From Gammaproteobacteria bacterium (lineage in GTDB: Bacteria > Pseudomonadota > Gammaproteobacteria > Chromatiales > Chromatiaceae): 64,000 bases of DNA. The notes beneath the pieces are model-generated. The model saw only the letters and a list, made by a program, of their open reading frames with translations. It did no database searches and was not told the origin of the DNA. Positions within the stretch are counted from its first letter, which is position 1. Each line of letters starts with the position of its first letter. The position numbers and the translations under genes were made by a program. Location of the stretch: NCBI GenBank assembly GCA_030065815.1, contig JASJCU010000001.1, positions 1,518 to 65,517 on the forward strand. Direction: 5' to 3'. Shown one piece after another: positions 1 through 64,000 of this stretch.

Positions 1-565
1 TCTTGAGATCGTGCTCGGCGGCAAAGCGTTCGAGATCCGGCCGCCGCGCCATCGTGCCGTCCTCGTTGAGGATCTCGACGATGACCGAGGTCGGCGAGAA
101 CCCGGCCAGGCGGGCGAGATCGCAGCCGGCCTCGGTGTGACCGGCGCGCACGAGCACGCCGCCGGGCTGGGCCATCAGCGGAAAGATGTGGCCGGGCTGG
201 ACCAGGTCCTGCGGCTGGGCATCCGGCTTGACGGCGGCGAGCACCGTCGTCGCGCGGTCGGCGGCCGAGATGCCGGTCGTGACGCCTTCGGCGGCCTCGA
301 TCGACACCGTGAAGTTGGTCGACTCGAGCTGGTTGTCGGTGTTGACCATCAGCGGCAGGCGCAGCTGGCGGCAACGCTCCTTGGTCAACGTCAGGCAGAT
401 CAGGCCGCGGCCGTACTTGGCCATGAAATTGATCGCCGCGGGCGTGGTCCTTTCCGCGGCGATGACCAAATCGCCCTCGTTTTCGCGGTCTTCGTCGTCC
501 ATGATGATGACCATGCGGCCCTGGCGCAGGTCCTGGATGATGTCTTGTGAGCTGTTCAGTTCCAT
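1..565 (-). CDS. ribBA: RibBA, 5' part only (3,4-dihydroxy-2-butanone-4-phosphate synthase domain); the gene runs off the left edge
   Basis: Reverse translation from the ATG at 565..563 reads [38 protein letters not shown]...[12 protein letters not shown]...[14 protein letters not shown], the classic RibB domain. It is absent from the ORF track because it has no stop inside the window. The + ORFs 11..550 and 186..635 are its shadows. Confidence 0.85.
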
Positions 566-595
566 GCGACTGAAAAGAAAGCGGAAAACGGTACA

Positions 596-1255
596 GTGTA
601 CCGGTTTTCGCGGCGCGGAGAAATTGCTGCCGTGAGCGATACCGAGGGCGTCGTCAAATACACGCTCGATTACCGCGCGAGCGCACTGCCCGACGACGCC
701 GACATCGACGGCCTGTTCCACTGGTTCTTGCGCTGCCGGCAACGCCGCCTGATCGGCCGCGACCCGGAACGCTACGACGGCTACGCGTACGGCAACATCA
801 GCGTGCGTGCGGCACGCGGCTTCGTGATCTCGGCGACCCAGAGCGGCGGCGAGCCGGCACTGGCGGCCGACCGGCTGGCCTGGGTCGAGGACTTCGACAT
901 CGCCGCCAACCGCCTGCGTGCCGGCGGACCGGCGCGGCCATCGTCGGAGGCGATGACGCACGGCCAGGTGTACCGCGCACTGCCGGCCGTAGGTGCGGTC
1001 ATCCACGTGCACTCGCCGCTGCTGTGGCGGCTCGCAACGCGGCTCGGCATTCCGGTTACGCCGCCGTCCGCCGCCTACGGTACCCCGGCGATGGCGACCG
1101 CGGTCGAGCGCCTGCTGCGCGCCGACACGACGCCGACCGGACTGTTCGCGATGGGCGGGCACGAAGACGGCGTCGTCGCCTACGCCGCGACCATCGACGC
1201 CGCCGGCCGACACCTGTTCACGGCCCTCGACCGCGCCGAGGCGCTGGCAGGCTGA
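596..1255 (+). CDS. class II aldolase/adducin-family protein
   Basis: Track ORF 596..1255. It has a GNISVR...ISATQSG segment and the metal-site-like AVIHVHSP motif typical of class II aldolase/adducin folds. The start is uncertain (GTG 596 or GTG 632). Confidence 0.65.
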
Positions 1256-1270
1256 ACCGGCGTCGGGCGC

Positions 1271-2233
1271 TCAGCGCCACACGACGTCGCGGTAGTACAG
1301 CTCGAGGCTCTCCTCGGCGACGCTGCGCTGCAGCGCGTCGAAGGCCGGACCGGTCCAGCCCTTGGCCCAGCAGTCACGCAGCAGCCAGGTATTGACGACG
1401 CGCCGCCCCGGCCAGTCGAGCTGGCGGATGCGCACGTCGCGCAGCAGCGGCTTACCGGCGTACTGCGCCTGCTTCCAGTCGTAGAACAGCGTCGACTGGG
1501 TCACGCCGCGGCGCAGCGTGACACTCGGCCATGCCGCACGCTGCTCGGCATCGAGGCCGGTGAACGCGCTGATGCCCTGCACGGGGCTGAAGTCACGGTC
1601 GCTGAACGGACCACCGAGCAGCCGCGGCGCGCTGACCGCGCACAGCCCGGCCTCGACGCCGTCGATCTCGACGCTGAAGTTGTGCGCCGGCAGCAGTTCC
1701 TCGTCGACCAGTTGTGACGGCAACAGCAGCGGGCTGCCGGCGATCACCGCACCGCTCGGCGCACGGAACGTCACCTCCATGTCGAGCGCCGGCAGGCGCC
1801 CGTAGTCGGCGTCGACCTTCTCCGGCATGCCGAGCACGACACCGCCGGCGAACGCCGCCAGCGCCTTTTTGAGGTAGCTGCCGAGCCGCGTCGCGCGCTC
1901 GCCGGGGGCGGTCGCCGTCGCCTCGAACACGGACTCGGCGCCGTCGATGCACAGCGTCGTCGGCGTCGCGCGGGCGAACGCGAGCAGGCGCTCGAGCGCG
2001 CTCTTCTCGTCGGCTAGGGTACGCCCGCGCAGCGCGAGGTCGACATGCACGAACGCGTCGCCGGCGGTACTCGCCAGCAGCTGGGCGCAGTACACGCGAT
2101 CGCGCGGCTGGCCACCCAGCGCGAGCACGCGCACGCCGCCGCTGCGGCGGCGACGCTTGTCCGCGAGCGCGAGTATCGCCGTCGGATCGCGGCGGCTGAA
2201 GGCGAAGCGCGGGCGCGCCACGGCGGTCGGCAC
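1271..2233 (-). CDS. fusion protein: degenerate AAA+ (pseudo-ATPase) N-domain plus T4 gp19-like tail-tube C-domain
   Basis: The start is GTG 2233, 2 nt after the stop of the upstream tube gene (TGAcgGTG). The ATG at 2449 would overlap that gene. The N-half aligns by eye to eCIS/CDC48-type AAA modules, but Walker A is GGQPRDRV and Walker B is LCIDGAES. The C-half has AHNFSVEIDGV ... DCWAKGWTGP ... LELYY, which are tube-family hallmarks. Confidence 0.65.
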   Translation of the reverse strand: MPTAVARPRFAFSRRDPTAILALADKRRRRSGGVRVLALGGQPRDRVYCAQLLASTAGDAFVHVDLALRGRTLADEKSALERLLAFARATPTTLCIDGAESVFEATATAPGERATRLGSYLKKALAAFAGGVVLGMPEKVDADYGRLPALDMEVTFRAPSGAVIAGSPLLLPSQLVDEELLPAHNFSVEIDGVEAGLCAVSAPRLLGGPFSDRDFSPVQGISAFTGLDAEQRAAWPSVTLRRGVTQSTLFYDWKQAQYAGKPLLRDVRIRQLDWPGRRVVNTWLLRDCWAKGWTGPAFDALQRSVAEESLELYYRDVVWR

Positions 2234-2235
2234 CG

Positions 2236-2724
2236 TCAGTCCTCGATCTCGATACCACCGTGCGCGAGTACCAGTTCCTCGATCGCGACCGCGCTGCTGG
2301 TACTGTCGAGGGTCGGACCGGTGTACTTGATCGGCCAGGCATCGCTGACCTTCCAGACGACGACCTCGTTGCGGGCCTCGTCGAGCAGCTTGATCTGCCC
2401 GCTGGCGCGCTGCGGCTTGCCGCTGACCGACTGCGCGAACCACTGCCACAACGTCAGGTCGCCGGTGATGCCGCGCTTGAGCACGATGTCGGCGTAGCGC
2501 ACCAGACCGGGCAGTCGGCGCGGCGTCAGCAGGCGGTCGTTGCCATTGCGGTACGCGATCGTTTCCTGCTCGACGCTGAGGCCGCTGACCTCGCTGAAGC
2601 CTCCCTGTACCGTGGCCCCGAGGATGCCGACGTCGACGAACTCGACGAGGAAATTGAACGCCGCATACGGGTCTTCTCTGACAACCGGCACGCTACCCCT
2701 CCCCTGCGGCAGCGCCGCAGCCAT
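2236..2724 (-). CDS. phage T4 gp19-like / eCIS tail-tube family protein
   Basis: 162 aa. Motifs DPYAAFNFLVEFVDVG..FSEVSGLSVEQETIAYRNG...LPGLVRYADIVLKRGITGDLTLWQW...DAWPIKYTGP...IEELVLAHGGIE match the conserved phage tail region protein pattern. Confidence 0.8.
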   Translation of the reverse strand: MAAALPQGRGSVPVVREDPYAAFNFLVEFVDVGILGATVQGGFSEVSGLSVEQETIAYRNGNDRLLTPRRLPGLVRYADIVLKRGITGDLTLWQWFAQSVSGKPQRASGQIKLLDEARNEVVVWKVSDAWPIKYTGPTLDSTSSAVAIEELVLAHGGIEIED

Positions 2725-2778
2725 GTGCTATTTTTTCCTAACGCCCCAATTAAGGCCCAACACAGGGAAGGCTTCAAG

Positions 2779-3210
2779 ATGCCCAACCGCAGATCGTTCG
2801 ACCACATCGGCGCCTTCAACTTCCTGCTCGAGATCGAAGGCGTCACGCAGGGCCCCGTCAGCTACGTCAGCGGGCTTACAGCGCGCACCGACGTCGTCAG
2901 TTTCAAGGACGGCAGCGACACCACGGTGCGCAACCGCCCGGGACGCAACCGCTGCGACAACATCATCGTGCGCCGCGGTTACAACAACGTCGACGACCTC
3001 TACGGCTGGTACGACAAGGTCCGCGACGGCAAGGTCGAGCGCAAGGCCGGTTCGGTGATCATCGCCGGCGACGACGCCAGCGAGATCACCCGCTTCAACT
3101 TCTACGAGGCCTGGCCGTGCCGCTGGAGCCTGCTGACGCTGGATGGCGAAGACAGCTCGACGCTGCTCGAGGAGATCGAGATCGCCGTCGAACGCATCGA
3201 GAAAGCCTGA
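2779..3210 (+). CDS. phage T4 gp19-like / eCIS tail-tube family protein (second stand-alone paralog)
   Basis: 143 aa from ATG 2779, preceded by agggaagg. Motifs GAFNFLLEIEGV..VSGLTARTDVVSFKDG...IVRRGY..LYGWY...NFYEAWPCRWS...LEEIEIAVERIE. Confidence 0.8.
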   Translation: MPNRRSFDHIGAFNFLLEIEGVTQGPVSYVSGLTARTDVVSFKDGSDTTVRNRPGRNRCDNIIVRRGYNNVDDLYGWYDKVRDGKVERKAGSVIIAGDDASEITRFNFYEAWPCRWSLLTLDGEDSSTLLEEIEIAVERIEKA

Positions 3211-3266
3211 CCGCGACATCGCGGCGCGCTTCCACGGGCGCGCGAGCCCGGTTAGGCTGACACCGC

Positions 3267-4181
3267 GTGGACACCAAGAACGGAAAAACCATCTCCCTGG
3301 CGCTCGGCAGCGGCGGCGCCCGTGGCCTAGCCCACATCGGCGTGATCCGCACGCTCGAACGCGAGGGCTGGCAGATCGGCGCGATCAGTGGCAGCTCGAT
3401 CGGCGCGCTGATCGGCGGCTTCTACGCCGCCGGCAAGCTCGACGACTACGCTGAATGGGTCCAGGAGATCACCGAATTCAACGTCCTGCGCTACCTGGAC
3501 ATCGCCTGGGGCGGCGCCGGCATGCTCAAGGGCGAGATGCTGATGGAGACGCTGCAGGAGTTCGTCGGCCGCCACCGCATCGAGGACCTACCGATCCCAC
3601 TGACGATCGTCGCGACCGACGTGCTGACCCGCAAGGAGATCTGGCTGCACCGCGGCGACCTGTTCGATGCTATTCGCGCATCGATCGCGGTGCCCATGAT
3701 ATTCACACCACACACGGTGAATGGCCGGCCGCTGCTCGACGGCGGCATCCTGAACCCGGTGCCGATCGCGCCGACGCTGCAGGACCCAACCGATGCGATC
3801 TTCGCGGTCAGCCTCGCCGGCGTGCCGAAGAAGCCGGGCGGCAGCAGCCGCCGCAGTCATGTGCCGGTCGAGAAGCCAAAGCACCGCTACCACAAGGCGA
3901 TCGAGGCCTTCATCGACCAGCTGCAGGACAAGCTCGGCCTCAGCGACGATCGGGACGGTAGCGACGGCCCGAGCCTGTCGATCACCGACACCGCGCTGCT
4001 GTCGCTGGACGCGATGCAGGCGTCGATCGGGCGCTGCATGCTCGCCGCCTATCCGCCGGACCTGCTGATCGAGGTACCGATCAACACCTGCGGCGCGCAC
4101 GAGTTCTACCGTGCTGCCGAGGTCATCAGGGCCGGCGAGGAATCGACCGAGCGGGCGCTGGAGCGATTCGAACGGGGATGA
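3267..4181 (+). CDS. patatin-like phospholipase (RssA-like)
   Basis: Oxyanion motif GSGGARG, nucleophile elbow GSSIG (GxSxG) and catalytic Asp motif LLDGGILNPVP are all present. GTG start at 3267. Confidence 0.85.
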   Translation: MDTKNGKTISLALGSGGARGLAHIGVIRTLEREGWQIGAISGSSIGALIGGFYAAGKLDDYAEWVQEITEFNVLRYLDIAWGGAGMLKGEMLMETLQEFVGRHRIEDLPIPLTIVATDVLTRKEIWLHRGDLFDAIRASIAVPMIFTPHTVNGRPLLDGGILNPVPIAPTLQDPTDAIFAVSLAGVPKKPGGSSRRSHVPVEKPKHRYHKAIEAFIDQLQDKLGLSDDRDGSDGPSLSITDTALLSLDAMQASIGRCMLAAYPPDLLIEVPINTCGAHEFYRAAEVIRAGEESTERALERFERG

Positions 4182-4210
4182 CCGACGCGCTAAGGGGGCG
4201 CGCGGACCGG

Positions 4211-4600
4211 CTACTCGGCCAACACCGGCGGCGCCGGCTGCGCGTAGCCGTAGCCGGATTGCGGCGGCGCGTAGGCATACGGCGCGTAGCGGCCCCAGTA
4301 TGGCGCACGATGGTTATAGCCACGCCCCCACGCGTCGCCGGCTCCGTAACCACTGCCGTACCCGCGCATGTTGCTGCTGGCGCGGCCGGACAGGCTCATA
4401 CTGAAGTCCGCGCCGCCGGCGGCATCACCGCCGCGGAACTGCTCGCCGCCGTGCCCGCCGGCCCCGTAGCCGCTGCCGAGGCCGTAGTTCGGAACCCAGC
4501 CGTTGCCGGCCCACGGGCCGCTCATCGGGCCGCCCCACCAGGCCACCGCCGTTGCCGACAGGCCAATGCCGGCGGCCATTACCACGATTCTTGCAATCAT
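4211..4600 (-). CDS. Gly/Tyr-rich secreted protein, putative sulfur globule protein (Sgp-like)
   Basis: 129 aa. N-terminal hydrophobic signal (MIARIVVMAAGIGLSATAVAW), then GYG/GSGYGAG/YAPYAYAPP low-complexity sequence and a central ADFSMSLSGRASSNMRGYG segment. Strong SD (gaggagaggca) before the ATG at 4600. Paralog of 14641..14964. Confidence 0.55.
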   Translation of the reverse strand: MIARIVVMAAGIGLSATAVAWWGGPMSGPWAGNGWVPNYGLGSGYGAGGHGGEQFRGGDAAGGADFSMSLSGRASSNMRGYGSGYGAGDAWGRGYNHRAPYWGRYAPYAYAPPQSGYGYAQPAPPVLAE

Positions 4601-5119
4601 TGCCTCTCCTCACCGTTGCCTGCAGTCGCAGCGCGGCGGCGTGCGCCTACCGCGCCTGGCTGGGTAAAAGAATGCGGGTGGAGGGGCGTGCATATGCCTT
4701 GCGCGATGTGGCTATTCGACATGGTCATGGCGCCGCCGGGGCCGCCGAGACCGACCATGGGCGCGGCGAGACGCCCGCCTGGGCCGACTGACGGCTAACG
4801 CGGTAACGCCTCCGGTCGTGGACGCCGTGTCCGGCCACGCGACGCTGCCGTGGCCGGTCCCCGGCCCGACCGATCAGGCGGCGTGCAGCGTGGTCTCGAT
4901 CGTGGACGACACCGCACCCGACCGCGTCGTGGGCGTCGCCAGCGCGAGCGCGCACGGCACAGCCGTGAATCCTTGGGACGACACACGACGGGAACCGCAG
5001 GCGCGCGCCCGCGCGGTGCCGAACGCGTTACCCATCGGCACAGCCAATGCCGCGCAAGCGCGCCGTGTACCGGCACTGGCGAATGGGTCTGAATGACAGA
5101 TTGGGGGCAGGACAGGACG

Positions 5120-5782
5120 CTATCGGTCGACGAAGCCCGCGCGCGCGAGCATCGCCAGATCGATCGGCGGCACGCCGGCATCCGCGGCACGCTCGCCGAG
5201 CAGCAGTCGTTCGAGGTAGCGCGCGACCAGGTCGACCTCGAGGTTGACCTCGCGATCGGCCGCATAGCCGTGCATGATCGTCTCCTGCAGCGTGTGCGGC
5301 ACGATGTTCAGCTCGAAGCGGTTGCCATGCACGGCGTTGACGGTCAGGCTGGTTCCATCGACCGTGATCGATCCCTTGTGCGCGATGTAGCGGGCCAGTT
5401 CGCGCGGCGCCTCGATCGTGAAACGCACCGAACGTGCATCGTCGTGACGCTCGATGACGCGACCGAGGCCATCGACGTGGCCGCTGACCAGGTGCCCGCC
5501 GAGTCGCGTCGCCAGCGTCAGTGCCTTTTCCAGGTTCACCGGGCTGCCCCGTTGCAGCCGGCCAAGGCCGGTCAGCGACAGCGTTTCGCGCGACACATCG
5601 GCGACGAAACCGTCACCGGGCAGCTCGACCGCGGTCAGGCACACGCCGTTGACGGCGATGCTGTCGCCGGGGGCGACGTCGCCGAGATCCAGTTTGCCGG
5701 TGCGAATACGCAGCCGCATGTCGCCGCCACGCTGCTCGAGCGCGGCGACCTCGCCGACCGCCTGGATGATCCCGGTGAACAT
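5120..5782 (-). CDS. ribE: riboflavin synthase (alpha chain)
   Basis: MFTGIIQAVGEV...GDSIAVNGVCLTAV... followed by a second lumazine-binding repeat (GSITVDGTSLTVN). Confidence 0.92.
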   Translation of the reverse strand: MFTGIIQAVGEVAALEQRGGDMRLRIRTGKLDLGDVAPGDSIAVNGVCLTAVELPGDGFVADVSRETLSLTGLGRLQRGSPVNLEKALTLATRLGGHLVSGHVDGLGRVIERHDDARSVRFTIEAPRELARYIAHKGSITVDGTSLTVNAVHGNRFELNIVPHTLQETIMHGYAADREVNLEVDLVARYLERLLLGERAADAGVPPIDLAMLARAGFVDR

Positions 5783-5798
5783 GCTCGGTACCTCCTGC

Positions 5799-6935
5799 TC
5801 ACCCGCGCCGCGGGCGAAGCGTCAGGCGCAGGTCATCACCGACCCGGCGCACATCGTCGAATCCGAATCCCAGCCGCTGCTCCATCGCGTCGACGCCGGG
5901 CAGATCGACCAGCGCCCGCGCCGCATGGCCCATCAGGTGCGGCGCCTGGTAGACGATCAGCTCGTCGACCAGACCGGCCTGCAGCATCGCGCCGGCCAGC
6001 GTCGACCCGCTCTCGACCAGTAGCTCAATGACGTCGCGCGCGGCGAGCATCGCCAGCACGCTCTGCAGGTCGATGCGGCCGCCGATCTGCGGCAGGCGCT
6101 CGACATCGGCGCCGGCCTCGCGCAGCTCGGCCTCGCTGTCGGCCGGTGCACCCTGTCCGCAGACCACGAGCGTGTCGCCCGCGAGTTGCAGCATGCGCGC
6201 CCGCGGCAGCATACGCAGTCGGGTGTCGAGCACGACGCGCAGCGGCTGGCGCACGTCGTCGCTGGCGTCGACACCGCGCAAGTCTGTGCTGCCGAGGCGT
6301 ACGTTCAGCGACGGATCATCGGCAAGCACGGTGTCGATGCCGGTCATTATCGCACTGCTGCGCGCGCGCAGGCGCTGGACGTCGCGGCGCGCCTGCTCAC
6401 CGGTGATCCACTGGCTCTCGCCGCTGGCCATCGCGGTGCGGCCGTCCAGGCTCATCGCCAGTTTGCAGCGCACGTAGGGCCGCTGCCGGCGCATGCGCAT
6501 CAGGAATCCGGGATTCAGCGCCTCGGCGTCCGCTTGCAGCAGGCCGACCGCGGCGTCGATGCCGGCGTCGCGCAGTCGCGCCACGCCGTGTCCGGCGACC
6601 AGCGGGTTCGGATCCTCGATCGCCGCGACGACGCGCGCGACCCGCGCTGCAATCAGCGCGTCGGCACAGGGTGGCGTACGGCCGTGGTGCGCGCACGGCT
6701 CCAGTGTCACGTATACGGTGGCGCCCGCGGCCCGGGGCCCGGCGGCGTCCAGCGCGAGGCGTTCGGCGTGCGCCGCGCCGGCGCGGCGGTGCCAGCCCTC
6801 GCCGACGACGCCGCCGTCGTTGACGATGACGCAGCCGACGCGCGGGTTGGGGTCGGTCGTGAACAGGCCGAGTTCGGCGAGGTGCAGCGCCCGCGCCATG
6901 TACCGGCGGTCGTCGGCGCTGAACGACACTGTCAT
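5799..6935 (-). CDS. ribD: bifunctional riboflavin biosynthesis deaminase/reductase RibD
   Basis: CMP/dCMP deaminase zinc motif (HAERLAL...[14 protein letters not shown]) followed by the reductase domain. Its ATG overlaps the nrdR stop (ATGA). Confidence 0.92.
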
Positions 6936-7435
6936 TTGTCGTCGTCGAGCAGGTCCAGCTGCTGGCGGCGCGCCTCTGGCGTGAGCTGCGTCTCGAGGCG
7001 TTCGATCTCTTCGCGGAACGCGTGCACGTCCTCGAACTGGCGGTATACCGACGCGAAGCGCACGTACGCGACCTGGTCGAGTTTCTTCAGCTCATCCATG
7101 ACCAGCTCGCCGATCTTGCGCGACGACACCTCGCCGTCGCCGCCTGCCATCAGGCGCCGCGTTATGTGACTGATCGCGGCATCGGTCGCCTCGGTCGAGA
7201 CCGGGCGCTTCTCCAGTGCCCGCTCGATGCCGGCGCGCAGCTTGCGCCCGTCGAAGTTGACGCGGCGGCCGTCGCTCTTGACGACGCGCGGCAGGTTCAG
7301 CTCGGCGGATTCGTAGGTCGTGAAGCGCTCCTTGCAGACGTTGCACTCGCGCCGCCGGCGCACCTGGTCGCCATCACCGTGCAGCCGCGAATCGACGACC
7401 TTGGTGTCCTGGGCTCCGCAGAACGGACAGCGCAT
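6932..7435 (-). CDS. nrdR: transcriptional repressor NrdR
   Basis: [18 protein letters not shown]...[17 protein letters not shown] zinc ribbon plus ATP-cone. I chose the conserved MRCPFC start (ATG 7435) rather than the track start at 7507. Confidence 0.9.
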
Positions 7436-7442
7436 CGGATCA

Positions 7443-7470
7443 GGGCCGAGGGCCGAGGGCCGAGGGCCGA
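7443..7470. repeat. perfect 4x heptanucleotide tandem repeat (GGGCCGA)4
   Basis: Read directly: gggccga gggccga gggccga gggccga. It begins 8 nt upstream of the nrdR ATG on the nrdR strand. Confidence 0.95.
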
Positions 7471-7582
7471 AGGAACGCGCCGACCGGGGCCCGACCGTCG
7501 CGGGCACGCCAGATCCCCATGCAGGTTCGATGAAAACGCACTTGCACGCCCTCGTACCTCGCTGCTCTTTCCCCGTTTCTCG

Positions 7583-8836
7583 CTACTTATAGACCGGATA
7601 GCGGGCGCAGATGTCGAGCACCTTGGCCTTGACCGCGTCGATCACGGCCTGGTCGCCGCGGCCGTCGATGACGTCGCACATCCAGTTGGCCAGCTCACGG
7701 CACTCGTGCTCGCCGAAGCCGCGCGTGGTCACGGCCGGTGTGCCGACGCGGATCCCGGACGTCACGAACGGCGACTGCGGGTCGTTCGGTACCGCGTTCT
7801 TGTTGACCGTGATGTTGGCGGCGCCGAGCCAGGCATCGACGTCCTTGCCGGTCAGGCCGGCGCCGATGAAGCTGACCAGGAACAGGTGGTCGTCGGTGCC
7901 GTTGGAGACGACGTCGTAGCCGCGGTCCATGAACACCTGGGCCATCACCTGGGCGTTGCTGACGACCTGCTTCTGGTAGTCGACGAACCCGGGCTCCATC
8001 GCCTCTTTGAACGCCACCGCCTTGGCGGCGATCGCGTGTTCGAGCGGGCCGCCCTGGCCGCCGGGGAACACCGCCGAGTTGAGTTTCTTCGCGATCTCCT
8101 CGTTGGCCCTGGCCAGGATCAGGCCGGCGCGCGGGCCGCGCAGCGTCTTGTGGGTCGTCGTCGTCACGACATCGGCGATCGGCACCGGGTTCGGGTAGAT
8201 GCCGGCCGCGACCAGCCCGGCGATGTGCGCCATGTCGACGAACAGGTAGGCACCGACCGCATCGGCGATGTCGCGGAAGCGCTGCCAGTCGACGACCCGC
8301 GAGTAGGCGGAGAACCCGGCGATGATCATCTTCGGCCGGTGTTCCCTGGCCAGCCGTTCGACCTCGTCGTAGTCGATCTCGCCGGTCTCGCTGTCGATCC
8401 CGTACTGCACCGCGCTGTAGATCTTGCCCGAAAAGCTCGGCTTGGCGCCGTGCGTCAGGTGACCGCCATCGGCCAGCGACATGCCGAGGATGGTATCGCC
8501 CGGCTGGCACAAGGCCATGTACACGGCAAGGTTGGCCGACGAACCGGAGTGCGGCTGGACGTTGGCGTAGTCGGCGCCGAACAGCTGCTTGGCGCGGTCG
8601 ATCGCGAGCTGCTCGACGGCATCGACGTTTTCGCAGCCGCCATAGTAGCGCTTGGCCGGGTAGCCCTCGGCGTACTTGTTGGTCAACACCGAACCCTGCG
8701 CCTCGAGCACGCGCGGGCTGGTGTAGTTCTCGGACGCAATCAGCTCGATGTGCTCTTCCTGACGACGCTCCTCGGCGCGCATCGCCGTCGCCAAGTCGTC
8801 ATCGTAGCCCGCGATCGTCATCTCTTTGCCGAACAT
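7583..8836 (-). CDS. glyA: serine hydroxymethyltransferase
   Basis: 417 aa with [23 protein letters not shown] and the PLP-lysine region [12 protein letters not shown]. Confidence 0.97.
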
Positions 8837-9185
8837 CCAGTCACCTCGCCGAACCCTGAATCCGGAAACGCGAACGGCCCCTGCGGGGCCGTCAGCCGGT
8901 GCGGCCTGCCGCCACCTCCGGTAATCGCGCGAGTCTGCTGCAGTTCGTGCATAGCGTCAAGGCCGCACGTGGCGGCGTCGTGGACGTATGTCCTAAAGAT
9001 GCGCCCGGCCACGCCGCTGCAATCTCGCGACGGGGACGGCAACGGCAGGCTCGTGGACGGAATGCGCAGATCCAGGCTGTGGCGGAGCACGCGGCGTGCT
9101 TTTTGGCAATGCACGCTGCTGGTGCTCGCCGGCGTCGTCCTCAGCACGACAACACGCGTGGCGCACACCGCTGGCTGCGCACCTG

Positions 9186-9212
9186 AACGACAAACGGCGC
9201 CGGATGGCGCCG
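9186..9212 (-). terminator. putative rho-independent terminator of the tRNA operon
   Basis: On the - strand, just after tRNA-His: 7-bp GC stem CGGCGCC / GGCGCCG with a 4-nt loop, followed by TTTGTCGTT. Confidence 0.5.
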
Positions 9213-9227
9213 CCTTCTGTATCGATA

Positions 9228-9304
9228 TGGGGTGGACGATGGGGATCGAACCCACGACCACTGGTGCCACAAACCAGGGCTCTACCAACTGAGCTACGCC
9301 CACC
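9228..9304 (-). tRNA. tRNA-His (anticodon GTG)
   Basis: Hand-folded cloverleaf: extra G-1 paired with C73 (the His identity feature), TAGCTCAGTTGGTAGAGC D-arm, anticodon loop TTGTGGC, GTGGG-TTCGATC-CCCAT T-arm and an encoded CCA. Confidence 0.9.
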
Positions 9305-9316
9305 ATAAACTGTGTC

Positions 9317-9398
9317 GGTGCGCCGCCCGCAACCGCGGCGGACCTGGCGCATGATCCGGTGCGCCGCCCGCAACCGCGGCGGACCTGGCGCATGATCC
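9317..9398. repeat. perfect 41-bp tandem duplication in the tRNA-Arg/tRNA-His spacer
   Basis: ggtgcgccgcccgcaaccgcggcggacctggcgcatgatcc occurs twice back-to-back (9317..9357 and 9358..9398). Confidence 0.95.
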
Positions 9399-9408
9399 CC
9401 GGGAACCG

Positions 9409-9485
<77 letters not shown>

Positions 9486-9500
9486 CGAACTGGTACGGTT

Positions 9501-9577
9501 TGGTCGGGGTAGAGAGATTCGAACTCCCGACATCCTGCTCCCAAAGCAGGCGCGCTACCAGACTGCGCTATACCCCG
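9501..9577 (-). tRNA. tRNA-Pro (anticodon TGG)
   Basis: Hand-folded: acceptor CGGGGTA/TACCCCG, anticodon stem CCTGC/GCAGG with loop TTTGGGA, T-arm GGGAG-TTCGAAT-CTCTC, encoded CCA. Confidence 0.9.
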
Positions 9578-9700
9578 ACGGCTGCTCCGCGCAATCGCGA
9601 AGGCGCTAAATGATACGCAGCGGCCGTTTTGCCGTCAATCCGCGCCCCGTGCTCTGCTATCATCGCGGGTTTGCGCAAGAAAAGGGGGCAAGGGTTGCAG

Positions 9701-10558
9701 ATGGGCGCTCAGATTCTCGACGGCAAGGCGATCGCGGCCGATCTCCGCGCGCAGATCGCGTCCCTGGTCGCCGCCCGCGTCGCCGAGGGCCGCCGCCCGC
9801 CGGGCCTGGTCGTCGTGCTGGTCGGTGACAACCCGGCCTCGCAGGTCTACGTACGCAACAAGCAGAAGGCCTGCGAACAGGTCGGCTTCGCATCCGAGAT
9901 CGTGCGCCTGTCCGGCGAATCCACGCAGGCCGAGCTGCTCGATCTGATCGACGACCTCAACGCCCGCGACGACGTCGACGGCATCCTCGTGCAGCTGCCG
10001 CTGCCGCCACAGATCGACGAGGACACGGTGACCGAGCGCATCCTGCCGACCAAGGACGTCGACGGCTTCCACCCCTACAACGTCGGCAAGCTGGTATTGC
10101 GCCAGCCGACGTTGCGGCCGTGCACGCCGAAAGGCGTCATGACGATGCTCTCGCGTACCGGGATCGCGCTGGTCGGCAAGGACGCGGTGATCGTCGGCCA
10201 GTCGAACATCGTCGGACGGCCGATGTTCCTCGAGCTGCTGATGGCGCGCTGCACCGTGACCGTGTGCCACAGCAAGACGCGCGACCTCGCTGCCAAGGTG
10301 CGCGGCGCCGACGTCGTCGTCGCCGCGGTCGGCGTCCCGCGTTTCATCAAGGCGGACTGGGTGAAACCCGGCGCGATCGTCATCGATGTCGGTATCAACC
10401 GCCTCGACGACGGCAGCCTGTGCGGCGACGTCGATACCGACGCGGTCGCCGAGGTCGCGGCCTGGATCACGCCGGTTCCTGGCGGGGTCGGGCCGATGAC
10501 GGTCGCGACGCTGCTGGAAAACACCCTGGTGGCCGCCGACCTGCACGACCCGGACTGA
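9701..10558 (+). CDS. folD: bifunctional methylenetetrahydrofolate dehydrogenase/cyclohydrolase
   Basis: [12 protein letters not shown]...[17 protein letters not shown]...[10 protein letters not shown]...[12 protein letters not shown] used the ATG at 9701 rather than the track start at 9629. Confidence 0.95.
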
Positions 10559-10591
10559 TCCCGGTCGACACGACGGCGCCGCAGCCGGGCT

Positions 10592-11293
10592 TCAGCCAGC
10601 CCCGGGCGGCAACGCCGCGGCACGTGCCAGGAACGCTGCAACGGGTTCACCGCAGGCGCGCAGCGCGACGCGCGGCTGCAGCGACAGCTTGACGACGTCG
10701 CCGTCGACATCGAACTGCTCCCGCCCCAACAGCATCACCAGGCGCCGACAGAACGCGTTGCCCTGCTCGACGTCGTCGCACTGCAGGTAGACCAGGAAGC
10801 GGTCGCCGTCGCGCATCGGCAGGTCGCCTTCGCGCGTCTGACCGCGCACCGCACGGCCGGCGACGTCCAGCAGCCGGTCGACCGCGGCGCGCCCGTGGCG
10901 TCGTTCTACGGTGTCGAGGTAGGCGAACCCGATGATCGCAAGCGCCAGCTGACTGCGGCCGGCACGATCATCGCGGGCGGCCAGGTTGGACACCACCTCG
11001 TCGACGTAACTGCGCCGGTAGAGGCCGCTGACCGGATCGCGCAGCAGGTCGTCGGCGGCGGCGCCGCGCGCCCGCTGCCCGACAGCCGCGGCGACACCGA
11101 ACAGCACCGCGGCGGCGACAATCAACAGCGCCTGATCGCTCGTGACCGGCCCGCCTGGCGTCGCCGACACCAGCTCTGCCGCGGGCCGCACCGAGACGCC
11201 GATCGCCATGCCGACCAGTGCGATCCCGGCACCGGCCAACCCGATCGCCGCACGTCGCAGCGGCCTGCCCGTCGTCCCGTCCAGTATCCTCAT
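10592..11293 (-). CDS. membrane-anchored GGDEF-like domain protein with a degenerate active site
   Basis: Two N-terminal hydrophobic helices, then SGLYRRSYVDE...HGRAAVDRLL...MRDGDRFLVYL. DGDRF occupies the position of GG(D/E)EF. The start is uncertain (ATG 11293 or 11308). Confidence 0.6.
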   Translation of the reverse strand: MRILDGTTGRPLRRAAIGLAGAGIALVGMAIGVSVRPAAELVSATPGGPVTSDQALLIVAAAVLFGVAAAVGQRARGAAADDLLRDPVSGLYRRSYVDEVVSNLAARDDRAGRSQLALAIIGFAYLDTVERRHGRAAVDRLLDVAGRAVRGQTREGDLPMRDGDRFLVYLQCDDVEQGNAFCRRLVMLLGREQFDVDGDVVKLSLQPRVALRACGEPVAAFLARAAALPPGAG

Positions 11294-11418
11294 CGACCCG
11301 CAATCCATTCGTGTTGTTGTTGGCCGCGTTAGCGGCCGCGCGGCGGTTTTTTGAACGCACCCGGGGCGTGTAGAATCGCCGCCTTCGCATCCCATCCGGC
11401 CGCAACCGGCAGAGGACC

Positions 11419-13086
11419 ATGGCCCAGTACATCTACACCATGAACCGCGTCAGCAAGACCGTGCCGCCCAAGCGCCAGATCCTGCGCGACATTTCGCTGT
11501 CCTTCTTCCCGGGCGCCAAGATCGGCGTGCTCGGACTCAACGGCGCCGGCAAGTCGTCGCTGCTGCGGATCATGGCGGGCGTGGACAGCGACATCGACGG
11601 CGAGGCACGGCCGCAGCCGGGCATCAAGGTCGGCTACCTGCCGCAGGAACCGCAGCTCGACGCGGCCAAGGACGTGCGCGGCAACGTCGAGCAGGCGCTC
11701 GGCCATATCACCGAGGCGCAGGCCGAACTGGACAAGGTCTATGCCGCCTACGCCGAGCCCGATGCCGATTTCGACGCACTGGCCAAGCGCCAGGCCGAAC
11801 TCGAGAACATCCTGCAGGCGTCCGACGGCCACAACCTCGAACGTCAGCTCGAGGTCGCCGCCGACGCGCTGCGCCTGCCGCCGTGGGACGCCGACGTGAC
11901 CAAGCTGTCCGGCGGCGAGCGCCGTCGCGTCGCACTGTGCCGGCTGCTGCTGTCCAAGCCGGACATGCTCCTGCTCGACGAGCCGACCAACCACCTCGAC
12001 GCCGAATCCGTGGCGTGGCTCGAACGCTTCCTGCACGACTACCCTGGCACCGTCGTTGCCGTCACCCACGACCGCTACTTCCTCGACAACGTCGCCGGCT
12101 GGATCCTCGAACTCGACCGCGGTCACGGTATCCCGTGGCAGGGCAACTACTCGTCGTGGCTGGAGCAGAAAGAGGCGCGCCTCGAGCAGGAAGAGAAGCA
12201 GGAGGCCGGTCGCATCAAGACGATGAAGCAGGAACTCGAGTGGGTGCGGCAGAACCCGAAGGGTCGCCAGGCCAAGAGCAAGGCACGCCTGGCCCGCTTC
12301 GAGGAACTGCAGAGCCAGGATTTCCAGAAGCGCAACGAGACCAACGAGATCTACATCCCGCCCGGCGAGCGCCTCGGCGACCTGGTCATCGAGGCCGAGG
12401 GGCTGCAGAAATCGTTCGGCGACAAGCTGCTGTACAAGGATCTGAGCTTCAACCTGCCGAAGGGCGGCATCGTCGGCATCATCGGCCCGAACGGCGCCGG
12501 CAAGACGACGCTGTTCCGCATGCTGAGCGGCGACGAGACGCCGGACGCCGGCGAGCTGCGGATCGGCGACACGGTCAACATCGCCGCGGTCGACCAGAGT
12601 CGCGATGCGTTGAACGACACGCACACGGTCTGGCAGGAGATCTCCGACGACCAGGAGATCATCACGGTCGGCAACTTCCAGATGCCGTCGCGCGCCTACT
12701 GTTCGCGGTTCAACTTCAGGGGTTCGGACCAGCAGAAGAAGGTCGGCGACCTGTCCGGCGGCGAGCGCAACCGCGTGCACCTGGCGAAGCTGCTGAAGTC
12801 CGGCGGCAACGTGCTGCTGCTCGACGAACCGACCAACGACCTCGACGTCGAGACCCTGCGTGCGCTCGAAGAGGCGCTGCTCGCGTTCCCCGGCTGCGCC
12901 GTCGTGATCTCGCACGACCGCTGGTTCCTCGACCGCATCGCGACCCATATTCTGGCCTTCGAGGGCGACTCCGAGGTGGTCTGGTACGAGGGAAACTTCG
13001 CCGACTACGAGGACGACAAGAAGCGCCGCCTCGGTGACGACGCCGTCAACCCACACCGCATCAAGTACAAGCGGATCGACGCCTGA
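11419..13086 (+). CDS. ettA: energy-dependent translational throttle ABC-F ATPase EttA
   Basis: MAQYIYTMNRVSKTVPPKRQILRDISLSFFPGAKIGVLGLNGAGKSSLLRIMAG... Near-colinear with the EttA pattern, with two ABC cassettes (LSGGERRRV and LSGGERNRV). Confidence 0.95.
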   Translation: MAQYIYTMNRVSKTVPPKRQILRDISLSFFPGAKIGVLGLNGAGKSSLLRIMAGVDSDIDGEARPQPGIKVGYLPQEPQLDAAKDVRGNVEQALGHITEAQAELDKVYAAYAEPDADFDALAKRQAELENILQASDGHNLERQLEVAADALRLPPWDADVTKLSGGERRRVALCRLLLSKPDMLLLDEPTNHLDAESVAWLERFLHDYPGTVVAVTHDRYFLDNVAGWILELDRGHGIPWQGNYSSWLEQKEARLEQEEKQEAGRIKTMKQELEWVRQNPKGRQAKSKARLARFEELQSQDFQKRNETNEIYIPPGERLGDLVIEAEGLQKSFGDKLLYKDLSFNLPKGGIVGIIGPNGAGKTTLFRMLSGDETPDAGELRIGDTVNIAAVDQSRDALNDTHTVWQEISDDQEIITVGNFQMPSRAYCSRFNFRGSDQQKKVGDLSGGERNRVHLAKLLKSGGNVLLLDEPTNDLDVETLRALEEALLAFPGCAVVISHDRWFLDRIATHILAFEGDSEVVWYEGNFADYEDDKKRRLGDDAVNPHRIKYKRIDA

Positions 13087-13118
13087 TCGCCCGGACTCCA
13101 CCCGTGAGGGCCATACCG

Positions 13119-14564
13119 ATGATGTCCAGACTGTTGCCTGTCGTCTGCCTAGTCTTGGTTGCGGCGCTGGCGATCCCGGGCCGGGCGGCGCCCCCGGCGG
13201 TCGCCGACGGCGCGCACGCCGAATCCCTGCCGAGCCCCGCGGTCGCCGAGCCGCGACGCGGCAACGTGCGCCTGAGCAGCGTGCTGGCGTCCGGCGGGGA
13301 GCCCTTCCCCGGCACCCACTTCACGGTGCTGCGCGACCAGCCGGGCACCTTCGGCGAGGCGCGCCAGCACATCATGGCGCGTGCCGGACCCAAGGCAGTC
13401 GCCGATTTCCGGCTCAGCGCCGACCGCTACCGTGTCCGGGTCCGCAACGGCGCCGTGTCGGCAACGCAGACCATCGACGTGCCGGCAAGCGGTGACCTGA
13501 GTGCGCAGATCGTGCTCGGCGCCGCCGAGCTGCGCCTCGCGGCGACCCTCGACGCGTCCGGCACGGCGGCCGAGCAGGCATGGTTCCGGATCCTGCGTGA
13601 CGCCACCGACGCCTACGGCAACCCGGTGCGGGAGCAGGTCGCCAGCGACGGCTACGGCGACGCGGCCCGCTTCGTGCTGCCGGCCGGCGACTACGTCGCC
13701 GAGGCCCGCTACGGCGACGCGACGGTGCAGCGGCCGGTCACGCTGCGGGCCGGTGAGCGCCGCCGCCTCGACCTGGTCCTCGGCGCCGGGCGGCTCGATC
13801 TCGTCGCGACGCTGAGCGCCGACGGCGAACCGGTCGGTGGTGTCGACTTCACGCTGCTGCGGCACGGCGACGACCCGGGGTCGCCGCTGGTCGAGGTGGC
13901 CGGCGCCGACACCACGGCCGCGGTGTCGTTCGTCGTGCCGCACGGCGACTACGTCGCGCGGGCGCGCCTCGACCGCGCCGTCGTCGAGGCCCCGGTGACT
14001 GTCGTCGCCGGCGAGGCGGCCGCGCTCGAACTGCCGCTGCAGGCCGGTGAGCTGGTGGTCCATGCGACATTGGCCGGCCGTGACGACGCGCTGCTCGACA
14101 GCTGGTTCGAGGTACGACCGGACACCGACGACGACGGCGGCGCACCGGCGGCCGCGCGCGGCCCGGGCGACCGGGTGCGTTTCGTGCTGCCGTCCGGCAC
14201 ACACCGCGTGCGCGCACGCCACGGCCGCAGCGCGGGTTCGGCGCGCGTCGACATCGCGCCCGGGACCGCGCAGACGCTGGCCGTGGCGCTCGACGCCGGC
14301 CGCGTCAGCGTCAGCCTGGTGCAGGCCGACGCGGCGGACGCGCAGCACCACACCTGGTTCTCGGTGTATCGCATCGAGCACGACGCCGCCGGTCGCGAAC
14401 GCCGCGAACGGGTTTACAACGACGGCTATTTCGCGAGTACCGACATCGTGCTGCCGGCCGGCGACTACATCGCCTATGCGCAGGCCGCCGGCAGACGCGG
14501 CGAACGGCGCTTCGCCGTCGAACCCGGACGCCTGCAGCGGGTGGAGATCAGGGCCAGCCGTTGA
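13119..14564 (+). CDS. secreted protein made of five tandem ~85-aa repeats (beta-sandwich-like module)
   Basis: Signal-like N-terminus MMSRLLPVVCLVLVAALAIPGRAAP. Five repeats share the pattern F.(V/I)(L/Y)R...(F/I)VLP(A/S/H)G.Y.A.A......V.(V/L).AG......L.AG.L. ATG 13119 is preferred over GTG 13104. Confidence 0.65.
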   Translation: MMSRLLPVVCLVLVAALAIPGRAAPPAVADGAHAESLPSPAVAEPRRGNVRLSSVLASGGEPFPGTHFTVLRDQPGTFGEARQHIMARAGPKAVADFRLSADRYRVRVRNGAVSATQTIDVPASGDLSAQIVLGAAELRLAATLDASGTAAEQAWFRILRDATDAYGNPVREQVASDGYGDAARFVLPAGDYVAEARYGDATVQRPVTLRAGERRRLDLVLGAGRLDLVATLSADGEPVGGVDFTLLRHGDDPGSPLVEVAGADTTAAVSFVVPHGDYVARARLDRAVVEAPVTVVAGEAAALELPLQAGELVVHATLAGRDDALLDSWFEVRPDTDDDGGAPAAARGPGDRVRFVLPSGTHRVRARHGRSAGSARVDIAPGTAQTLAVALDAGRVSVSLVQADAADAQHHTWFSVYRIEHDAAGRERRERVYNDGYFASTDIVLPAGDYIAYAQAAGRRGERRFAVEPGRLQRVEIRASR

Positions 14565-14640
14565 ATCGGCTGGCGGCCGCGAGCCGTGCACAGGACACCG
14601 TCGCCGCGGCGCCTGGCTCGGTCAGCGCGGGTTCAGCGGG

Positions 14641-14964
14641 TTACTCGGCGGGGGCCTCCGGTGCGACCGGTGGCCACGGCGGGAGGTAGCCGTAGGGGGC
14701 GCCGTAGTACGGGATGTGCGCGTTGTAGCCGTAACCATTGCCGTAGCCGTCGCCGACACCGTAGCCGTGACCGCGGCCCTCGCCACGGAAGCGCGCGCTC
14801 ATGTTGAAGTCGAACGTGAAGTCGGCCTCGGCATCGCCGGCACCGTCGACATAGCCGTTGTTGTAGCCGTTGCCGTAGCCGCTGTTGCCCCAGTCGTTCC
14901 AGCCCCAGAAGGCCGATGCCGGCATCGCCGCGATCAGGGCTGCCAATGCGATCATCTTTTTCAT
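14641..14964 (-). CDS. Gly/Tyr-rich secreted protein, putative sulfur globule protein (Sgp-like), paralog of 4211..4600
   Basis: Signal peptide MKKMIALAALIAAMPASAFW, then GYGNGYNNGY, ADFTFDFNMSARFRGEGRGHGYG, GNGYGYN and YYGAPYGYLPPWPP. The internal ATG 14964 was chosen. An AT-rich promoter-like stretch lies upstream (14965..15060). Confidence 0.6.
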   Translation of the reverse strand: MKKMIALAALIAAMPASAFWGWNDWGNSGYGNGYNNGYVDGAGDAEADFTFDFNMSARFRGEGRGHGYGVGDGYGNGYGYNAHIPYYGAPYGYLPPWPPVAPEAPAE

Positions 14965-15158
14965 GATTAAATTCCCGAAACCGTTAACCGTCGGCGGCCG
15001 CGCACCTGCCACCCGAATTAAGAGAAAGTATATAAGCAATTTCTTAAATTGCAAGCGATTTTTGCACCGCACAATCCGCGCCCTGTCCTGAACCGCCGGC
15101 GCCGGCCGGCCCGCGCGCGGACGACGCCACCAGACCTCACGGAGCCACCGAGACCCCG

Positions 15159-16016
15159 ATGGACTCACCCGACGAGTTTTTCGCCCGTGCCAATCGCCTG
15201 CTCGACCGCTGGGAGACCCTGCTCGACGGCCGTGCCAGCCCTCCCGACTGGATCCACGACGCCTACCGCTGGCGCCACGATCGCCGCGGCATGCGGCTGC
15301 TGCCGGTCAAGCGCCCGCATCGCGTCGACCTCGCCGACCTGCTGTGCATGGACCGTCAGAAGGCCGAGGTCTTGCGCAACACCACGCAGTTCATGCGTGG
15401 CCTGCCGGCCAACAACGTGTTGCTGTGGGGCGCCCGCGGCACCGGCAAGTCGACGCTGATCAAGGCCGTGTTCAACGCCTTCGTCAACGACGGCCTGCGC
15501 CTGATCGAGGTCGAGAAGGAACACCTGGTCGACCTGATCGACATCGTCGACGTACTCGACGGCCGCGCGGAACGCTTTCTGCTGTTCTGCGACGACCTGT
15601 CGTTCGACGCCGACGACGCCGGGTACACGGCGCTCAAGGCCGTGCTCGAGGGTTCGATCGCGGCGCCGCCGGCGAACGTGCTGATCTACGCGAGCTCGAA
15701 TCGGCGCCACCTGCTGCCCGAGCACAAGGCCGAGAACCAGGACGTGCATGTCGTCAACGGCGAGATCCATCCCGGCGACGCGATCGAGGAGAAGATCTCG
15801 CTGTCCGAGCGTTTTGGCCTGTGGCTGTCGTTCTATCCGTTCAGCCAGGACGACTACCTGGCGATCGTCGAACACTGGCTGGACCGTCTCGGCGCCGGCG
15901 ACCTCGCCGATCCCGAGACCCGCCGTGCGGCGCTGGCGTGGGCACGCCAGCGTGGTTCGCGCAGCGGCCGGGTCGCGCGCCAGTTCGCCGTCGACCAGGC
16001 GGGCCGCGATGCCTGA
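15159..16016 (+). CDS. P-loop ATPase of the DUF815-type family
   Basis: NNVLLWGARGTGKSTLIKAV Walker A, LLFCDDLSF Walker B-like, ~285 aa. Confidence 0.7.
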   Translation: MDSPDEFFARANRLLDRWETLLDGRASPPDWIHDAYRWRHDRRGMRLLPVKRPHRVDLADLLCMDRQKAEVLRNTTQFMRGLPANNVLLWGARGTGKSTLIKAVFNAFVNDGLRLIEVEKEHLVDLIDIVDVLDGRAERFLLFCDDLSFDADDAGYTALKAVLEGSIAAPPANVLIYASSNRRHLLPEHKAENQDVHVVNGEIHPGDAIEEKISLSERFGLWLSFYPFSQDDYLAIVEHWLDRLGAGDLADPETRRAALAWARQRGSRSGRVARQFAVDQAGRDA

Positions 16017-16482
16017 GCCCGGCGTCGCGGTGCGGCGCATCGACTTCGCGGACGCCGCCGACATGGCGCGTTACCTGGCCATGCTCGACGCCTATGCGCG
16101 CGACCCGATGGGGGCGTCGCGACCGTTGGCCGATGACGTCCGCGCACGCCTGGCGCGCGACCTGCCGCGACACCCGACCGCGATCGGCCTGCTCGCCGAA
16201 CGGCATGGCGTCGCGGTCGGTTTCGCGACCTGTTTCGCCGCCTACTCGACGTTCGCGGCGCGGCCGCTGCTCAATGTCCACGACATCGCCGTCGTCGCGG
16301 AATGGCGCGGTCACGGTGTTGCCGACGCGCTGCTCGACGCGGTCGCACGGCAGGCGCTGGCGATGGGCTGCTGTCGGATCACGCTCGAGGTGCGCGCCGA
16401 CAACCCGCGCGCGCGCCGCGTCTATCAGCGCAACGGCTTCGTCCCCGGCGACTGCGAGCTATTCCTGCACAGACCGCTGTAG
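16009..16482 (+). CDS. GNAT-family N-acetyltransferase
   Basis: The ATG at 16009 overlaps the stop of the previous gene. The acetyl-CoA motif region VHDIAVVAEWRGHGVADALLDAV...RARRVYQRNGF is present. Confidence 0.75.
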   Translation: MPEPGVAVRRIDFADAADMARYLAMLDAYARDPMGASRPLADDVRARLARDLPRHPTAIGLLAERHGVAVGFATCFAAYSTFAARPLLNVHDIAVVAEWRGHGVADALLDAVARQALAMGCCRITLEVRADNPRARRVYQRNGFVPGDCELFLHRPL

Positions 16483-16553
16483 CCGGCAGCCGATCACCAG
16501 CCAGCACGGTGCCCACCGCCGCGGTCCGGCACGTGTACAGCGGCAGCGCGCGG

Positions 16554-17192
16554 TCAGCGGGCGTCGAGCGCCCGCGTCGACAGCGGCGGTCGTTTCAGCA
16601 GCCCCGGCCGCCAGCGCACCAGCAGCAGCACGAACAGCACCGCGGCGTAGATCAGCGGCTCGAGGAGATCGGCCTTGACCAGCCACAGGAAGTGCAGGAC
16701 GCCGAGCACGGCGACCGCGTAGACCGTGCGGTGCAGGCGTTTCCAATGCCGGCCGAGGCGCCGCATCATCGCGCGCGTCGACGTCAGCGCCAGTGGCAGG
16801 AGCAGCAGCCAGGCGACGAAACCGACGGTGACGAACGGCCGCTTGGCGATATCGGCGAGCATGTTGGCCCAGCGCAGTTCCTGGTCCAGCCAGATCCAGG
16901 TCAGGAAATGCAGCGAGACGTAGAAGAACGCGAACAGGCCGAGCATGCGGCGGAACGTCAGCCAACCGCTCCATGCGGTCAGCTGGCGCAGCGGCGTCAT
17001 CGCCAGCGTCAGCAGCAGGAAGCGCAATCCCCAATCGCCGGTGGTGTGGGTCACGCGCTCGAGCGGGTTGGCGCCGAGGTCGCCGACGGCAGCGCCGTGC
17101 ACGAGCAGGCCGAACGGGATCAACGCCGCGCCGAACAGCAGCGGCTTGGCGACGAAGCGCCGCCACGGGAACGCGTGCTCGGGCCTGTCCAT
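16554..17192 (-). CDS. msrQ: protein-methionine-sulfoxide reductase heme-binding subunit MsrQ (YedZ)
   Basis: Six-TM ferric-reductase-like protein (GDWGLRFLLLTLAMTPL...FFYVSLHFLTW...VLGVLHFLW). Its ATG at 17192 overlaps the msrP stop (ATGA). The 568-aa track ORF is a read-through shadow. Confidence 0.85.
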   Translation of the reverse strand: MDRPEHAFPWRRFVAKPLLFGAALIPFGLLVHGAAVGDLGANPLERVTHTTGDWGLRFLLLTLAMTPLRQLTAWSGWLTFRRMLGLFAFFYVSLHFLTWIWLDQELRWANMLADIAKRPFVTVGFVAWLLLLPLALTSTRAMMRRLGRHWKRLHRTVYAVAVLGVLHFLWLVKADLLEPLIYAAVLFVLLLVRWRPGLLKRPPLSTRALDAR

Positions 17193-18154
17193 CAGTAGAA
17201 CTTGCGCAGGTCCATGTCCTTGTACAGGTGCGCCACCTGGTCGGCGTAGCCGTTGAACATCGGGGTCTCGTGCTTGCGCGAGAACAGGCCCTCGCCGAGG
17301 ACGCGGTGGCGCGCCTGGCTCCAGCGCGGGTGATCGACGCTCGGGTTGACGTTGGCGTAGAAGCCGTACTCGTCGGGTGCCATGCGCCACCAGGTCGTCT
17401 CCGGCACGCCGTGCACGAAGCTGATGCGCACGATCGACTTGATGCTCTTGAAGCCGTACTTCCACGGCACGACGAGGCGCAGCGGCGCGCCGTTCTGGTT
17501 CGGCAGGACCTCGCCGTACAGCCCGGTCGCGAGGATCGTCAGCGGATGCATGGCCTCGTCCATGCGCAGGCCTTCGCGGTACGGCCAGTCGAGGATCGCA
17601 CGCCGTTGGCCGGGCATCTGCTCGGGATCGAGCAGGGTCTCGAAGCGCACGTAGTTGGCGCGCGACGTCGGCTTGAAACGCCGCAGCAGGTCGCCGAGCG
17701 GAAACCCTATCCACGGCACGACCATGGCCCAGGCCTCGACGCAGCGCAGTCGGTAGATACGCTCCTCCTGCGTGAAGCCGGTCAGTATGTCCTCGATACC
17801 GATCTCGCCAGGGGCCTCGCACTCGCCGTCGACGACGACGTTCCACGGCCGCGTCCGCAGCGTGTGCGCGTTTTCCGCCGGGTCCGCCTTGTCGGTACCG
17901 AACTCGTAGAAGTTGTTGTACTGGGTCACGAACTCGTAGTCGGTGAGTTCGAGGCCCCTGCCATGCGGCGTCTCGACGACGCCGGCGATCGCGTCGCGTT
18001 GTCCGGCCGGCGCGACCAGCGCCGCGGCCGGGCCGCTCAGCGCCGCGCCGACACCGGCGGCAGCGGCGGCCTTGAGGAAGGCACGACGCTGCGCATAGAC
18101 GTCGGCGGGTGTGATCTCGGACGACCGGATGTCGCCGTGGCGCCTGATCAGCAT
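17192..18154 (-). CDS. msrP: protein-methionine-sulfoxide reductase catalytic (molybdopterin) subunit MsrP (YedY)
   Basis: Tat-type leader ([12 protein letters not shown]), then [10 protein letters not shown]...[14 protein letters not shown]...[19 protein letters not shown]. Confidence 0.9.
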
Positions 18155-18214
18155 GTCTTTGGATTCCCGTGCTATTTTCGTCTTGAATAGGACCCGTCCG
18201 GGCGACGAACGATT

Positions 18215-18415
18215 TCACGACGGACCCGAACGCCCGCGCCGGCTGCGCCGCGCGTGCCACAGCAACGGCACGATCGCACCGCCGAACGTCGCGGCCATCG
18301 ACAGTTCGCGCGTGCCACCGAGCGCCAGTACGCTGAACCCGGACGCCGCACCAAGCATTACCGACAGCACGACGAGCCGGATGGTGCGACAGATGCGGCA
18401 GCCTGTCCTCGACAT
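18215..18415 (-). CDS. possible small two-helix membrane protein
   Basis: 66-aa ORF with two hydrophobic segments and mostly G/C third positions by eye. No recognisable family and no clear SD. Confidence 0.3.
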   Translation of the reverse strand: MSRTGCRICRTIRLVVLSVMLGAASGFSVLALGGTRELSMAATFGGAIVPLLWHARRSRRGRSGPS

Positions 18416-18545
18416 CGCTGGCGAATCCCTCCCCGGCGTTGAGTCGCCACGCGCCGCGTATTACAGATGGCGCAGGCCCGAATCAGCCGATAGCGTCGCT
18501 GCGCGCTGCATCGCCCAGCGTATCCGGAGCCCGTTCCGCGGCGTC

Positions 18546-19603
18546 ATGCACTCGGTCGTCACCGACTGGGCCGACGCGGCGACCATCGACGGCAGGCAGT
18601 GCGCGCCGTACGTGCGCGGCGAGTGCCTGTACGAAGATCTCGACGACGGCGCCGTCATGATCGTTCCCGGCGTCAAGTATGGCACCTGGTCGCGCCAGGC
18701 CGGTTTCCGTCGCGCGCCGGTACGCATGCCGAGCTTCGACGCCCGGGTCCGCGAACAGCGTGACAGGCTGCTGGCAGCGGTCAGGCAGCACGCCGACGAC
18801 CTGCCCTTTGCGCTCGTCGACCGCTTCGAACTGTGGCTGCTGCATGCGACGACCGGGGTGCCGCTGGCGCTGATCGCGTCGGCCTGCGACGCGGCGGCGT
18901 GTGACCCGCCGGGCACGCCGCGCTGCACGCGGGGTCAGCGCTGTCTCGCCGGGCTGCCGTCGACGCCGCCGCCGGGCCGGTCGCCGCTTCGCATTTCGCG
19001 TCGCTGTACGTCGACGCCGGGGCACTGTCGGCCGCGCAGCGGCCGCTGTTGCAGCGCCTGTTCGACCGGCAGGCACCGGCAATCCTGCACCTGCGGGTAC
19101 TCGGTGACGCGACCCGTCTGCGTTTCGAACGCGCGGCGTGCCGCCACGCCCTGCGCCTCGCCGAACAGCTGCCGCTGTGCCCGCGCGTGATCGACCGCCA
19201 GGCGATCACGGCAGCACGGGTCGAGGCACGCATGCGCCGCGCGCGCGGCGTGCACGAACGCGGGCGCGATGGCGATGACGGCCTGTCTCCGGACTATGTC
19301 GATATGTCGAGGTGCCCGACGGCCGATCACGCGGCAGCGGCGCGGACACAGGCCCGGCGGCCCTGTCAACGGCGGCCGGCGGCGGTCGCGACCGGCGTCG
19401 ACGACGGCGCTGGCGGCATCCCCCGGGGACGCCGGCCGGCAATGTTGGGGATCAGCGCGCTCAGTAGTGCGGCGGGGGCGGCTCACTGCCGCCGTCGGCG
19501 TCGAGCGGCGACGGCCGCAACTCGCGCAGCTCCTGCTGCAGGCGGTCGAGGGCCGCGCGCAGGTCGTCGATCTGGCGCCCCTGGCGCACGAAGACCTCGT
19601 TGA
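18546..19603 (+). pseudogene. unknown-function gene with an apparent frame change near 18905..18990 (pseudogene or assembly error)
   Basis: G/C-rich third positions follow the frame of ORF 18111..19190 from MHSVVTDWADAATIDG... to ...LIASACDAAA. They then follow the frame of ORF 19049..19603 (HFASLYVDAGALSAAQRPLLQRLFDRQAPAILHLRVLGD...). The tail of that frame runs antisense through slyX. Confidence 0.3.
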
Positions 19604-19667
19604 GCGCCTCGATCGCCAGCTCCTGGTGGGCGAATCTCGTCTGCAGGTCCTCGAGCGCGTCGCTCAT
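19461..19667 (-). CDS. slyX: SlyX-family coiled-coil protein
   Basis: [47 protein letters not shown]..., 68 aa. Its ATG at 19667 overlaps the purL stop (ATGA). Confidence 0.75.
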
Positions 19668-22600
19668 GCCAGCCAGCGCCGCGCGTTGCGGAACAGGCGC
19701 CGCCATGGCGCGTCCTCGATCCAGCCGTCCGGCCGCCACGAATGCTGCACCGCGCGCACGACACGCTCCGGGTGCGGCATCATGATCGTGACCCGGCCGT
19801 CGGTCGTCGTCAGGCCGGTGATGCCCTCCGGCGAGCCGTTCGGGTTGGCCGGGTAGCGGACCGCCGGTTCGCCGCCGTTCTCGACATAGCGCAGTGCGAC
19901 CTGCGGGCGTGCACTGTAGAGCTGCCCCGGCGCCGCGAACTCGGCACGGCCCTCACCGTGGGCGACGACGATCGGCAGCCGCGAGCCGGCCATGCCGTCG
20001 AGCAGGATCGACGCGGTCGGCATGACCTCGACCATGACCATGCGTGCCTCGAACTGCTCCGAGCGGTTGCGCACGAAATGCGGCCAGTGACCGGCACCGG
20101 GGATCAACGTCTTGAGGTTGGACAGCATCTGGCAGCCATTGCAGACGCCCAGGCCGAAGGTGTCGTCACGCTCGAAAAACGCGCTGAACTGGTCGCGCGC
20201 CCGGTCGTTGAACAGGATCGACTTGGCCCAGCCCTCGCCGGCGCCGAGCACGTCGCCGTAGCTGAAGCCGCCGCAGGCGACCAGCCCGTGAAAACCGTCG
20301 AGTGCGACCCGCCCGGCAAGGATGTCGGACATGTGCACGTCGACACACTCGAGACCGGCCTTGTTGAACGACGCGGCCATCTCGACCTGGCCGTTGACAC
20401 CCTGCTCGCGCAGGATCGCGACCCGCGGCCGGCGCTGCGCGACGAACGGCGCGCTGACGTCGTCGTTGTGATCGAACGTGAGCTGCACCGACAGGCCAGG
20501 GTCGTCGTCGGCGATGCGCGCGTACTCCTCGGCCGCGCAGTCGGGATCGTCGCGCAGTGCCTGCATCTGCGCGGTCGTCTCCGACCAGGCCTGCTGCAAC
20601 GCGACGCGCTCACCGTCGAACACGTCACGACCGCCGTGGCGGACGCGGATCACGCGATCCTCGCGCACCGTGCCGATCAGCTGGCAGCAATCGCCGAGGC
20701 CGGCGCGTTCGAGGGCGTTGAGCACGTCGTCGCTGTCGCTATGGCGCACCTGCAGCACGCCGCCGAGCTCTTCGTTGAACAACACCGCGACGTCGTCGTC
20801 GGCGAGACCGGCGAGATCGATGTCGAGACCGCAACGGCCGGCAAACGCCATCTCGCACAGGGTCGTGAACAGGCCGCCGTCCGAACGATCGTGGTAAGCG
20901 AGCAGCAGGCCGTCGCGGTTGAGTTCCTGGATCACGTCGAACATGCCGCGCAGCAGCAGCGGGTCGTCGACGTCGGGGGCATGCTCGCCGATCTGGCGGT
21001 AGACCTGGGCCAGCGCCGAGCCGCCGAGACGGTTGCGGCCGCGGCCGAGGTCGATCAGCACCAGGTCGCTGTCACCGGCATCGCTGCGCAGCTGCGGCGT
21101 CAACGTGCGGCGGACGTCGTCGACCGGCGCGAACGCCGAGACGATCAGCGACAGCGGCGCGGTCATCTCGCGCTCGCCGTCGTCACCCTGCCAGACAGTG
21201 CGCATCGACATCGAGTCCTTGCCGACCGGCACCGCGATACCGAGCGCCGGGCACAGTTCCATGCCCACGGCACGCACGGTGTCGTACAGGCGCGCGTCCT
21301 CGCCCGGGTAACCGGCCGCGGCCATCCAGTTGGCCGACAGCTTGACGTCGCCGAGCCGCGCGATCGACGCCGCGGCCAGGTTGGTCAGCGCCTCGCCGAT
21401 CGCCATGCGCCCGGAGGCCGCGGCGTCGAGCAATGCCAGCGGCGTGCGCTCGCCCATGCTCATCGCCTCGCCGCAATAGCCGTCGTAGTCGGCGATCGTC
21501 ACCGCGACATCGGCGACCGGCACCTGCCACGGACCGACCATCTGGTCGCGCGCGACCATGCCGGTGATGCTGCGATCGCCGATCGTGATCAGAAAGGTCT
21601 TGTCGGCGACCGTCGGCAACCGGAGCACGCGCCCGGCCGCGTCGCCGACGGTCACGCCGTCGAGCTGCAGCGGACGCAGCTGCGGCGTGACCCGAGCGAC
21701 GTCGCGGTGCATGCGCGGCGGCTTGCCGAACAGCAGCGACATCGGCATGTCGATCGGCGTGGCGTCGAAATGGCGATCACCGAGTACCAGCCGCTGCTCG
21801 TCGGTCGCCTCGCCGACCACCGCGTAGGGACAGCGCTCGCGCGCGCAGATCGCCTCGAACTCGGCGAGGCGTTCGCGGGCGACGGCCAGCACGTAGCGCT
21901 CCTGCGCCTCGTTGCACCAGATCTCCATCGGCGTCATGCCGGGGTCGGCGTTGGGCACCTCGCGCAGCTCGAAGGCGCCGCCGCGATCGCCGTCGTGCAC
22001 CAGCTCGGGCAGGGCGTTCGACAGGCCACCGGCGCCGACGTCGTGGATGAACAGCACCGGGTTGTCGGCGCCGCGCTGCCAGCAGCGGTCGATGACCTCC
22101 TGGCAGCGCCGCTCCATCTCCGGGTTGGCGCGTTGCACCGACGCGAAATCGAGATCCTCGGCCGACGCGCCCGAGGCCATCGACGATGCCGCGCCGCCGC
22201 CGAGGCCGATCAGCATCGCCGGACCGCCGAGCACGACCAGCGGCGTGCCGGCCGGGAAGGCCTGCTTCTCGACGTGGTCGGAACGGATGTTGCCGAGACC
22301 ACCGGCCAGCATGATCGGCTTGTGGTAGCCGCGCAGCTCGTCGCCAGCGGCGCCGGGCACGCGCTCCTCGAAGGTGCGGAAATAGCCGAGCAGGTTCGGC
22401 CGGCCGAACTCGTTGTTGAAGGCCGCGGCACCGATCGGCCCCTCGAGCATGATGTCGAGTGCGCTGACGATGCGCCCCGGGCGACCGAAGTCCTCCTCCC
22501 ACGGCTGTCCGGCGCCCGGTAGACGCAGGTTCGACACCGAGAAACCGCACAACCCGGCCTTCGGCTTGGCACCGACGCCAGTCGCGCCCTCGTCGCGGAT

Positions 22601-23542
22601 CTCGCCGCCGACGCCGGTCGCCGCGCCCGGGTCGGGCGAGATCGCGGTCGGGTGGTTGTGCGTCTCGACCTTCATCAGGATGTTGATGCGCTCGTCGTGA
22701 CGGCCGTAGACGCCGCTCGCGGGATCCGGATAGAAGCGGTAGCCGTCGCTGCCGCGAATCACGGCGGCGTTGTCGCGGTACGCCGACAGCACGTTGTCCG
22801 GTGTACGCTCGGTGGTGTTGCGGATCATCGCGAACAGCGACTTCGGCTGGTCCTTGCCATCGATCGACCAGCTGGCGTTGAAGATCTTGTGCCGGCAATG
22901 CTCGGAATTGGCCTGAGCGAACATCATCAGCTCGACGTCGCTGGGGTTGCGCCCGAGCGCAGTGAAGCTCGCGACCAGGTAGTCGATCTCGTCGTCGGAC
23001 AGCGCCAGGCCGAGCTCACCATTGGCGCGCAGCAGCGCGTCGCGTCCACCGCCGAGCACGTCGACGTTGCCGAACGGTTGCGGTTCGGCATGCCGGAACA
23101 GGCGGGCGGCATCATCGAGCGCCGCCAGCACGACCTGCGTCATGCGGTCGTGGAGGCGCGCCGCGACCGCCGCGCGCACGGCGCCATCCAGCGCCACGCC
23201 GTCGACGCGGTAGGCGATACCGCGCTCGATACGGCGTATCCGGTCGATCCCACAGTTGTGCGCGATATCGGTCGCCTTGCTCGACCACGGCGAGATCGTG
23301 CCGGGCCGCGGTACGACGAGGAACAGTTCACCCTGCCCATCAGCGTCGACGTGCGCCGGGCCGTAATCGAGCAGGCGTTCGAGGATCGTCTGCTCGCGGT
23401 CGCCGAGCACGCTGTCGATGTCGACGAAGTGCATGAACACCGCACCCAGGCGCGGTAGCGCGCCGATCTCGTTGGCCAGCTGGCGGGCGAGTTTCTCGAG
23501 ACGGAATTCGGAGACGGCGGGCGCGCCGCGCAGTGTCAGCAT
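19664..23542 (-). CDS. purL: phosphoribosylformylglycinamidine synthase (single-chain large PurL)
   Basis: 1292 aa, with the N-terminal [18 protein letters not shown], the FGAM synthetase core and a C-terminal glutaminase (GVCNGCQML). Confidence 0.97.
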
Positions 23543-23605
23543 GGAAACCCCGGGTACAGCCGGACGGTTGGGACGGGGAGATGATACTCGACGCCCGCTC
23601 GGGCG

Positions 23606-24379
23606 TCAGGGCGATATCGCGAACCAGTCGCTGGCCTCGTCCTGGATCAGCAGGCTCAGGCAGCCGTCGAGCTCCCCGGAGACCGCCAGCAGCGCATCGC
23701 GCGCGAGCGCCGGCGAGTTGTTCTTCTCGCTGAGATGCGCGGCGACCAGGTGACGCAGGCGACAGTGGTCGATGCGCCGCAGAAAGTCGGCGGCCTGGCC
23801 GTTGTTCAGGTGCCCGTAGTGACCGCCGACGCGCGCCTGCAGGCTCGGTGGATAGGGGCCGGTCGCGAGCAGGTCGGGGTCGTGGTTGCATTCCAGCAGC
23901 AGCGCATCGACGCCGTCGAAGGCGGCGACGACACGCGGCGTGATGCTGCCGAGATCGGTCAACAACCCGAGCCGCGCATCGCGGTGATCGAACACGAACT
24001 GCGTCGGTTCGCGCGCGTCGTGCGGCACCGCTACCGGTGTTATCGCCAGATCGCCGATCGCGAACCTACCAGCATGCGCCGCGAACAGTTCGAGTTCGGC
24101 GATCGCGCCAAAATCGGCCGCATGCCAGGTACCGTGGCTCATCCAGACCGGTAGCCCAAAGCGGCGCGCCACGGCGCCGACACCACGCATGTGGTCGCCG
24201 TGCTCGTGGGTTACCAGGATCGCCGACAGGCTGTCCGGATCGAACGCCAGGCGTTGGCAGCGCGCGACGAACTCGCGCGCGGCGAAACCGCAATCGACCA
24301 GGATACGGGTCTCGCCGGCCTCGACCAGCGTGGCGTTGCCACGGCTCCCGCTACCCAGCGAGGCGAAGCGAAACGGCAT
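23606..24379 (-). CDS. MBL-fold metallo-hydrolase
   Basis: ILVDCG...VTHEHGDHMRG (HxHxDH) and downstream His/Asp ligand positions. 257 aa. Confidence 0.8.
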   Translation of the reverse strand: MPFRFASLGSGSRGNATLVEAGETRILVDCGFAAREFVARCQRLAFDPDSLSAILVTHEHGDHMRGVGAVARRFGLPVWMSHGTWHAADFGAIAELELFAAHAGRFAIGDLAITPVAVPHDAREPTQFVFDHRDARLGLLTDLGSITPRVVAAFDGVDALLLECNHDPDLLATGPYPPSLQARVGGHYGHLNNGQAADFLRRIDHCRLRHLVAAHLSEKNNSPALARDALLAVSGELDGCLSLLIQDEASDWFAISP

Positions 24380-24382
24380 CCG

Positions 24383-25555
24383 TCAGCGGATCTGCTCTTG
24401 CAACAGGGTCAGGATGCGGATCGCGGTCGGCGAGTTGTCCCGCTGCCCCTGCTCGTCGGCGACGACCACTACGGTGCGCCCGTCGCCGCTACCGACCTTG
24501 ACCTGGTAGCGATTGGTCGTGTCGATGTCGTCGTCGTTCGACCAGAACGCCAGTCTCGACAGCCAGCCCTTGTCCGCGTCCTGCTTGGACGGATCGTTGT
24601 AGCGCACGTAGTAGATGCCGCTGGAGCGATCGCGATCCTCGACGGCGAAACCGACCCGGTCCAGCGTCAGGCCAACGATCCGCCAGGCGCGGTTGAAGCT
24701 CTCGTCGATCAGCAGCTGGGTGCCGTCGCGCGTGTTCAGCAATTGCGAGCGCTGGCGCTGCTCGGCGGCGCCGGCCGCCAGGCGTGCCCGGGCACGTTCG
24801 TCGGTGGCCCCCATGTAGACCATCAGCCGGCGCAGCATCTCGCCTTCGAGCCCGGGGTCGCGCTCGCGCGGTGTCCAGACCGTGTTCTCGACGCCGCCGC
24901 TGCTCGCGGCGATCACCTGCTCCTGCATGCCGTAATGGGTCAAGTACAGCTCGGTGCCGTTGTTCGGAGTGCGCTCGAGGCGGACGCGGTACTGGTCGCG
25001 CGTGCCGGTATCGTACAGACCATCGACGGCCCTGCGGATCGTGTCGGTGATGAAGTTGCGCGGGATCTCGGCGCGGTTCTCCAGCCACGAGGTGCGCATT
25101 ACACCGACGGTCGGGTCCTGCTCGGCCATCAGGATGCCGTTCTCCTGCCAGAAATCGACGACTTTCTGCCACACCGTCTCGACCGGGGCATTGATCTGCA
25201 GCCAGCGCTCGTCGCCGTCGCGCCTGACCTGGATGTCGCGGATCACCGGCAACACGTCGCCGGATATGGCGCCGCGTGGCGCCTCGTCGACACCGCGCAG
25301 CCGGCGATCGGTCAGGTACTCGGAGTAGCTGGTCGACAGGCCGCCGAAGGTATCGGGCACGCTCATGCGGTCGTTGATGCGGTCGCTGGTCAGGTCCGGC
25401 GGGATCTCGAGGTTACGCTCGGCCTGCTGCTCGCGTTTGTACTCGACCGCCTTGTCCGGCAGCACGTCATCGACGTTGACGCTGCCACAGGCGGTCAGCG
25501 CCAGGGCCAGCGCCGCTGGGATCAGGTTGCGGGTCAGCTTGTTCATAATGGTCAT
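24383..25555 (-). CDS. bamC: outer membrane protein assembly factor BamC (NlpB) lipoprotein
   Basis: Lipobox LALALTAC, and the position immediately downstream of dapA matches the classical dapA-bamC pair. The start is ATG 25555 or 25546. Confidence 0.75.
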   Translation of the reverse strand: MTIMNKLTRNLIPAALALALTACGSVNVDDVLPDKAVEYKREQQAERNLEIPPDLTSDRINDRMSVPDTFGGLSTSYSEYLTDRRLRGVDEAPRGAISGDVLPVIRDIQVRRDGDERWLQINAPVETVWQKVVDFWQENGILMAEQDPTVGVMRTSWLENRAEIPRNFITDTIRRAVDGLYDTGTRDQYRVRLERTPNNGTELYLTHYGMQEQVIAASSGGVENTVWTPRERDPGLEGEMLRRLMVYMGATDERARARLAAGAAEQRQRSQLLNTRDGTQLLIDESFNRAWRIVGLTLDRVGFAVEDRDRSSGIYYVRYNDPSKQDADKGWLSRLAFWSNDDDIDTTNRYQVKVGSGDGRTVVVVADEQGQRDNSPTAIRILTLLQEQIR

Positions 25556-25602
25556 GTTCCCACGCGACTGGTAGGCCCAGCGCGCATTCAATGCATTGCC
25601 AA

Positions 25603-26478
25603 TCAGAGGATTCCGGCCTGCTGCATCGTCGTGCGCAGGCGTTCATGGTGTTCCGGGGACAGCGCCGTCAACGGCAGGCGGATACCGCTGCCGATCCGCC
25701 CCATCTCCGCCAGCGCCCATTTCACCGGGATCGGATTGCTCTCGACGAACAGGTCGCGGTGCAGGCCGGCGAGCGTGGCATCGATCTCGGCCGCCTTGGC
25801 CGCATCGCCGGCCAGCGCCGCGGCGCACATCGCGTGCATCGCCGCCGGGGCCACGTTAGCGGTTACCGAGATGTCGCCGTTCGCACCGCGCAGGATGGCC
25901 TCGCGTGCGGTCGCGTCGTCGCCACTGTAGATCGCGAAACCGGGCGTCGTCAGCTCGCGCAGGCGCGGTATTCGCTCGACGTCGCCGGTTGCCTCCTTGA
26001 CGCCGACGATGTTGGCGACCGCGGCCAGCCGGCCGACCGTCTCCGGCAGCATATCGACGGCGGTCCGCCCGGGCACGTTGTACAGGATCTGCTCGATGTC
26101 GACGGCCTCGGCGACCGCCACGTGGTGCCGGTACAGGCCCTCCTGGGTCGGCTTGTTGTAATACGGTGTGACCAGCAGGCAGGCGTCGGCACCGGCCGAC
26201 TTGGCGCAGCTCGTCAGCGCGATCGCCTCGCTGGTCGAGTTGGCGCCGGTACCGGCGATCACCGGGATGCGGCCGGCCGCGAACTCGACCGCCAGCCCGA
26301 TCACGCGGCAGTGCTCGGCCTCGTCGAGCGTCGCCGATTCGCCGGTCGTGCCAACCGCGACAATCGCGTCGCTGCCCTGTTCGACGTGCCAGTCGATCAG
26401 GCGCCGGAAGGCCGCGTCGTCGACGCTGCCGTCCGCGTGCATAGGGGTAACGATGGCGACCAGACTGCCCTGGATCAT
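25603..26478 (-). CDS. dapA: 4-hydroxy-tetrahydrodipicolinate synthase
   Basis: [13 protein letters not shown]...GTTGESATL...[13 protein letters not shown]...GVKEATG. 291 aa. Confidence 0.95.
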
Positions 26479-26648
26479 CGGCGAACTCCGACCGGATCAA
26501 GCCCTAGATTCTATCGTGCCGGGTTTTGCGGTGCCAAGGGAAGCCGCGGCCGCGGCCGGCGATCAATGCCCCCATTAACACGGTCAGCTTGAGGGCCGCT
26601 GCGACCGGAAGTAGAACAGCGCAGGGGCAAGAAACGGATTTACCAGAC

Positions 26649-27737
26649 ATGAGTGAGACAGGCGACAGCATCCGCGAGATCCGGATCAACCCGATCGTAC
26701 CGACCGAGTCGGTGCTGGTGGCGACGGCGCGCGGCATGCGACCGAAGAAGGCCGAGGAGCAGGTCGAGCGCGATAGCCGCACGCATGTCGAGACCTGCCC
26801 GTTCTGTCGCGGCAACGAGGAACGCACGCCGCCACAGATTGCCGCGTTCCCCGACGGCGACGACTGGGATATCCGCATCGTGCCCAACCTGTACCCGGTG
26901 CTGGGCGACGACCGCGCGCAGCCGAACATCGCGTTCGGCCTGCAGCAGGTGATCGACGGTTACGGCCGCCACGAGGTCGTCATCGACAACCCCAGCCACG
27001 GCATCGCGCTGCACGAAATGCGCGAGGACCACCTGGCGCGCCTGTTCGATGTCTACCGGCAGCGTATGGGTGAACTCTACGCTTCCGACCCGCGCCTGAA
27101 ATATGTCCTCGTTTTCAAGAACTTCGGCCCCGCCGCCGGGGCCAGCATCGCACACACGCACAGCCAGATCATCGCCACGCCGGTGGTCCCCGAGAACGTA
27201 CAGAACGAGGTCCAGCACAGCCGCGAGTACCAGCGCAAGTACAATCACTGCGTGTTCTGCTCGCTGATCGACGAGGCGCTGACCTACGAGGCGACGATCT
27301 ACGATCGCAGCTCCGGGCAGGTACGGCGCAAGATCAACGTCGGTCAATATGTCGTCGAGCGCGGCGAGCGTTTCGTCGCGATCAAACCGTTCGCGAGCCG
27401 CTTCGAGTGGGAGATCCACATCCTGCCACTGCAGCACCAGTCGGACTTCCTCAAGGCCAGCGGCGAAGACATGGCCGATTTCGCACGCGTGCTCCAGTGC
27501 ACGATGGCTCGCCTCGACAAGGTGGTCGGCGGCGTGCAGTACAATTTCTTTCTGCACTCGGTGCCGCACGGCAGCGAGTTCGACGACTGCGACAGCAGCT
27601 ACCACTGGCACGTCGAGATCTGTCCACGCACCAGCATTCCGACCGGCTTCGAACTCGGCTCCGGGCTGTTCGTCAGCACCGTGAGCCCCGAGGCCGCGGC
27701 CGAGGCGCTGCGTGCGGCCGATATCGGCGATCGGTAG
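26649..27737 (+). CDS. GalT-family (HIT branch) nucleotidyltransferase; candidate APS:phosphate adenylyltransferase-like enzyme
   Basis: CPFC zinc motif near the N-terminus and the active-site HxHxQ motif as HTHSQ. ~362 aa. No gal genes are nearby. Confidence 0.7.
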   Translation: MSETGDSIREIRINPIVPTESVLVATARGMRPKKAEEQVERDSRTHVETCPFCRGNEERTPPQIAAFPDGDDWDIRIVPNLYPVLGDDRAQPNIAFGLQQVIDGYGRHEVVIDNPSHGIALHEMREDHLARLFDVYRQRMGELYASDPRLKYVLVFKNFGPAAGASIAHTHSQIIATPVVPENVQNEVQHSREYQRKYNHCVFCSLIDEALTYEATIYDRSSGQVRRKINVGQYVVERGERFVAIKPFASRFEWEIHILPLQHQSDFLKASGEDMADFARVLQCTMARLDKVVGGVQYNFFLHSVPHGSEFDDCDSSYHWHVEICPRTSIPTGFELGSGLFVSTVSPEAAAEALRAADIGDR

Positions 27738-27819
27738 AAAATCGAACCGGTTGGAGACAAACCAGACTGCCCGGCAGTAAACTCACGGTTTCACCGCGAA
27801 ATCACCCGTCACCGGCACC

Positions 27820-28359
27820 ATGCCCGCAAAGAACAGCCATCTCGTGATATCCGCCCTGGGCCGCGACCGGCCGGGGATCGTCAACCAGATCTCCAAGGCG
27901 ATCTACGAACTCGACTGCAACATCACCGACAGCCGGATGACCGTGCTCGGCGGCGAGTTTGCGATCCTGCTGCTGGTCGAGGGACCGTGGAACCAGCTCG
28001 CCAGGCTCGAAGACCAGGTCCCGGATCTCGAACAGCGGCTCGACTTGACGATCACGACCAAGCGCACCGAGGAACGGGCCAGCGACGGCAACCTGCTGCC
28101 GTACGGCGTCGATGTGGTCGCGCTCGATCATCCGGGCATCGTCTACAGCCTGGCCACGTTCTTTTCCGACAAGAACATAAACATCGAGGACATGACAACG
28201 AGCTGCTATGCCGCCGCGCATACCGGCACACCGATGTTCTCAGTGCGGATGAGCATCGGCATTCCGGCAAACATCCACATCGCGGCACTGCGCGACGAGT
28301 TCATGGATTTCTGCGACGGCATGAACATCGACGCCGTGCTCGAGCCGATCAAAGGCTGA
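27820..28359 (+). CDS. gcvR: glycine cleavage system transcriptional repressor GcvR (tandem ACT domains)
   Basis: HLVISALGRDRPGIVNQISKAI...GGEFAILLLV, a second ACT repeat, and conserved gcvR-bcp adjacency. Confidence 0.75.
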   Translation: MPAKNSHLVISALGRDRPGIVNQISKAIYELDCNITDSRMTVLGGEFAILLLVEGPWNQLARLEDQVPDLEQRLDLTITTKRTEERASDGNLLPYGVDVVALDHPGIVYSLATFFSDKNINIEDMTTSCYAAAHTGTPMFSVRMSIGIPANIHIAALRDEFMDFCDGMNIDAVLEPIKG

Positions 28360-28383
28360 TCCCCGCTTCCGAGGTACCCAGCG

Positions 28384-28857
28384 ATGGCCGCAACAGCGCT
28401 CGGCAAGAAGGTCCCCAACGTGGTGCTGCACCTGACCGGCGACAAGACCGCGAAGCTCGCCGACTATCGCGGCCGACCGCTGGTGCTGTACTTCTACCCG
28501 AAGGCCAGTACGCCGGGTTGCACCCAGGAAGGCCTCGACTTCGCGGCGGCCATCGGCAAGTTTCGCCGCCAGTCGTGCGTGATCCTCGGCGCCTCGCGTG
28601 ACAGCCTCAAGGCGCAGGACAACTTCAAGGCCAAGCAGGGTTTTCCGTTCGACCTGGTCGCCGACAGGGACGAGACGCTGTGCGACGCCTTCGGCGTGAT
28701 CAAGATGAAGAACATGTACGGCAAACAGGTCCGCGGCATCGAACGCAGCACCTTCGTGATCGACGCCGCCGGCACACTGCGCCGCGAATGGCGCGGGGTC
28801 AAGGTCAAGGGTCACGTCGACGAGGTCCTCGACGCCGTCAAGGCCCTGAACAAGTAA
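28384..28857 (+). CDS. bcp: thioredoxin-dependent thiol peroxidase (Bcp peroxiredoxin)
   Basis: LYFYPKASTPGCTQE peroxidatic Cys motif. 157 aa. Confidence 0.9.
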   Translation: MAATALGKKVPNVVLHLTGDKTAKLADYRGRPLVLYFYPKASTPGCTQEGLDFAAAIGKFRRQSCVILGASRDSLKAQDNFKAKQGFPFDLVADRDETLCDAFGVIKMKNMYGKQVRGIERSTFVIDAAGTLRREWRGVKVKGHVDEVLDAVKALNK

Positions 28858-28890
28858 TCCCGCCGAACCCCTCGCCGCCTCCGGAGCAAC

Positions 28891-30309
28891 ATGGGCATAA
28901 AATCGCGCGCCGACAAGAAACTGTTCGTTCTTGACACCAACGTGTTGATGCACGATCCGACCGCGATCTTCCGTTTCGCCGAACACGACATCTTCCTGCC
29001 GATGGTCGTCCTCGAAGAGCTCGACCGGGCGAAGAAGGGCACGTCGGAAGTCGCCCGTAACTCGCGCCAGGTCAGCCGGTTCCTCGATGAGCTGATGAGC
29101 AAGGCGTCCAAGCAGGACATCGATTCCGGGCTGCCGCTGCCGACCACGGCCAAGCAACTGCACGACGGATTCGCCGACGACAACTGCGGCCACCTGTTCT
29201 TCCAGACCCAGCTGCAGCCGAAGCAGCTGCCGCAGACGCTGCCCGGCGACACGTCCGACAACAACATCCTCGGCACCGCGCTGGCACTTGCCGACATGGC
29301 CCCGAAGCGTCACGTGACGCTGGTGTCCAAGGACATCAACCTGCGCATCAAGGCCGCGGTCATCGGCATCCACACCGAGGACTACCACAACGACCAGGTC
29401 CTCGACGACGTCAACCTGCTGTACTCCGGTGAGGCCGAACTGCCCGCGGGATTCTGGGATACGCACAGCAAGGACATCGACTCGTGGCAGGAAGAGGGCC
29501 ACACCTATTACCGCGTCAAGGGACCGGACACCGCCGACTGGCACATCAACCAATGTCTGTACATCGAGGGCGATCAGCCATTCGAGGCAATCGTGCGCGA
29601 GCGCGACGGCGATGACGCGATCATCGAGATCGTCAACGACTATCGGTCGAGCAAGCATGCAGTATGGGGGATCAGCGCACGCAACCGCGAGCAGAACTTC
29701 GCGCTGAACCTGCTGATGGATCCGAACATCGACTTCGTCTCGCTGCTCGGCACGGCCGGCACCGGCAAGACGCTGCTCGCGCTGGCCGCAGGCCTCGCCC
29801 AGGTCCTCGACCAGAACCTGTTCCGCGAGATCGTCATGACCCGGGTGACCGTGCCGGTCGGCGAAGACATCGGCTTTCTACCCGGAACCGAGGAAGAAAA
29901 GATGACGCCGTGGATGGGCGCGCTGATGGACAACCTCGAGGTATTGACGCAGACCGAGGGCGGCGAATGGGGACGCGCCGCGACCGACGATCTGCTGCGC
30001 TCGCGGATCCGCATCCATTCGCTGAACTTCATGCGCGGCCGCACGTTCCTGAACAAGTACATCATCCTCGACGAGGCGCAGAACCTGACGCCGAAGCAGA
30101 TGAAGACGCTGATCACGCGCGCCGGACCGGGAACCAAGATCGTCTGCCTGGGTAACGTCGCGCAGATCGATACACCCTACCTGACCGAAACCACGTCCGG
30201 CCTGACCTACGTCGTCGATCGCTTCAAGAACTGGCCACACGGCGGCCACATCACGCTGCAGCGCGGCGAACGTTCGCGCCTCGCAGACTTCGCGTCGGAG
30301 ATGCTCTAG
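28891..30309 (+). CDS. PIN-domain plus PhoH-like ATPase protein (YlaK-type)
   Basis: N-terminal PIN (FVLDTNVLMHDP...LEELD), C-terminal P-loop LLGTAGTGKTLLALA and IILDEAQNLT. Confidence 0.85.
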   Translation: MGIKSRADKKLFVLDTNVLMHDPTAIFRFAEHDIFLPMVVLEELDRAKKGTSEVARNSRQVSRFLDELMSKASKQDIDSGLPLPTTAKQLHDGFADDNCGHLFFQTQLQPKQLPQTLPGDTSDNNILGTALALADMAPKRHVTLVSKDINLRIKAAVIGIHTEDYHNDQVLDDVNLLYSGEAELPAGFWDTHSKDIDSWQEEGHTYYRVKGPDTADWHINQCLYIEGDQPFEAIVRERDGDDAIIEIVNDYRSSKHAVWGISARNREQNFALNLLMDPNIDFVSLLGTAGTGKTLLALAAGLAQVLDQNLFREIVMTRVTVPVGEDIGFLPGTEEEKMTPWMGALMDNLEVLTQTEGGEWGRAATDDLLRSRIRIHSLNFMRGRTFLNKYIILDEAQNLTPKQMKTLITRAGPGTKIVCLGNVAQIDTPYLTETTSGLTYVVDRFKNWPHGGHITLQRGERSRLADFASEML

Positions 30310-30325
30310 CGACAGCCGCCGCCAG

Positions 30326-33109
30326 TCACGCGACCGAGACGCTCTGCACGTGTTCGCGCAGGGCAAGCTCGGCATCGATGAAGGCGTCGTGGACCGCGTC
30401 GAACGCCCGCTGGGCGGCACCGAAATCGCCCGCCCGCGCATGCCTTTCGGCCTCGCGCGCGAGCTCGGAAAGGTGCATCGCGCCGACGTTGGCGCTGCTC
30501 GATTTCAATGAATGCACTGGTCGCACCATCGACTCGACGTCACCGTTCGCGACCGCCTGCCTGGCATCGGCAACCAGCTGCGGGGCGTTGCGCAGGTAGG
30601 TGCGCAGCAGGTTCACGTAATCGTCTTCCATGATCTCCTTGAGCTCGCGCAGGACCCGCGAATCGAGCACGGGTCGCGTGGCCGCGGCGTCGTCCGGCGG
30701 CGCCGGGGTCGCAGCGGCGGCGGTCGGCGCCGTCGCTGCGGTATCGGTGCGCCTGGCCATCCATGTGGACACGCAATCGCGCAGGTCGCCGATGCCGACC
30801 GGCTTGGCCAGGTAGTCATCCATGCCGGCCGCCAGGCACTTCTCGCGGTCGCCGGCCATCGCGTTGGCGGTCATCGCGATGATCGGCGTCCGAGCGACGC
30901 CCTGTGCCGCCTCCAGCCGCCGGATCTGCCGCGTGGCCTCGTAGCCGTCCATGACCGGCATCTGGCAATCCATGAAGATCAGGTGATAGCGCTGCCGGCG
31001 AAACTGCGCCAGCGCCTCTTCGCCGTCGGTCGCCGACGCACTGCCGAGCCCGAGCTTGGCCAGCGCCTTCTTGACGACACCGAGGTTGACCGGGTTGTCC
31101 TCGACCAACAGCACCGTGCCTTCGAACCTGGGCAGTGCCGACGGCGTTTCGACATCGTCGAGCTCGACGTCGCCGACCGAGACATTGAGGTCATCGTAGA
31201 CCTCGTCGAGACGGATATCGGCGTTGCCGTAGTGACCAGTCTCGACGTCGAACAAGCGGTACAACAGGCGGCGCAGCGGTTCCGGGCGCAGCGCGTCGGT
31301 GAGCAGCAGTGCGCCATAGTCACGCTTGATCTTCTGGGCGAGGCTGTCGGAACGCACCGACACGACGACGTGGATGCCCTTGAGGGCATCGATCGCGCGC
31401 AGCTCTGCGAGCAGTCCGGGCAGGCGCTGCTCGATGCCGCTGCCGTCGATCAACACCAGTTCGTAGGTCCAGCTCTTGCCGAGCATCGACGTCGATCGCA
31501 GCTTGTTGATCGCGTCGTTGGGCTCGCCTGCGACCTCGACGACGACGCCCCAGCCACGCAGGTCCTGCGCGACCCTGGCACTGACCTCCTGGTCGCCGAT
31601 CACGGTCAACACGCGCACACCGTGCAGGTCGCGGCGTGCCGACGGCACTTCGGTGACCGATTTGCGCAACGGCACCAGGAACCAGAACGTCGACCCCTGG
31701 CCGAGCGTCGAGCGTACACCGATCTTGCCGCCCATCAGCTCGACGAGGCGCTTGCAGATCACCAGGCCGAGCCCGGTGCCGCCGTGCTTGCGCGTGGTCG
31801 ACGCATCCGCCTGCGTGAACGACTGGAACAGGCGGTCGGCGGTATCCGCCGACATGCCGACGCCGGTGTCGGCCACGGCGAACAGCAGCTCGACCTCCTT
31901 CTGGCTGGTCTGACCGCGCGATACCTCGACGCGTATGCCGCCCTCCTCGGTGAACTTGATCGCGTTGCTGACCAGGTTGATCAGTACCTGGCGCAGGCGG
32001 ATCGGGTCGCCGCGCACGACGTGCGGGACATTGTCGGCGACGCTGGCGCTCAACTTCAGGTTGTGGTTGCGCGCGCTGCTGCTCATCAGCTCGGTCACCG
32101 AATCGACCATGTCGCGGACATCGATCTCGATCGATTCCAACTGCAGCTTGCCCGACTCGACCTTGGCGAAATCGAGGATGTCGTTGATGATCCGCAGCAG
32201 GTGGCGCGACGAACTCTGCGCGGTACGGACCATCTTCACCTGCTCTTCGTTGAGCCGTGTGTCGCGAAGCATCTCGAGGATCGGCAGGATGCCGTTGAGC
32301 GGCGTCCGGATCTCGTGGCTCATCGTCGCCAGGAACTCGGTCTTCGCGCGATTGGCGTCTTCGGCGAGATCGAGGATCTCCGCCAGTTCGCCCTCCAGGG
32401 TCGTGCGCTGCTGCCGCACCTCCTTGAGCCGTTCGTCGGTCTCGCCGAGCTGTTTCTGCAGCTCGGACGATTCGAAGTGCAGAAAACGCATGTCGGCCTT
32501 GATCAGGTCGACACGCCGGGCGTAGACAGCGGCCATCAGCGCCAGTGTCGCCAGCGGGAACCAAAGACCGAGCGGCAACAGGAAGGCCTCGCCGCCGAAG
32601 CCCGGCACGAAGGCAAATGCGACGATGCACAGCACCTGCGCGAACAGCTGCAGCACCAGACCCGGCAGCCATGAGACCGTCGGCAGCACCGAGAAAGACA
32701 GTCCCAGCCAGGCAACGACCAACAGGACCAGCGACGACGGCTGCGCGCCGACCGCAATCACCGACGCGAACGCCCACGCCGCGCTGTTGACTGTCATCAC
32801 GGCGACGAGCAGCAGCCGCCAGCGCGTGAGTGACCCGCGGCTGAGCAGCTGGCGACCGAGCAGCGGCCCGCCGAACGCCGCCACCAGCGCCGGCAACGTT
32901 GCCCAGGACAGCCAATAACTGTCGAGGTGCGTGACCTCGGTACCCAGCCAGGCAACGGTCGCGACCAGCAACAACAACATGCCGCCGGCGAGACCGGCAA
33001 CGCGGGCGCTGAGCTGCAGACTCTCGATGCCGATCAGCGCCTGCAGCGCCGGCTCGGCGCCGTCGCTGTTCGGATGGGGGTTCGGCAGTGCCGTTTGTGA
33101 CGCTTTCAC
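30326..33109 (-). CDS. unorthodox hybrid sensor kinase (multi-TM sensor, HisKA-HATPase, pseudo-receiver, receiver, Hpt)
   Basis: H-box TMSHEIRTPLNG, the G-boxes DTGVGM and GGTGLGL, receiver VLLVEDNPVN...IFMDCQMPVMDG...AKP, and C-terminal Hpt VHSLKSSSANVGA. Confidence 0.85.
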   Translation of the reverse strand: MKASQTALPNPHPNSDGAEPALQALIGIESLQLSARVAGLAGGMLLLLVATVAWLGTEVTHLDSYWLSWATLPALVAAFGGPLLGRQLLSRGSLTRWRLLLVAVMTVNSAAWAFASVIAVGAQPSSLVLLVVAWLGLSFSVLPTVSWLPGLVLQLFAQVLCIVAFAFVPGFGGEAFLLPLGLWFPLATLALMAAVYARRVDLIKADMRFLHFESSELQKQLGETDERLKEVRQQRTTLEGELAEILDLAEDANRAKTEFLATMSHEIRTPLNGILPILEMLRDTRLNEEQVKMVRTAQSSSRHLLRIINDILDFAKVESGKLQLESIEIDVRDMVDSVTELMSSSARNHNLKLSASVADNVPHVVRGDPIRLRQVLINLVSNAIKFTEEGGIRVEVSRGQTSQKEVELLFAVADTGVGMSADTADRLFQSFTQADASTTRKHGGTGLGLVICKRLVELMGGKIGVRSTLGQGSTFWFLVPLRKSVTEVPSARRDLHGVRVLTVIGDQEVSARVAQDLRGWGVVVEVAGEPNDAINKLRSTSMLGKSWTYELVLIDGSGIEQRLPGLLAELRAIDALKGIHVVVSVRSDSLAQKIKRDYGALLLTDALRPEPLRRLLYRLFDVETGHYGNADIRLDEVYDDLNVSVGDVELDDVETPSALPRFEGTVLLVEDNPVNLGVVKKALAKLGLGSASATDGEEALAQFRRQRYHLIFMDCQMPVMDGYEATRQIRRLEAAQGVARTPIIAMTANAMAGDREKCLAAGMDDYLAKPVGIGDLRDCVSTWMARRTDTAATAPTAAAATPAPPDDAAATRPVLDSRVLRELKEIMEDDYVNLLRTYLRNAPQLVADARQAVANGDVESMVRPVHSLKSSSANVGAMHLSELAREAERHARAGDFGAAQRAFDAVHDAFIDAELALREHVQSVSVA

Positions 33110-33291
33110 TGGGGTTTCTGCTGTCCGAGACCGTCGACGGGCCTTGCTTGATTATCGAATCGAAACAGCGCTTTGGCATGTATTATTGTGGCAGACCCAC
33201 GGCGTATCGCATATCGTTCGCTGAGGCCTTCGCAAGCGGTCGCGGGCCGCCCGGCAGGCCGGAAGAACAACAGCAAGGGGAAACGCAGTCA

Positions 33292-35694
33292 ATGGCGGAA
33301 CCGCCAGGCGACAAGGAAACCGATCTCGGTGGCGGCCGCGACGCCTTCGTCGAGCAGCTGTCGACGCGTCTGGCGGCAATCGAGGACATCTGGTCGAAAC
33401 TGGAGTCCGGCGCCTGGGACAGGGAGCTGCTCGATGCCCTGTATGCGCGCATCCGCGAGATCTCGGAGTCGAGCAAGTCGTACAACCTGTTCCAGCTCAA
33501 CGAGAGCGTGTTCTCGCTCGAAGTCTACCTGAGTTCTTTCGTCGATTCCGACATCGTGCCGGGCGCGTCGCAGATGAGTGCGATCGCCGGCCTGGTCCGA
33601 GCCCTGAAGACCGCGGCCAGCGTCACGGCCTCGACCGAACTCACGGCAGGCGGCGATGCCGACGAGGCCGGGATCTTCATACTCGGCGACAGCGACGGAC
33701 CGACCGGCGATGTAACGACGGCGTTGAGCGAACTCGGCTGCGACGTGAGCCTGTTCGGCGACACCGAGGCCCTGCTCGCGCGCCTGCAGGTTCGACCGCC
33801 GAAGGTCATCGTCGCCGATACCGCCGCGCTGCCCGGCATCGGACCGCTGTCCGACGAACTGGTCCGCCTGCGCAGCCACATGTCGCTGCACATCCCGCTG
33901 ATCTTCGTCAGCCGCTCGACGACGCTGCAGCTGCGCGTCGACGCGATCCGCGCCGGCGGTGACGGTTATCTGGTCGCGCCGCTCGATGCACAACAGGTCG
34001 CGATGCAGATCCGTGACATGGCGGCACCGGACTCCGAGACCCCGTCGCGCGTGCTGATCGTCGAGGACGATCCGACGCAGGCTGACTTCGCGGCGTCTAT
34101 CCTGCACAAGGCCGGGATCGAGGTGCTCCAGGTCACCGAACCGATCAAGGTCATCGACGCATTGCGCGACTTTCGCCCGGACCTGATACTGATGGACATC
34201 TACATGCCGGAGGTCAACGGCATTGAGCTGACGACGATCATCCGCGACCATCAGGAATTCGTCGCGATCCCGATCGTGTTCCTGTCCGGCGAGCAGAACA
34301 CCGAGAAGCAGCTCGACGCGCTCAGCGTCGGCGGCGACGACTTCGTCGCCAAGCCGATCCGGCCGAAACACCTGCTGAGCATCGTGCAGACACGCATCCG
34401 GCGCTCGCGCCAGATCCTCAGCGCCACCGGCAAACCACCGAAACACGATCGCGTCACCGGCCTGTTCTCGCGTCAGCTGTTTCTCGACCGCGTGGCCGCC
34501 GCTATCGACGACGAGGTCCGCGGTGGCTCGGCCGGCGTACTGATGGTGCGGCCGGACAACGCCGAGGAACTCAATGCAGCCCTCGGCGCCGGCGGCATGG
34601 ATCACCTGATGTCCAAGCTCGGCGAACTGATCGCCGCGCAGCTCGACGACACCGACGTTGCGGCGCGCGTCGACGAGCGGTCGTTCGGCGTACTGGCACG
34701 CCGCGAACAGCGCGAAGCGCTGATCGGGCTCGCCGAGACGCTGATCCGGCAGATCGATGACGCCGGTCTCGACGACAAGGTCTCGCTGCATGCCAGTGTC
34801 GGCCTGTGCGTCATCGATGACCGCTTGGAGAACGCCAACGGCATCATCGCGCGGGCCACCGCGGCCTGCGGCGATGCTGCGATCCACGGCGGTCAGCGCG
34901 TCCACGTCCATAGCGCCGAGGCCGACAGTCAGGAGATCTCCACACAACCCGACGACGACCTGCCGCAGCGGGTCAAGAACGCGCTCCGCGATGATGCGTT
35001 CATCATCCAGTACCAGCCACTGCTCGACCTGCAGACGCGCGGCAGCGAGACCTACGAGATAGTGCTGCGCGTCGAGAACGCGCAGGGCGACCTGGTCGGC
35101 GACCGCGTTCTGCTCGAGGCCGCCGAGAAGACCGACAGCTGCGAGGAGCTCGATCACTGGATACTCGAACGCGCGATCAATATTCTCAAGCAGCGCCGCG
35201 ATGGTGGCAGGCGCACCCGGGTGTTCGTGCACCAGTCGTCGCGCAGCGCGTTGAACGCCGACATGCCGGCCTGGCTGCTCGGTCGCCTGCGTGCCAAGCA
35301 GATGGTCGGCACCGGCCTGGTCGTCGATTTCCGCCTGCCCGACCTGTCGCTGGACCTGAAGACGGCGCAGCAGAACATCCGCGCGCTGCGCGAGATGGAC
35401 GTCGAGGTATCGCTGTCGCGTTTCCCAGAGAAAGAAGCGGCCTTCAAGGTGCTGAACTACTTGCGGGCGAACTACATCAACATCACGCCGCGCCTGCTCA
35501 AGGCCGACCGGCACGTGATCAGCAGCGTGATCCGCCAGGCCCACGACGCCAGCGCCAAGGTGATCGTGTCCAACGTCGACGACCCGCGCAGCATCGATCT
35601 GCACTGGTCGTCCGGTGCCGACTTCCTGCAGGGCAATTTCATCCAGCGGCCGCTGGAGAACATGGACTACGACTTCACCCAGGTCGTGATCTGA
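33292..35694 (+). CDS. response-regulator protein: Hpt-like N-domain, two receiver-like domains, degenerate GGDEF and degenerate EAL
   Basis: ATG 33292 after aagggga. The canonical receiver is VLIVEDDPTQ...LILMDIYMPEVNG...AKP. The GGDEF position reads RVDERSF. In the EAL domain, YEIVLR replaces EAL and LSRFPE replaces DDFGTG. Confidence 0.8.
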   Translation: MAEPPGDKETDLGGGRDAFVEQLSTRLAAIEDIWSKLESGAWDRELLDALYARIREISESSKSYNLFQLNESVFSLEVYLSSFVDSDIVPGASQMSAIAGLVRALKTAASVTASTELTAGGDADEAGIFILGDSDGPTGDVTTALSELGCDVSLFGDTEALLARLQVRPPKVIVADTAALPGIGPLSDELVRLRSHMSLHIPLIFVSRSTTLQLRVDAIRAGGDGYLVAPLDAQQVAMQIRDMAAPDSETPSRVLIVEDDPTQADFAASILHKAGIEVLQVTEPIKVIDALRDFRPDLILMDIYMPEVNGIELTTIIRDHQEFVAIPIVFLSGEQNTEKQLDALSVGGDDFVAKPIRPKHLLSIVQTRIRRSRQILSATGKPPKHDRVTGLFSRQLFLDRVAAAIDDEVRGGSAGVLMVRPDNAEELNAALGAGGMDHLMSKLGELIAAQLDDTDVAARVDERSFGVLARREQREALIGLAETLIRQIDDAGLDDKVSLHASVGLCVIDDRLENANGIIARATAACGDAAIHGGQRVHVHSAEADSQEISTQPDDDLPQRVKNALRDDAFIIQYQPLLDLQTRGSETYEIVLRVENAQGDLVGDRVLLEAAEKTDSCEELDHWILERAINILKQRRDGGRRTRVFVHQSSRSALNADMPAWLLGRLRAKQMVGTGLVVDFRLPDLSLDLKTAQQNIRALREMDVEVSLSRFPEKEAAFKVLNYLRANYINITPRLLKADRHVISSVIRQAHDASAKVIVSNVDDPRSIDLHWSSGADFLQGNFIQRPLENMDYDFTQVVI

Positions 35695-35700
35695 CGCGAC

Positions 35701-36381
35701 ATGCTCAGCGAACCGTCGCTAGCCCGGTTCCGCGAGCACTTCGCGTCGATTGCCGGCGACCGCGAGTTGATGCGCCATGTCGAGGCCGGCGCGTCCGTGG
35801 CATCGCTGCCTGCCGGCAAGACCATCTGCAACGAAGGCGACGCGTGCTCACATCTCGCGCTGCTCCTGTCGGGCAGCGCGAGGGTCTTCAAACTCGCCGA
35901 GTCGGGCCGCGAGATCACGCTGTACCATGTGGAACCGGGCGAGTGCTGTATTTTGACCGCATCGTGCATGCTCAGCGGCCGCGCGTTCCCGGCGCACGCC
36001 AGCGTCGAGCGCCCACTCGACACCGTCCTGATTCCATCGGCACGCGTCGTCGACTGGGCGGCGACGTTGGAGGTCTGGCGGCGGTTTCTGTGGCGCCTGC
36101 TCGCCGAACGCCTCGGCGACGTGATTGGGCTGGTCGACGAAGTGGCGTTCCGGCGCATGGACCAGAGGCTCGTCGATCACCTGGTTGCGCACGCTGCGCG
36201 GCACGGTCCGGAGCTGCGTGCCACGCACGGCCAGATCGCTGCCGAACTCGGTACGTCGCGCGAGGTGGTCAGCCGCCTCCTCAAGGACCTGGAACAACGC
36301 GGCGCGCTGCGTCTGCACCGTGGCCGCATCGAGGTCCTCGACAGCGCCGCGCTCGCCACCCTGTCGCGACTGTGTGACTAA
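35701..36381 (+). CDS. Crp/Fnr-family transcriptional regulator (no FNR-type N-terminal Cys cluster)
   Basis: cNMP-like beta-roll followed by a C-terminal HTH, GTSREVVSRLLKDLEQRG (the E--SR recognition motif). Confidence 0.8.
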   Translation: MLSEPSLARFREHFASIAGDRELMRHVEAGASVASLPAGKTICNEGDACSHLALLLSGSARVFKLAESGREITLYHVEPGECCILTASCMLSGRAFPAHASVERPLDTVLIPSARVVDWAATLEVWRRFLWRLLAERLGDVIGLVDEVAFRRMDQRLVDHLVAHAARHGPELRATHGQIAAELGTSREVVSRLLKDLEQRGALRLHRGRIEVLDSAALATLSRLCD

Positions 36382-36456
36382 GTCACAGACGTCGTCTCCG
36401 CGCGGCCCTACGCTGGCGGCGTAGATATTCACCGACATCGTATCGAGGAGACAGAC

Positions 36457-36639
36457 ATGACGCAGAACGTCGGCGGCATCGACCGCATCGTCCGTATCAT
36501 CTTGGGGATCGCCCTGCTCGGTTGGGGCTACACGGCGCAGAACTGGCTGGGCGCGATCGGCCTGGTGCCACTGTTGACAGCCCTGATCGGCTGGTGCCCG
36601 GCCTATGCCCCGTTCGGCATCAAGACCAACAAGACCTGA
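36457..36639 (+). CDS. small DUF2892/YgaP-TM-like membrane protein
   Basis: 60 aa. NVGGIDRIVRIILGIALL...LTALIGWCPAY is the typical pattern of this family. Confidence 0.65.
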   Translation: MTQNVGGIDRIVRIILGIALLGWGYTAQNWLGAIGLVPLLTALIGWCPAYAPFGIKTNKT

Positions 36640-36663
36640 TCGGCAACCGCTGGCGGCGCCCGG

Positions 36664-37728
36664 TCAGGCGGGCCGGGCGGCGATGCCACGCGTCGGCCAG
36701 GCACGCAGGACGGCGTTGACCAGCGTCGCCAGCGGGATGGCGAAGAACACCCCCCAGAACCCCCACAGTCCGCCGAACACCAGGATCGCGACGATGATCG
36801 CGATCGGGTGCAGGCTGACGACTTCGCCGAACAGCAGGGGCACCAGCACGTTGCCGTCGAGGGCCTGGATCACGAGGTAGGCGACGGTGACCCAGATGAA
36901 GTCCTGGCCCCATCCCCACTGGAACCACGCCACCATGACGACCGGGATCGTGACAACGGTCGCACCGACGTAGGGGATCACGACCGACAGGCCTACCAGC
37001 ACGGCCAGCAACATCGCGTATTGCAGCTCGAAGTACGTGAACGCGAGCAGGGTCGCCGCCCAGACGATGATGATCTCCCAGAACTTGCCGCGCACATAGT
37101 TGGCTATCTGGCGGTCGACCTCTACCCAGACGATGTCGGCGAGGCCACGCTCGCCGGGCATGAAGCTCGTGAACCAGCGCAGGATGATGTCCTTGTCCTT
37201 GAGGAAGAAGAACACCAGCATCGGCATCAGGACCAGATAGACCAGGATCGTCAGCACGCCGACCACCGACGACACCGACACGCTGACGACGTCCTGCCCC
37301 CAGCTGGCAATCTCGCTCTGTACGGCGCTCAGGATCTCTTCGGCCTGCTTCGGCGACACCACGTCGGGGAAGCGCTCCGGCAGTGCCATCAGCGCGTTCT
37401 GCGCCGTACCGATGATGTTCGGCAGTTGCTGCACGAGCTCGGTCACCTGCCGTGACAACAGCGGCATCAGGCCGAACAGCACGGCCGTGACGAACAGCAC
37501 GAAGGCCACGAACACGATCGTAACGGCCAACAGCCGCGGCAACCCGCGGTCTTCGAGCACGACGACCAGGCCCTCCAGCAGGTAGGCGATCACGGCGCTG
37601 GCCAGAACCGGCGCCAGCATATCGCCCATCGTCAACACGATCGCGAATCCGACCGCCAGGATCAGCGTCAGGAAAACGATCTGCGGGTCGGAAAACGTCC
37701 GCTTGAACCAGTCGGTGATCAGTCGCAT
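36664..37728 (-). CDS. AI-2E family transporter (PerM/YhhT-like permease)
   Basis: 354 aa, multi-TM, with a conserved C-terminal region (PLLFGEVVSLHPIAIIVAILVFGGLWGFWGVFFAIPLA). Confidence 0.85.
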   Translation of the reverse strand: MRLITDWFKRTFSDPQIVFLTLILAVGFAIVLTMGDMLAPVLASAVIAYLLEGLVVVLEDRGLPRLLAVTIVFVAFVLFVTAVLFGLMPLLSRQVTELVQQLPNIIGTAQNALMALPERFPDVVSPKQAEEILSAVQSEIASWGQDVVSVSVSSVVGVLTILVYLVLMPMLVFFFLKDKDIILRWFTSFMPGERGLADIVWVEVDRQIANYVRGKFWEIIIVWAATLLAFTYFELQYAMLLAVLVGLSVVIPYVGATVVTIPVVMVAWFQWGWGQDFIWVTVAYLVIQALDGNVLVPLLFGEVVSLHPIAIIVAILVFGGLWGFWGVFFAIPLATLVNAVLRAWPTRGIAARPA

Positions 37729-37737
37729 CGCCGTATT

Positions 37738-38130
37738 CTACCCGCTACCCGATCGCGCGCGATCGTAATGCCGGCGAAACACGATCTCGAGTTCGTCGAT
37801 GACGTCGCTCGCCGACCGGCCCTGCATCACGTGCGCCGTCATCAACGCCGACGTCTCGTGCAGCAGCGGATCCTTGTCCAGCATGTGGAACGTCTTCGAC
37901 AGGCGGCGGATCGCCGCGACCACCGATTCCGAATCCGGCCGCGGGATGTCCAGCGGCGGCTGGTCGTGCGGTTCGCCGGCCGCGGCAGCGGCCGCGTCGT
38001 CGCTGCTGCCGCGCTCGGCCAGGAACTCGGCGAACGCCGTGAGCTGTTCGCGCTGCGGTGCCGACAGGCGGGCGAACAGCGCCAGCAGGCGCTGCTGGTC
38101 GGCCGGCAACGTGAGCTTCGGCGGCAACAT
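37738..38130 (-). CDS. hypothetical protein
   Basis: 130 aa from ATG 38130, 22 nt downstream of the LysR stop. The acidic/Ala-rich linker and C-terminal helical segment match no family I recognise. Confidence 0.45.
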   Translation of the reverse strand: MLPPKLTLPADQQRLLALFARLSAPQREQLTAFAEFLAERGSSDDAAAAAAGEPHDQPPLDIPRPDSESVVAAIRRLSKTFHMLDKDPLLHETSALMTAHVMQGRSASDVIDELEIVFRRHYDRARSGSG

Positions 38131-38152
38131 CGGCGGGGCGCCTGAGCGGCGG

Positions 38153-39058
38153 CTAGACCTCGCGATGCGCCTGGCAGTAGGCGCGGGCGAAATCGAGCAG
38201 CTCTTCCATGACGCGGACACGGAACTTCTGCTTCTGGTGGACGAACGAGAACGGGCGCTCGAGCACCGGATCGAGTTCGATCGCCACCAGGGTGCCCAGG
38301 CGAAGCTCTTTCTGGATCGTCGCGTTGGATACCACCGAGATGCCCATGCCGGCCTCGACCGCGCCCTTGACGGCCTCGGGGCTGCCGAGTTCCATCGCCA
38401 CATCCATGCACGACTGGCAGTCCTTGGTGTTGTTCATGTACTCGTTGATGACCTCGCGCGTGCCGGAACCCTCTTCGCGGCAGATGAACGGGTACTCGAG
38501 CAGCTCGTTCAGCGTGATCTTGCTGAGGTCCGCCTTGGGGTGGCCCGGCGGCAGGATCGCCACCAGCTTGTCGCGACGGCATTCGTCGACGACCAGGTTC
38601 TTGTTGCTGACCGGTGCCTCGACGACGCCGAGATCGATGGTGTTGTTCTCGACCATCGACACGATGCCGTCGGTATTGGATACCTTGAGGTGGATGCTGA
38701 CGTCCGGGTACTTGGCGCGGAAATCGCCGAGCAGCGCCGGCAGCATGTACTCGGCGATCGTCGTGCTGGCACCGATCGTCAGTGAACCGCTGATCTCGCC
38801 GGTCATCTCGCGCACGGCGTTCTCCATCTCGCCGTACAGCTCGAAAATCTTGTCGGAATACTCGTAGACGCGCGCGCCGGCCTCGGTCAGGCTGATGCGG
38901 TTGTGGGTGCGATCGAACAGGCGGGTGTTGAAGTACTCTTCGAGCTGACGCACCTGGAACGTGACGGCCGGCTGGGTCATGTGCAGGGTCTCGGCGGCCT
39001 TGGTGAAGCTGAGCAGGCGCGCGACAGTGTGGAAGACTTGCAACCGACGGTCGGCCAT
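38153..39058 (-). CDS. LysR-family transcriptional regulator
   Basis: N-terminal wHTH LQVFHTVARLLSFTKAAETLHMTQPAVTFQVRQLEEYF plus a periplasmic-binding-like effector domain. 301 aa. Confidence 0.9.
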   Translation of the reverse strand: MADRRLQVFHTVARLLSFTKAAETLHMTQPAVTFQVRQLEEYFNTRLFDRTHNRISLTEAGARVYEYSDKIFELYGEMENAVREMTGEISGSLTIGASTTIAEYMLPALLGDFRAKYPDVSIHLKVSNTDGIVSMVENNTIDLGVVEAPVSNKNLVVDECRRDKLVAILPPGHPKADLSKITLNELLEYPFICREEGSGTREVINEYMNNTKDCQSCMDVAMELGSPEAVKGAVEAGMGISVVSNATIQKELRLGTLVAIELDPVLERPFSFVHQKQKFRVRVMEELLDFARAYCQAHREV

Positions 39059-39082
39059 GGATCAAGTGCTCTCAGTGCGTCA

Positions 39083-39097
39083 ATAAACGTTCTTTAT
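39083..39097. promoter_or_regulatory. candidate LysR-type T-N11-A box (ATAAA-N5-TTTAT)
   Basis: ATAAACGTTCTTTAT is an inverted repeat with T-N11-A geometry. It lies 25-40 bp upstream of the LysR gene start, in the divergent gap toward the FadL-family gene. Confidence 0.35.
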
Positions 39098-39237
39098 ATC
39101 ATAGCCGGGTAATACACAGGCTGTCAGCGCGCTCGCGCTGGCATTCGTCGACGCTTTCGCCTAGCCTGTCCGGCTAAGCAGGCACTGTCGCAAACCCGCT
39201 AGACCTGCAAGAAAAAATCCAACAGAGAGGGGAATCT

Positions 39238-40602
39238 ATGATGGTCACGCTGGCTGGGGCACGATGGCGGTCATCCGCGTTGCTGGCGGGTCTGGTCGGT
39301 GTCCAATCGCTGCATGCGGCAGGTTTCGCACTGATCGAACAGAGTGTTCCTGACATGGGTACCGCCTACGCCGGAGCCGCCGCGACCGCCGACTCGGTCG
39401 ACACGCTGTACTTCAACCCTGCCGGGATGACGCGCCTGCCGGGTACACGCAGCGGTGCCGCCGTCCACCTGGTGCTGCCACAGACCGAGTTCAACAACGA
39501 GGGCACGACGTTCTCACCTGTAGTCGGCGGCGCACCGATCGCCGGCAATGACGGCGGCGACGCCGGCGGACTAGCCGCTGTCCCCCACGGCTACCTGACC
39601 CACCAGCTCAACGACCAGGTGTGGCTGGGGCTGGCGATAAACGCCCCGTTCGGTCTGACCACTGAGTACACGAGCGGCTGGGTCGGCCGCTACCACGCCA
39701 TCCGCTCGGCGGTGAAGACCATCAATATCAACCCGTCGGTGGCTTTCAAGGTCAACGACAACGTCAGTCTTGCCGCCGGTGTCAGCGCGATGTACCTCGA
39801 CGGTGAGTTCACCAACGCGGTCGACTTCGGCACGCTCAACGTGATCCCGGTGATTGCCGGCGGTCTGGGCGGGGCGCTCGGCGCGGTCGGTCCAGGCGGG
39901 GCGGACGGCCTTTCCAAGATCGAAGGTGACAGCTGGGGCTGGGGCGTCAACCTCGGCGCCTTGTTCGAGCTCTCCAAGAACACCCGTATCGGTATTCACT
40001 ACCGCTCCGAGGTCGAGCAGAACATCGAGGGCGACGTGAAATTCACGCTGCCGACACCGGCGCTGGCGGGCACCTTCTCGGACGCCAAGGTCAAGGCAAC
40101 CGTCGACCTGCCGGCAACGGCGTCGCTCAGCGGCTTCCACCAGATCAACGACGAGTGGGCGGTCATGGCCGACTACACGTGGACCGGCTGGAGCAGCATC
40201 CCGGAGTTGCGTTTCGATTTCGCCAACGGCCTGCCGGACGGGGTAACGACATTCGACTGGAAAGACACCAGCCGCGTCTCGGTCGGCACGGCGTTTTCGC
40301 CGAGCGGGTCGGACTGGACCTATCGCTTCGGCGTCGCCTATGACGAATCGCCGATCAAGGACGCGGCCAGCCGCAGTGCACGACTGCCGGATGCCGACCG
40401 TATCTGGGTCGCGGCGGGTGCAAGCTTCAGTCCCAGCGAGGACCTGACCATCGACGTTGGCTACGCCCACCTGTTCATCAACGAACCGAAGATCAACAAG
40501 ACCGGTACCGATGCCGAGGATGTCACGCGCGGCGCCTTGCGTGGCAGCTACGATTCGTCGGTCGACATCCTGTCGGTCGAGGCACGCTACCGCTTCTTCT
40601 GA
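39238..40602 (+). CDS. FadL/TodX/OMPP1-family outer-membrane channel for hydrophobic compounds
   Basis: Signal peptide, then AAGFALIEQSVPDMGTAYAGAAA (the hatch-domain signature) and a terminal aromatic ...EARYRFF. Confidence 0.85.
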   Translation: MMVTLAGARWRSSALLAGLVGVQSLHAAGFALIEQSVPDMGTAYAGAAATADSVDTLYFNPAGMTRLPGTRSGAAVHLVLPQTEFNNEGTTFSPVVGGAPIAGNDGGDAGGLAAVPHGYLTHQLNDQVWLGLAINAPFGLTTEYTSGWVGRYHAIRSAVKTININPSVAFKVNDNVSLAAGVSAMYLDGEFTNAVDFGTLNVIPVIAGGLGGALGAVGPGGADGLSKIEGDSWGWGVNLGALFELSKNTRIGIHYRSEVEQNIEGDVKFTLPTPALAGTFSDAKVKATVDLPATASLSGFHQINDEWAVMADYTWTGWSSIPELRFDFANGLPDGVTTFDWKDTSRVSVGTAFSPSGSDWTYRFGVAYDESPIKDAASRSARLPDADRIWVAAGASFSPSEDLTIDVGYAHLFINEPKINKTGTDAEDVTRGALRGSYDSSVDILSVEARYRFF

Positions 40603-40630
40603 TAACCGACGCGGACGACACCGCGACACA

Positions 40631-40657
40631 AAAAAGCCGCCATCGAGGCGGCTTTTT
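40631..40657. terminator. bidirectional rho-independent terminator
   Basis: aaaaaGCCGCCatcgaGGCGGCttttt lies between the convergent FadL-family and dsrE2-like genes. Confidence 0.75.
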
Positions 40658-40673
40658 CGTACCCGCGAAGCGT

Positions 40674-41153
40674 TCAGATATACAGGCAGATATCCGACTC
40701 GCCGGCGAACTCGAAGAATCGCGCAGCGCCGGCGAACTCGATGCCGTCGATGAACGCGGAGGTGTCCATATCGAACAGGTCGACGGTCATCTGGCACGCG
40801 ATCAGGCGTACCTCGGCCTCCTGGCACAGCTCGCGCAGTTCCTCGAGACTCGCGACACCCTTGCTGGCCATCTTCTTCTTCATCATGGAGGTCATCATGC
40901 CCTCCATGCCCGGCAGCGCGGTCAGCAGCGTCGGGAACCACTTTTCCATACCCATCGGCATCGGCATTCCAGGGTTACCGAGCGGTGTCACCTTCAGATC
41001 GAGGTCTTTCTTCAGCAGCTGCAGACCGTAGAACGTGAAGAAGATCTCCGTCTCGTAGCCCAGCGCCGCTGCGGTCGAGGCGAGAATGAACGGCGGGTAG
41101 GCCCAGTCGAGCGAACCCTTGGTGGCGATGATGGCAAGTTTCTTCTCTTCCAT
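40674..41153 (-). CDS. DsrE/DsrF-superfamily protein (DsrE2-like sulfur relay component)
   Basis: 159 aa. KLAIIATKGSLDWAYPPFILASTAAALG...FFTFYGL...RLIACQMTVDLF. Its position directly downstream of tusA and rhd matches the rhd-tusA-dsrE2 arrangement. Confidence 0.7.
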   Translation of the reverse strand: MEEKKLAIIATKGSLDWAYPPFILASTAAALGYETEIFFTFYGLQLLKKDLDLKVTPLGNPGMPMPMGMEKWFPTLLTALPGMEGMMTSMMKKKMASKGVASLEELRELCQEAEVRLIACQMTVDLFDMDTSAFIDGIEFAGAARFFEFAGESDICLYI

Positions 41154-41201
41154 CTCTGCTCCCTCCTATGCGTAGGGACGTAGTCTGCCCTGTTGGTCGG
41201 A

Positions 41202-41432
41202 TCAGGCCTTCTTGATGAGGAACTGGAATTTTCCGCCTTCTTCCTTCGACTCCATCAGCTCGTTGCCGGTCTGGCGGGCGAAGGCCTCGAAGTCTTTGAC
41301 CGAACCTGGATCGGTGGCAATGATGTGCAGGACCTTACCCGACTCCATGCCGGCCAGGGCCTTCTTGGCACGCAGGATCGGCAGCGGGCAATTCAGGCCG
41401 GATGCGTCCAGTTCTTCGTCGAAATCAGCCAT
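41202..41432 (-). CDS. tusA: sulfur carrier protein TusA
   Basis: LDASGLNCPLPILRAKKAL (the CPxP active-site Cys motif). I chose ATG 41432, 6 nt after GGAGG, rather than the TTG at 41438. Confidence 0.85.
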   Translation of the reverse strand: MADFDEELDASGLNCPLPILRAKKALAGMESGKVLHIIATDPGSVKDFEAFARQTGNELMESKEEGGKFQFLIKKA

Positions 41433-41517
41433 TTGCAACCTCCGGGATGCACTGTTGTCGTTGTCGTTGGGAAAAGCGGTTAATCCTTATATTCGAAGTG
41501 TCTAAGAAACGCAAGGA

Positions 41518-41862
41518 TCACATCATGCCGGCGCGTTGCTGCTGCGGCGCAACAATCTCGAGGCCCTGGCGGGCCCACGCGATGATGCCGCCGCGCAGGT
41601 TGACGACGTTGTCGATGCCCTGTTGACCGAGGAAATTGCACGCATGGTACGAGCGTGCGCCGCTGCGGCAATACAGCACCACGTCCTTGTCCTTCGGCAG
41701 GTCGTGCATGCGCAGCGGGATCAGGTGCATCGCGATGTGTTCGGAGTCGGGCAGCACGCCCTGGGCGATCTCGGCATCGCTGCGGATATCGATCAACGCG
41801 ATATCGTCGCCGGCATCGATGCGCGCCTTGAGCTCCTGCGCGTCCACTTCTTTGACAAACAT
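41518..41862 (-). CDS. single-domain rhodanese sulfurtransferase
   Basis: Active-site loop YCRSGARS. ATG 41862 is preceded by GAGGAGG. Confidence 0.8.
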   Translation of the reverse strand: MFVKEVDAQELKARIDAGDDIALIDIRSDAEIAQGVLPDSEHIAMHLIPLRMHDLPKDKDVVLYCRSGARSYHACNFLGQQGIDNVVNLRGGIIAWARQGLEIVAPQQQRAGMM

Positions 41863-41979
41863 CGTGCCTCCTCGGAGCAAATCTCTGGGAAAATCCGATC
41901 GAAATACTATATTATTATTTCCTCATATAGTCAACGCGACCAGACCTGCGCGACAGCAGGCGCGACGGGGCCAGCCACG

Positions 41980-43425
41980 ATGCAACACCTCCCGATCTTC
42001 CTGTCGGTGCAAGACCGCGACTGCGTCGTCATCGGCGGCGGCGAGATCGCGACCCGCAAGGTCGCGCAACTGCTGCGCGCCGGCGCGCGCGTGCGAGTCG
42101 TGGCGCCGCAACTGTGCGCCAACCTGGCCAAGTTCCGCGACGAGCGGCGCATCGAACACGTCGCGCGCGACTACCGCGACGGCGACCTGGACGACGCCTA
42201 CCTGGCGTTCGCCGCTACCGACGACGAACAGGTCAACCACGAGGTCGCCGACGCCGGCCGCCGGCGGCGCGTGCCGGTCAATGTCGTCGACCATCCTGAA
42301 GACGGCAGCTTCATCATGCCGTCGGTGATCGACCGCTCGCCGGTAGTCGCCGCGGTCTCGACCGGGGGTGCATCGCCGGTACTCGCGCGCCTGATCCGTT
42401 CGCGTCTTGAGTCCGTTATCCCGGCCGGCTACGGTCGCCTCGCCGAGCTGTGCGGCCGCTTCCGCGACCGCGTCAAGCAGACGCTCGCCAGGCCCGACGA
42501 CCGGCGCCGCTTCTGGGACCACGTATTACAGGGCGGTGTCGCCGAACGCGTGTTCTCGGGCCACATGGCCGAGGCCGAGGCGCTGCTCGAACGCGAGCTC
42601 GCCGCCGGCAGCGGCATCCAGGCAGGCATGGGCGAGGTCTACCTGGTCGGCGGCGGCCCCGGCGACCCCGACCTGCTGACCTTCCGCGCCCTGCGCCTGA
42701 TGCAGCAGGCCGACGTGGTCGTCTACGATCGCCTGGTCGCCAAGGCGGTGCTCGACATGACCCGCTCCGACGCCGAACGCATCTACGTCGGCAAGGAACG
42801 CGACAATCACGCGATGCGTCAGGAAGAGATCAATCAGCTGCTCGCGGACCTCGCCAAGGCCGGCAAGCGCGTCGTGCGCTTGAAGGGTGGCGACCCGTTC
42901 ATCTTCGGTCGCGGCGGCGAAGAGATCGACACGCTGGCCAGCCAGGGCGTGCCGTTCCAGGTCGTGCCCGGTGTGACCGCGGCCGCGGGCTGCGCGAGCT
43001 ATGCCGGCATCCCGCTGACCCATCGCGACTACGCCCAGTCGGTCACGCTGGTCACCGGCCACCTCAAAGACAACACGATGAACCTGAACTGGCCGCAGCT
43101 CGCTCAACCGAACCAGACCGTCGTGTTCTACATGGGGCTGAAAGGCCTGCCGGTGATCAGCCGCGAGTTGCAGGCGCACGGCATGCCCGCCGACCGGCCG
43201 GCGGCGCTCGTGCAGCAGGGTACGACCCACCAGCAGAAGGTCTTCACCGGCACGATCGCGACCTTGCCGGAGATCGTCGCGCGCGAACGGCCGAAACCGC
43301 CGACGCTGATCATCGTCGGCGAGGTCGTGCAGCTGCAGGGCAAGCTGTCGTGGTTCGACGCACCGGCGGCGTCGACCCAGGGTGCGACGTCTCCGATCAC
43401 GCCCGGCACCGAGCTGACGCACTGA
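41980..43425 (+). CDS. cysG: siroheme synthase (multifunctional CysG)
   Basis: The N-terminal dehydrogenase/chelatase domain has [12 protein letters not shown]. The C-terminal SAM methyltransferase has [15 protein letters not shown]...[21 protein letters not shown]. Confidence 0.9.
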
Positions 43426-43640
43426 ACCGCCTACCGCGTGCGCGACCGCGACGCGGTGCCGAAAGCCTTTACACTGACCCCGCCCGGGGACCCGGACCGC
43501 GCCGCGCTCTTCGGACTAAGCGACTGAATCGAATAGACATTGTCCGACATGGCGCGCGATATGCTTGGGTTCGGGTGAGCGCCGCACAATCGGGGGTGCC
43601 GGCGTCGCCGCCGCCCCCCGGCGCGGCTTGGAGGTACGCC

Positions 43641-43760
43641 ATGCAGGCACGTCATATCTGTGTACCGGCGAACAGCCCGGCCTGGCACTACTATCGCGCG
43701 CAAGGTTGGATCCCGCTGCGCGAATCCGGCACCTGGGTCTTCATGGCCCTGCCGCAGTAA
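43641..43760 (+). CDS. possible 39-aa small protein
   Basis: ATG 7 nt after a GGAGG SD, inside an otherwise gene-poor 750-bp gap. MQARHICVPANSPAWHYYRAQGWIPLRESGTWVFMALPQ matches no family I recognise. Confidence 0.35.
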   Translation: MQARHICVPANSPAWHYYRAQGWIPLRESGTWVFMALPQ

Positions 43761-44175
43761 GCGCGCGACCACGGGCAACCGCGGCGACGCACCCTCCCGC
43801 GCGGCGACCGCGGCCGTCGGCCGCTGTCCCGTCCAACCGGACCGCGGCCGCCCGACGCCCGAACACGCGATGCGCGCGCAGGCCCCGCTGTTCGACGGCG
43901 CGTGCTCCGTCATGCCACACACCGGGTCTCGGCGTCGCAGGCGTCATCACGCCGTTCCGGGCGGCGCTCGCTGCGCCGGGTCGACGACGACGGCGACCCT
44001 GCCGGCGACCGTGTAGCTCGTGACACCGCTACCGTACCGCTTGCATGACGTCGCAAACCCGCGGTCGCGATAGCTGCGGCGCACCCAGGTTCACTGCCCA
44101 CCACGCCGTCGGCCGGGCACGGCCACCGCCAGTCCCCGGCGTGCGCGCGCGGCGCGGATTGTGCAAACTGCCGGC

Positions 44176-44679
44176 ATGCCAGAGCCGTCAACACCCGCAG
44201 CGGGCGCGCACCCGGCGCCGGCCGTCGACGTCGTCATCGAGATCCCCCGCGGCAGCTTCGTCAAGCGCGGCTCGACCGGCCGTGTCGACTTCGTCTCGCC
44301 GCTGCCCTGCCCGTACAACTACGGCTCCGTCGAGTCGCTGATCGGTCTCGAAGGCGACCTGCTGGATGCCGTCGTGCTCGGCCCCCGCCTGCCGCGCGGC
44401 GAGCGCATCCGGGTCACCGCATGGGGCGCGGTCGGACTGACCGACCGCGGCATGTACGACGACAAGCTGATCTGCAGCCAGGGCCCGCCCAGCAGGGCCC
44501 AGGAACGCCGCGTACTGCTGTTCTTCCGCCTCTACGCGCGCGCCAAGCAGCTGCTCAACCTGCTGCGCGGACAGACCGGGCGACATGCCAGCGAGGGCTG
44601 GGGCGATGCGGCCACCGCGATCGCCCGCGCCAGGCCACGCGGTGATACCGACTGGTCGGGGCCGACGATCCCCTTCTGA
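44176..44679 (+). CDS. divergent family-I inorganic pyrophosphatase-like protein
   Basis: VVIEIPRGS..K, PYNYG, EGDLLDAVVL (versus the DGDPxDxxV pattern) and TDRGMYDDKL resemble the PPase acidic cluster. The C-terminal half is atypical. Confidence 0.55.
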   Translation: MPEPSTPAAGAHPAPAVDVVIEIPRGSFVKRGSTGRVDFVSPLPCPYNYGSVESLIGLEGDLLDAVVLGPRLPRGERIRVTAWGAVGLTDRGMYDDKLICSQGPPSRAQERRVLLFFRLYARAKQLLNLLRGQTGRHASEGWGDAATAIARARPRGDTDWSGPTIPF

Positions 44680-44689
44680 GCCGGTCGGA

Positions 44690-45157
44690 TCAGGCCTTCG
44701 GCGCGAGCTGATCGTCGCGCAAGCGCGGCGTGAAGTAGTCGTCGGCGTCGTCGAGATCGACGTCGGCGCCGTCCTTGTCGACCAGCGGCTGATCATAGTC
44801 TTTCCAGCCGCGCAGACCGGTCTTCAGCGAGACCACGTTCCCGTAACCGAGCAACATCATCGAATGTGCCGCCAGCACGCTGCGGTAACCGGAACGACAC
44901 ACAACCACGACCTCGCGATCGCGTGCGCGCACCAGTTCGGGCTCGGTTTCCTCGTAGTCCCATTCGCAGGCCGATTCGAGGATACCGCGTGGGACACTCA
45001 ACGAACCGGCAATGTGCATCGCGTCGAACTCGTAGGGCTCGCGGACGTCGACGACCAGCAGATCGGGGTTGGCGCGCATCCGCTCCTCGAGGTCCCAGGG
45101 CATGATCTCGCCGACGTCGCGCAGGCAATCGCTGACCAGTTGCAGAAAGTGTTTCAT
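44690..45157 (-). CDS. rhodanese-domain protein
   Basis: VVDVREPYEF...HIAGSLSVP...VVCRSGYRS active-site loop. 155 aa. Confidence 0.8.
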   Translation of the reverse strand: MKHFLQLVSDCLRDVGEIMPWDLEERMRANPDLLVVDVREPYEFDAMHIAGSLSVPRGILESACEWDYEETEPELVRARDREVVVVCRSGYRSVLAAHSMMLLGYGNVVSLKTGLRGWKDYDQPLVDKDGADVDLDDADDYFTPRLRDDQLAPKA

Positions 45158-45199
45158 CGCAGGCTCCGATACGGCATGGATGCGCGAAGGCGGCGGCGA

Positions 45200-45862
45200 T
45201 CAGCGCTCGGCCTGGCCGCCGCGCCCGCAGATGTTTTCCTCGACAGCGATCACCGCCGCCTCGACGCGCGAGTGTACATCCAGCTTGCGCAGGATCGCCT
45301 TGACGTGCAGCTTGACGGTGCCGTCGGAGATGCCCAGGTTGCGCGCGATGACCTTGTTGCTCTGTCCCTCGACGAGGTGACACAGGATCTCGAGCTCGCG
45401 CGGCGTCAGCTCTGCCAGCGCGCGCTGCGTCGACCCGTTCGTCGTGACCTCGCCCTGGACCGCCTTGGCCAGCACGATTGTCAGGTCCGGCGCGACGACG
45501 GTCTGACCGCCGACGATATCGTTGAGCGCCTTGATCAACTCATCGGGTTCCATGTCCTTGAGCAGGTAGCCGCGCGCGCCGTTCTGCAGCGCATTGACGA
45601 CGTCGCTCTCCTCGCGGCTGGTCGTCAACATCACGACCGGCATCGCGACCTCGCGCCGACGCAGTTCCTGAAGGACCTCGAGGCCGTTCATGGCCGGCAT
45701 CCGCATGTCCAGCAGCACGACATCCGGACGCTTCTCGATCACCCACTCGATTCCCTGTTCGCAGTCACCGACGGCGCCGATGACCTCGATGCCGCGGCGC
45801 TCGAGGAGCTCGCTGAGCCCCATACGGAACAGGGCATGATCGTCGATCATCAATACCCGCAT
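45200..45862 (-). CDS. NarL/FixJ-family response regulator
   Basis: Receiver VLMIDDH...VLLDMRMPAMNG...LLKD and a LuxR-type HTH LTPRELEILCHLVEGQSNKVIARNLGISDGTVKLHV. Its start overlaps the kinase stop (TAATG). Confidence 0.9.
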   Translation of the reverse strand: MRVLMIDDHALFRMGLSELLERRGIEVIGAVGDCEQGIEWVIEKRPDVVLLDMRMPAMNGLEVLQELRRREVAMPVVMLTTSREESDVVNALQNGARGYLLKDMEPDELIKALNDIVGGQTVVAPDLTIVLAKAVQGEVTTNGSTQRALAELTPRELEILCHLVEGQSNKVIARNLGISDGTVKLHVKAILRKLDVHSRVEAAVIAVEENICGRGGQAER

Positions 45863-47469
45863 TACATGATCCAGCGGCGTTCCAGCTCGCGCTTGTCCGG
45901 CGCTGGCCGATAGGTCAGTTCCACACGGGTCCCCTCGCCAACTTCGCTCTCGATGCGCAGGTTACCACCGAGGCGACGCGCCCGCTCTTCCATGATCGAC
46001 AGGCCGATGTGCTCACCGGGCCTGCCGCGCTTGTCGGCATCCTCGAAGCCGACACCATCGTCCTCGACCAGCAGGCAATAGGTACCACTACTGCTGCAGC
46101 TGAGCATCACGCGCACCGTGTGTGCCTGCGCATGCTTGCGGATATTGGCCAGACATTCCTGGGCCACACGCAGCATCTGCATCTCTTCGCTGGACGTCAG
46201 GCTGACGTCGCGGCACGCGTTCTGGAACAGCACATGGGTCCCGGTCTCGCGGCCGAAGCGCTCGACCAGCTTTTCCAGGGCCGCCACCAGGCCACGCTCG
46301 TCGAACGGCGCGCGGAAGCTGTTGAGCAGCTCGCGCAGCTCAGTGTGCGCCTCGTCGAGGCCGGCGCGGATTCGCTGCGCGTCCTTGGTCGCCGCCTCGC
46401 CGCCGTCCTCCTGCTTCAGCAGGTCCTCGAGCAGGCGCACCTGGAAGCGCAGGCTGGCCAGCGTCTGCGCCAGCGAATCATGCAGTTCGTGGGCCAGCGT
46501 CGTGCGCTCCTCCATGATCGACAGGCGGCGCGCCTCGTGATCGGAGCGCTGCTTGGCAATGGCCATGCCGAGGTGGTTGCCGATGGTCTGCAGCAGTTCG
46601 AGGATGTCCTCGCGTCCGGAGATTCCGGGCTTGTGGACGTAGATCGCGTACATGCCGAGCAGCTCGTCGTGGTAGTCGAGCGGCACCGATACCGTCTCCA
46701 GCTCGCTGGCGTTGAACATCACGCGCTTGAGCTGCTTGACGCAGTGCATCGCCGGGTTGTCGCAGGCGACGTCGCCCGGCGACAGCGCCTTGCCGCAGAC
46801 GCACAGCGCCAGCGGCAGCATTTCATGCTCGCGCAGCACCTCGTTGTCGACGCCGATCGAGCCGACGACACGCAGCGTACCGTCCGGCTGTTCCAGGCGT
46901 ACCGACGCCGCGACACCGTTGACCATCTCCTTGAGCACGCGCAGGAAGCGCAGCAGCAGCTGCTCGAGGTCCTGGGCGTGGTTGATGCTCGCCGCGACGT
47001 CGTAGAGGATCTTCAGCGACGCGGTCTTCTGCGCGAGCCGCGTCGTGTGGCGCGACACGCGGCTGTCCATGTCCTCGTACAGCTCACTGAGCTCTTCGTT
47101 GAGGCTGTCGAGGTCGTTGATCATCGGATCGAGTACGCCGGTATCGTGCAGCGACAAGGTCGCCCCCGGCTCACCGGAACAGACCTTGGAAACCGAGTCC
47201 TCGAGGCGCGCCAGCGGTTCGATCAACTGCGAACGCAGTCGGCCCAACGCGAGCAGGAATGCCAGCAACGCACCGCTACCGGCCAACACCAGCACTCTGG
47301 CCAGGGTCTGCGGGTCACCGTGGCCGGCGGTCAGCGCGATCACGATCAGCAGGATCAGCAGCAGCGCACCGGCCAGCACGGCCAGCGGCACGACGAGCCG
47401 GGCGCCGGTCAGGATGCGCTTCGCGCGCTGCCCGACCGACTGCCAGTCCTCGCGCTGCGACTCGTTCAT
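45862..47469 (-). CDS. NarX/NarQ-like histidine kinase (HAMP, Cys-containing GAF-like module, HisKA_3, HATPase) without a periplasmic sensor domain
   Basis: Two TM helices are separated by only ~9 residues (GHGDPQTLA). H-box HELHDSLAQTL. The central module has LALCVCGKALSPGDVACDNPAMHC. The C-terminal ATPase has DDGVGF. Confidence 0.85.
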   Translation of the reverse strand: MNESQREDWQSVGQRAKRILTGARLVVPLAVLAGALLLILLIVIALTAGHGDPQTLARVLVLAGSGALLAFLLALGRLRSQLIEPLARLEDSVSKVCSGEPGATLSLHDTGVLDPMINDLDSLNEELSELYEDMDSRVSRHTTRLAQKTASLKILYDVAASINHAQDLEQLLLRFLRVLKEMVNGVAASVRLEQPDGTLRVVGSIGVDNEVLREHEMLPLALCVCGKALSPGDVACDNPAMHCVKQLKRVMFNASELETVSVPLDYHDELLGMYAIYVHKPGISGREDILELLQTIGNHLGMAIAKQRSDHEARRLSIMEERTTLAHELHDSLAQTLASLRFQVRLLEDLLKQEDGGEAATKDAQRIRAGLDEAHTELRELLNSFRAPFDERGLVAALEKLVERFGRETGTHVLFQNACRDVSLTSSEEMQMLRVAQECLANIRKHAQAHTVRVMLSCSSSGTYCLLVEDDGVGFEDADKRGRPGEHIGLSIMEERARRLGGNLRIESEVGEGTRVELTYRPAPDKRELERRWIM

Positions 47470-47497
47470 GTCACCGATTCCCCGCGTCAGAATCCCA

Positions 47498-48670
47498 CTA
47501 GGTTAACAAAGCCGCATCCTCGAGCGCGGACGCGATCGCGGCGCGGCGCAGCTCGGCGAGACGCGCGCCGAGAATCGCGCCGGACAGGCCGGAGTCGCGC
47601 AGCGCTGCCGCCGACACGGCGCGTGCCGCAGCGGCTGCGACCGGCACGATGCGCTGCAGGCGTGGCGTTTCGTACTGGGCGTCGAGCACGGCGATCGAGC
47701 CGTCGAGGTCGGTCGCCCCGTCCCAGGCACGCCAGCGTGCCAGCAGTTCGTGCAGTGCCGCGGGATCGGGCCGGCGCGCGTGCTCGGCGATATCGCGCGC
47801 GGCCCACGCGCGACGCACCAGCTGGGTCGTGTCACGGTCGGCGCGCAGGGCGGTGAGTTCGCGCTCGACATCGTCATCGGCGCCGAGACAGGCGACCAGC
47901 ACGGCGGCCAGCCGCACCGGTGCCGTGTCGCTGCTGTCGCAGGCGTGCCGCAGCGCGAGCAGCGCCGGCGAATCGGCGCTCGCGGCGTGCGCCGGCGCGA
48001 CCCCCATCGTCCGCGCTACCAGGGGCAACAGCGCGTCGAGCGCGCCGCAGCGCTGCAGCACCTCGAAGAAGCGCCACGGTTGATCCGTGGCCATGGCCTT
48101 GAGCATCTCGCGCCAGACGCGCTCGGCCGCGAGGTGCGCCAGGTCGCCGCGCGCCGCCATCTCGCACATCAGGCGGTGGGTGTCGTGGGCGACGCGGAAT
48201 CCGAAGCGCCCGAGCTTGGCGGCGAACCGCGCGACCCGCAGCACCCGCAGCGGGTCCTCGTCGAACGCCGTTGTCACGTGCCGCAGCAGGCCCGCGGCCA
48301 GGTCGTCACGCCCGCCATAGGGATCGATCAGCGTGCCGTCATCGGCCTGCGCGATCGCGTTGATCGTCAGGTCGCGGCGGCTCAGGTCCTCGTCGAGCGA
48401 GACGTCGGGCGCGGCGTCGACGACGAACCCACGATAGCCCTCGCCGTGCTTGGTCTCGCGCCGCGCCAGCGCGTACTCCTCGCCGCTGTGCGGGTCGCGG
48501 AACACCGGGAACTCGGCATCGACCGGGACGAAACCGGCATCGGTCATCTGCTGCGGCGTCGCGCCGACCACGACCCAGTCGCGTTCGACGACCGGCAGGT
48601 CGAGCAAGCGATCACGCACGGCGCCGCCGACCAGGTAGGTCTGCCAGCTGCCTGCGCTCGCGGACCGCAC
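47498..48670 (-). CDS. cca: multifunctional CCA-adding tRNA nucleotidyltransferase
   Basis: [13 protein letters not shown]...ERDWVVVG...RRETK and a C-terminal HD-like region. GTG 48670 was chosen, 6 nt after the upstream ABC gene stop. Confidence 0.85.
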
Positions 48671-48675
48671 GTGAC

Positions 48676-50508
48676 TCAGGCCGGCTGCGGCGCGGCCGCC
48701 GGCATGTCGGCCTGCTCGCGCTCGCGCTGCTGCAGGTCCCACATCTCGCGATAGCTGCCCGCGGCGGCGAGCAGCTCGCCATGCGTGCCCTGCTCGACGA
48801 CACGCCCGGCCGACATCACGAGGATGCGGTCGGCATCGACGACCGTCGACAGGCGGTGCGCGATGACCAGCGTCGTGTGCTGCGCGGCGACCTCGGCGAG
48901 GGTCTCCTGGATGGCCTGCTCGGTGCGACTGTCCAGCGACGACGTCGCCTCGTCGAAGATCAGGATGCGCGGGTCCTTCAGGATCGCGCGCGCGATCGCG
49001 ACGCGCTGCTTCTCGCCGCCGGACAGCTTCAGGCCGCGTTCGCCGACGACCGTCGACCAGCCGTCTGGCAGGCCCTCGATGAACTCGCGGATATGTGCCA
49101 TGTCGGCGGCACGCTCGACGTCGGCGTCGCTGGCGTCGGGGCGCCCGTAGGCGATGTTGTAGCGGATCGTCTGGTTGAACAGCACGGTGTCCTGCGGCAC
49201 GATGCCGACCGCGCGGCGCAGGCTGTCCTGGGTCACGTCGCGGATGTCCTGGCCGTCGATCGTGATGCGCCCGGCGTTAACGTCGTAGAAGCGGTAGACC
49301 AGGCGCGCCAGCGTCGACTTGCCGGCGCCGCTGTGGCCGACCACGGCCACCTTGCTGCCGGCCGGCACGTCGAGATCGACACTGTGCAGGATCGGGCGCT
49401 CGGGCTGGTAGGCGAACGCGACGTCGTCGAAGCGGATCGCGCCGCCGCTGACCTGCAGCGTCGTCGCCCCGTCGCTGTCGACGATCTCGGGTTCGCGCTC
49501 GAGCAGCTTGAAGATCAGGTCCATGTCGGCCAGCGAGTACTTGATCTGGCGGTAGACGATACCGAGGAAGCCGAGCGGGATGAACAGCTGCAGCATGAAC
49601 GCGTTCAGCAGCACCAGGTCGCCGATGCTGATCTCGCCGGCTGCGACCCCGGCGATCGCGAGGTACATGACCGTGGTCACGCCGAGCGCGATCACCGCAC
49701 CTTGGCCGAAGTTGAGCAGCGACATCGAGGTCTGGCTCTTGACCGCCCAGCCCTCCCAGTCGGCGAGCGTGCCGTCGTAGCGATCGAGTTCCATGCGTTC
49801 GTTGCCGAAGTACTTGACCGTCTCGTAGTTGATCAGGCTGTCGAAGGCCTGGGTGTTGGCCTCCGAATCGAGGCGGTTCATGTAGTGGCGAAAGTCCATG
49901 CGCCACTCCGTGATCAGGAACGTGACGACGACATAGACGACGACCGAACCGAACATCGCCAGCGCGAACGTCGGTGCATAGTCGCGCAGCAGGATGATCG
50001 CGACCAGCGTGAACTCGACGATGATCGGCAGGATGCTGAACGCCATGTAGTTGAGGATCTGGCTGACCGAGCGCGTACCGCGCTCGAGGTCGCGGCTCAC
50101 CGCGCCGGTCTTGCGGTCGAGGTGGAAGCGCAGCGACAGCCGGTGCAGGTGCTCGAGCACGCGCGTGGACAGCCGCCGCATCGCCCGGTAGCGCACCTTG
50201 GCGAACACCACGTCACGCAGCTCGTTGAACAGCGAGGCGCTGAGCTTGAGCACGCCGTACGCGGCGAGCAGCGACAGTGGCAGTGCCGCGGCCAGCATTG
50301 CGCTACCGCCGTCGAGTCGCTCGAAGTACTCGACGATGTCCTTGAGCACGATCGGCACGCCGACGTTGGCTACCTTGGCCAGCACCAGGCACGACAGTGC
50401 GAACAGCGCCCGGCCGCGGAATTCCCAGAGAAACGGCAGCATGCCCTTGAGGTTGTGCCAATCCCGGCGGTCCTTGTGGACTTGGGGCGATCCAGCGCCG
50501 TGCATCAT
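48676..50508 (-). CDS. fused permease/ATPase ABC exporter (Atm1/HMT1-like type)
   Basis: Six-TM N-domain, Walker [10 protein letters not shown], signature [14 protein letters not shown], Walker [10 protein letters not shown]. Confidence 0.9.
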
Positions 50509-50577
50509 GTTAGAATTCCGAGCATTATCAGCGACTTCCTGATTTGCCTACGCAAACAGCTTAACAGAGTGCCGGCC

Positions 50578-50940
50578 ATGCAAAAGCCCCCAATGAGCGA
50601 CCCATTAGGTAGCTGCAGCGAATCCGAACCGTTCGCGCTGCAGGTGATCGGCGACAGCATGGAACCGGAGTTCCCCGACGCGTGCATCGTCGTCATCGAG
50701 CCGTCGGACTGGTGCCAGCACGGCATGTACGTGATGGCGCTGGTCGAGGGCGTGCGCTGGTTTCGCCAGTACCTCAACGACGAACACGGCGAGCGCCTGG
50801 TCGCGCTCAACGATATCTATCCGCCGATCGCGCTCGACGGCCTGCAGTGGAAGGTCGAGGGCATCATCATGCAGCGCAATCTGCGCCGCCACCAGAGCGT
50901 GTCGGGGCGGCGCGAGGTCAAGCACTACAAGTACGCCTAG
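50578..50940 (+). CDS. stand-alone S24 (LexA/UmuD-type) peptidase-fold protein
   Basis: FALQVIGDSMEPEFPDACIVVIEP matches the Ser-nucleophile strand. There is no HTH domain. No Lys occurs where the general-base Lys is expected (VEGVRWFRQY). Confidence 0.6.
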   Translation: MQKPPMSDPLGSCSESEPFALQVIGDSMEPEFPDACIVVIEPSDWCQHGMYVMALVEGVRWFRQYLNDEHGERLVALNDIYPPIALDGLQWKVEGIIMQRNLRRHQSVSGRREVKHYKYA

Positions 50941-51133
50941 CTGGCGCCGCCGGGTCAGCGGCGCGGACCAGCGCGAGCCCAGTCGTCGCATCGTCCAGCG
51001 TCGCATTCGGCGACTCCCTCCAGGCCCGCAGCGGCACGCGATTCCTGCAACGCGCTTCGGGAATCCGGATACCTTCAAACCGCCGCGGCTTCGTGCGAGC
51101 ATTGTCCGACCTGTAGGCAAACCGGAGTCCCCG

Positions 51134-51664
51134 ATGCTGTTTCGAGTGACAGGCATCGTCATTCTGACGCTGCTCACCCAGGCCGCGGCCGCGGCGGAGC
51201 TGACCGCGACGACGGCCGATGGCCGCAAGGTGCTGTTGCGTGACAACGGGACCTGGGAGTTCGCGAGCAAAGCCGCCAGCGACGACGAGGCCAGCGCCGC
51301 GCTGACCCTCGAGAACCAGGTCGACCTCGCGCGCGGCTGCCGCCTCGGCCTGCGCCTGCAGAACGACCTGCCGGCGCAGATCCGCTCACTGGTGCTGCGC
51401 TTCGCCGCCTACAAGGGACCGCAGGTCGCGTTCGAGACCGTGAGCCGCGGATACTCGTATATCAAACCGACCGCGTCGCAGTACCAGGAGGTCACGTTCC
51501 GCGGCATCCGTTGCGACGAGATCGATTCGGTTGCCGTCAGCGCGGCGCGCAACTGCCATGTCGGCGAACTGACCAAGTACTCGGCCTCGGCATCGCGCTG
51601 CCTCGAACTGGTCGACGTGCGACCCAGCGATATCCTGCCGATCGCCAAGCAGCCGGCGGACTGA
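51134..51664 (+). CDS. secreted hypothetical protein
   Basis: Signal peptide MLFRVTGIVILTLLTQAAAAA, then TADGRKVLLRDNGTWEF. 176 aa. Confidence 0.5.
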   Translation: MLFRVTGIVILTLLTQAAAAAELTATTADGRKVLLRDNGTWEFASKAASDDEASAALTLENQVDLARGCRLGLRLQNDLPAQIRSLVLRFAAYKGPQVAFETVSRGYSYIKPTASQYQEVTFRGIRCDEIDSVAVSAARNCHVGELTKYSASASRCLELVDVRPSDILPIAKQPAD

Positions 51665-51670
51665 CGCCAG

Positions 51671-52525
51671 TCAGCGCGACGCCAGCACCTGGCCAAGTCG
51701 GTCACGCAGTATCTCCACGAGCAGCGGATGCTCGGCGGCCAGCGGCGATATCGCGACCCGCAGGCCCGGATGCGCCGCCATCGCCCGCTCGCAGATCTCG
51801 CTGATGTCGCCACCGGGCCCGGCGTGCCGGCCCGGCTGCAGGAACAGCATGGCGAGCACCACCGTCAGCGGCCCATCGGCGGCGATGCACTCGAGCACGT
51901 CGCCCAACAGGTCACCGTTGAAATCGTACTCGGGCCCTTCGCGACGCTCCATGACCGCCTCGTCGACCGGCGTGCCCGCCGCCAGCCGCTGTCGCAACGC
52001 GGCAGACGCGTAGCGGCGCACCGCGGTGACCTCCGGCAACGGCGATCCATGGTCGACGACGACGACGCGCACCGCGTTCGACTTGAGCGGTGCGGCAGCC
52101 GCGCGCACGTGGTCGGCGAGGATATCGCCGATGCGCGGCTCGCCGTCGGGTAACGGGATCAGCGGCGGCGCGACGTCGAGCCGGAACGGGCCATGGGCCG
52201 CGGTCAGCGCCGCCACCTGTTCCGGGATGAACGCGGTCAGCGCACGGCTGGCGCCGAAGAACAGCGGCACGACGACGAAGTCGCGGTCGCCGCGACGTAG
52301 CGCGGCGTCGACGAAGCCGGTGAACAGCGACGCCGGCCGCCCATCCAGGCGGCCGGCCGGGATGCGATCGGCGTGCTGCAGCGACACCGCGTGCACGGTG
52401 TGGCCGCTGGCCGCCGCCAGTGCCGTCGCCAGCCGACGCAGGCCGAGCGTCGCCGCGGCGCGCCGCGAACCGTTGTCGACCAGCATGACGACCGCGCCGT
52501 CAGCGGTATCGAGGTCTGAAGACAT
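51671..52525 (-). CDS. CbiX-type sirohydrochlorin chelatase (two-lobed)
   Basis: Two repeats, VVMLVDNGSRR... and VVVVDHGSPLPE..., with VVPLFF in between. Start at ATG 52525. Confidence 0.55.
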   Translation of the reverse strand: MSSDLDTADGAVVMLVDNGSRRAAATLGLRRLATALAAASGHTVHAVSLQHADRIPAGRLDGRPASLFTGFVDAALRRGDRDFVVVPLFFGASRALTAFIPEQVAALTAAHGPFRLDVAPPLIPLPDGEPRIGDILADHVRAAAAPLKSNAVRVVVVDHGSPLPEVTAVRRYASAALRQRLAAGTPVDEAVMERREGPEYDFNGDLLGDVLECIAADGPLTVVLAMLFLQPGRHAGPGGDISEICERAMAAHPGLRVAISPLAAEHPLLVEILRDRLGQVLASR

Positions 52526-52594
52526 GGTGCAGCATTGTTGCACGTCGCGCGCAGGCGCCTACCCCGCAGGCTGCCGTGTTGGCTGGCCGGGCGG

Positions 52595-53458
52595 TCAGCC
52601 GGCCAGCGCGACGACCACGAGACCGGCGCCGACGAACGCGCTGGCGGCCAGCAGGATACGCTTCGGGTTCGGCGCCCGGCCACGCAGCCGGTAGACGACG
52701 ACCGCGCCGATCAGCAGCAGCCCGACGCCGGGCGCGGCGCCGACGCCGATCCCGACGCCCAGCGTCGAGGCCGCGACGAACAGCGCGAACAACCGCAGCG
52801 CAACCCGGCGTGTACGGTCGACGCCGTAGCGGACCGCGAACGACAGCTTGCCGGCCGCGCGGTCGGTGTCGACCTGTGGCGGTTGATGCGACAACAGCAG
52901 CGCCATGGCCAGCGCCGCGAATGCCAGCGAACCCGCCAGCCAGCGCACGTCGACAGGGCCGCCGGCGACCAGCCACAGGCAACCGAACACGCCGGGGCCG
53001 TAGCAGACGCCGGTCACCCACTCACCGAGATGGGTGTAGGACAGCGGCCGCGGCCCGGCGTTGTACAGGTAACCCAGCAGCAGCAGCGGTGCCGCGATCA
53101 GCAGCAGCCACCACTGCGCGTTGACCCACAGCACCAGCAGGCCGAGCAGACCGCCGGCCAGCAGGCTGAGCGCGCCGTGCACGACAGCGGCCTCGGGACG
53201 CCCGCCGTGCACGCGCACCCACGAATCGTGCTTTTCGACATCGGCACCGAGCCGCCAGTCGGCGGCGTCGTTGAACAGGTTGATCGCGTGTTGCAGCAGC
53301 ACCACGGCGACCGTCGCCAGCAGCAGTGGCTGCCACGGTGCGGTTTCGCCGATGCCGAGCAACGGCACGCCGAGACCGGGCAGTACCGACACCAGGTAGA
53401 TGGGCGGGTTGAGCGCCGCCCGCCAGTCCGGCCGGGCGAGCTGCGACGCCGTGTTCAC
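52595..53458 (-). CDS. UbiA-superfamily prenyltransferase (MenA-like)
   Basis: Multi-TM protein with NLFNDAADWRLGAD (the NxxxDxxxD-type motif) and a later QPPQVDTD. GTG 53458 overlaps the pepN stop (GTGA). Confidence 0.6.
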   Translation of the reverse strand: MNTASQLARPDWRAALNPPIYLVSVLPGLGVPLLGIGETAPWQPLLLATVAVVLLQHAINLFNDAADWRLGADVEKHDSWVRVHGGRPEAAVVHGALSLLAGGLLGLLVLWVNAQWWLLLIAAPLLLLGYLYNAGPRPLSYTHLGEWVTGVCYGPGVFGCLWLVAGGPVDVRWLAGSLAFAALAMALLLSHQPPQVDTDRAAGKLSFAVRYGVDRTRRVALRLFALFVAASTLGVGIGVGAAPGVGLLLIGAVVVYRLRGRAPNPKRILLAASAFVGAGLVVVALAG

Positions 53459-56091
53459 GCGGCGTCGAGACTCTTGCTGGCGATTTCGTAGACGTCCTTG
53501 GAGACCTTGGCCGCGAGCACGTTCTCGAGCACCCCGCGCATCGCCTGCTGGCGACCGGCGTCGTAGCGCCGCCAGCGCGCGATCGCCCGCAGCAGGCGCG
53601 CGGCAATCTGCGGGTTGGCGGCGTCGAGTGCTAACACCTGCTGCTCGAGGAACGCGTAGCCGCTGCCGTCGGCGGCGTGGAAGCGCACCGGGTTGGCGGC
53701 GGCGAACGTGCCGACCAGTGCGCGCACCTTGTTCGGGTTGCGCAGCGAGAACGCCGGGTGCTCCATCAGTTGGCGGATCTCGGCGAGCACGCCCGGTCGG
53801 TTGGCGACCGCCTGCACGCCAAACCACTTGTCCATGACCAGCGGCTCGTGGCGCCAGCGCTGTTCGAAATCGGCCAGCACCTCGGCACGCGCCGGGTGGT
53901 CGCCGTCGGCCAGCAGCGCCAGCGCCGCGATCACGTCGGTCATGTTGTGCTGCGCGCGGTACTGGGCGACGCAGCGATCGCCGCCGGCGCGGCCATCGGC
54001 CGCCGACAGGTAGCCGAGAACGCGGTTCTTCAGGCTGCGCCGGCCGATCGCCTGTGGCGTGATCTGGTACGCGCCGTCGTCGTGCAGGCGCGCGTACGCG
54101 GCGGCCAGGTCGTCGTGCAGCGCCAGGCCGACCGTGACCTTGAGTGTCTCACGCGCGAGATGCAGGCCGTCGACGTCGACGCTGTCCATGAAGTCGCCGA
54201 GGTAGCCGACCGACGGCAGGCCGATGATCTCGGCGGCCAGTGCCGGGTCGTCGTCGGCGCCGGCGACGACCTCGGCGATTGCCGCGACCAGCCCGTCCGG
54301 CACGCTCATCTCGACGCCGTCGCGATACTGCGCGACCATGCCGAGCAACACGCGGCGCAGCAGCGTCTGCGCGGCATCCCAGCGGTTGAAGCCGTCGCTG
54401 TCGTGCGCGAGCAGGAAGGTCAGCTGGGCATCGCTGTAGTCGAACTCGAGCTTGACCGGGGCGCTGAAACCACGCAGCAGCGACGGTACCGGCGGCTCGT
54501 CGACGCCGTGGAAAACAAAGCGCTGCGATTCGCCGGTCATCTCCAGCGTGTGCTGCGTTGCCGGCGCGCCGTCTCCGATGCGCACCGGCAGGTCGGCACC
54601 GTCGCTGCCGACCAGCCCGGTCACGACCGGGATCAGCATCGGCGGTTTGTCGGTCTGCCCCGGCGTGTCCGCGGTCGACTGCCGCAGCGTCAGCGTGTAG
54701 GTCGCCGCAGCGGCGTCGTACTCGCCCTCGGCCTGCACGACCGGCGTGCCGGCATAGTCGTACCAGTGCTGCATCTGGCCCAGGTCACGCCCGGACGCAT
54801 CGGCCATACAGCGCACGAAATCCTCGGTGGTCACGGCCTCGCCGTCGTGGCGATCGAAGTACAGGTCGGTCGCGGCGCGAAACGTCTCGGGCCCGAGCAG
54901 ATTGGCCTGCATGCGCACGACCTCGGCGCCCTTTTCGTAGACCGTGACGGTGTAGAAGTTGTTGATCTCGATATACGACGCCGGTCGGATCGGGTGCGCC
55001 ATCGGCCCGCTGTCCTCGGCGAACTGGTGGGCCCGCAGCAGGCGCACGTCGTCGATGCGCTTGACGCCACGCGCGCCCATGTCGGCCGAGAACTCCTGGT
55101 CGCGGAACACCGTGAAGCCCTCCTTCAGCGACAGCTGGAACCAGTCGCGGCACGTGATGCGGTTGCCGGTCCAGTTGTGGAAGTACTCGTGTGCGATCAC
55201 GCCCTCGATGCCGAGGAAGTCCTGGTCGGTCGCGGTGTCGGGTCGCGCCAGCACGTACTTGGCGTTGAAGATGTTGAGCCCCTTGTTCTCCATCGCGCCC
55301 ATGTTGAAGTCGTTGACGGCGACGATGTTGTAGACATCGAGGTCGTACTCGCGGCCGTACGTCTCCTCGTCCCAGCGCATCGCATTGATCAGCGAGCGCA
55401 TCGCGTGGTCGCACTTGTCGAGGTTCTCGGGCTCGACGTAGACGCGCAGGCGGACATCGCGTCCGGACGCGGTCACGTAGCGGTCTTCGACGTGGCGCAG
55501 GTCACCGGCGACCAGCGCGAACAGGTAACTCGGCTTCGGGAACGGATCGTCCCAGACGGCATAGTGGCGGCCGTCGGGCAGCTCGCCGTCCTCGACCGGG
55601 TTGCCGTTCGACAACAGCACCGGGTAGCTGTCGCGCGCGGCCTCGACACGCACCCGGAAACGCGCCATGACGTCGGGGCGGTCAATGAACCAGGTGATCT
55701 TGCGGAATCCCTCCGGCTCGCACTGGGTACAGAACATGCCGCCGGAACGGTACAGCCCCTCCAACGCCGAGTTGTCCTCCGGCGCGATCACGACCTCGCT
55801 CTCGAGCACGCACGTGTCCGGCGGGTCGAACACGGTCAGCGACTCGTCGTCGACGCGGTAGTGCGCAGCGTCGAGTTCGTTGCCGTCGACCCGCACCCAG
55901 ACCGGCTGCAGACCCTCGCCGTCGAGTCGCAGCTCGCCACCTGGCCCGTCCGGGTTGCGGCGCAGCGTCAGCCGCGAGACCACGCGCGTACCCTGTTCGC
56001 GCAGGTCGAAGCGCAGGTCCACGGTATCGATCAGGAATGCCGGCGGGCGGTAGTCCTGCAGCCGGATCGTGCGCGGAGCGGCGTCTTTCAT
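53455..56091 (-). CDS. pepN: aminopeptidase N
   Basis: GAMEN motif (NMGAMENKGLN), zinc motif HEYFHNWTGNR...LSLKEGFT. Start at ATG 56091 (MKDAAPRTIRLQDY). Confidence 0.95.
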   Translation of the reverse strand: MKDAAPRTIRLQDYRPPAFLIDTVDLRFDLREQGTRVVSRLTLRRNPDGPGGELRLDGEGLQPVWVRVDGNELDAAHYRVDDESLTVFDPPDTCVLESEVVIAPEDNSALEGLYRSGGMFCTQCEPEGFRKITWFIDRPDVMARFRVRVEAARDSYPVLLSNGNPVEDGELPDGRHYAVWDDPFPKPSYLFALVAGDLRHVEDRYVTASGRDVRLRVYVEPENLDKCDHAMRSLINAMRWDEETYGREYDLDVYNIVAVNDFNMGAMENKGLNIFNAKYVLARPDTATDQDFLGIEGVIAHEYFHNWTGNRITCRDWFQLSLKEGFTVFRDQEFSADMGARGVKRIDDVRLLRAHQFAEDSGPMAHPIRPASYIEINNFYTVTVYEKGAEVVRMQANLLGPETFRAATDLYFDRHDGEAVTTEDFVRCMADASGRDLGQMQHWYDYAGTPVVQAEGEYDAAAATYTLTLRQSTADTPGQTDKPPMLIPVVTGLVGSDGADLPVRIGDGAPATQHTLEMTGESQRFVFHGVDEPPVPSLLRGFSAPVKLEFDYSDAQLTFLLAHDSDGFNRWDAAQTLLRRVLLGMVAQYRDGVEMSVPDGLVAAIAEVVAGADDDPALAAEIIGLPSVGYLGDFMDSVDVDGLHLARETLKVTVGLALHDDLAAAYARLHDDGAYQITPQAIGRRSLKNRVLGYLSAADGRAGGDRCVAQYRAQHNMTDVIAALALLADGDHPARAEVLADFEQRWRHEPLVMDKWFGVQAVANRPGVLAEIRQLMEHPAFSLRNPNKVRALVGTFAAANPVRFHAADGSGYAFLEQQVLALDAANPQIAARLLRAIARWRRYDAGRQQAMRGVLENVLAAKVSKDVYEIASKSLDAA

Positions 56092-56248
56092 CGCGGCAAA
56101 TCCCCGGGTTTCGATAAGAACGCCGATCATAGCGGCCCGCCCCGGGTCGCTCCAATGCACGTAACCGTGCGTTGGCAATGGGTAAACTCCCGAGTTTGCG
56201 CATTGCCGCCGGATTGCTACGATGCGGCGCATCAGAGGAGGAACGACC

Positions 56249-56566
56249 ATGCCGGAAATAGTCATGTACACGACCGGGATGTGCCCTTACTGCGTGCGCG
56301 CCAAGATGTTGCTGCAGCGCAAGGGCATGCAGTGGGAGGAAAGGCGCATCGATCTCAACCATGGCCTGGTCAACGAGATGCTGCAGCGCAGCAACCGGCG
56401 TACCGTCCCGCAGATCTTCATCGGCGACACCCACGTCGGCGGCTACGACGACATGGCCGAACTCGACGCGATGGGCCGGCTCGACCCGCTGTTGGGCCTG
56501 ACGCCACCGCCGCTGCCCGGTGACATGGCACACACCCGCGACGCCTCGGAAGACGCGCCCACCTGA
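56249..56566 (+). CDS. grxC: glutaredoxin (Grx3-like with a C-terminal extension)
   Basis: AGGAGG SD, then MPEIVMYTTGMCPYCVRAK...RTVPQIFIGDTHVGGYDD. Confidence 0.85.
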   Translation: MPEIVMYTTGMCPYCVRAKMLLQRKGMQWEERRIDLNHGLVNEMLQRSNRRTVPQIFIGDTHVGGYDDMAELDAMGRLDPLLGLTPPPLPGDMAHTRDASEDAPT

Positions 56567-56569
56567 CAG

Positions 56570-56968
56570 ATGACCACCGACAGCGCCAAGATGCGCCTGG
56601 ACAGGTGGCTCTGGGCGGCGCGTTTCTACAAGACCCGCGGACTGGCCGCCGAAGCGGTGGAAGGCGGCAAGGTGCACGTCAACGGTCAGCGCAGCAAACC
56701 GGGTAAGGACGTCCGCGTCGGCACCCGGATCCAGATCAGCAAGGACGGCCTAGACTGGCACATCGAGGTCGCCGTGTTGCCACGCCAGCGGCGTCCTGCC
56801 AGCGAGGCGCGAACGTTCTACACCGAGGACGACGCCAGCCGTGAACGGCGCGACGCGGCCGCGGCCGCGCTGCGTGCGGCCCGCCTGGCGACGCCGCTGC
56901 AGACGTCGTCGAAGCCGAGTAAGCGCGACCGCCGCCTGATCCACCGCTTCAAACAGGACAGCCACTAG
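56570..56968 (+). CDS. hslR: ribosome-associated heat shock protein Hsp15 (S4 domain)
   Basis: MRLDRWLWAARFYKTRGLAAEAVEGGKVHVNGQRSKP. Confidence 0.85.
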   Translation: MTTDSAKMRLDRWLWAARFYKTRGLAAEAVEGGKVHVNGQRSKPGKDVRVGTRIQISKDGLDWHIEVAVLPRQRRPASEARTFYTEDDASRERRDAAAAALRAARLATPLQTSSKPSKRDRRLIHRFKQDSH

Positions 56969-57235
56969 CGCCTGTCTGCACGGCGCACGCGGCAGCCTTG
57001 CTGCCGCGAAATGCGTTAGGCAGGGTGGGAGGAGAGAGATCCAGTGGGCCGACATCAACGACGGGCAACGCGGCATGACGCCAGTGGCGGCGCCAACCCA
57101 AGGGACGGGCGTATTGGTCCGGCCGACGGCGCTGCGGCCCGCCGGATTGCGACAGGTACACCCCGTTCACCACGCCTTGTCGGCAACGAGTATGCGCGCC
57201 GTCGCCGCCGCGCGCGCCGCGTGGGCAGGCCCTAG

Positions 57236-57700
57236 GTGGACCAGGACCTGTTTCGCCAGACGTACCGCGAAGTCAACGAGGTATTTTGCGCGTTCGAGAA
57301 GAGCGTGCTGACCAACGAGTGCAGCTGCCACCTCGCCGAACGCTTCTGCATCGCCGAACGTGAAGGCGTGCATTGCCGCGAGCGGCGCAGCCAGACGCGT
57401 TGCCTGAGATGGCTCGAACTGCTGCGCGAACAGGCGCGCTTTGCATTGCGCACCGAAGACGAACGGCGGCTGCTGCCGCACGGCAAGGCGATCCGCCTGC
57501 AGGTCGGCGGCATGCGCGGCCTGCTGCGGCTGCTCGCCGACGCTGGCAGCGATACGGCGGCGACTGCGACTGCGGACGTCGATGCGACGCTGGCGTCGGC
57601 AGAACGCCGCTACCGGACACTGGAGAATCTGCCGTACTCGGAGGTCATGCGCGACGTCGCCGCCTACCAGGTCCGCAGGCGGTCGCGGCGCCGGCGCTAG
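57236..57700 (+). CDS. cysteine-rich hypothetical protein
   Basis: GTG start right after an in-frame TAG. By eye, third positions are more G/C-rich than in the antisense ORF 57167..57481. Six Cys occur in the first 56 residues (FCAFEK...NECSCH...RFCIAEREGVHC...RC). Confidence 0.4.
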   Translation: MDQDLFRQTYREVNEVFCAFEKSVLTNECSCHLAERFCIAEREGVHCRERRSQTRCLRWLELLREQARFALRTEDERRLLPHGKAIRLQVGGMRGLLRLLADAGSDTAATATADVDATLASAERRYRTLENLPYSEVMRDVAAYQVRRRSRRRR

Positions 57701-57724
57701 GCCGGTACGACCGGCGCGGCTTGG

Positions 57725-58297
57725 TCAGTGCACGTTGAGGACCGCGCTGCTGTCCTCCTCGTACATGTCGGGCAGTTCGTGAACGATGCCCTTGTGGCAA
57801 TCGATGCAGGTCATACCCTTGTCGAAGCCCTCCTGGTGTTCCTTGCGTCCGCGCCGTCCCTGGGCGACATAGTCCATGGACTCGAACTCGTGGCAGTTAC
57901 GGCACTCGCGCGAATCCGTCGCCTTCATGGCCTTCCAGACGTTGCGTGCCAGCTGCAGGCGCTTGGCCTCGAACTTCTCGCGCGTGTCGATTGAACCGAG
58001 TGCCTTGTGGTAGAGCTCGTTGGACGCGTAGATCTTGCGCTTGATCTTGTGCATCCATTCCTTCGGCACATGGCAGTCCGGGCAGGTCGCGCGCACGCCG
58101 GTACGGTTGTTGTAGTGGGTGGTCTCGACATACTCGGCGTAGAGATTGTCGCGCATCTCGTGACACGAGATGCAGAACTCTTCGGTGTTGGTCGCCTCCA
58201 TCGCCCAGTTGAATCCGCCCCAGAACAGGATGCCGACCACGAAGGCCACCACCAGGGCCGCAACGGTGAAGCCGCCGGCCATTTGCTTGCGTGTCAT
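57725..58297 (-). CDS. napC: tetraheme cytochrome c NapC (NapC/NirT family)
   Basis: N-terminal TM anchor and four CxxCH motifs (CISCH, CPDCH, CRNCH, CIDCH). Confidence 0.9.
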   Translation of the reverse strand: MTRKQMAGGFTVAALVVAFVVGILFWGGFNWAMEATNTEEFCISCHEMRDNLYAEYVETTHYNNRTGVRATCPDCHVPKEWMHKIKRKIYASNELYHKALGSIDTREKFEAKRLQLARNVWKAMKATDSRECRNCHEFESMDYVAQGRRGRKEHQEGFDKGMTCIDCHKGIVHELPDMYEEDSSAVLNVH

Positions 58298-58321
58298 CGT
58301 CAGATACTCCCGCTGTGTCGC

Positions 58322-58768
58322 CTAACGGAGGACCATGGTGTCGACCGGCTGGAAGGTGTTCTCGACCAGCGGCTTGGCATCGGCCTGCGGCACGTGACAC
58401 TGGGTGCAGAAGTAGCGCAGCGCGGACACGTTCGACAGTACTGCGCCGTCGCGATTCTCGAAGTGCGTCTGGCTGATCTTGGTCGCATTGTGTTCGCGAT
58501 AGTTCTTCCAGCTGTGGCAGCCAAGGCACTTGTTGTGCTTGATGTTTATCAGGTAGCCGTCGATCTTGTGCGGAATCAGCGGCGGCTGCTGCAGGTAATC
58601 GCGCGGGATCGGTTGGTTGTCCTTCAGATAGGGTTTCACTTCGGCGGCGTCGCTCAACGAATCGACCGCATTGACGCCGCGCAGGGACTTCACCTCGGCG
58701 CTCGCGACGCCGCCCAGCGACGATGCCAGCACCGCTGTCATCAGAACGACTGAAATGTGCTTGTTCAT
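58322..58768 (-). CDS. napB: diheme cytochrome c NapB
   Basis: Signal peptide plus two CxxCH motifs (CLGCH, CTQCH). Positioned between napA and napC. Confidence 0.85.
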   Translation of the reverse strand: MNKHISVVLMTAVLASSLGGVASAEVKSLRGVNAVDSLSDAAEVKPYLKDNQPIPRDYLQQPPLIPHKIDGYLINIKHNKCLGCHSWKNYREHNATKISQTHFENRDGAVLSNVSALRYFCTQCHVPQADAKPLVENTFQPVDTMVLR

Positions 58769-58849
58769 GTTGACTGACCTACTCTAGCGTTTCGTGGATT
58801 CAAGACCGGCGAGGCGGGCGCGGGCCTTGGCCGCGCACCGCGCACCCGG

Positions 58850-61390
58850 TCATGCCGGTACGATCTTCACCGCGGTCTTCTTGAAGTCGGTTTCTTTCGA
58901 CAGCGGGTCAGTGGCATCCAGGGTCAACTTGTTGACCAGGCGGCTGGCATCGAAGAACGGCACGAACACCAGACCTTCCGGCGGTTTGTTGCGTCCGCGG
59001 GTCTCGACCTGGCAGACGATTTCGCCGCGACGGCTGATGACCTTGGCCTGCATGCCGCGACGCAGGCCGCGCTTTTTCGCATCGGCGGGATGCATGTAGA
59101 CGAGCGCATCGGGCACCGCGCGATACAGCTCCGGCACGCGCCGGGTCATCGAACCCGAGTGCCAGTGTTCGAGCACGCGACCGGTGCTCATCCACAGGTC
59201 GTACTCGGCGTCGGGCGCCTCGGCCGGCGGCTCGTACGGCGCCGAGATGATGTTCGCCCTGCCGTCGGGCTTGCCGTAGAACTCGACGCCGGCGCCGGCC
59301 GACACGTGCGGATCGTAGCCTTCACGGTAGCGCCACAGGGTCTCCTTGCCGTCGACGACCGGCCAACGCAGGCCACGCGTCTGGTGATAACGGTCGAACT
59401 CGGCCAGTTCGTGGCCCTTCTTCGGTCCCTCGAGACCGAAGATCCGGTATTCCTCGTACAGACCCTTCTGCAGGTAGAAGCCGAAATGCTCCATCTCGTC
59501 GTTGGCGTAGGTGTTGCCGCGGTCGTCGACGACATCCTGCTTCGGATACTTGTCGACCCGGCCGTTGGCAAATAGCACGTCGTACAGCGTCTTGCCGCGG
59601 TATTGCGGCATCTTCGCGATCAGGTCCTGTGGCCACACGTCCTCGACCTGGAAGTACTTCGAGAACTCGACGGTCTGCCACAGGTCGGAGCGTGACTCGC
59701 CCGGCGCCTTGGTCTGCTGACGCCAGAACTGCGTGCGCCGCTCGGCGTTGCCGTAGGCACCCTCCTTCTCGGCCCACATCGCGGTCGGCAGGATCAGGTC
59801 GGCGGCGATCGCCGAGACCGTCGGGTACGGATCGGAGACGACGACGAAGTTGTCCGGATTGCGCCAGCCCGGGTACATCTCGTCGTTGATGTTCGGCCCG
59901 GCCTGCATGTTGTTGTTGGTCGAGACCCAGTAGCAGTTGAGCTTGCCGTCCTTGAGCATGCGGCTCTGCAGCACCGCGTGATAACCGACCTTGCCCGGCA
60001 GCGTGCCCTCGGGCAGTTGCCAGACCTTCTCGGAGAAATCGCGATGGGCCTTCTTCTTGACCACAAGGTCGGCCGGCAGGCGGTGCGCGAACGTGCCGAC
60101 CTCGCGCGCGGTGCCGCACGCCGACGGCTGGCCGGTCAGCGAGAACGGGCCGTTGCCCGGCTCGGAGATCTTGCCGGTCAGCAGGTGCACGTTGTACATC
60201 AGGCCGTTGACCCAGACACCGCGTACGTGCTGGTTGAAGCCCATGGTCCAATACGACACGACCTTCTTGTTCGGGTCGGCGTACAGCTTGGCCAGGCGCT
60301 CGAGTTTGTCCGCCGGCACCTTGGAGAGTTGCGACACGTACTCCAGCGTGTACGGCTCGAGATCTTTCTTGTACCGCTCGAAATCAATTTTGGTCAGTTT
60401 GCCCTTGCCGGCGTTCTTGGCCTTCTGCTCGCGCGGATCGGTCGGGCGCAGGCCGTAGCCGATATCGGTCGCGGTCTTCGTGAAGTTGACGTGCTGGTTG
60501 ACGAAGTCCCAGTTGACCAGGTCGTTCTGCACGATGTAGTTGGCGATGTAGTTGAGGATCGCGAGGTCGGTCTGCGGCTCGAAGATCATGCCGCTGTCGG
60601 CGAGTTCGAAGCTGCGGTGTTCGAACGTCGACAGCACGTGGACCTCGCAGCCCGGCTTGGTCAGCCGGGTGTCGGTCAGGCGCGACCACAGGATCGGGTG
60701 CATCTCGGCCATGTTCGAGCCCCACAGCACGAACGCGTCGGCGTGCTCGAGGTCGTCGTAGCAGCCCATCGGCTCGTCGGCGCCGAACGCGCGGATGAAC
60801 GCGCCGACCGCCGAGGCCATGCAGTGGCGCGCGTTCGGGTCGATGTTGTTGGAGCGGAACCCGGCCTTGTACAGCTTCGACGCCGCGTAGCCCTCCCAGA
60901 CCGTCCACTGCCCGGAACCGAACATGCCGACGCGCGACGTGATCTTGTCGGCCGGCTTGCCCTGGTTCTCTTCCAGGCTCTGTCGGATCGCGGCCTTCCA
61001 TTTGTCGGCCATGACGTCGAACGCCTCGTCCCACGACACCGGCTCGAAGTCGCCGTTCTTGTCGAATTTGCCGTTCTTCTTGCGCAGCAACGGCTGGGTC
61101 ACGCGATCCTTGCCGTACATGATCTTCGACAGGAAGTAGCCCTTGATGCAGTTCAGGCCACGATTGACCGGTGCATCCGGGTCGCCCTGCGTCGCGACGA
61201 CGCGGTCGCCCTTGGTGCCGACCAGCACCGAGCAGCCGGTACCGCAAAACCGGCATGGCGCCTTGTCCCAGCGGATGTCCTTGTCGCCCTCGGCGGCATT
61301 GACCTGCACGCCGGGTATCGTGATGCCAGCGGCGGCAGCGGTCGCGGCAATGGCGTTGGTCTTGATGAAGTCGCGGCGTGTCTGTTTCAT
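58850..61390 (-). CDS. napA: periplasmic nitrate reductase catalytic subunit NapA
   Basis: Tat leader TRRDFIK, 4Fe-4S motif CRFCGTGC, 846-aa molybdopterin oxidoreductase. Confidence 0.97.
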
Positions 61391-61650
61391 TGTAGTGGCT
61401 CCTCCGGCAATTCTTCGTTGTCGATCTGGTGATAGACGAGAGACGACGACGCAACCCCGTCGAGCGTCGAAAGTTGGGTGATGGTATCGGCGCAGTGGCT
61501 GTAGGCGTCGCCCTCAACCGTGACGACCATGCGCCCGCCGTCGTTGGCATGCAGCTCGACACCGGGCATGTCGCTCAGCGCTTGTTCGACGCTGGCCGCG
61601 TTCTCGGGCCGGGACATCAGCAAAACGCCACAGACGTGGTACTCGTTCAT
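61387..61650 (-). CDS. napD: NapA chaperone NapD
   Basis: [16 protein letters not shown]... 87 aa. Its ATG overlaps the napF stop (ATGA) and its stop overlaps the napA start. Confidence 0.8.
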
Positions 61651-62126
61651 GCCGCCTCCTCTACGTGGATGACATGGATGGGACACGTGGCGATGCAGCT
61701 GCCACAGCCGTTACACGTGGATGCATCGAGCAGCGGGATGGCCCGGCCGCCGGTCTGCAGTTGGAATCGAATCGCGCGTGGCTCACAGGCGTCGGCGCAC
61801 GAGCGGCAGGCGATGCCCCTGGCGCTCAGGCAGCCATCGGCGATCGCGACCGTGATCGACCACGGCGAGGTGCGCTCGCGGTCGAACGCGGCGTGGCGAC
61901 AGGCGTCGACGCAGGCCGCGCAGAACGTGCAGCCGCCGCGGCGGAAATCCACGGTCGGAAAGCCGCCGTCGCCGGCGACCAGGATGGCTTCTTCGCAGGC
62001 CTGGATACACGCATCGCAGCGCTGGCACGCGTCCTCGAACGCCGCGACCGCCCACGGTACGTGGTGCGCAATCCCTACTGCTCTGCCCCGAAAAAAAGCC
62101 CTTCGCGCGGTGTTGATCGTTGTCAT
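61647..62126 (-). CDS. napF: ferredoxin-type protein NapF
   Basis: Multiple Cys clusters (CQRCDACIQAC, CTFCAACVDAC, CRSCADAC, CNGCGSCIATC). Confidence 0.85.
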   Translation of the reverse strand: MTTINTARRAFFRGRAVGIAHHVPWAVAAFEDACQRCDACIQACEEAILVAGDGGFPTVDFRRGGCTFCAACVDACRHAAFDRERTSPWSITVAIADGCLSARGIACRSCADACEPRAIRFQLQTGGRAIPLLDASTCNGCGSCIATCPIHVIHVEEAA

Positions 62127-62198
62127 TCTGTAGGCCAGACTCTCGCCTGTCCGCAGTCAGGGTGGAAACAAGCGTAGTAGCTGGTCGCCGTCCGAAAC

Positions 62199-62212
62199 TT
62201 GAGATATATCAA
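62199..62212. promoter_or_regulatory. FNR/Dnr-type box TTGAG-ATAT-ATCAA
   Basis: 13/14 match to the fixed positions of the TTGAT-N4-ATCAA pattern, in the divergent napF/moaA gap. Its centre is ~80 bp from the napF ATG and ~65 bp from the moaA ATG. Confidence 0.5.
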
Positions 62213-62229
62213 GTCCGTCGACGCGGATT

Positions 62230-62243
62230 TTGACAATCATCAA
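62230..62243. promoter_or_regulatory. second FNR/Dnr-type box TTGAC-AATC-ATCAA
   Basis: Also one mismatch to TTGAT-N4-ATCAA. It lies 31 bp centre-to-centre from the first box. Confidence 0.45.
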
Positions 62244-62269
62244 CTCGACGTGCGATTTGGCGGGGAGCC

Positions 62270-63247
62270 ATGGCCATGCAGGATCGATTCGGCAGGCAGA
62301 TTCAATACCTCCGGCTGTCCGTGACCGACCGCTGCGACTTCCGCTGCAGCTACTGCCTGCCGCGCTCGCACCGCGATTTCGCGACCCCGGACGACTGGCT
62401 GACGCCGGCCGAGATCATCCGCCTGGTCGACGTCTTCAGCGCGCTCGGCGTCACCCACGTGCGCCTGACCGGCGGCGAGCCCCTGGTGCGTCGCGAACTG
62501 CCCGAAATCGCGGCCGGCATCGCCGCGCTGCCGCGCATCCGCGATCTGTCGCTGAGCACCAATGCGTCGCGCCTCGCGGCGTTTGCCGACCGACTGCAGG
62601 GCGCCGGCGTCACCCGCCTGAACATCAGCCTCGATTCGCTCGACCCGGACAAGTTCGGGCGCATCACCGGCGGCCGCCTGGAGCGCGTGCTCGACGGCAT
62701 CGCGGCCGCCCGCGCGGCCGGGTTCGCACCGATCAAGATCAACACCGTGGCGATGCGCGGCATCAACGACGACGAGGTCGACGCGATCGTCGACTTCTGC
62801 GTCGAGCACGGTCTGACGCTGCGCTTCATCGAGGCGATGCCGGTCGGCGCCGGCGGCCAGCAGGCGCAGGATCACTACATGCCGCTCAGCGAGGTCGAGG
62901 CGATCTTGCGCCGGCGCTTCCGCCTGGCCCCGGCGGCGATGAAGGGCAGCGGCCCGGCGCGCTACTTCCGCGTCGACGACACCGAACTGCGGATCGGCTT
63001 CATCACGCCGCAGTCGCAGCATTTCTGCGCCAGCTGCAATCGCGTACGCCTCAGCGTGCGTGGCGACCTGTACCTGTGCCTCGGCCAGGAGGACAAGGTC
63101 GAACTCGGTCGCCTGCTGCGCGACGGTGCCAGCGATGCCGAGCTCGCCGCCGCGATCGCCGCAGGTATCGACCGCAAGCCCGAGCGCCATCATTTCCTCA
63201 GCGCGCCGACCGCGATCCTGCGGCCGATGTCGTCGCTCGGCGGCTGA
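62270..63247 (+). CDS. moaA: GTP 3',8-cyclase MoaA (radical SAM)
   Basis: LRLSVTDRCDFRCSYCLP radical-SAM cluster and the C-terminal CASCNRVRLSVRGDLYLCLG cluster. Confidence 0.95.
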   Translation: MAMQDRFGRQIQYLRLSVTDRCDFRCSYCLPRSHRDFATPDDWLTPAEIIRLVDVFSALGVTHVRLTGGEPLVRRELPEIAAGIAALPRIRDLSLSTNASRLAAFADRLQGAGVTRLNISLDSLDPDKFGRITGGRLERVLDGIAAARAAGFAPIKINTVAMRGINDDEVDAIVDFCVEHGLTLRFIEAMPVGAGGQQAQDHYMPLSEVEAILRRRFRLAPAAMKGSGPARYFRVDDTELRIGFITPQSQHFCASCNRVRLSVRGDLYLCLGQEDKVELGRLLRDGASDAELAAAIAAGIDRKPERHHFLSAPTAILRPMSSLGG

Positions 63248-63252
63248 CCGCG

Positions 63253-64000
63253 TCAGCCCGGCCGACCGTCGATGCGCGGGCGCAGCAGCAGCGGCGCATA
63301 GCGCAGCACGAACAGCGCGAAGGCCGCGATCCACAGCCCGGCGGACAGATCGAGCCACAGCGCATAGCCCGGCGGCCACGCCAACGGACCGAACACGCGC
63401 ACCGCGGCGGCGACGTTGACCAGCACGAACGCGCCGGCCGTGATCCGCGAGACCTGGATCGGCCGCCCGGTATGCCCGCGCGCCACACGCGCCATCATGC
63501 CGAGCGTGAACACGCCGATCGCGCCGACGGTCAGCGCGTGGGTCGCCGATGCCGCCGGGATGTGGCCGAGACCGGCGAGGCCGCGCAGCAGCGCGCCGAC
63601 CGCGAACCACGCGTAGCCGGCGTGCAGCACCCACAGCACCGGCATCGTCAGCACGCGCCGCTCGAACCAGCCGGCGAGGCGCAGCAACTGCAGCGCGCCG
63701 ACCGCGATCCACAGCGCGGCCGCGAGCGCGCCGGCGGCGGGCACGAACGGGTCGAGCACGACCAGTGCGCACAGCCCGGCGAACGTGCCGACCTCGACCC
63801 AGCGCCGCGTCAGCGGCGCGAATCCGGCGATCACGTTGGCGGTGAAGAACGGCAGCACGCGGCCGCCGACCAGCGCGATCAACAGCAGCACCAGGACCAG
63901 CATCGCGCGCCGCGGATCGCCGACCACGTCGAGCATGCCGCGCAGCTGCAGCTGCGAGGCCAGGCCGGCCAGCGCCATCGCGACCAGCAACGGCACGACG
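63253..64000 (-). CDS. nnrS: NnrS-family heme/copper membrane protein (3' part; the gene continues past the right edge)
   Basis: Multi-TM protein with THALTVGAIGVFTLGMMARVARGHTGR. The reading frame is open to the window end. Confidence 0.8.
   Translation of the reverse strand, partial: VVPLLVAMALAGLASQLQLRGMLDVVGDPRRAMLVLVLLLIALVGGRVLPFFTANVIAGFAPLTRRWVEVGTFAGLCALVVLDPFVPAAGALAAALWIAVGALQLLRLAGWFERRVLTMPVLWVLHAGYAWFAVGALLRGLAGLGHIPAASATHALTVGAIGVFTLGMMARVARGHTGRPIQVSRITAGAFVLVNVAAAVRVFGPLAWPPGYALWLDLSAGLWIAAFALFVLRYAPLLLRPRIDGRPG

Follow-up and report, generated by a model that had tools for sequence, protein, structure and literature searches.

What do the tube proteins of contractile injection systems (CIS) do at a locus where no other CIS part is encoded nearby? 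This question is raised by positions 1271-3210 of the window, the whole 64-kb stretch of DNA visible from the source genome, in which a Pfam scan identified three proteins of the PF06841 tube family, here termed TubeA, TubeB and the fusion protein. Related loci were compared with it over flanks of up to 10 kb. A literature search that covered AAA-tube fusions, the family PF06841, and CIS tubes that are orphan or lack a sheath found no description of such a cassette or of the wider family to which it belongs.

Three tube paralogs without sheath or baseplate

The PF06841 matches of TubeA, TubeB and the fusion protein (E = 8.1e-39, 1.1e-26 and 3.9e-14 respectively) lie far beyond chance, with bit scores of 132.9, 93.6 and 53 against a family cut-off of 28.2 and profile positions 2-133 covered. 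They bear out the three tube paralogs that a sequence-only reading of this DNA had proposed from N- and C-terminal strand motifs, all of which were found in the translations. Matches to TIGR02241 and CIS5_fam agree with this assignment. Specifically, TubeA (111.9 bits, E = 2e-32) and TubeB (80.2 bits) pass the TIGR02241 cut-off of 62.4 and the fusion protein (55.6 bits) falls below it; all three proteins score lower than the NCBIfam equivalog cut-offs for CIS1 and CIS5.

We compared the locus with the eight core subunit types that define an eCIS locus (Chen et al., 2019; PMC6899500). Among the types tested, the inner tube protein (Afp1/5 type) was found, as the three PF06841 proteins. Sheath, baseplate, spike and cap families gave no match among 30 further ORFs scanned over 13-64 kb of the window. 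The sheath family PF04984 was absent from the window ORFs scanned and from the gene tables of L001, L002, L012, L013 and L015, and the same scope yielded no match to baseplate or spike components (Afp7, Afp8, Afp9 and Afp11; PF19266, PF04717 and PF04965). Neither a cap (Afp16/Pvc16_N) nor a functional Afp15-type AAA+ ATPase was found at the locus. By contrast, a contractile sheath was present in L009 and in the P0160 locus described below. At its left edge, the window carries ribBA.

TubeA (2236..2691, minus strand; 151 aa) is of the canonical CIS tube type. Its start was placed at GTG 2691 by alignment with six orthologous loci, rather than at ATG 2724 (162 aa); the orthologues, at 151-152 aa, match the revised length, and GGGAGGGG precedes the revised start. 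The protein is 49% identical to P0053, a tube within a canonical eCIS locus, and its AlphaFold2 model has the full tube fold including the hairpin. TubeB (2779..3210, plus strand; 143 aa) is a divergent paralog, 32% identical to TubeA and 33% identical to P0053, that is confined to the trio subfamily; it is the best conserved of the trio genes (58-81% identity across loci, dN/dS 0.08-0.33).

The divergent layout of tubeA-fusion and tubeB had been recognized correctly, but the region they share had been given as 54 bp; because TubeA starts at GTG 2691, it measures 87 bp (2692..2778). A MAFFT alignment of the window with L001, L002 and L004-L007 revealed two motifs conserved across orthologous loci, GCCTTAATT (2748-2756) and GGAAAAAATAGCA (2726-2738), which are candidate promoter or operator elements. 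Their spacing is inconsistent (17 versus 20 nt), and for this reason we do not call them a promoter. A consensus scan over 500-4800 returned no promoter- or terminator-like site, and the divergent region itself contained no match to the sigma-70 consensus. On the other side of tubeA, the reported 2-nt junction with the fusion gene is correct ('gac TGA cg GTG ccg'), and a stop codon so close ahead of the fusion start makes translational coupling of the two genes likely.

A degenerate AAA core joined to a modified tube domain

The fusion protein (1271..2233, minus strand; 320 aa) carries its PF06841 match at residues 183-316. In the AlphaFold2 model (pLDDT 74.9, pTM 0.53) a degenerate AAA alpha/beta core (residues ~1-157, nt ~1763-2233) is followed by a disordered linker (residues 158-184, pLDDT < 30) and a CIS-type tube domain (residues ~183-320, nt 1274-1687); at this pTM the interdomain geometry is undefined. 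Foldseek matched the N-terminal domain to the AAA cores of p97, Cdc48 and Rix7 (E ~6e-5 to 2e-4, rmsd 3.5-4 Å over ~160 columns), that is, to the alpha/beta core fold of classical AAA proteins (PF00004). The C-terminal domain matched the Pvc1, Afp1 and Pvc5 tubes, with Hcp structures also among the matches. Searched against the PDB by sequence, the fusion protein gave a significant match for its tube half only, and it took fold and profile searches for the AAA similarity to surface.

The nucleotide-binding motifs of this core have eroded. At the Walker A position (GxxGxGK[ST]) the protein reads LALGGQPRDRV and GK[ST] is missing; G40, G41, R44, D45 and R46 of the degenerate site are nevertheless invariant in a 24-sequence alignment. 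Walker B (hhhhDE) reads C-I-D-G in the window subfamily, its glutamate being replaced by glycine. The AAA domain stops at about residue 157, where the linker begins, and the C-terminal helical lid is missing. An AAA fold combined with a missing Walker A upholds the earlier designation of this protein as a pseudoATPase fused to a tube, and with it the description of the locus as a set of CIS tube paralogs that lacks further CIS parts in its surroundings and has one member joined to a degenerate AAA domain.

The tube half also appears to be altered. Comparison of secondary structure between the models pairs strands 43-47 and 58-65 of TubeA with coil plus helices 217-233 of the fusion protein, so that the protruding beta-hairpin is swapped for a short helical segment. 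This hairpin loss is predicted from monomer models of moderate confidence. In solved tubes, the protruding hairpin mediates ring-to-ring contacts.

The patatin and aldolase genes are residents of the riboflavin locus

The trio lies between the genes of a class II aldolase-family protein (596..1255, plus strand; PF00596, E = 8.5e-14) and an RssA-like patatin phospholipase (3267..4181, plus strand; PF01734, E = 2.3e-30). The patatin scores 106.7 bits against a PF01734 cut-off of 27.7, and its oxyanion, nucleophile and catalytic motifs, reported previously as GSGGARG, GSSIG and DGG, were confirmed in the translation. Its best NCBIfam match was RssA, whose fold and complete set of catalytic motifs it shares, though at 177.7 bits it stays below the equivalog cut-off of 272. 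PADLOC returned just weak generic phospholipase-effector matches for it.

The sequence-only reading had made this patatin a member of a candidate module, the phospholipase possibly being carried or gated by a sheath-less particle or sensor. The tubeB and patatin genes share a strand and lie 56 nt apart, where a terminator-like site was not found; their adjacency is preserved in every rib-locus copy of the trio, and in L002 another patatin, a patatin-DUF3376 protein of 737 aa, is encoded ~3 kb away. However, aldolase, patatin and ribE are directly adjacent, without tube genes, in at least nine closely related metagenome loci (L017, L019, L021, L022, L024, L026, L027, L029 and L030), and the arrangement was found once more with no more than a deletion relic of the trio. 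In these trio-free loci 20-320 bp separate the aldolase gene from the patatin gene downstream of it, and the patatin is equally conserved (74-82% identity). On a patatin tree, trio-bearing and empty loci interleave. Moreover, L002 and L004 have the trio but not this patatin, and tube and fusion genes occur without it in at least four contexts; no patatin is found near the genes in L004, L012/L013 or L015. An RssA-like patatin is also of a housekeeping type. Across the loci compared, fusion genes were paired with a stand-alone tube gene. The patatin did not track the tube genes, and this co-occurrence test largely refuted a tube-patatin module, which we now consider very improbable.

Because at least nine related loci keep aldolase-patatin-ribE without tube genes, and because the trio is found without the patatin in other contexts, the patatin falls outside the module: both it and the aldolase are resident genes of the riboflavin locus, and the patatin is neither cargo nor effector of a tube assembly. 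With the patatin unlinked, the suggested sensor, a tube mimic acting through a membrane-lysing effector, is left without that effector. When the regions between aldolase and patatin were compared between empty and occupied loci, the spacers varied from 20 to 320 bp, and no obvious repeats or att-like sites were seen as insertion scars.

The trio is a conserved unit under purifying selection

We found the trio intact in at least seven fully examined loci, the window and at least six orthologous ones. Gene order was identical in the window, L001, L002, L004-L007 and L036, and across trio loci the TubeA and fusion genes overlap or stand 2 nt apart. With dN/dS values of 0.08-0.48, at dS up to saturation, the trio is a real unit under purifying selection.

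These data bear on the proposal that the locus is the decayed tip of an eCIS. Decayed copies do exist: in L003 a frameshifted fusion gene lies beside a transposase gene, and L020 is a partial copy, a deletion relic in which fusion residues 251-319 and TubeB residues 37-143 remain. The window copy and at least six orthologous loci, however, are intact and constrained, the five residues of the degenerate AAA site noted above do not vary, and fusions of the same architecture have been retained at 25-41% identity. For the window copy this refutes decay, and a non-functional eCIS remnant is scarcely credible.

The rib locus, L002 and L004 place the trio in three genomic settings unrelated to one another, and in L004 the GC content of the cassette is 62.1% against 57% in the flanks; gain or loss of the cassette has been independent of the genes around it. 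Since it has repeatedly been lost among close relatives, it must be dispensable. No neighbour that would hint at a client or role was conserved across the loci; both points weigh against the model favoured below. An origin of the present copies from a prophage or phage was rejected because a scan of IMG/VR viral contigs gave no fusion homolog; tube genes on viral contigs were only 20-26% identical to the trio tube domains.

Close relatives differ in whether they have the cassette, and its transfer is cassette-like. Both observations would also suit a defence by assembly poisoning, in which the fusion protein caps the growing tail tubes of myophages or tailocins that invade the cell, while a complex with TubeA and TubeB keeps it harmless until infection. 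A bulky N-terminal block on a tube domain that lacks the stacking hairpin is indeed how a terminator would be expected to look. Yet in a PADLOC 2.0 scan of six local proteins none of the three tube proteins matched any defence component model, the cassette lies outside any defence island, no toxic effector is linked to it, and the tube domains are of the eCIS type, at the low identity to viral-contig tubes given above. We therefore regard poisoning of foreign tubes as improbable.

A wider tube-fusion family derived from eCIS components

As judged by sequence, the trio belongs to a wider family that has as its minimal form a TubeA-type gene plus a fusion of a Walker-A-less AAA domain to a tube domain. 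All nine members inspected (P0148, P0150, P0154, P0158, P0159, P0163, P0167, P0174 and P0236) have the tube domain and lack Walker A. Seven to eight distant fusion members examined retain a Pfam AAA match (PF00004) and an intact Walker B, FFDEADALF, and distant members keep the signature IGETEKNL...FFDEADALFG.R...DRYAN; the architecture persists at the 25-41% identity noted above. In the wider-family pairs the free partner is the TubeA-type tube. When the broad fusion alignment A3 was used for a word-indexed search of proteins, nearly all matches were close family, with P0236 as the sole distant fusion, and nothing further on taxonomy emerged. MAGs that carry the pair include CALNYW01 (GCA_942490985.1), JAGRGY01, JAGRHA01, CAVRBK01 and GCA_039029555.1. 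The tube-fusion pairs of L012/L013 and L015 lie amid housekeeping genes, and no CIS parts were found near them within up to 10 kb, to the contig ends. A 146-aa partner of the orphan tube L010 was considered as a split-off pseudo-AAA domain and rejected (hhalign probability 0.6%).

When the fusion family is set aside, the N-terminal domain has its closest full-length relatives among WHD+AAA ATPases of 650-740 aa; WHD+AAA proteins make up 34 of its 60 long profile matches. The gene of P0160, the WHD+AAA relative checked for context, comes first in a canonical eCIS locus. On the best reading, the fusion core is a descendant of the active AAA domain in an Afp15/Pvc15-type eCIS ATPase (WHD + AAA, about 680 aa), whose C-terminal AAA domain is homologous to it and with which it shares the classical-AAA (p97-like) fold. 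The fusion protein differs from such ATPases in being a single alpha/beta core without N-domain, D1 or lid, in lacking Walker A throughout the family (and the Walker B glutamate in the window subfamily), and in the covalent tether to a tube domain. The tube domains in turn share the PF06841/TIGR02241 fold of Afp1/Pvc1 and Afp5/Pvc5, with Pvc1, Afp1 and Pvc5 as best structural matches. In contrast to Afp and PVC, the surroundings of the cassette contain no sheath, baseplate, spike, tape measure or cap genes, and one of the tube domains is AAA-fused and hairpin-less.

Derivation of both fusion halves from eCIS components, together with the closeness of TubeA to the tube of a canonical eCIS locus (49% identity), could mean that the trio is a satellite of a complete eCIS elsewhere in the genome, providing alternative tube layers and an ATPase-like adaptor that docks or loads cargo. 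In keeping with such a role, the Pvc15 D2 domain is reported in a preprint to bind and chaperone payload signal peptides in PVC, with ATPase activity needing other PVC components (10.1101/2023.08.15.553202). But eCIS loci are usually compact and have tube genes of their own, the eight core subunit types occur together in > 85% of them (PMC6899500), and the tube-fusion pair sits in at least five different housekeeping contexts with CIS genes absent within up to 10 kb or to the contig end. A satellite role is thus possible, though rather unlikely.

A model for a sheath-less ring or tube

The reading that we favour, with a probability of roughly 0.45, is a self-contained eCIS-derived cassette of inner-tube parts whose products form a sheath-less, ATP-independent ring or tube nucleated or capped by a hexamer of the fusion protein. 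A sheath-less tube or particle, one of the options raised by the sequence-only reading, thus still leads, shorn of its phospholipase cargo. A stricter version, an autonomous nano-assembly made of eCIS inner-tube parts only, in which a dead-AAA, hairpin-less hexamer nucleates or caps a short stack of TubeA and TubeB, is put forward more tentatively.

In this model, the AAA-like domains of the fusion protein would hexamerize without ATP, on the assumption that the lid-less core can do so, and would in this way pre-arrange six tube domains as a ring. Since its tube domain lacks the protruding hairpin, the fusion ring would stack on one face only and would therefore act as the terminal ring, a nucleator or cap, for TubeA rings. 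TubeB may form an adaptor layer. What results would be a short cytoplasmic ring or tube, non-contractile and without a sheath, that bears an AAA-like crown on its axis and might hold or present a client.

The orphan hcp genes of type VI secretion offer a parallel, in that a tube-family protein is encoded apart from the main machine. Hcp rings double as effector chaperones, and a lumen-bearing ring able to hold a client is a plausible analogy for the cassette. Unlike Hcp, the cassette tubes are PF06841 proteins, a separate tube family, and whereas orphan hcp genes serve a T6SS in the same genome, for the cassette no cognate machine is known.

Implications

The Pvc15/Afp15 ATPase is required for eCIS cargo loading. 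To our knowledge, how cargo enters the tube lumen of eCIS such as PVC and Afp, and where the ATPase docks, have yet to be established. That nature has conserved a protein in which a D2-type AAA core is fused with a tube domain argues for direct contact between the ATPase ring and the tube ring of eCIS. If so, the fusion protein would be a natural 'Rosetta stone' for coaxial docking of the eCIS ATPase ring on the tube end during loading, and the cassette gives a simple two- or three-protein system for testing this contact. An autonomous assembly, if true, would represent a novel type of protein container or scaffold in the cytoplasm.

For annotators, isolated 'phage tail protein' calls need not indicate a prophage or a CIS locus, and the tube-lipase pairing at this locus is an accident of synteny. 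In several bacterial lineages selection has kept a tube-only cassette that has neither sheath nor baseplate, which suggests, by analogy with Hcp rings as chaperones, that tail-tube proteins have been exapted for a non-injection function.

Three tube genes among housekeeping genes

Coding frames in the window (GC ∼68%) were picked clearly by a GC3 filter. The ribBA N-terminus (2–565, minus; 89% identical to that of the related locus L001) and a class II aldolase-family gene (596–1255, plus) are followed by the gene for the 320-aa fusion (1271–2233, minus), tubeA (2236–2691/2724, depending on the start, minus), tubeB (2779–3210, plus), a patatin gene (3267–4181, plus), a Gly-rich ORF (4211–4600, minus) and, downstream on the minus strand, ribE, ribD, nrdR and glyA. 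All three tube genes score far above the PF06841 gathering threshold (E = 8e-39, 1e-26 and 4e-14), and NCBIfam returned TIGR02241 matches together with CIS5/CIS1 matches below threshold. The tube-strand motifs quoted in the sequence-only reading were found in the window translations; its patatin catalytic motifs and the TGAcgGTG junction between tubeA and the fusion gene are likewise present.

That reading had started tubeA at 2724. Alignment with six orthologous loci instead places the start at GTG 2691, preceded by GGGAGGGG, which gives a TubeA of 151 aa (151–152 aa in the orthologues); because of this start, the divergent spacer measures 87 bp rather than 54 bp. In the window, 2 nt separate tubeA from the fusion gene. 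The two genes overlap in L001 (by 1 nt) and in L002 (by 8 nt), as do the tube and fusion genes of the distant loci L012/L013. Within the spacer, the motifs GGAAAAAATAGCA and GCCTTAATT (2726–2738 and 2748–2756) are kept across orthologous loci, and GCCTTAAT is retained even in L002, where the fusion protein is only 53% identical; the spacer motifs do not match the sigma-70 consensus, and their spacing is inconsistent (17 vs 20 nt).

Between 13 and 64 kb, 30 further ORFs scanned against Pfam matched only housekeeping families, e.g. purL, dapA, bamC, two-component systems, pepN and molybdoenzymes; no sheath, baseplate, spike or cap gene is among them. A cluster of tRNA-His, tRNA-Arg(TCT) and tRNA-Pro(TGG) lies between glyA and folD (9228–9577, minus). 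The Gly-rich 129-aa protein weakly matches the sulfur-globule-protein family PF17228 (E 0.004), and the window also encodes a DsrE-family protein (40674–41153, minus) and a rhodanese (44690–45157, minus), a combination that hints at a sulfur-oxidising gammaproteobacterium as host.

The fusion carries a degenerate AAA domain

Database searches returned only ∼25 close fusion homologues, all ∼321 aa long and 53–75% identical, in which the N-terminal and tube halves are equally conserved. An AlphaFold2 model (pLDDT 74.9) places a disordered linker (residues 158–184) between two domains. Foldseek matched the C-domain to Pvc1, Afp1, Pvc5 and other contractile injection system (CIS) tubes (E ∼1e-7), and the N-domain to the classical AAA alpha/beta core of p97/Cdc48, Rix7 and NVL (E ∼6e-5 to 2e-4; rmsd ∼3.5–4 Å over ∼160 columns). 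In a profile-to-katanin alignment, G-G-Q-P-R-D-R-V occupies the position of the Walker A motif GPPGTGKT, and D-G replaces the D-E of Walker B; the N-domain has no lid subdomain. Given this AAA-core match, the lost Walker A/B residues and the missing lid, the label 'pseudoATPase::tube' proposed from sequence was correct.

Both halves point to an eCIS origin

Searching the N-domain profile against 1.84 billion representatives yielded 300 matches. Next after the close family came proteins of ∼300–323 aa (P0148, P0150, P0154, P0158, P0163, P0174 and P0236), to which the shorter P0159 and the 455-aa P0167 can be added; every one of these distant fusions has the tube domain and lacks Walker A, and Walker B, FFDEADALFG(K/R)R, is intact in those examined. 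Subsequent matches were mostly proteins of 650–740 aa aligned at their C-terminal AAA domain, with a WHD (PF22977) plus AAA architecture in 34 of 60 examined. One of the homologues, P0160, opens a textbook extracellular contractile injection system (eCIS) locus comprising ATPase, Pvc16_N cap, sheath, tube, eCIS_core, CIS_tube, spike, gp25 and baseplate. The distant fusions share with this ATPase family the signature IGETEKNL...FFDEADALFG.R...DRYAN. By these findings and the tube matches, both fusion halves derive from eCIS parts. For the eCIS ATPase Pvc15, a preprint describes D2 as the sole active ATPase domain, which chaperones payload signal peptides for tube-lumen loading (10.1101/2023.08.15.553202).

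The same search returned ∼40 short AAA-core cluster representatives (140–270 aa; P0156, P0164, P0168, P0170, P0172 and others) with Walker A degenerate or absent and the signature SKYIGETEKNL...FFDEADALFGKR...DRYAN intact. Although some may be truncated gene calls, the group resembles a family of single-domain pseudo-ATPases with kinship to the eCIS ATPase.

Distant fusion genes likewise lie among housekeeping genes, without CIS parts and with one adjoining TubeA-type gene. In L012/L013, a 146-aa tube precedes a 323-aa fusion between alanine/saccharopine dehydrogenases and PhyH, a beta-lactamase-fold protein and thioredoxin; in L015, a 303-aa fusion precedes a 151-aa tube, and the pair adjoins a TonB-dependent receptor. 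Because the free partner is closer to TubeA (41–44% identity) than to TubeB (25–28%), TubeA and the fusion form the conserved core, with TubeB added in the window's subfamily. TubeA shares 49% identity with a tube from a canonical eCIS locus. A role of the genes as satellites of a complete eCIS elsewhere in the genome has a fairly low probability. Only 5 loci were found in 185,579 species-representative genomes, all in uncultured Gammaproteobacteria MAGs, and IMG/VR viral contigs yielded no fusion homologue.

L010 (10001–10868) contains a further orphan tube gene of CIS type (149 aa, 51% identity to TubeA). Its neighbours are a glucosaminidase and an SLT lytic transglycosylase, and no CIS gene lies less than 10 kb away. 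It overlaps a 146-aa ORF that was considered as an AAA-like partner and rejected, as it is not AAA-like.

The patatin belongs to the rib locus

L001, L005, L006, L007/L008 and L036 share with the window the complete order aldolase-fusion-tubeA|tubeB-patatin-ribE, which is one ancestral arrangement and not independent evidence. A patatin-seeded metagenome scan gave 31 loci, nine of which (L017, L019, L021, L022, L024, L026, L027, L029 and L030) run aldolase, patatin, ribE without tube genes, the aldolase–patatin gap being 20–320 bp. In L020 (5068–5729), only fusion residues 251–319 and TubeB residues 37–143 are left between aldolase and patatin; this is a deletion relic, an internal ∼1.6 kb deletion having spared only the fusion-gene and tubeB ends. 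Trio-bearing and empty loci intermix on a patatin neighbour-joining tree, which implies repeated loss, or possibly gain, of the trio.

Elsewhere the trio has other neighbours: a Crp-family regulator and a GMC oxidoreductase in L002, and CBS-domain proteins, a permease and repeat debris in L004. The patatin's best family match is the housekeeping RssA. The sequence-only reading had placed the patatin in a candidate module with the tube genes; the test of their co-occurrence across loci failed, so the patatin does not belong to the cassette, and a patatin-coupled module is now very improbable. In L002, the most divergent trio locus, an unrelated 737-aa patatin-DUF3376 (3774–5987) lies ∼3 kb and three genes from the trio; this only other tube/patatin proximity seen is probably coincidence.

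The cassette is maintained but dispensable

Pairwise Nei-Gojobori dN/dS was 0.18–0.33 for the fusion, 0.09–0.48 for tubeA and 0.08–0.33 for tubeB, compared with 0.10–0.22 for the patatin, at dS from 0.5 to saturation. The degenerate nucleotide-site residues of the fusion are invariant. One MAG holds both the intact L004 copy and a decayed second copy, L003 (9803–10856), with a frameshifted fusion gene and the last tubeA codons beside transposase/repeat debris. Since decayed copies exist (L003 and L020), the cassette is dispensable, but the window copy is not a relic: decay is contradicted by the dN/dS values and scarcely credible. The L004 cassette has a GC content of 62.1% against 57% in its flanks, consistent with horizontal acquisition. 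Similar non-coding/repeat sequence lies downstream of the L004 (11400–13300) and L003 (10877–12710) copies, seen through common spurious-ORF translations, e.g. ...RLRAETVA...LLRSDRRPTAS.QRRKPQTAQAGAVTAHKGG, and could represent mobile or repeated DNA carried along with the cassette.

A candidate non-contractile assembly

Databases label these proteins no more specifically than 'phage tail(-like) protein'. The AAA::tube architecture is covered by none of the NCBIfam, PADLOC and Pfam models, and full-text literature searches brought up no account of it. Its parts belong to known families; the architecture, and its conservation as an orphan, appear to be new. A tail-assembly poison acting as defence is unlikely, and PADLOC lends it no support.

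The TubeA model has a complete tube fold including the protruding hairpin (strands 43–47 and 58–65). For the equivalent segment of the fusion (202–236), the prediction gives coil and two short helices, the remaining fold being retained. Ring-to-ring contacts in solved tubes are made by this hairpin. With this hairpin replaced in the fusion model, a ring of fusion subunits could stack by one face only, with an AAA-like crown on the opposite face. We propose that the dead AAA domains drive or stabilise hexamerisation of the fusion, whose ring would nucleate or cap a short stack of TubeA (plus TubeB), and the product would be a non-contractile assembly.

Follow-up and report, generated by a model that had tools for sequence, protein, structure and literature searches.

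A degenerate AAA+ domain fused to a gp19-type tube protein in an orphan tube cassette of a gammaproteobacterium

The loading ATPases of the Afp15/Pvc15 type are encoded within eCIS loci and consist of a winged-helix N domain followed by D1 and D2, together ~650-740 aa in length. Their D2 domain is Cdc48-like and belongs to the classic clade of AAA proteins. In Pvc15, an Arg replaces the Walker A Lys of D1 and no Walker B acid is present (PMC11495950). Stabilisation of cargo tagged with a signal peptide persists in the ATPase-dead E555Q mutant and with D2 of Pvc15 on its own, and the pore-loop residues thought to hold the substrate are the KY of SKYIGETEK (PMC11495950). The ATPase activity of Pvc15 has been inferred to need other PVC proteins, and the structure of the contact is not given (PMC11495950). 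How these ATPases contact the tube and pass on their cargo is an open question. On the tube side, the closest known proteins are Afp1/Pvc1 (CIS1), the tube adaptor Afp5/Pvc5 (CIS5), T4 gp19 and Hcp. Tube proteins with appended domains exist in the extended (‘evolved’) Hcp of the T6SS, where the tube-ring protein carries a C-terminal toxin that is delivered by a complete T6SS.

The window analyzed here (the whole stretch of 64,000 nucleotides) contains a gene in which an ATPase-derived domain and a tube domain form one polypeptide (Table 1). Afp15/Pvc15 are likewise linked with gp19-type tube proteins, and their D2 shares the same alpha/beta core with the fusion, position for position; a motif of the Afp15/Pvc15 subfamily, LFFDEADALFGKRS..D.HDRYA, also occurs in distant fusion members. 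Of such an ATPase, however, the fusion retains the D2 large subdomain only, with neither the WHD N-domain nor D1. This subdomain lacks the Walker A, catalytic Glu, sensor 1, Arg fingers, pore-loop Tyr and lid, and it is attached covalently to the tube domain. In NSF D2 and Pvc15 D1 the AAA fold has likewise been kept for a structural or oligomerisation role after catalytic loss. These domains retain their lid and stay in a two-ring ATPase beside an active ring, whereas the fusion domain is lid-less and sits on a tube protein, and no active domain of the Afp15 type that could partner it was detected in the genome. The C-terminal domain matches PF06841, as do both neighboring genes, and its model superposes on Pvc1, Afp1, Pvc5 and Hcp chains. 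Unlike Afp1/Pvc1 and Afp5/Pvc5, these tube proteins score far under the CIS1/CIS5 equivalog cut-offs, and one paralogue bears an N-terminal pseudo-AAA domain of 160 residues. Like evolved Hcp, the fusion is a tube protein with an added domain, but the extension is N-terminal and a pseudo-enzyme, and no secretion machine was found.

Table 1. Positions of the fusion gene, its domains and motifs, and the adjoining tube genes in the window
Feature	Coordinates	Strand	Description or basis
Fusion gene	1271..2233	-	320 aa: pseudo-AAA domain, linker, gp19-type tube domain; GTG start at 2233, stop 1271-1273
Residues 1-157, lid-less degenerate AAA+ large (alpha/beta) subdomain	1763..2233	-	hhalign, AF2, Foldseek, VIA-align
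Degenerate Walker A GGQPRDRV, residues 40-47	2093..2116	-	Replaces GxxGxGK[ST]; aligns to GPSGTGKT
Degenerate Walker B LCIDGAES, residues 94-101	1931..1954	-	Aligns to LLFDEAD; Asp kept, catalytic Glu replaced by Gly
Residues 158-182, flexible linker in the place of the AAA lid; P-x-LLP motif	1688..1762	-	pLDDT below 50 for 158-183
Residues 183-320, gp19/eCIS inner-tube domain (‘tube C’ orthogroup)	1274..1687	-	PF06841, Foldseek, tree
Tube B, plain gp19-type tube protein, 151 aa	2236..2691	-	GTG start 2691; PF06841 132.9 bits; homologues 151-152 aa
Divergent intergenic region, 87 bp, presumed promoter region	2692..2778	.	Gene coordinates only
Tube A, gp19-type tube protein, 143 aa, divergent	2779..3210	+	PF06841 93 bits

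The first ~157 residues are derived from the D2 AAA domain of an Afp15/Pvc15-type eCIS loading ATPase, and specifically from its large alpha/beta subdomain. An AAA+ scaffold of this type had been proposed from the sequence-only reading, and it was borne out by profile-profile alignment: with hhalign, the N-domain family profile matched a profile of 40 eCIS-type ATPases of ~680 aa with a probability of 98.1% and an E-value of 1.2e-13 over 138 columns. Homology to the large subdomain of D2 extends over residues ~27-164. A WHD N-domain is present in half of these references (20/40), and one of them (P0042) belongs to a full eCIS locus that also has Pvc16_N cap, sheath, gp19 tube, eCIS_core, CIS_tube, spike and gp25. 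Structure prediction points the same way. The AF2 model of the N-domain (pLDDT 83.5, pTM 0.80) has the alpha/beta/alpha core of AAA proteins, with strand order 5-1-4-3-2 and an alpha0 helix (elements E33-39, H43-57, E60-65, H73-88, E92-97, H112-126, E130-136 and E152-155). All of the top 50 Foldseek matches were classic-clade AAA proteins. Such proteins also lead the VIA-align ranking, in which p97 D1 superposes with a Z of 14.0, the highest reached, and an rmsd of 3.2 A over 149 residues; p97/Cdc48, Yta7, FtsH and Vps4 are among the matches of the two methods. In Pfam, PF06841 was the sole family found in the fusion protein; PF00004 gave no match at E <= 0.01 and is below its gathering threshold. 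A search of PDB sequences with the N-domain profile returned marginal matches to katanin and spastin (E 0.03-1), which are suggestive and insufficient alone. Distant fusions that also carry gp19 (P0030, P0032, P0034, P0038, P0051, P0085 and P0150) are above the Pfam AAA cut-off, for example at 44 bits for P0038 and 41 bits for P0085 (PF00004 cut-off 21.2).

The catalytic motifs have been lost within this conserved scaffold. The positions given from sequence alone, 2093..2116 for the Walker A and about 1931..1957 for the Walker B, held up, the latter motif now ending at 1954. In the hhalign alignment GGQPRDRV pairs with GPSGTGKT, LCIDGAE with LLFDEAD, VVLGMPE with the sensor-1 strand and VTFRAP with VEFxxP. 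R46 occupies the position of the Walker A Lys and a Val that of the Ser/Thr. Among the 25 orthologues, G40, G41, R44, D45 and R46 are invariant, and D97, G98 and E100 at the Walker B are each at least 90% conserved. The sensor-1 Asn is gone (VVLGMPE aligned to VxLTTN), as are the paired Arg fingers (RLPALD aligned to FxRRxD), of which one Arg is left that is not conserved family-wide. The pore-loop aromatic residue is lost as well. Only a low-confidence linker of ~25 residues (158-183) lies between strand beta5 and the tube domain, leaving no helical lid or sensor 2; within it, P168, L170, L171 and P172 are conserved in the orthologue alignment. The orthologue alignment, the diverse fusions and hhalign therefore agree with the earlier view that the Walker A, the Walker B and the Arg-finger region are lost, and add the lid to the list. 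Since the P-loop Lys/Thr, catalytic Glu, sensor-1 Asn, Arg fingers, pore-loop aromatic residue and lid are all missing, canonical ATP binding and hydrolysis by the N-domain are very unlikely. With R46, G40/G41 and D97 retained, the N-domain may still make a non-canonical contact with phosphate or nucleotide.

These losses differ in their distribution. The Walker A (GK[ST]) is missing from every fusion examined, including the member from a Planctomycetota MAG. Most distant fusions retain an FDEADALF Walker B, with a few variants, and loss of the Walker B is restricted to the close clade of the protein encoded at 1271..2233. In the tree, a well-supported branch (97/84) has all the fusions on one of its sides, and they occur in two phyla, in Gammaproteobacteria and in Planctomycetota. 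The family provides a clear example of the stepwise making of a pseudo-enzyme from a molecular motor, with Walker A, sensor 1 and lid lost first and Walker B and pore loop later.

The tube half of the fusion had also been recognized from sequence, and this assignment is confirmed by a PF06841 match at aa 183-316 (53 bits, cut-off 28.2) and by Foldseek matches to the Pvc1, Afp1 and Pvc5 tube chains (E 1.5e-8); the model superposes on Hcp chains too. For TIGR02241 (cut-off 62.4) the fusion scores 55.6 bits, and tube B and tube A are above the cut-off at 111.9 and 80.2. The CIS1/CIS5 equivalogs (NF053769/NF053770; cut-offs 220/260 bits) are not reached by any of the three, the best scores being 93.9 (CIS5) for tube B, 56.5 for tube A and 29.6 for the fusion. 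In the tree, the fusion tube domain is a separate orthogroup (support 98/94) and tube A forms its own (100/99). In the full-length model of the fusion (pTM 0.56), the relative placement of the two domains is not confident.

Tube B and the fusion gene are translationally coupled, and the fusion is the last gene of a self-contained cassette in which tube A is the divergent member. An uninterrupted ORF (1271..2449, minus strand) encloses the fusion gene, whose GTG start lies two nt past the TGA of tube B, its upstream neighbor, and agrees with the N-termini of ~25 homologues (315-322 aa). Across loci the two genes are separated by a 2-nt gap or share a 1-nt overlap. On the other side, the ORF at 2728..3219 (minus strand) is a shadow of tube A, with a GC3 of 0.59 vs 0.91 for tube A. 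A scan of 1100..3400 for promoters and terminators found none, and 2692..2778 contains no match to the sigma-70 consensus. Tube B and the fusion are the core pair of the cassette and recur in unrelated genomic contexts: a two-gene form exists at two loci (L022 and L021), and in a Planctomycetota MAG both are joined in a single polypeptide; the Rosetta-stone protein P0052 has the order Ndom-tubeC-tubeB, its second tube domain falling in the tube B orthogroup. A complex prediction for the full fusion with tube B scored 0.21 vs a mark of 0.32 and was run without controls, so that it speaks neither for nor against binding.

The earlier reading is further refined in that the gene is not part of an eCIS and belongs to an orphan tube cassette of two or three genes. 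All three PF06841 matches in the genome (98.87% complete, 172 contigs) are cassette genes. Searches of the same genome with PF04984, PF04965, PF04865 and PF05943 (sheath, gp25, Baseplate_J, VipB) gave no match, and neither did a search for the WHD of an Afp15-like ATPase. In this the cassette differs from eCIS tubes; spike, cap and tape measure are probably absent from the genome as well. Two other cassette-bearing genomes (G150 and G198) likewise have no sheath match. The stand-alone cassette in a genome without an injection machine suggests an undescribed use of phage-tail parts. The architecture had seemed unfamiliar from the start, and in the literature searched we found no description of a tube-AAA fusion or of an orphan tube module; database names of the fusion proteins are only ‘phage tail protein’ or ‘hypothetical’.

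The protein is a conserved, functional pseudo-ATPase fused to a tube protein. We propose, at about even chances for the explanation as a whole, that it acts as a binding or capping module of a sheathless tube. Analogy with the rings of tube proteins and of Hcp suggests that tube B and the tube domain of the fusion would co-assemble into Hcp/gp19-like rings or into a short tube without a sheath. One face of this assembly might then display the pseudo-AAA domains, held by the linker, which could serve there as a nucleotide-independent binding or capping platform. Such a platform might keep the chaperone-like, ATP-independent holding of substrates reported for Pvc15 D2, or might simply halt tube growth. 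The module would act without sheath, baseplate or spike. Substrate holding is disfavored by the loss of the KY of SKYIGETEK from the protein at 1271..2233 (it is kept in P0085), and sheath independence by one cassette-bearing relative (G606, identical to G614) that has a sheath match elsewhere in its genome. A more specific form, which is possible but which we regard as doubtful, is a free-standing sheathless heteromeric tube of tube B and tube C, with or without tube A, bearing a nucleotide-free ring of AAA large subdomains. Such a structure would be the fossil of a complex in which the ATPase docked on the tube, now serving in the cytoplasm to hold, cap or scaffold some client.

Alternatively, the gene could be an inert relic of a degraded eCIS or prophage tail, its pseudo-AAA domain a piece of a decaying ATPase that happened to become joined to a tube gene. 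The loss of every catalytic motif, the absence of the remainder of a CIS from the genome and the presence of ~700-aa eCIS-type ATPase homologues in some genomes of the same genus, so that donors are nearby, would fit this explanation. We nevertheless consider it highly improbable. The 25 orthologues share 53-75% identity, are all ~320 aa long with the same architecture and an intact reading frame, and keep the degenerate motifs themselves invariant; distant relatives in two phyla are also full-length. For both domains dN/dS lies far under 1 and is similar (0.22-0.40 for the N-domain vs 0.13-0.38 for the tube domain). GC by codon position (0.73/0.53/0.91) is typical of coding sequence in this genome, with the GC3 of an expressed native gene, and in several contexts the borders of the three-gene unit are precise. 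A truly decaying copy looks different: the extra copy in G150 is frameshifted, lacks tube A and tube B, and lies near a transposase. These comparisons support the view that the fusion gene is not decaying and that its degenerate motifs are under purifying selection. A further alternative is a ligand-controlled switch, with the remodelled N-domain pocket (the invariant GG..DR loop and the Walker B Asp) binding a nucleotide or other phosphorylated small molecule without hydrolysis and thereby regulating tube assembly. All 13 diverse fusions have R46 in the place of the Walker A Lys, with G40/G41 nearly invariant. D97 is conserved, and distant members keep a full DEAD box despite Walker A loss, which suggests selection on the pocket. 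However, the N-domain has no lid, sensor 1 or conserved Arg finger, the catalytic Glu is a Gly in the close clade, and GK[ST] has become DR plus a hydrophobic residue, where the acidic D45 beside R46 would be expected to repel phosphate. We therefore regard a switch as quite improbable.

The sporadic occurrence of the cassette raises the question of whether it is an anti-phage or anti-CIS decoy, in which the mimics would enter the growing tail tube of an invading contractile phage, or of another tail-like particle, by co-polymerisation. The bulky pseudo-AAA head would then block growth of tube or sheath and so poison tail assembly. Only 5/24 genomes of the genus carry the cassette, and a profile search of 400 other sampled Pseudomonadota gave no match spanning both domains. 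Its position differs between close relatives (the rib locus here, between the msrA and CBS genes in G150), it occurs in both Gammaproteobacteria and Planctomycetota, the decayed copy in G150 lies near a transposase, and the cassette is independent of host tail machinery. Against a decoy, PADLOC found no family match for any of the three proteins, the several unrelated neighborhoods consist of housekeeping genes and not defence islands, and there is no consistent linkage to an effector or to a partner for abortive infection. Moreover, three tube orthogroups and an AAA scaffold are conserved over long distances, which is more than a simple poison seems to need. A decoy thus appears unlikely.

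A D2-derived domain that is naturally and covalently joined to a tube domain, and conserved under selection, offers a small, tractable construct for structural work on the ATPase-tube interface. The cassette also provides evidence that tube proteins have been domesticated outside a contractile machine, and pipelines for CIS mining that require full clusters overlook it. If the free-standing tube were to prove true, domesticated tail modules would gain a new class, and the engagement of the tube by Afp15/Pvc15 in cargo loading would have a natural model.

Other candidate partners were considered and rejected. The patatin gene at 3267..4181 and the adjacent aldolase gene could have encoded effector or cargo proteins. 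In a cassette-less relative (G034), ribE, patatin, aldolase and ribBA are contiguous, and G150 has the same empty rib site with its cassette elsewhere; patatin and aldolase are therefore resident genes outside the cassette. A short standalone pseudo-AAA protein encoded on another contig (C152) co-occurs with the cassette in 4/5 genomes. It is syntenic and vertically inherited in one subclade, so that this co-occurrence is not independent evidence. Among minor observations, the profile search of the 400 Pseudomonadota mainly returned ordinary AAA proteins and eCIS tubes separately, and a repeat search of the cassette borders detected a single weak, imperfect inverted repeat.

The N-terminal half of the fusion protein is an AAA+ domain, and four independent lines agree on this assignment. 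The gene lies in a minus-strand frame that is open over 1271..2449, but its actual start is a GTG at 2233. The TGA of the preceding gene lies 2 nt before this codon, and a GAGGA 8-9 nt before it. This start position is shared by about 25 homologues of 315-322 aa. GC by codon position (0.73/0.53/0.91) is equal in both halves and marks a native coding gene. Residues 1-180 give no Pfam match, and a profile built from the N-domain family (A2) finds only marginal matches among PDB sequences (E 0.03-1), the best of which are all katanin, spastin or Vps4-like AAA proteins, with GGQPRDRV aligned to GPPGTGKT. The AF2 model of residues 1-180 (mean pLDDT 83.5, pTM 0.80) is confident for 10-155 and displays the beta-alpha pattern of an AAA large subdomain with an alpha0 helix in front. 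The top 50 Foldseek matches of this model in the PDB were all classic-clade AAA proteins, including p97/Cdc48 D1, spastin, Rpt subunits, FtsH-like proteins, Rix7 and FIGNL1. An exhaustive VIA-align search ranked p97 D1 first (Z 14.0, rmsd 3.2 A, 149 residues), followed by Yta7, an FtsHi motor subunit, Rix7, an i-AAA protease, NVL, VAT, NSF-D2 and Vps4, with the remaining AAA+ clades lower at Z about 10-12. Structure prediction, which the sequence-only reading had proposed as a check, points to a classic AAA fold.

Searched against 1.84 billion representatives, A2 matched 257 proteins at E <= 0.001, in an order that ran from its own family through distant ~300-320-aa proteins of the same architecture to numerous larger proteins of ~650-740 aa, in which the match falls around residues 450-600. 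PF00004 is present in 40/40 of the latter examined and the winged-helix N-domain PF22977 in 20/40; one of the 40, P0042, is encoded in a complete eCIS locus (Pvc16_N cap, sheath, gp19 tube, eCIS_core, CIS_tube, spike and gp25). Their length and match layout fit Pvc15, in which N spans 1-205, D1 206-434 and D2 435-698 (PMC11495950). In hhalign, A2 27-164 aligned with D2 457-598 of the profile of these 40 ATPases (probability 98.1%, E 1.2e-13, 138 columns), and this profile-profile comparison recovered the same correspondences with the eCIS ATPase module that had earlier been drawn by eye.

Positions of the fusion-protein motifs and of the tube genes in the window
Feature	Position	Strand	Description
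Degenerate Walker A	residues 40-47, nt 2093..2116	(-)	GGQPRDRV
Degenerate Walker B	residues 94-101, nt 1931..1954	(-)	LCIDGAES
gp19 tube domain	residues 183-316		Pfam 53 bits vs cut-off 28.2
Tube B	2236..2691	(-)	151 aa, gp19-type, translationally coupled to fusion gene
Tube A	2779..3210	(+)	143 aa, gp19-type, divergently transcribed

Both degenerate motifs lie where the sequence-only reading had placed them, and its view that they are destroyed holds: the site of the Walker A GK[ST] reads D45-R46-V47, and G98 takes the place of the catalytic Glu of Walker B. The sensor-1 Asn is missing from its strand (VLGMPE), as is the pore-loop KY. The arginine-finger region had also been described as gone; the paired fingers are indeed lost, leaving a single R146 that is unconserved across the wider family. 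The entire helical lid is missing too, and only a low-confidence linker of ~25 residues (158-183) connects to the tube domain. In the full-length model, the C-terminal domain can be superposed on Pvc1, Afp1, Pvc5 and Hcp chains (Foldseek E as low as 1.5e-8), confirming the proposed in-frame fusion to a gp19-like domain. This domain belongs to the gp19/eCIS tube superfamily (PF06841) but does not qualify as a CIS1 or CIS5 equivalog. We hold the structural identity with high confidence.

Comparison of homologous sequences indicates that the fusion protein is a selected pseudo-enzyme and not the product of a decaying gene. Among 25 sequences of 53-75% identity, L37, A38, G40, G41, R44, D45, R46, Y48, A50, Q51 and F156-R157-A158-P159 are invariant, conservation reaches at least 90% at D97, G98 and E100, and columns average 73% identity in the N-domain vs 72% overall. 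For the N-domain, pairwise NG86 dN/dS with seven relatives lies at 0.22-0.40, and for the tube domain at 0.13-0.38; these figures are rough, with dS close to saturation and GC3-biased. Both domains are under purifying selection, as had been suggested for the degenerate motifs. The opposing possibility, a gene with disabling mutations, is at odds with about 25 intact homologues; a decayed extra copy occurs in the relative G150 (contig C6, L017:8688-9621, the same place as L008:8001-8690). Besides its frameshift, this second copy lacks both tube A and tube B as neighbours, and a DDE transposase is found a few kb away. It represents either a decaying duplicate or a transferred fragment, and illustrates by contrast what real decay looks like.

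In a tree of tube domains, the cassette genes fall into three orthogroups (fusion-C 98/94, tube A 100/99, tube B 90/94). The three-gene form also occurs in loci L004, L005, L007 and L024, and a two-gene form (tube B and fusion) in L022 and L021. In P0052, from a Planctomycetota MAG (GCA_054873975.1, L023:10001-11368), N-domain, tube C and tube B form one 455-aa chain, which, as Rosetta-stone evidence, supports the view that the fusion protein and tube B are physical partners; its gene is isolated among housekeeping genes (glycosyltransferase, amino-acid metabolism). A 163-aa ORF at 2728..3219 (-) was rejected as a shadow of tube A (GC3 0.59 vs 0.91), and its annotation is unwarranted.

Relative to the same-genus genome G034, the cassette (~2 kb, 1256..3266) has been inserted precisely between the aldolase and patatin genes. 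The patatin (3267..4181, +) and class II aldolase (596..1255, +) were rejected as cassette parts because they are contiguous in G034, which lacks the cassette and reads glyA-nrdR-ribD-ribE-patatin-aldolase-ribBA; the RssA-like patatin and class II aldolase-family genes are genus residents between ribE and ribBA. G150 has the same empty site; its cassette lies at a different locus, flanked by msrA and CBS/citrate-transporter genes. In the window, the two outer borders of the three-gene cassette bear an imperfect inverted repeat of 21 nt (81% complementary; 1273-1293 and 3210-3230), which could be due to chance in 70%-GC DNA.

The fusion is independent of other CIS genes, and the cassette locus does not qualify as an eCIS. 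The cassette's three genes are the only gp19 matches in the window genome (3.89 Mb, 98.87% complete), which yielded no match to phage/eCIS sheath, gp25, Baseplate_J, T6SS sheath VipB or Afp15-type WHD. No sheath match came from G150 or G198; G606 (= G614) carries one, away from the cassette. The cassette has a narrow, patchy distribution: it is present in 5/24 genomes of the genus, in 0/191 from other genera of the order sample and in three species of a 185,579-species contig collection, and a match spanning both domains was found in 0/400 other sampled Pseudomonadota. In G157, G607 and G608, of the same genus (L041-L043), eCIS-D2-like matches lie in ~700-aa open frames that are probably genuine Afp15-type ATPases, and complete eCIS loci may thus exist in the genus, though not in the window's genome.

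The tube domains might combine with tube B to build rings like those of Hcp/gp19, or a short tube; where all three genes occur, tube A would be an accessory. One face would then display the pseudo-AAA domains via the flexible linker, as a layer for nucleotide-independent binding or capping. A precedent is Pvc15, whose D2 alone, or an ATPase-dead E555Q mutant, still stabilises signal-peptide-tagged cargo (PMC11495950). The N-domain descends from Afp15/Pvc15 D2 and would work like it, yet it departs from that domain in every catalytic and architectural feature that defines membership. As specified, this assembly and capping mechanism is a tentative proposal to which we give clearly less than even weight. 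Alternatively, the protein could act as a tail-assembly decoy for defence, or the N-domain could be a residual ligand switch; an inert relic is poorly supported. No description of a tube-AAA fusion or orphan cassette was found in the searchable literature, in line with the earlier impression of an undescribed architecture. Both kinds of component are known; the combination of a pseudo-AAA with a domesticated tail tube is new, as is its stand-alone context.

Distant fusions were also found (P0030, P0032, P0034, P0037, P0038, P0044, P0051, P0085 and P0150), and the seven scanned score above the Pfam AAA threshold and also contain gp19. GK[ST] is absent from every fusion examined; at that site the consensus reads GG..(G)DR and the Arg never varies. 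The eCIS-ATPase signature LFFDEADALFGKRS is retained by most distant fusions, with variants in a few; ..D.HDRYA persists in several, and the SKYIGETEKN pore loop in P0085. In a tree that combines fusion N-domains with D2 domains of eCIS ATPases and short standalone proteins, the fusions lie on one side of a branch (support 97/84; split recovered in 96% of bootstrap replicates), a pattern compatible with one origin. Since the first losses are common to all fusions and the others belong to the window's clade, the sequences imply that Walker A, sensor 1 and lid went first and Walker B and pore loop later. One fusion comes from a Planctomycetota MAG and others from Gammaproteobacteria or Pseudomonadota MAGs, annotated at source only as 'phage tail protein' or 'hypothetical'.

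The window genome also encodes a standalone, lid-less 179-aa AAA module of eCIS-D2 type (contig C152, L037:6796-7335, +; PF00004 42 bits; GC3 0.87), with a degenerate Walker A (GGSGRDR) and intact DEAD box and YIGETEK. It is syntenic in G198, G610 and G606, at 50-60% identity vs 74-86% for its neighbours. Many similar proteins of ~165-245 aa (P0039, P0049, P0076 and others) appeared in the large-database search, and these may represent a distinct class of truncated pseudo-AAA proteins.
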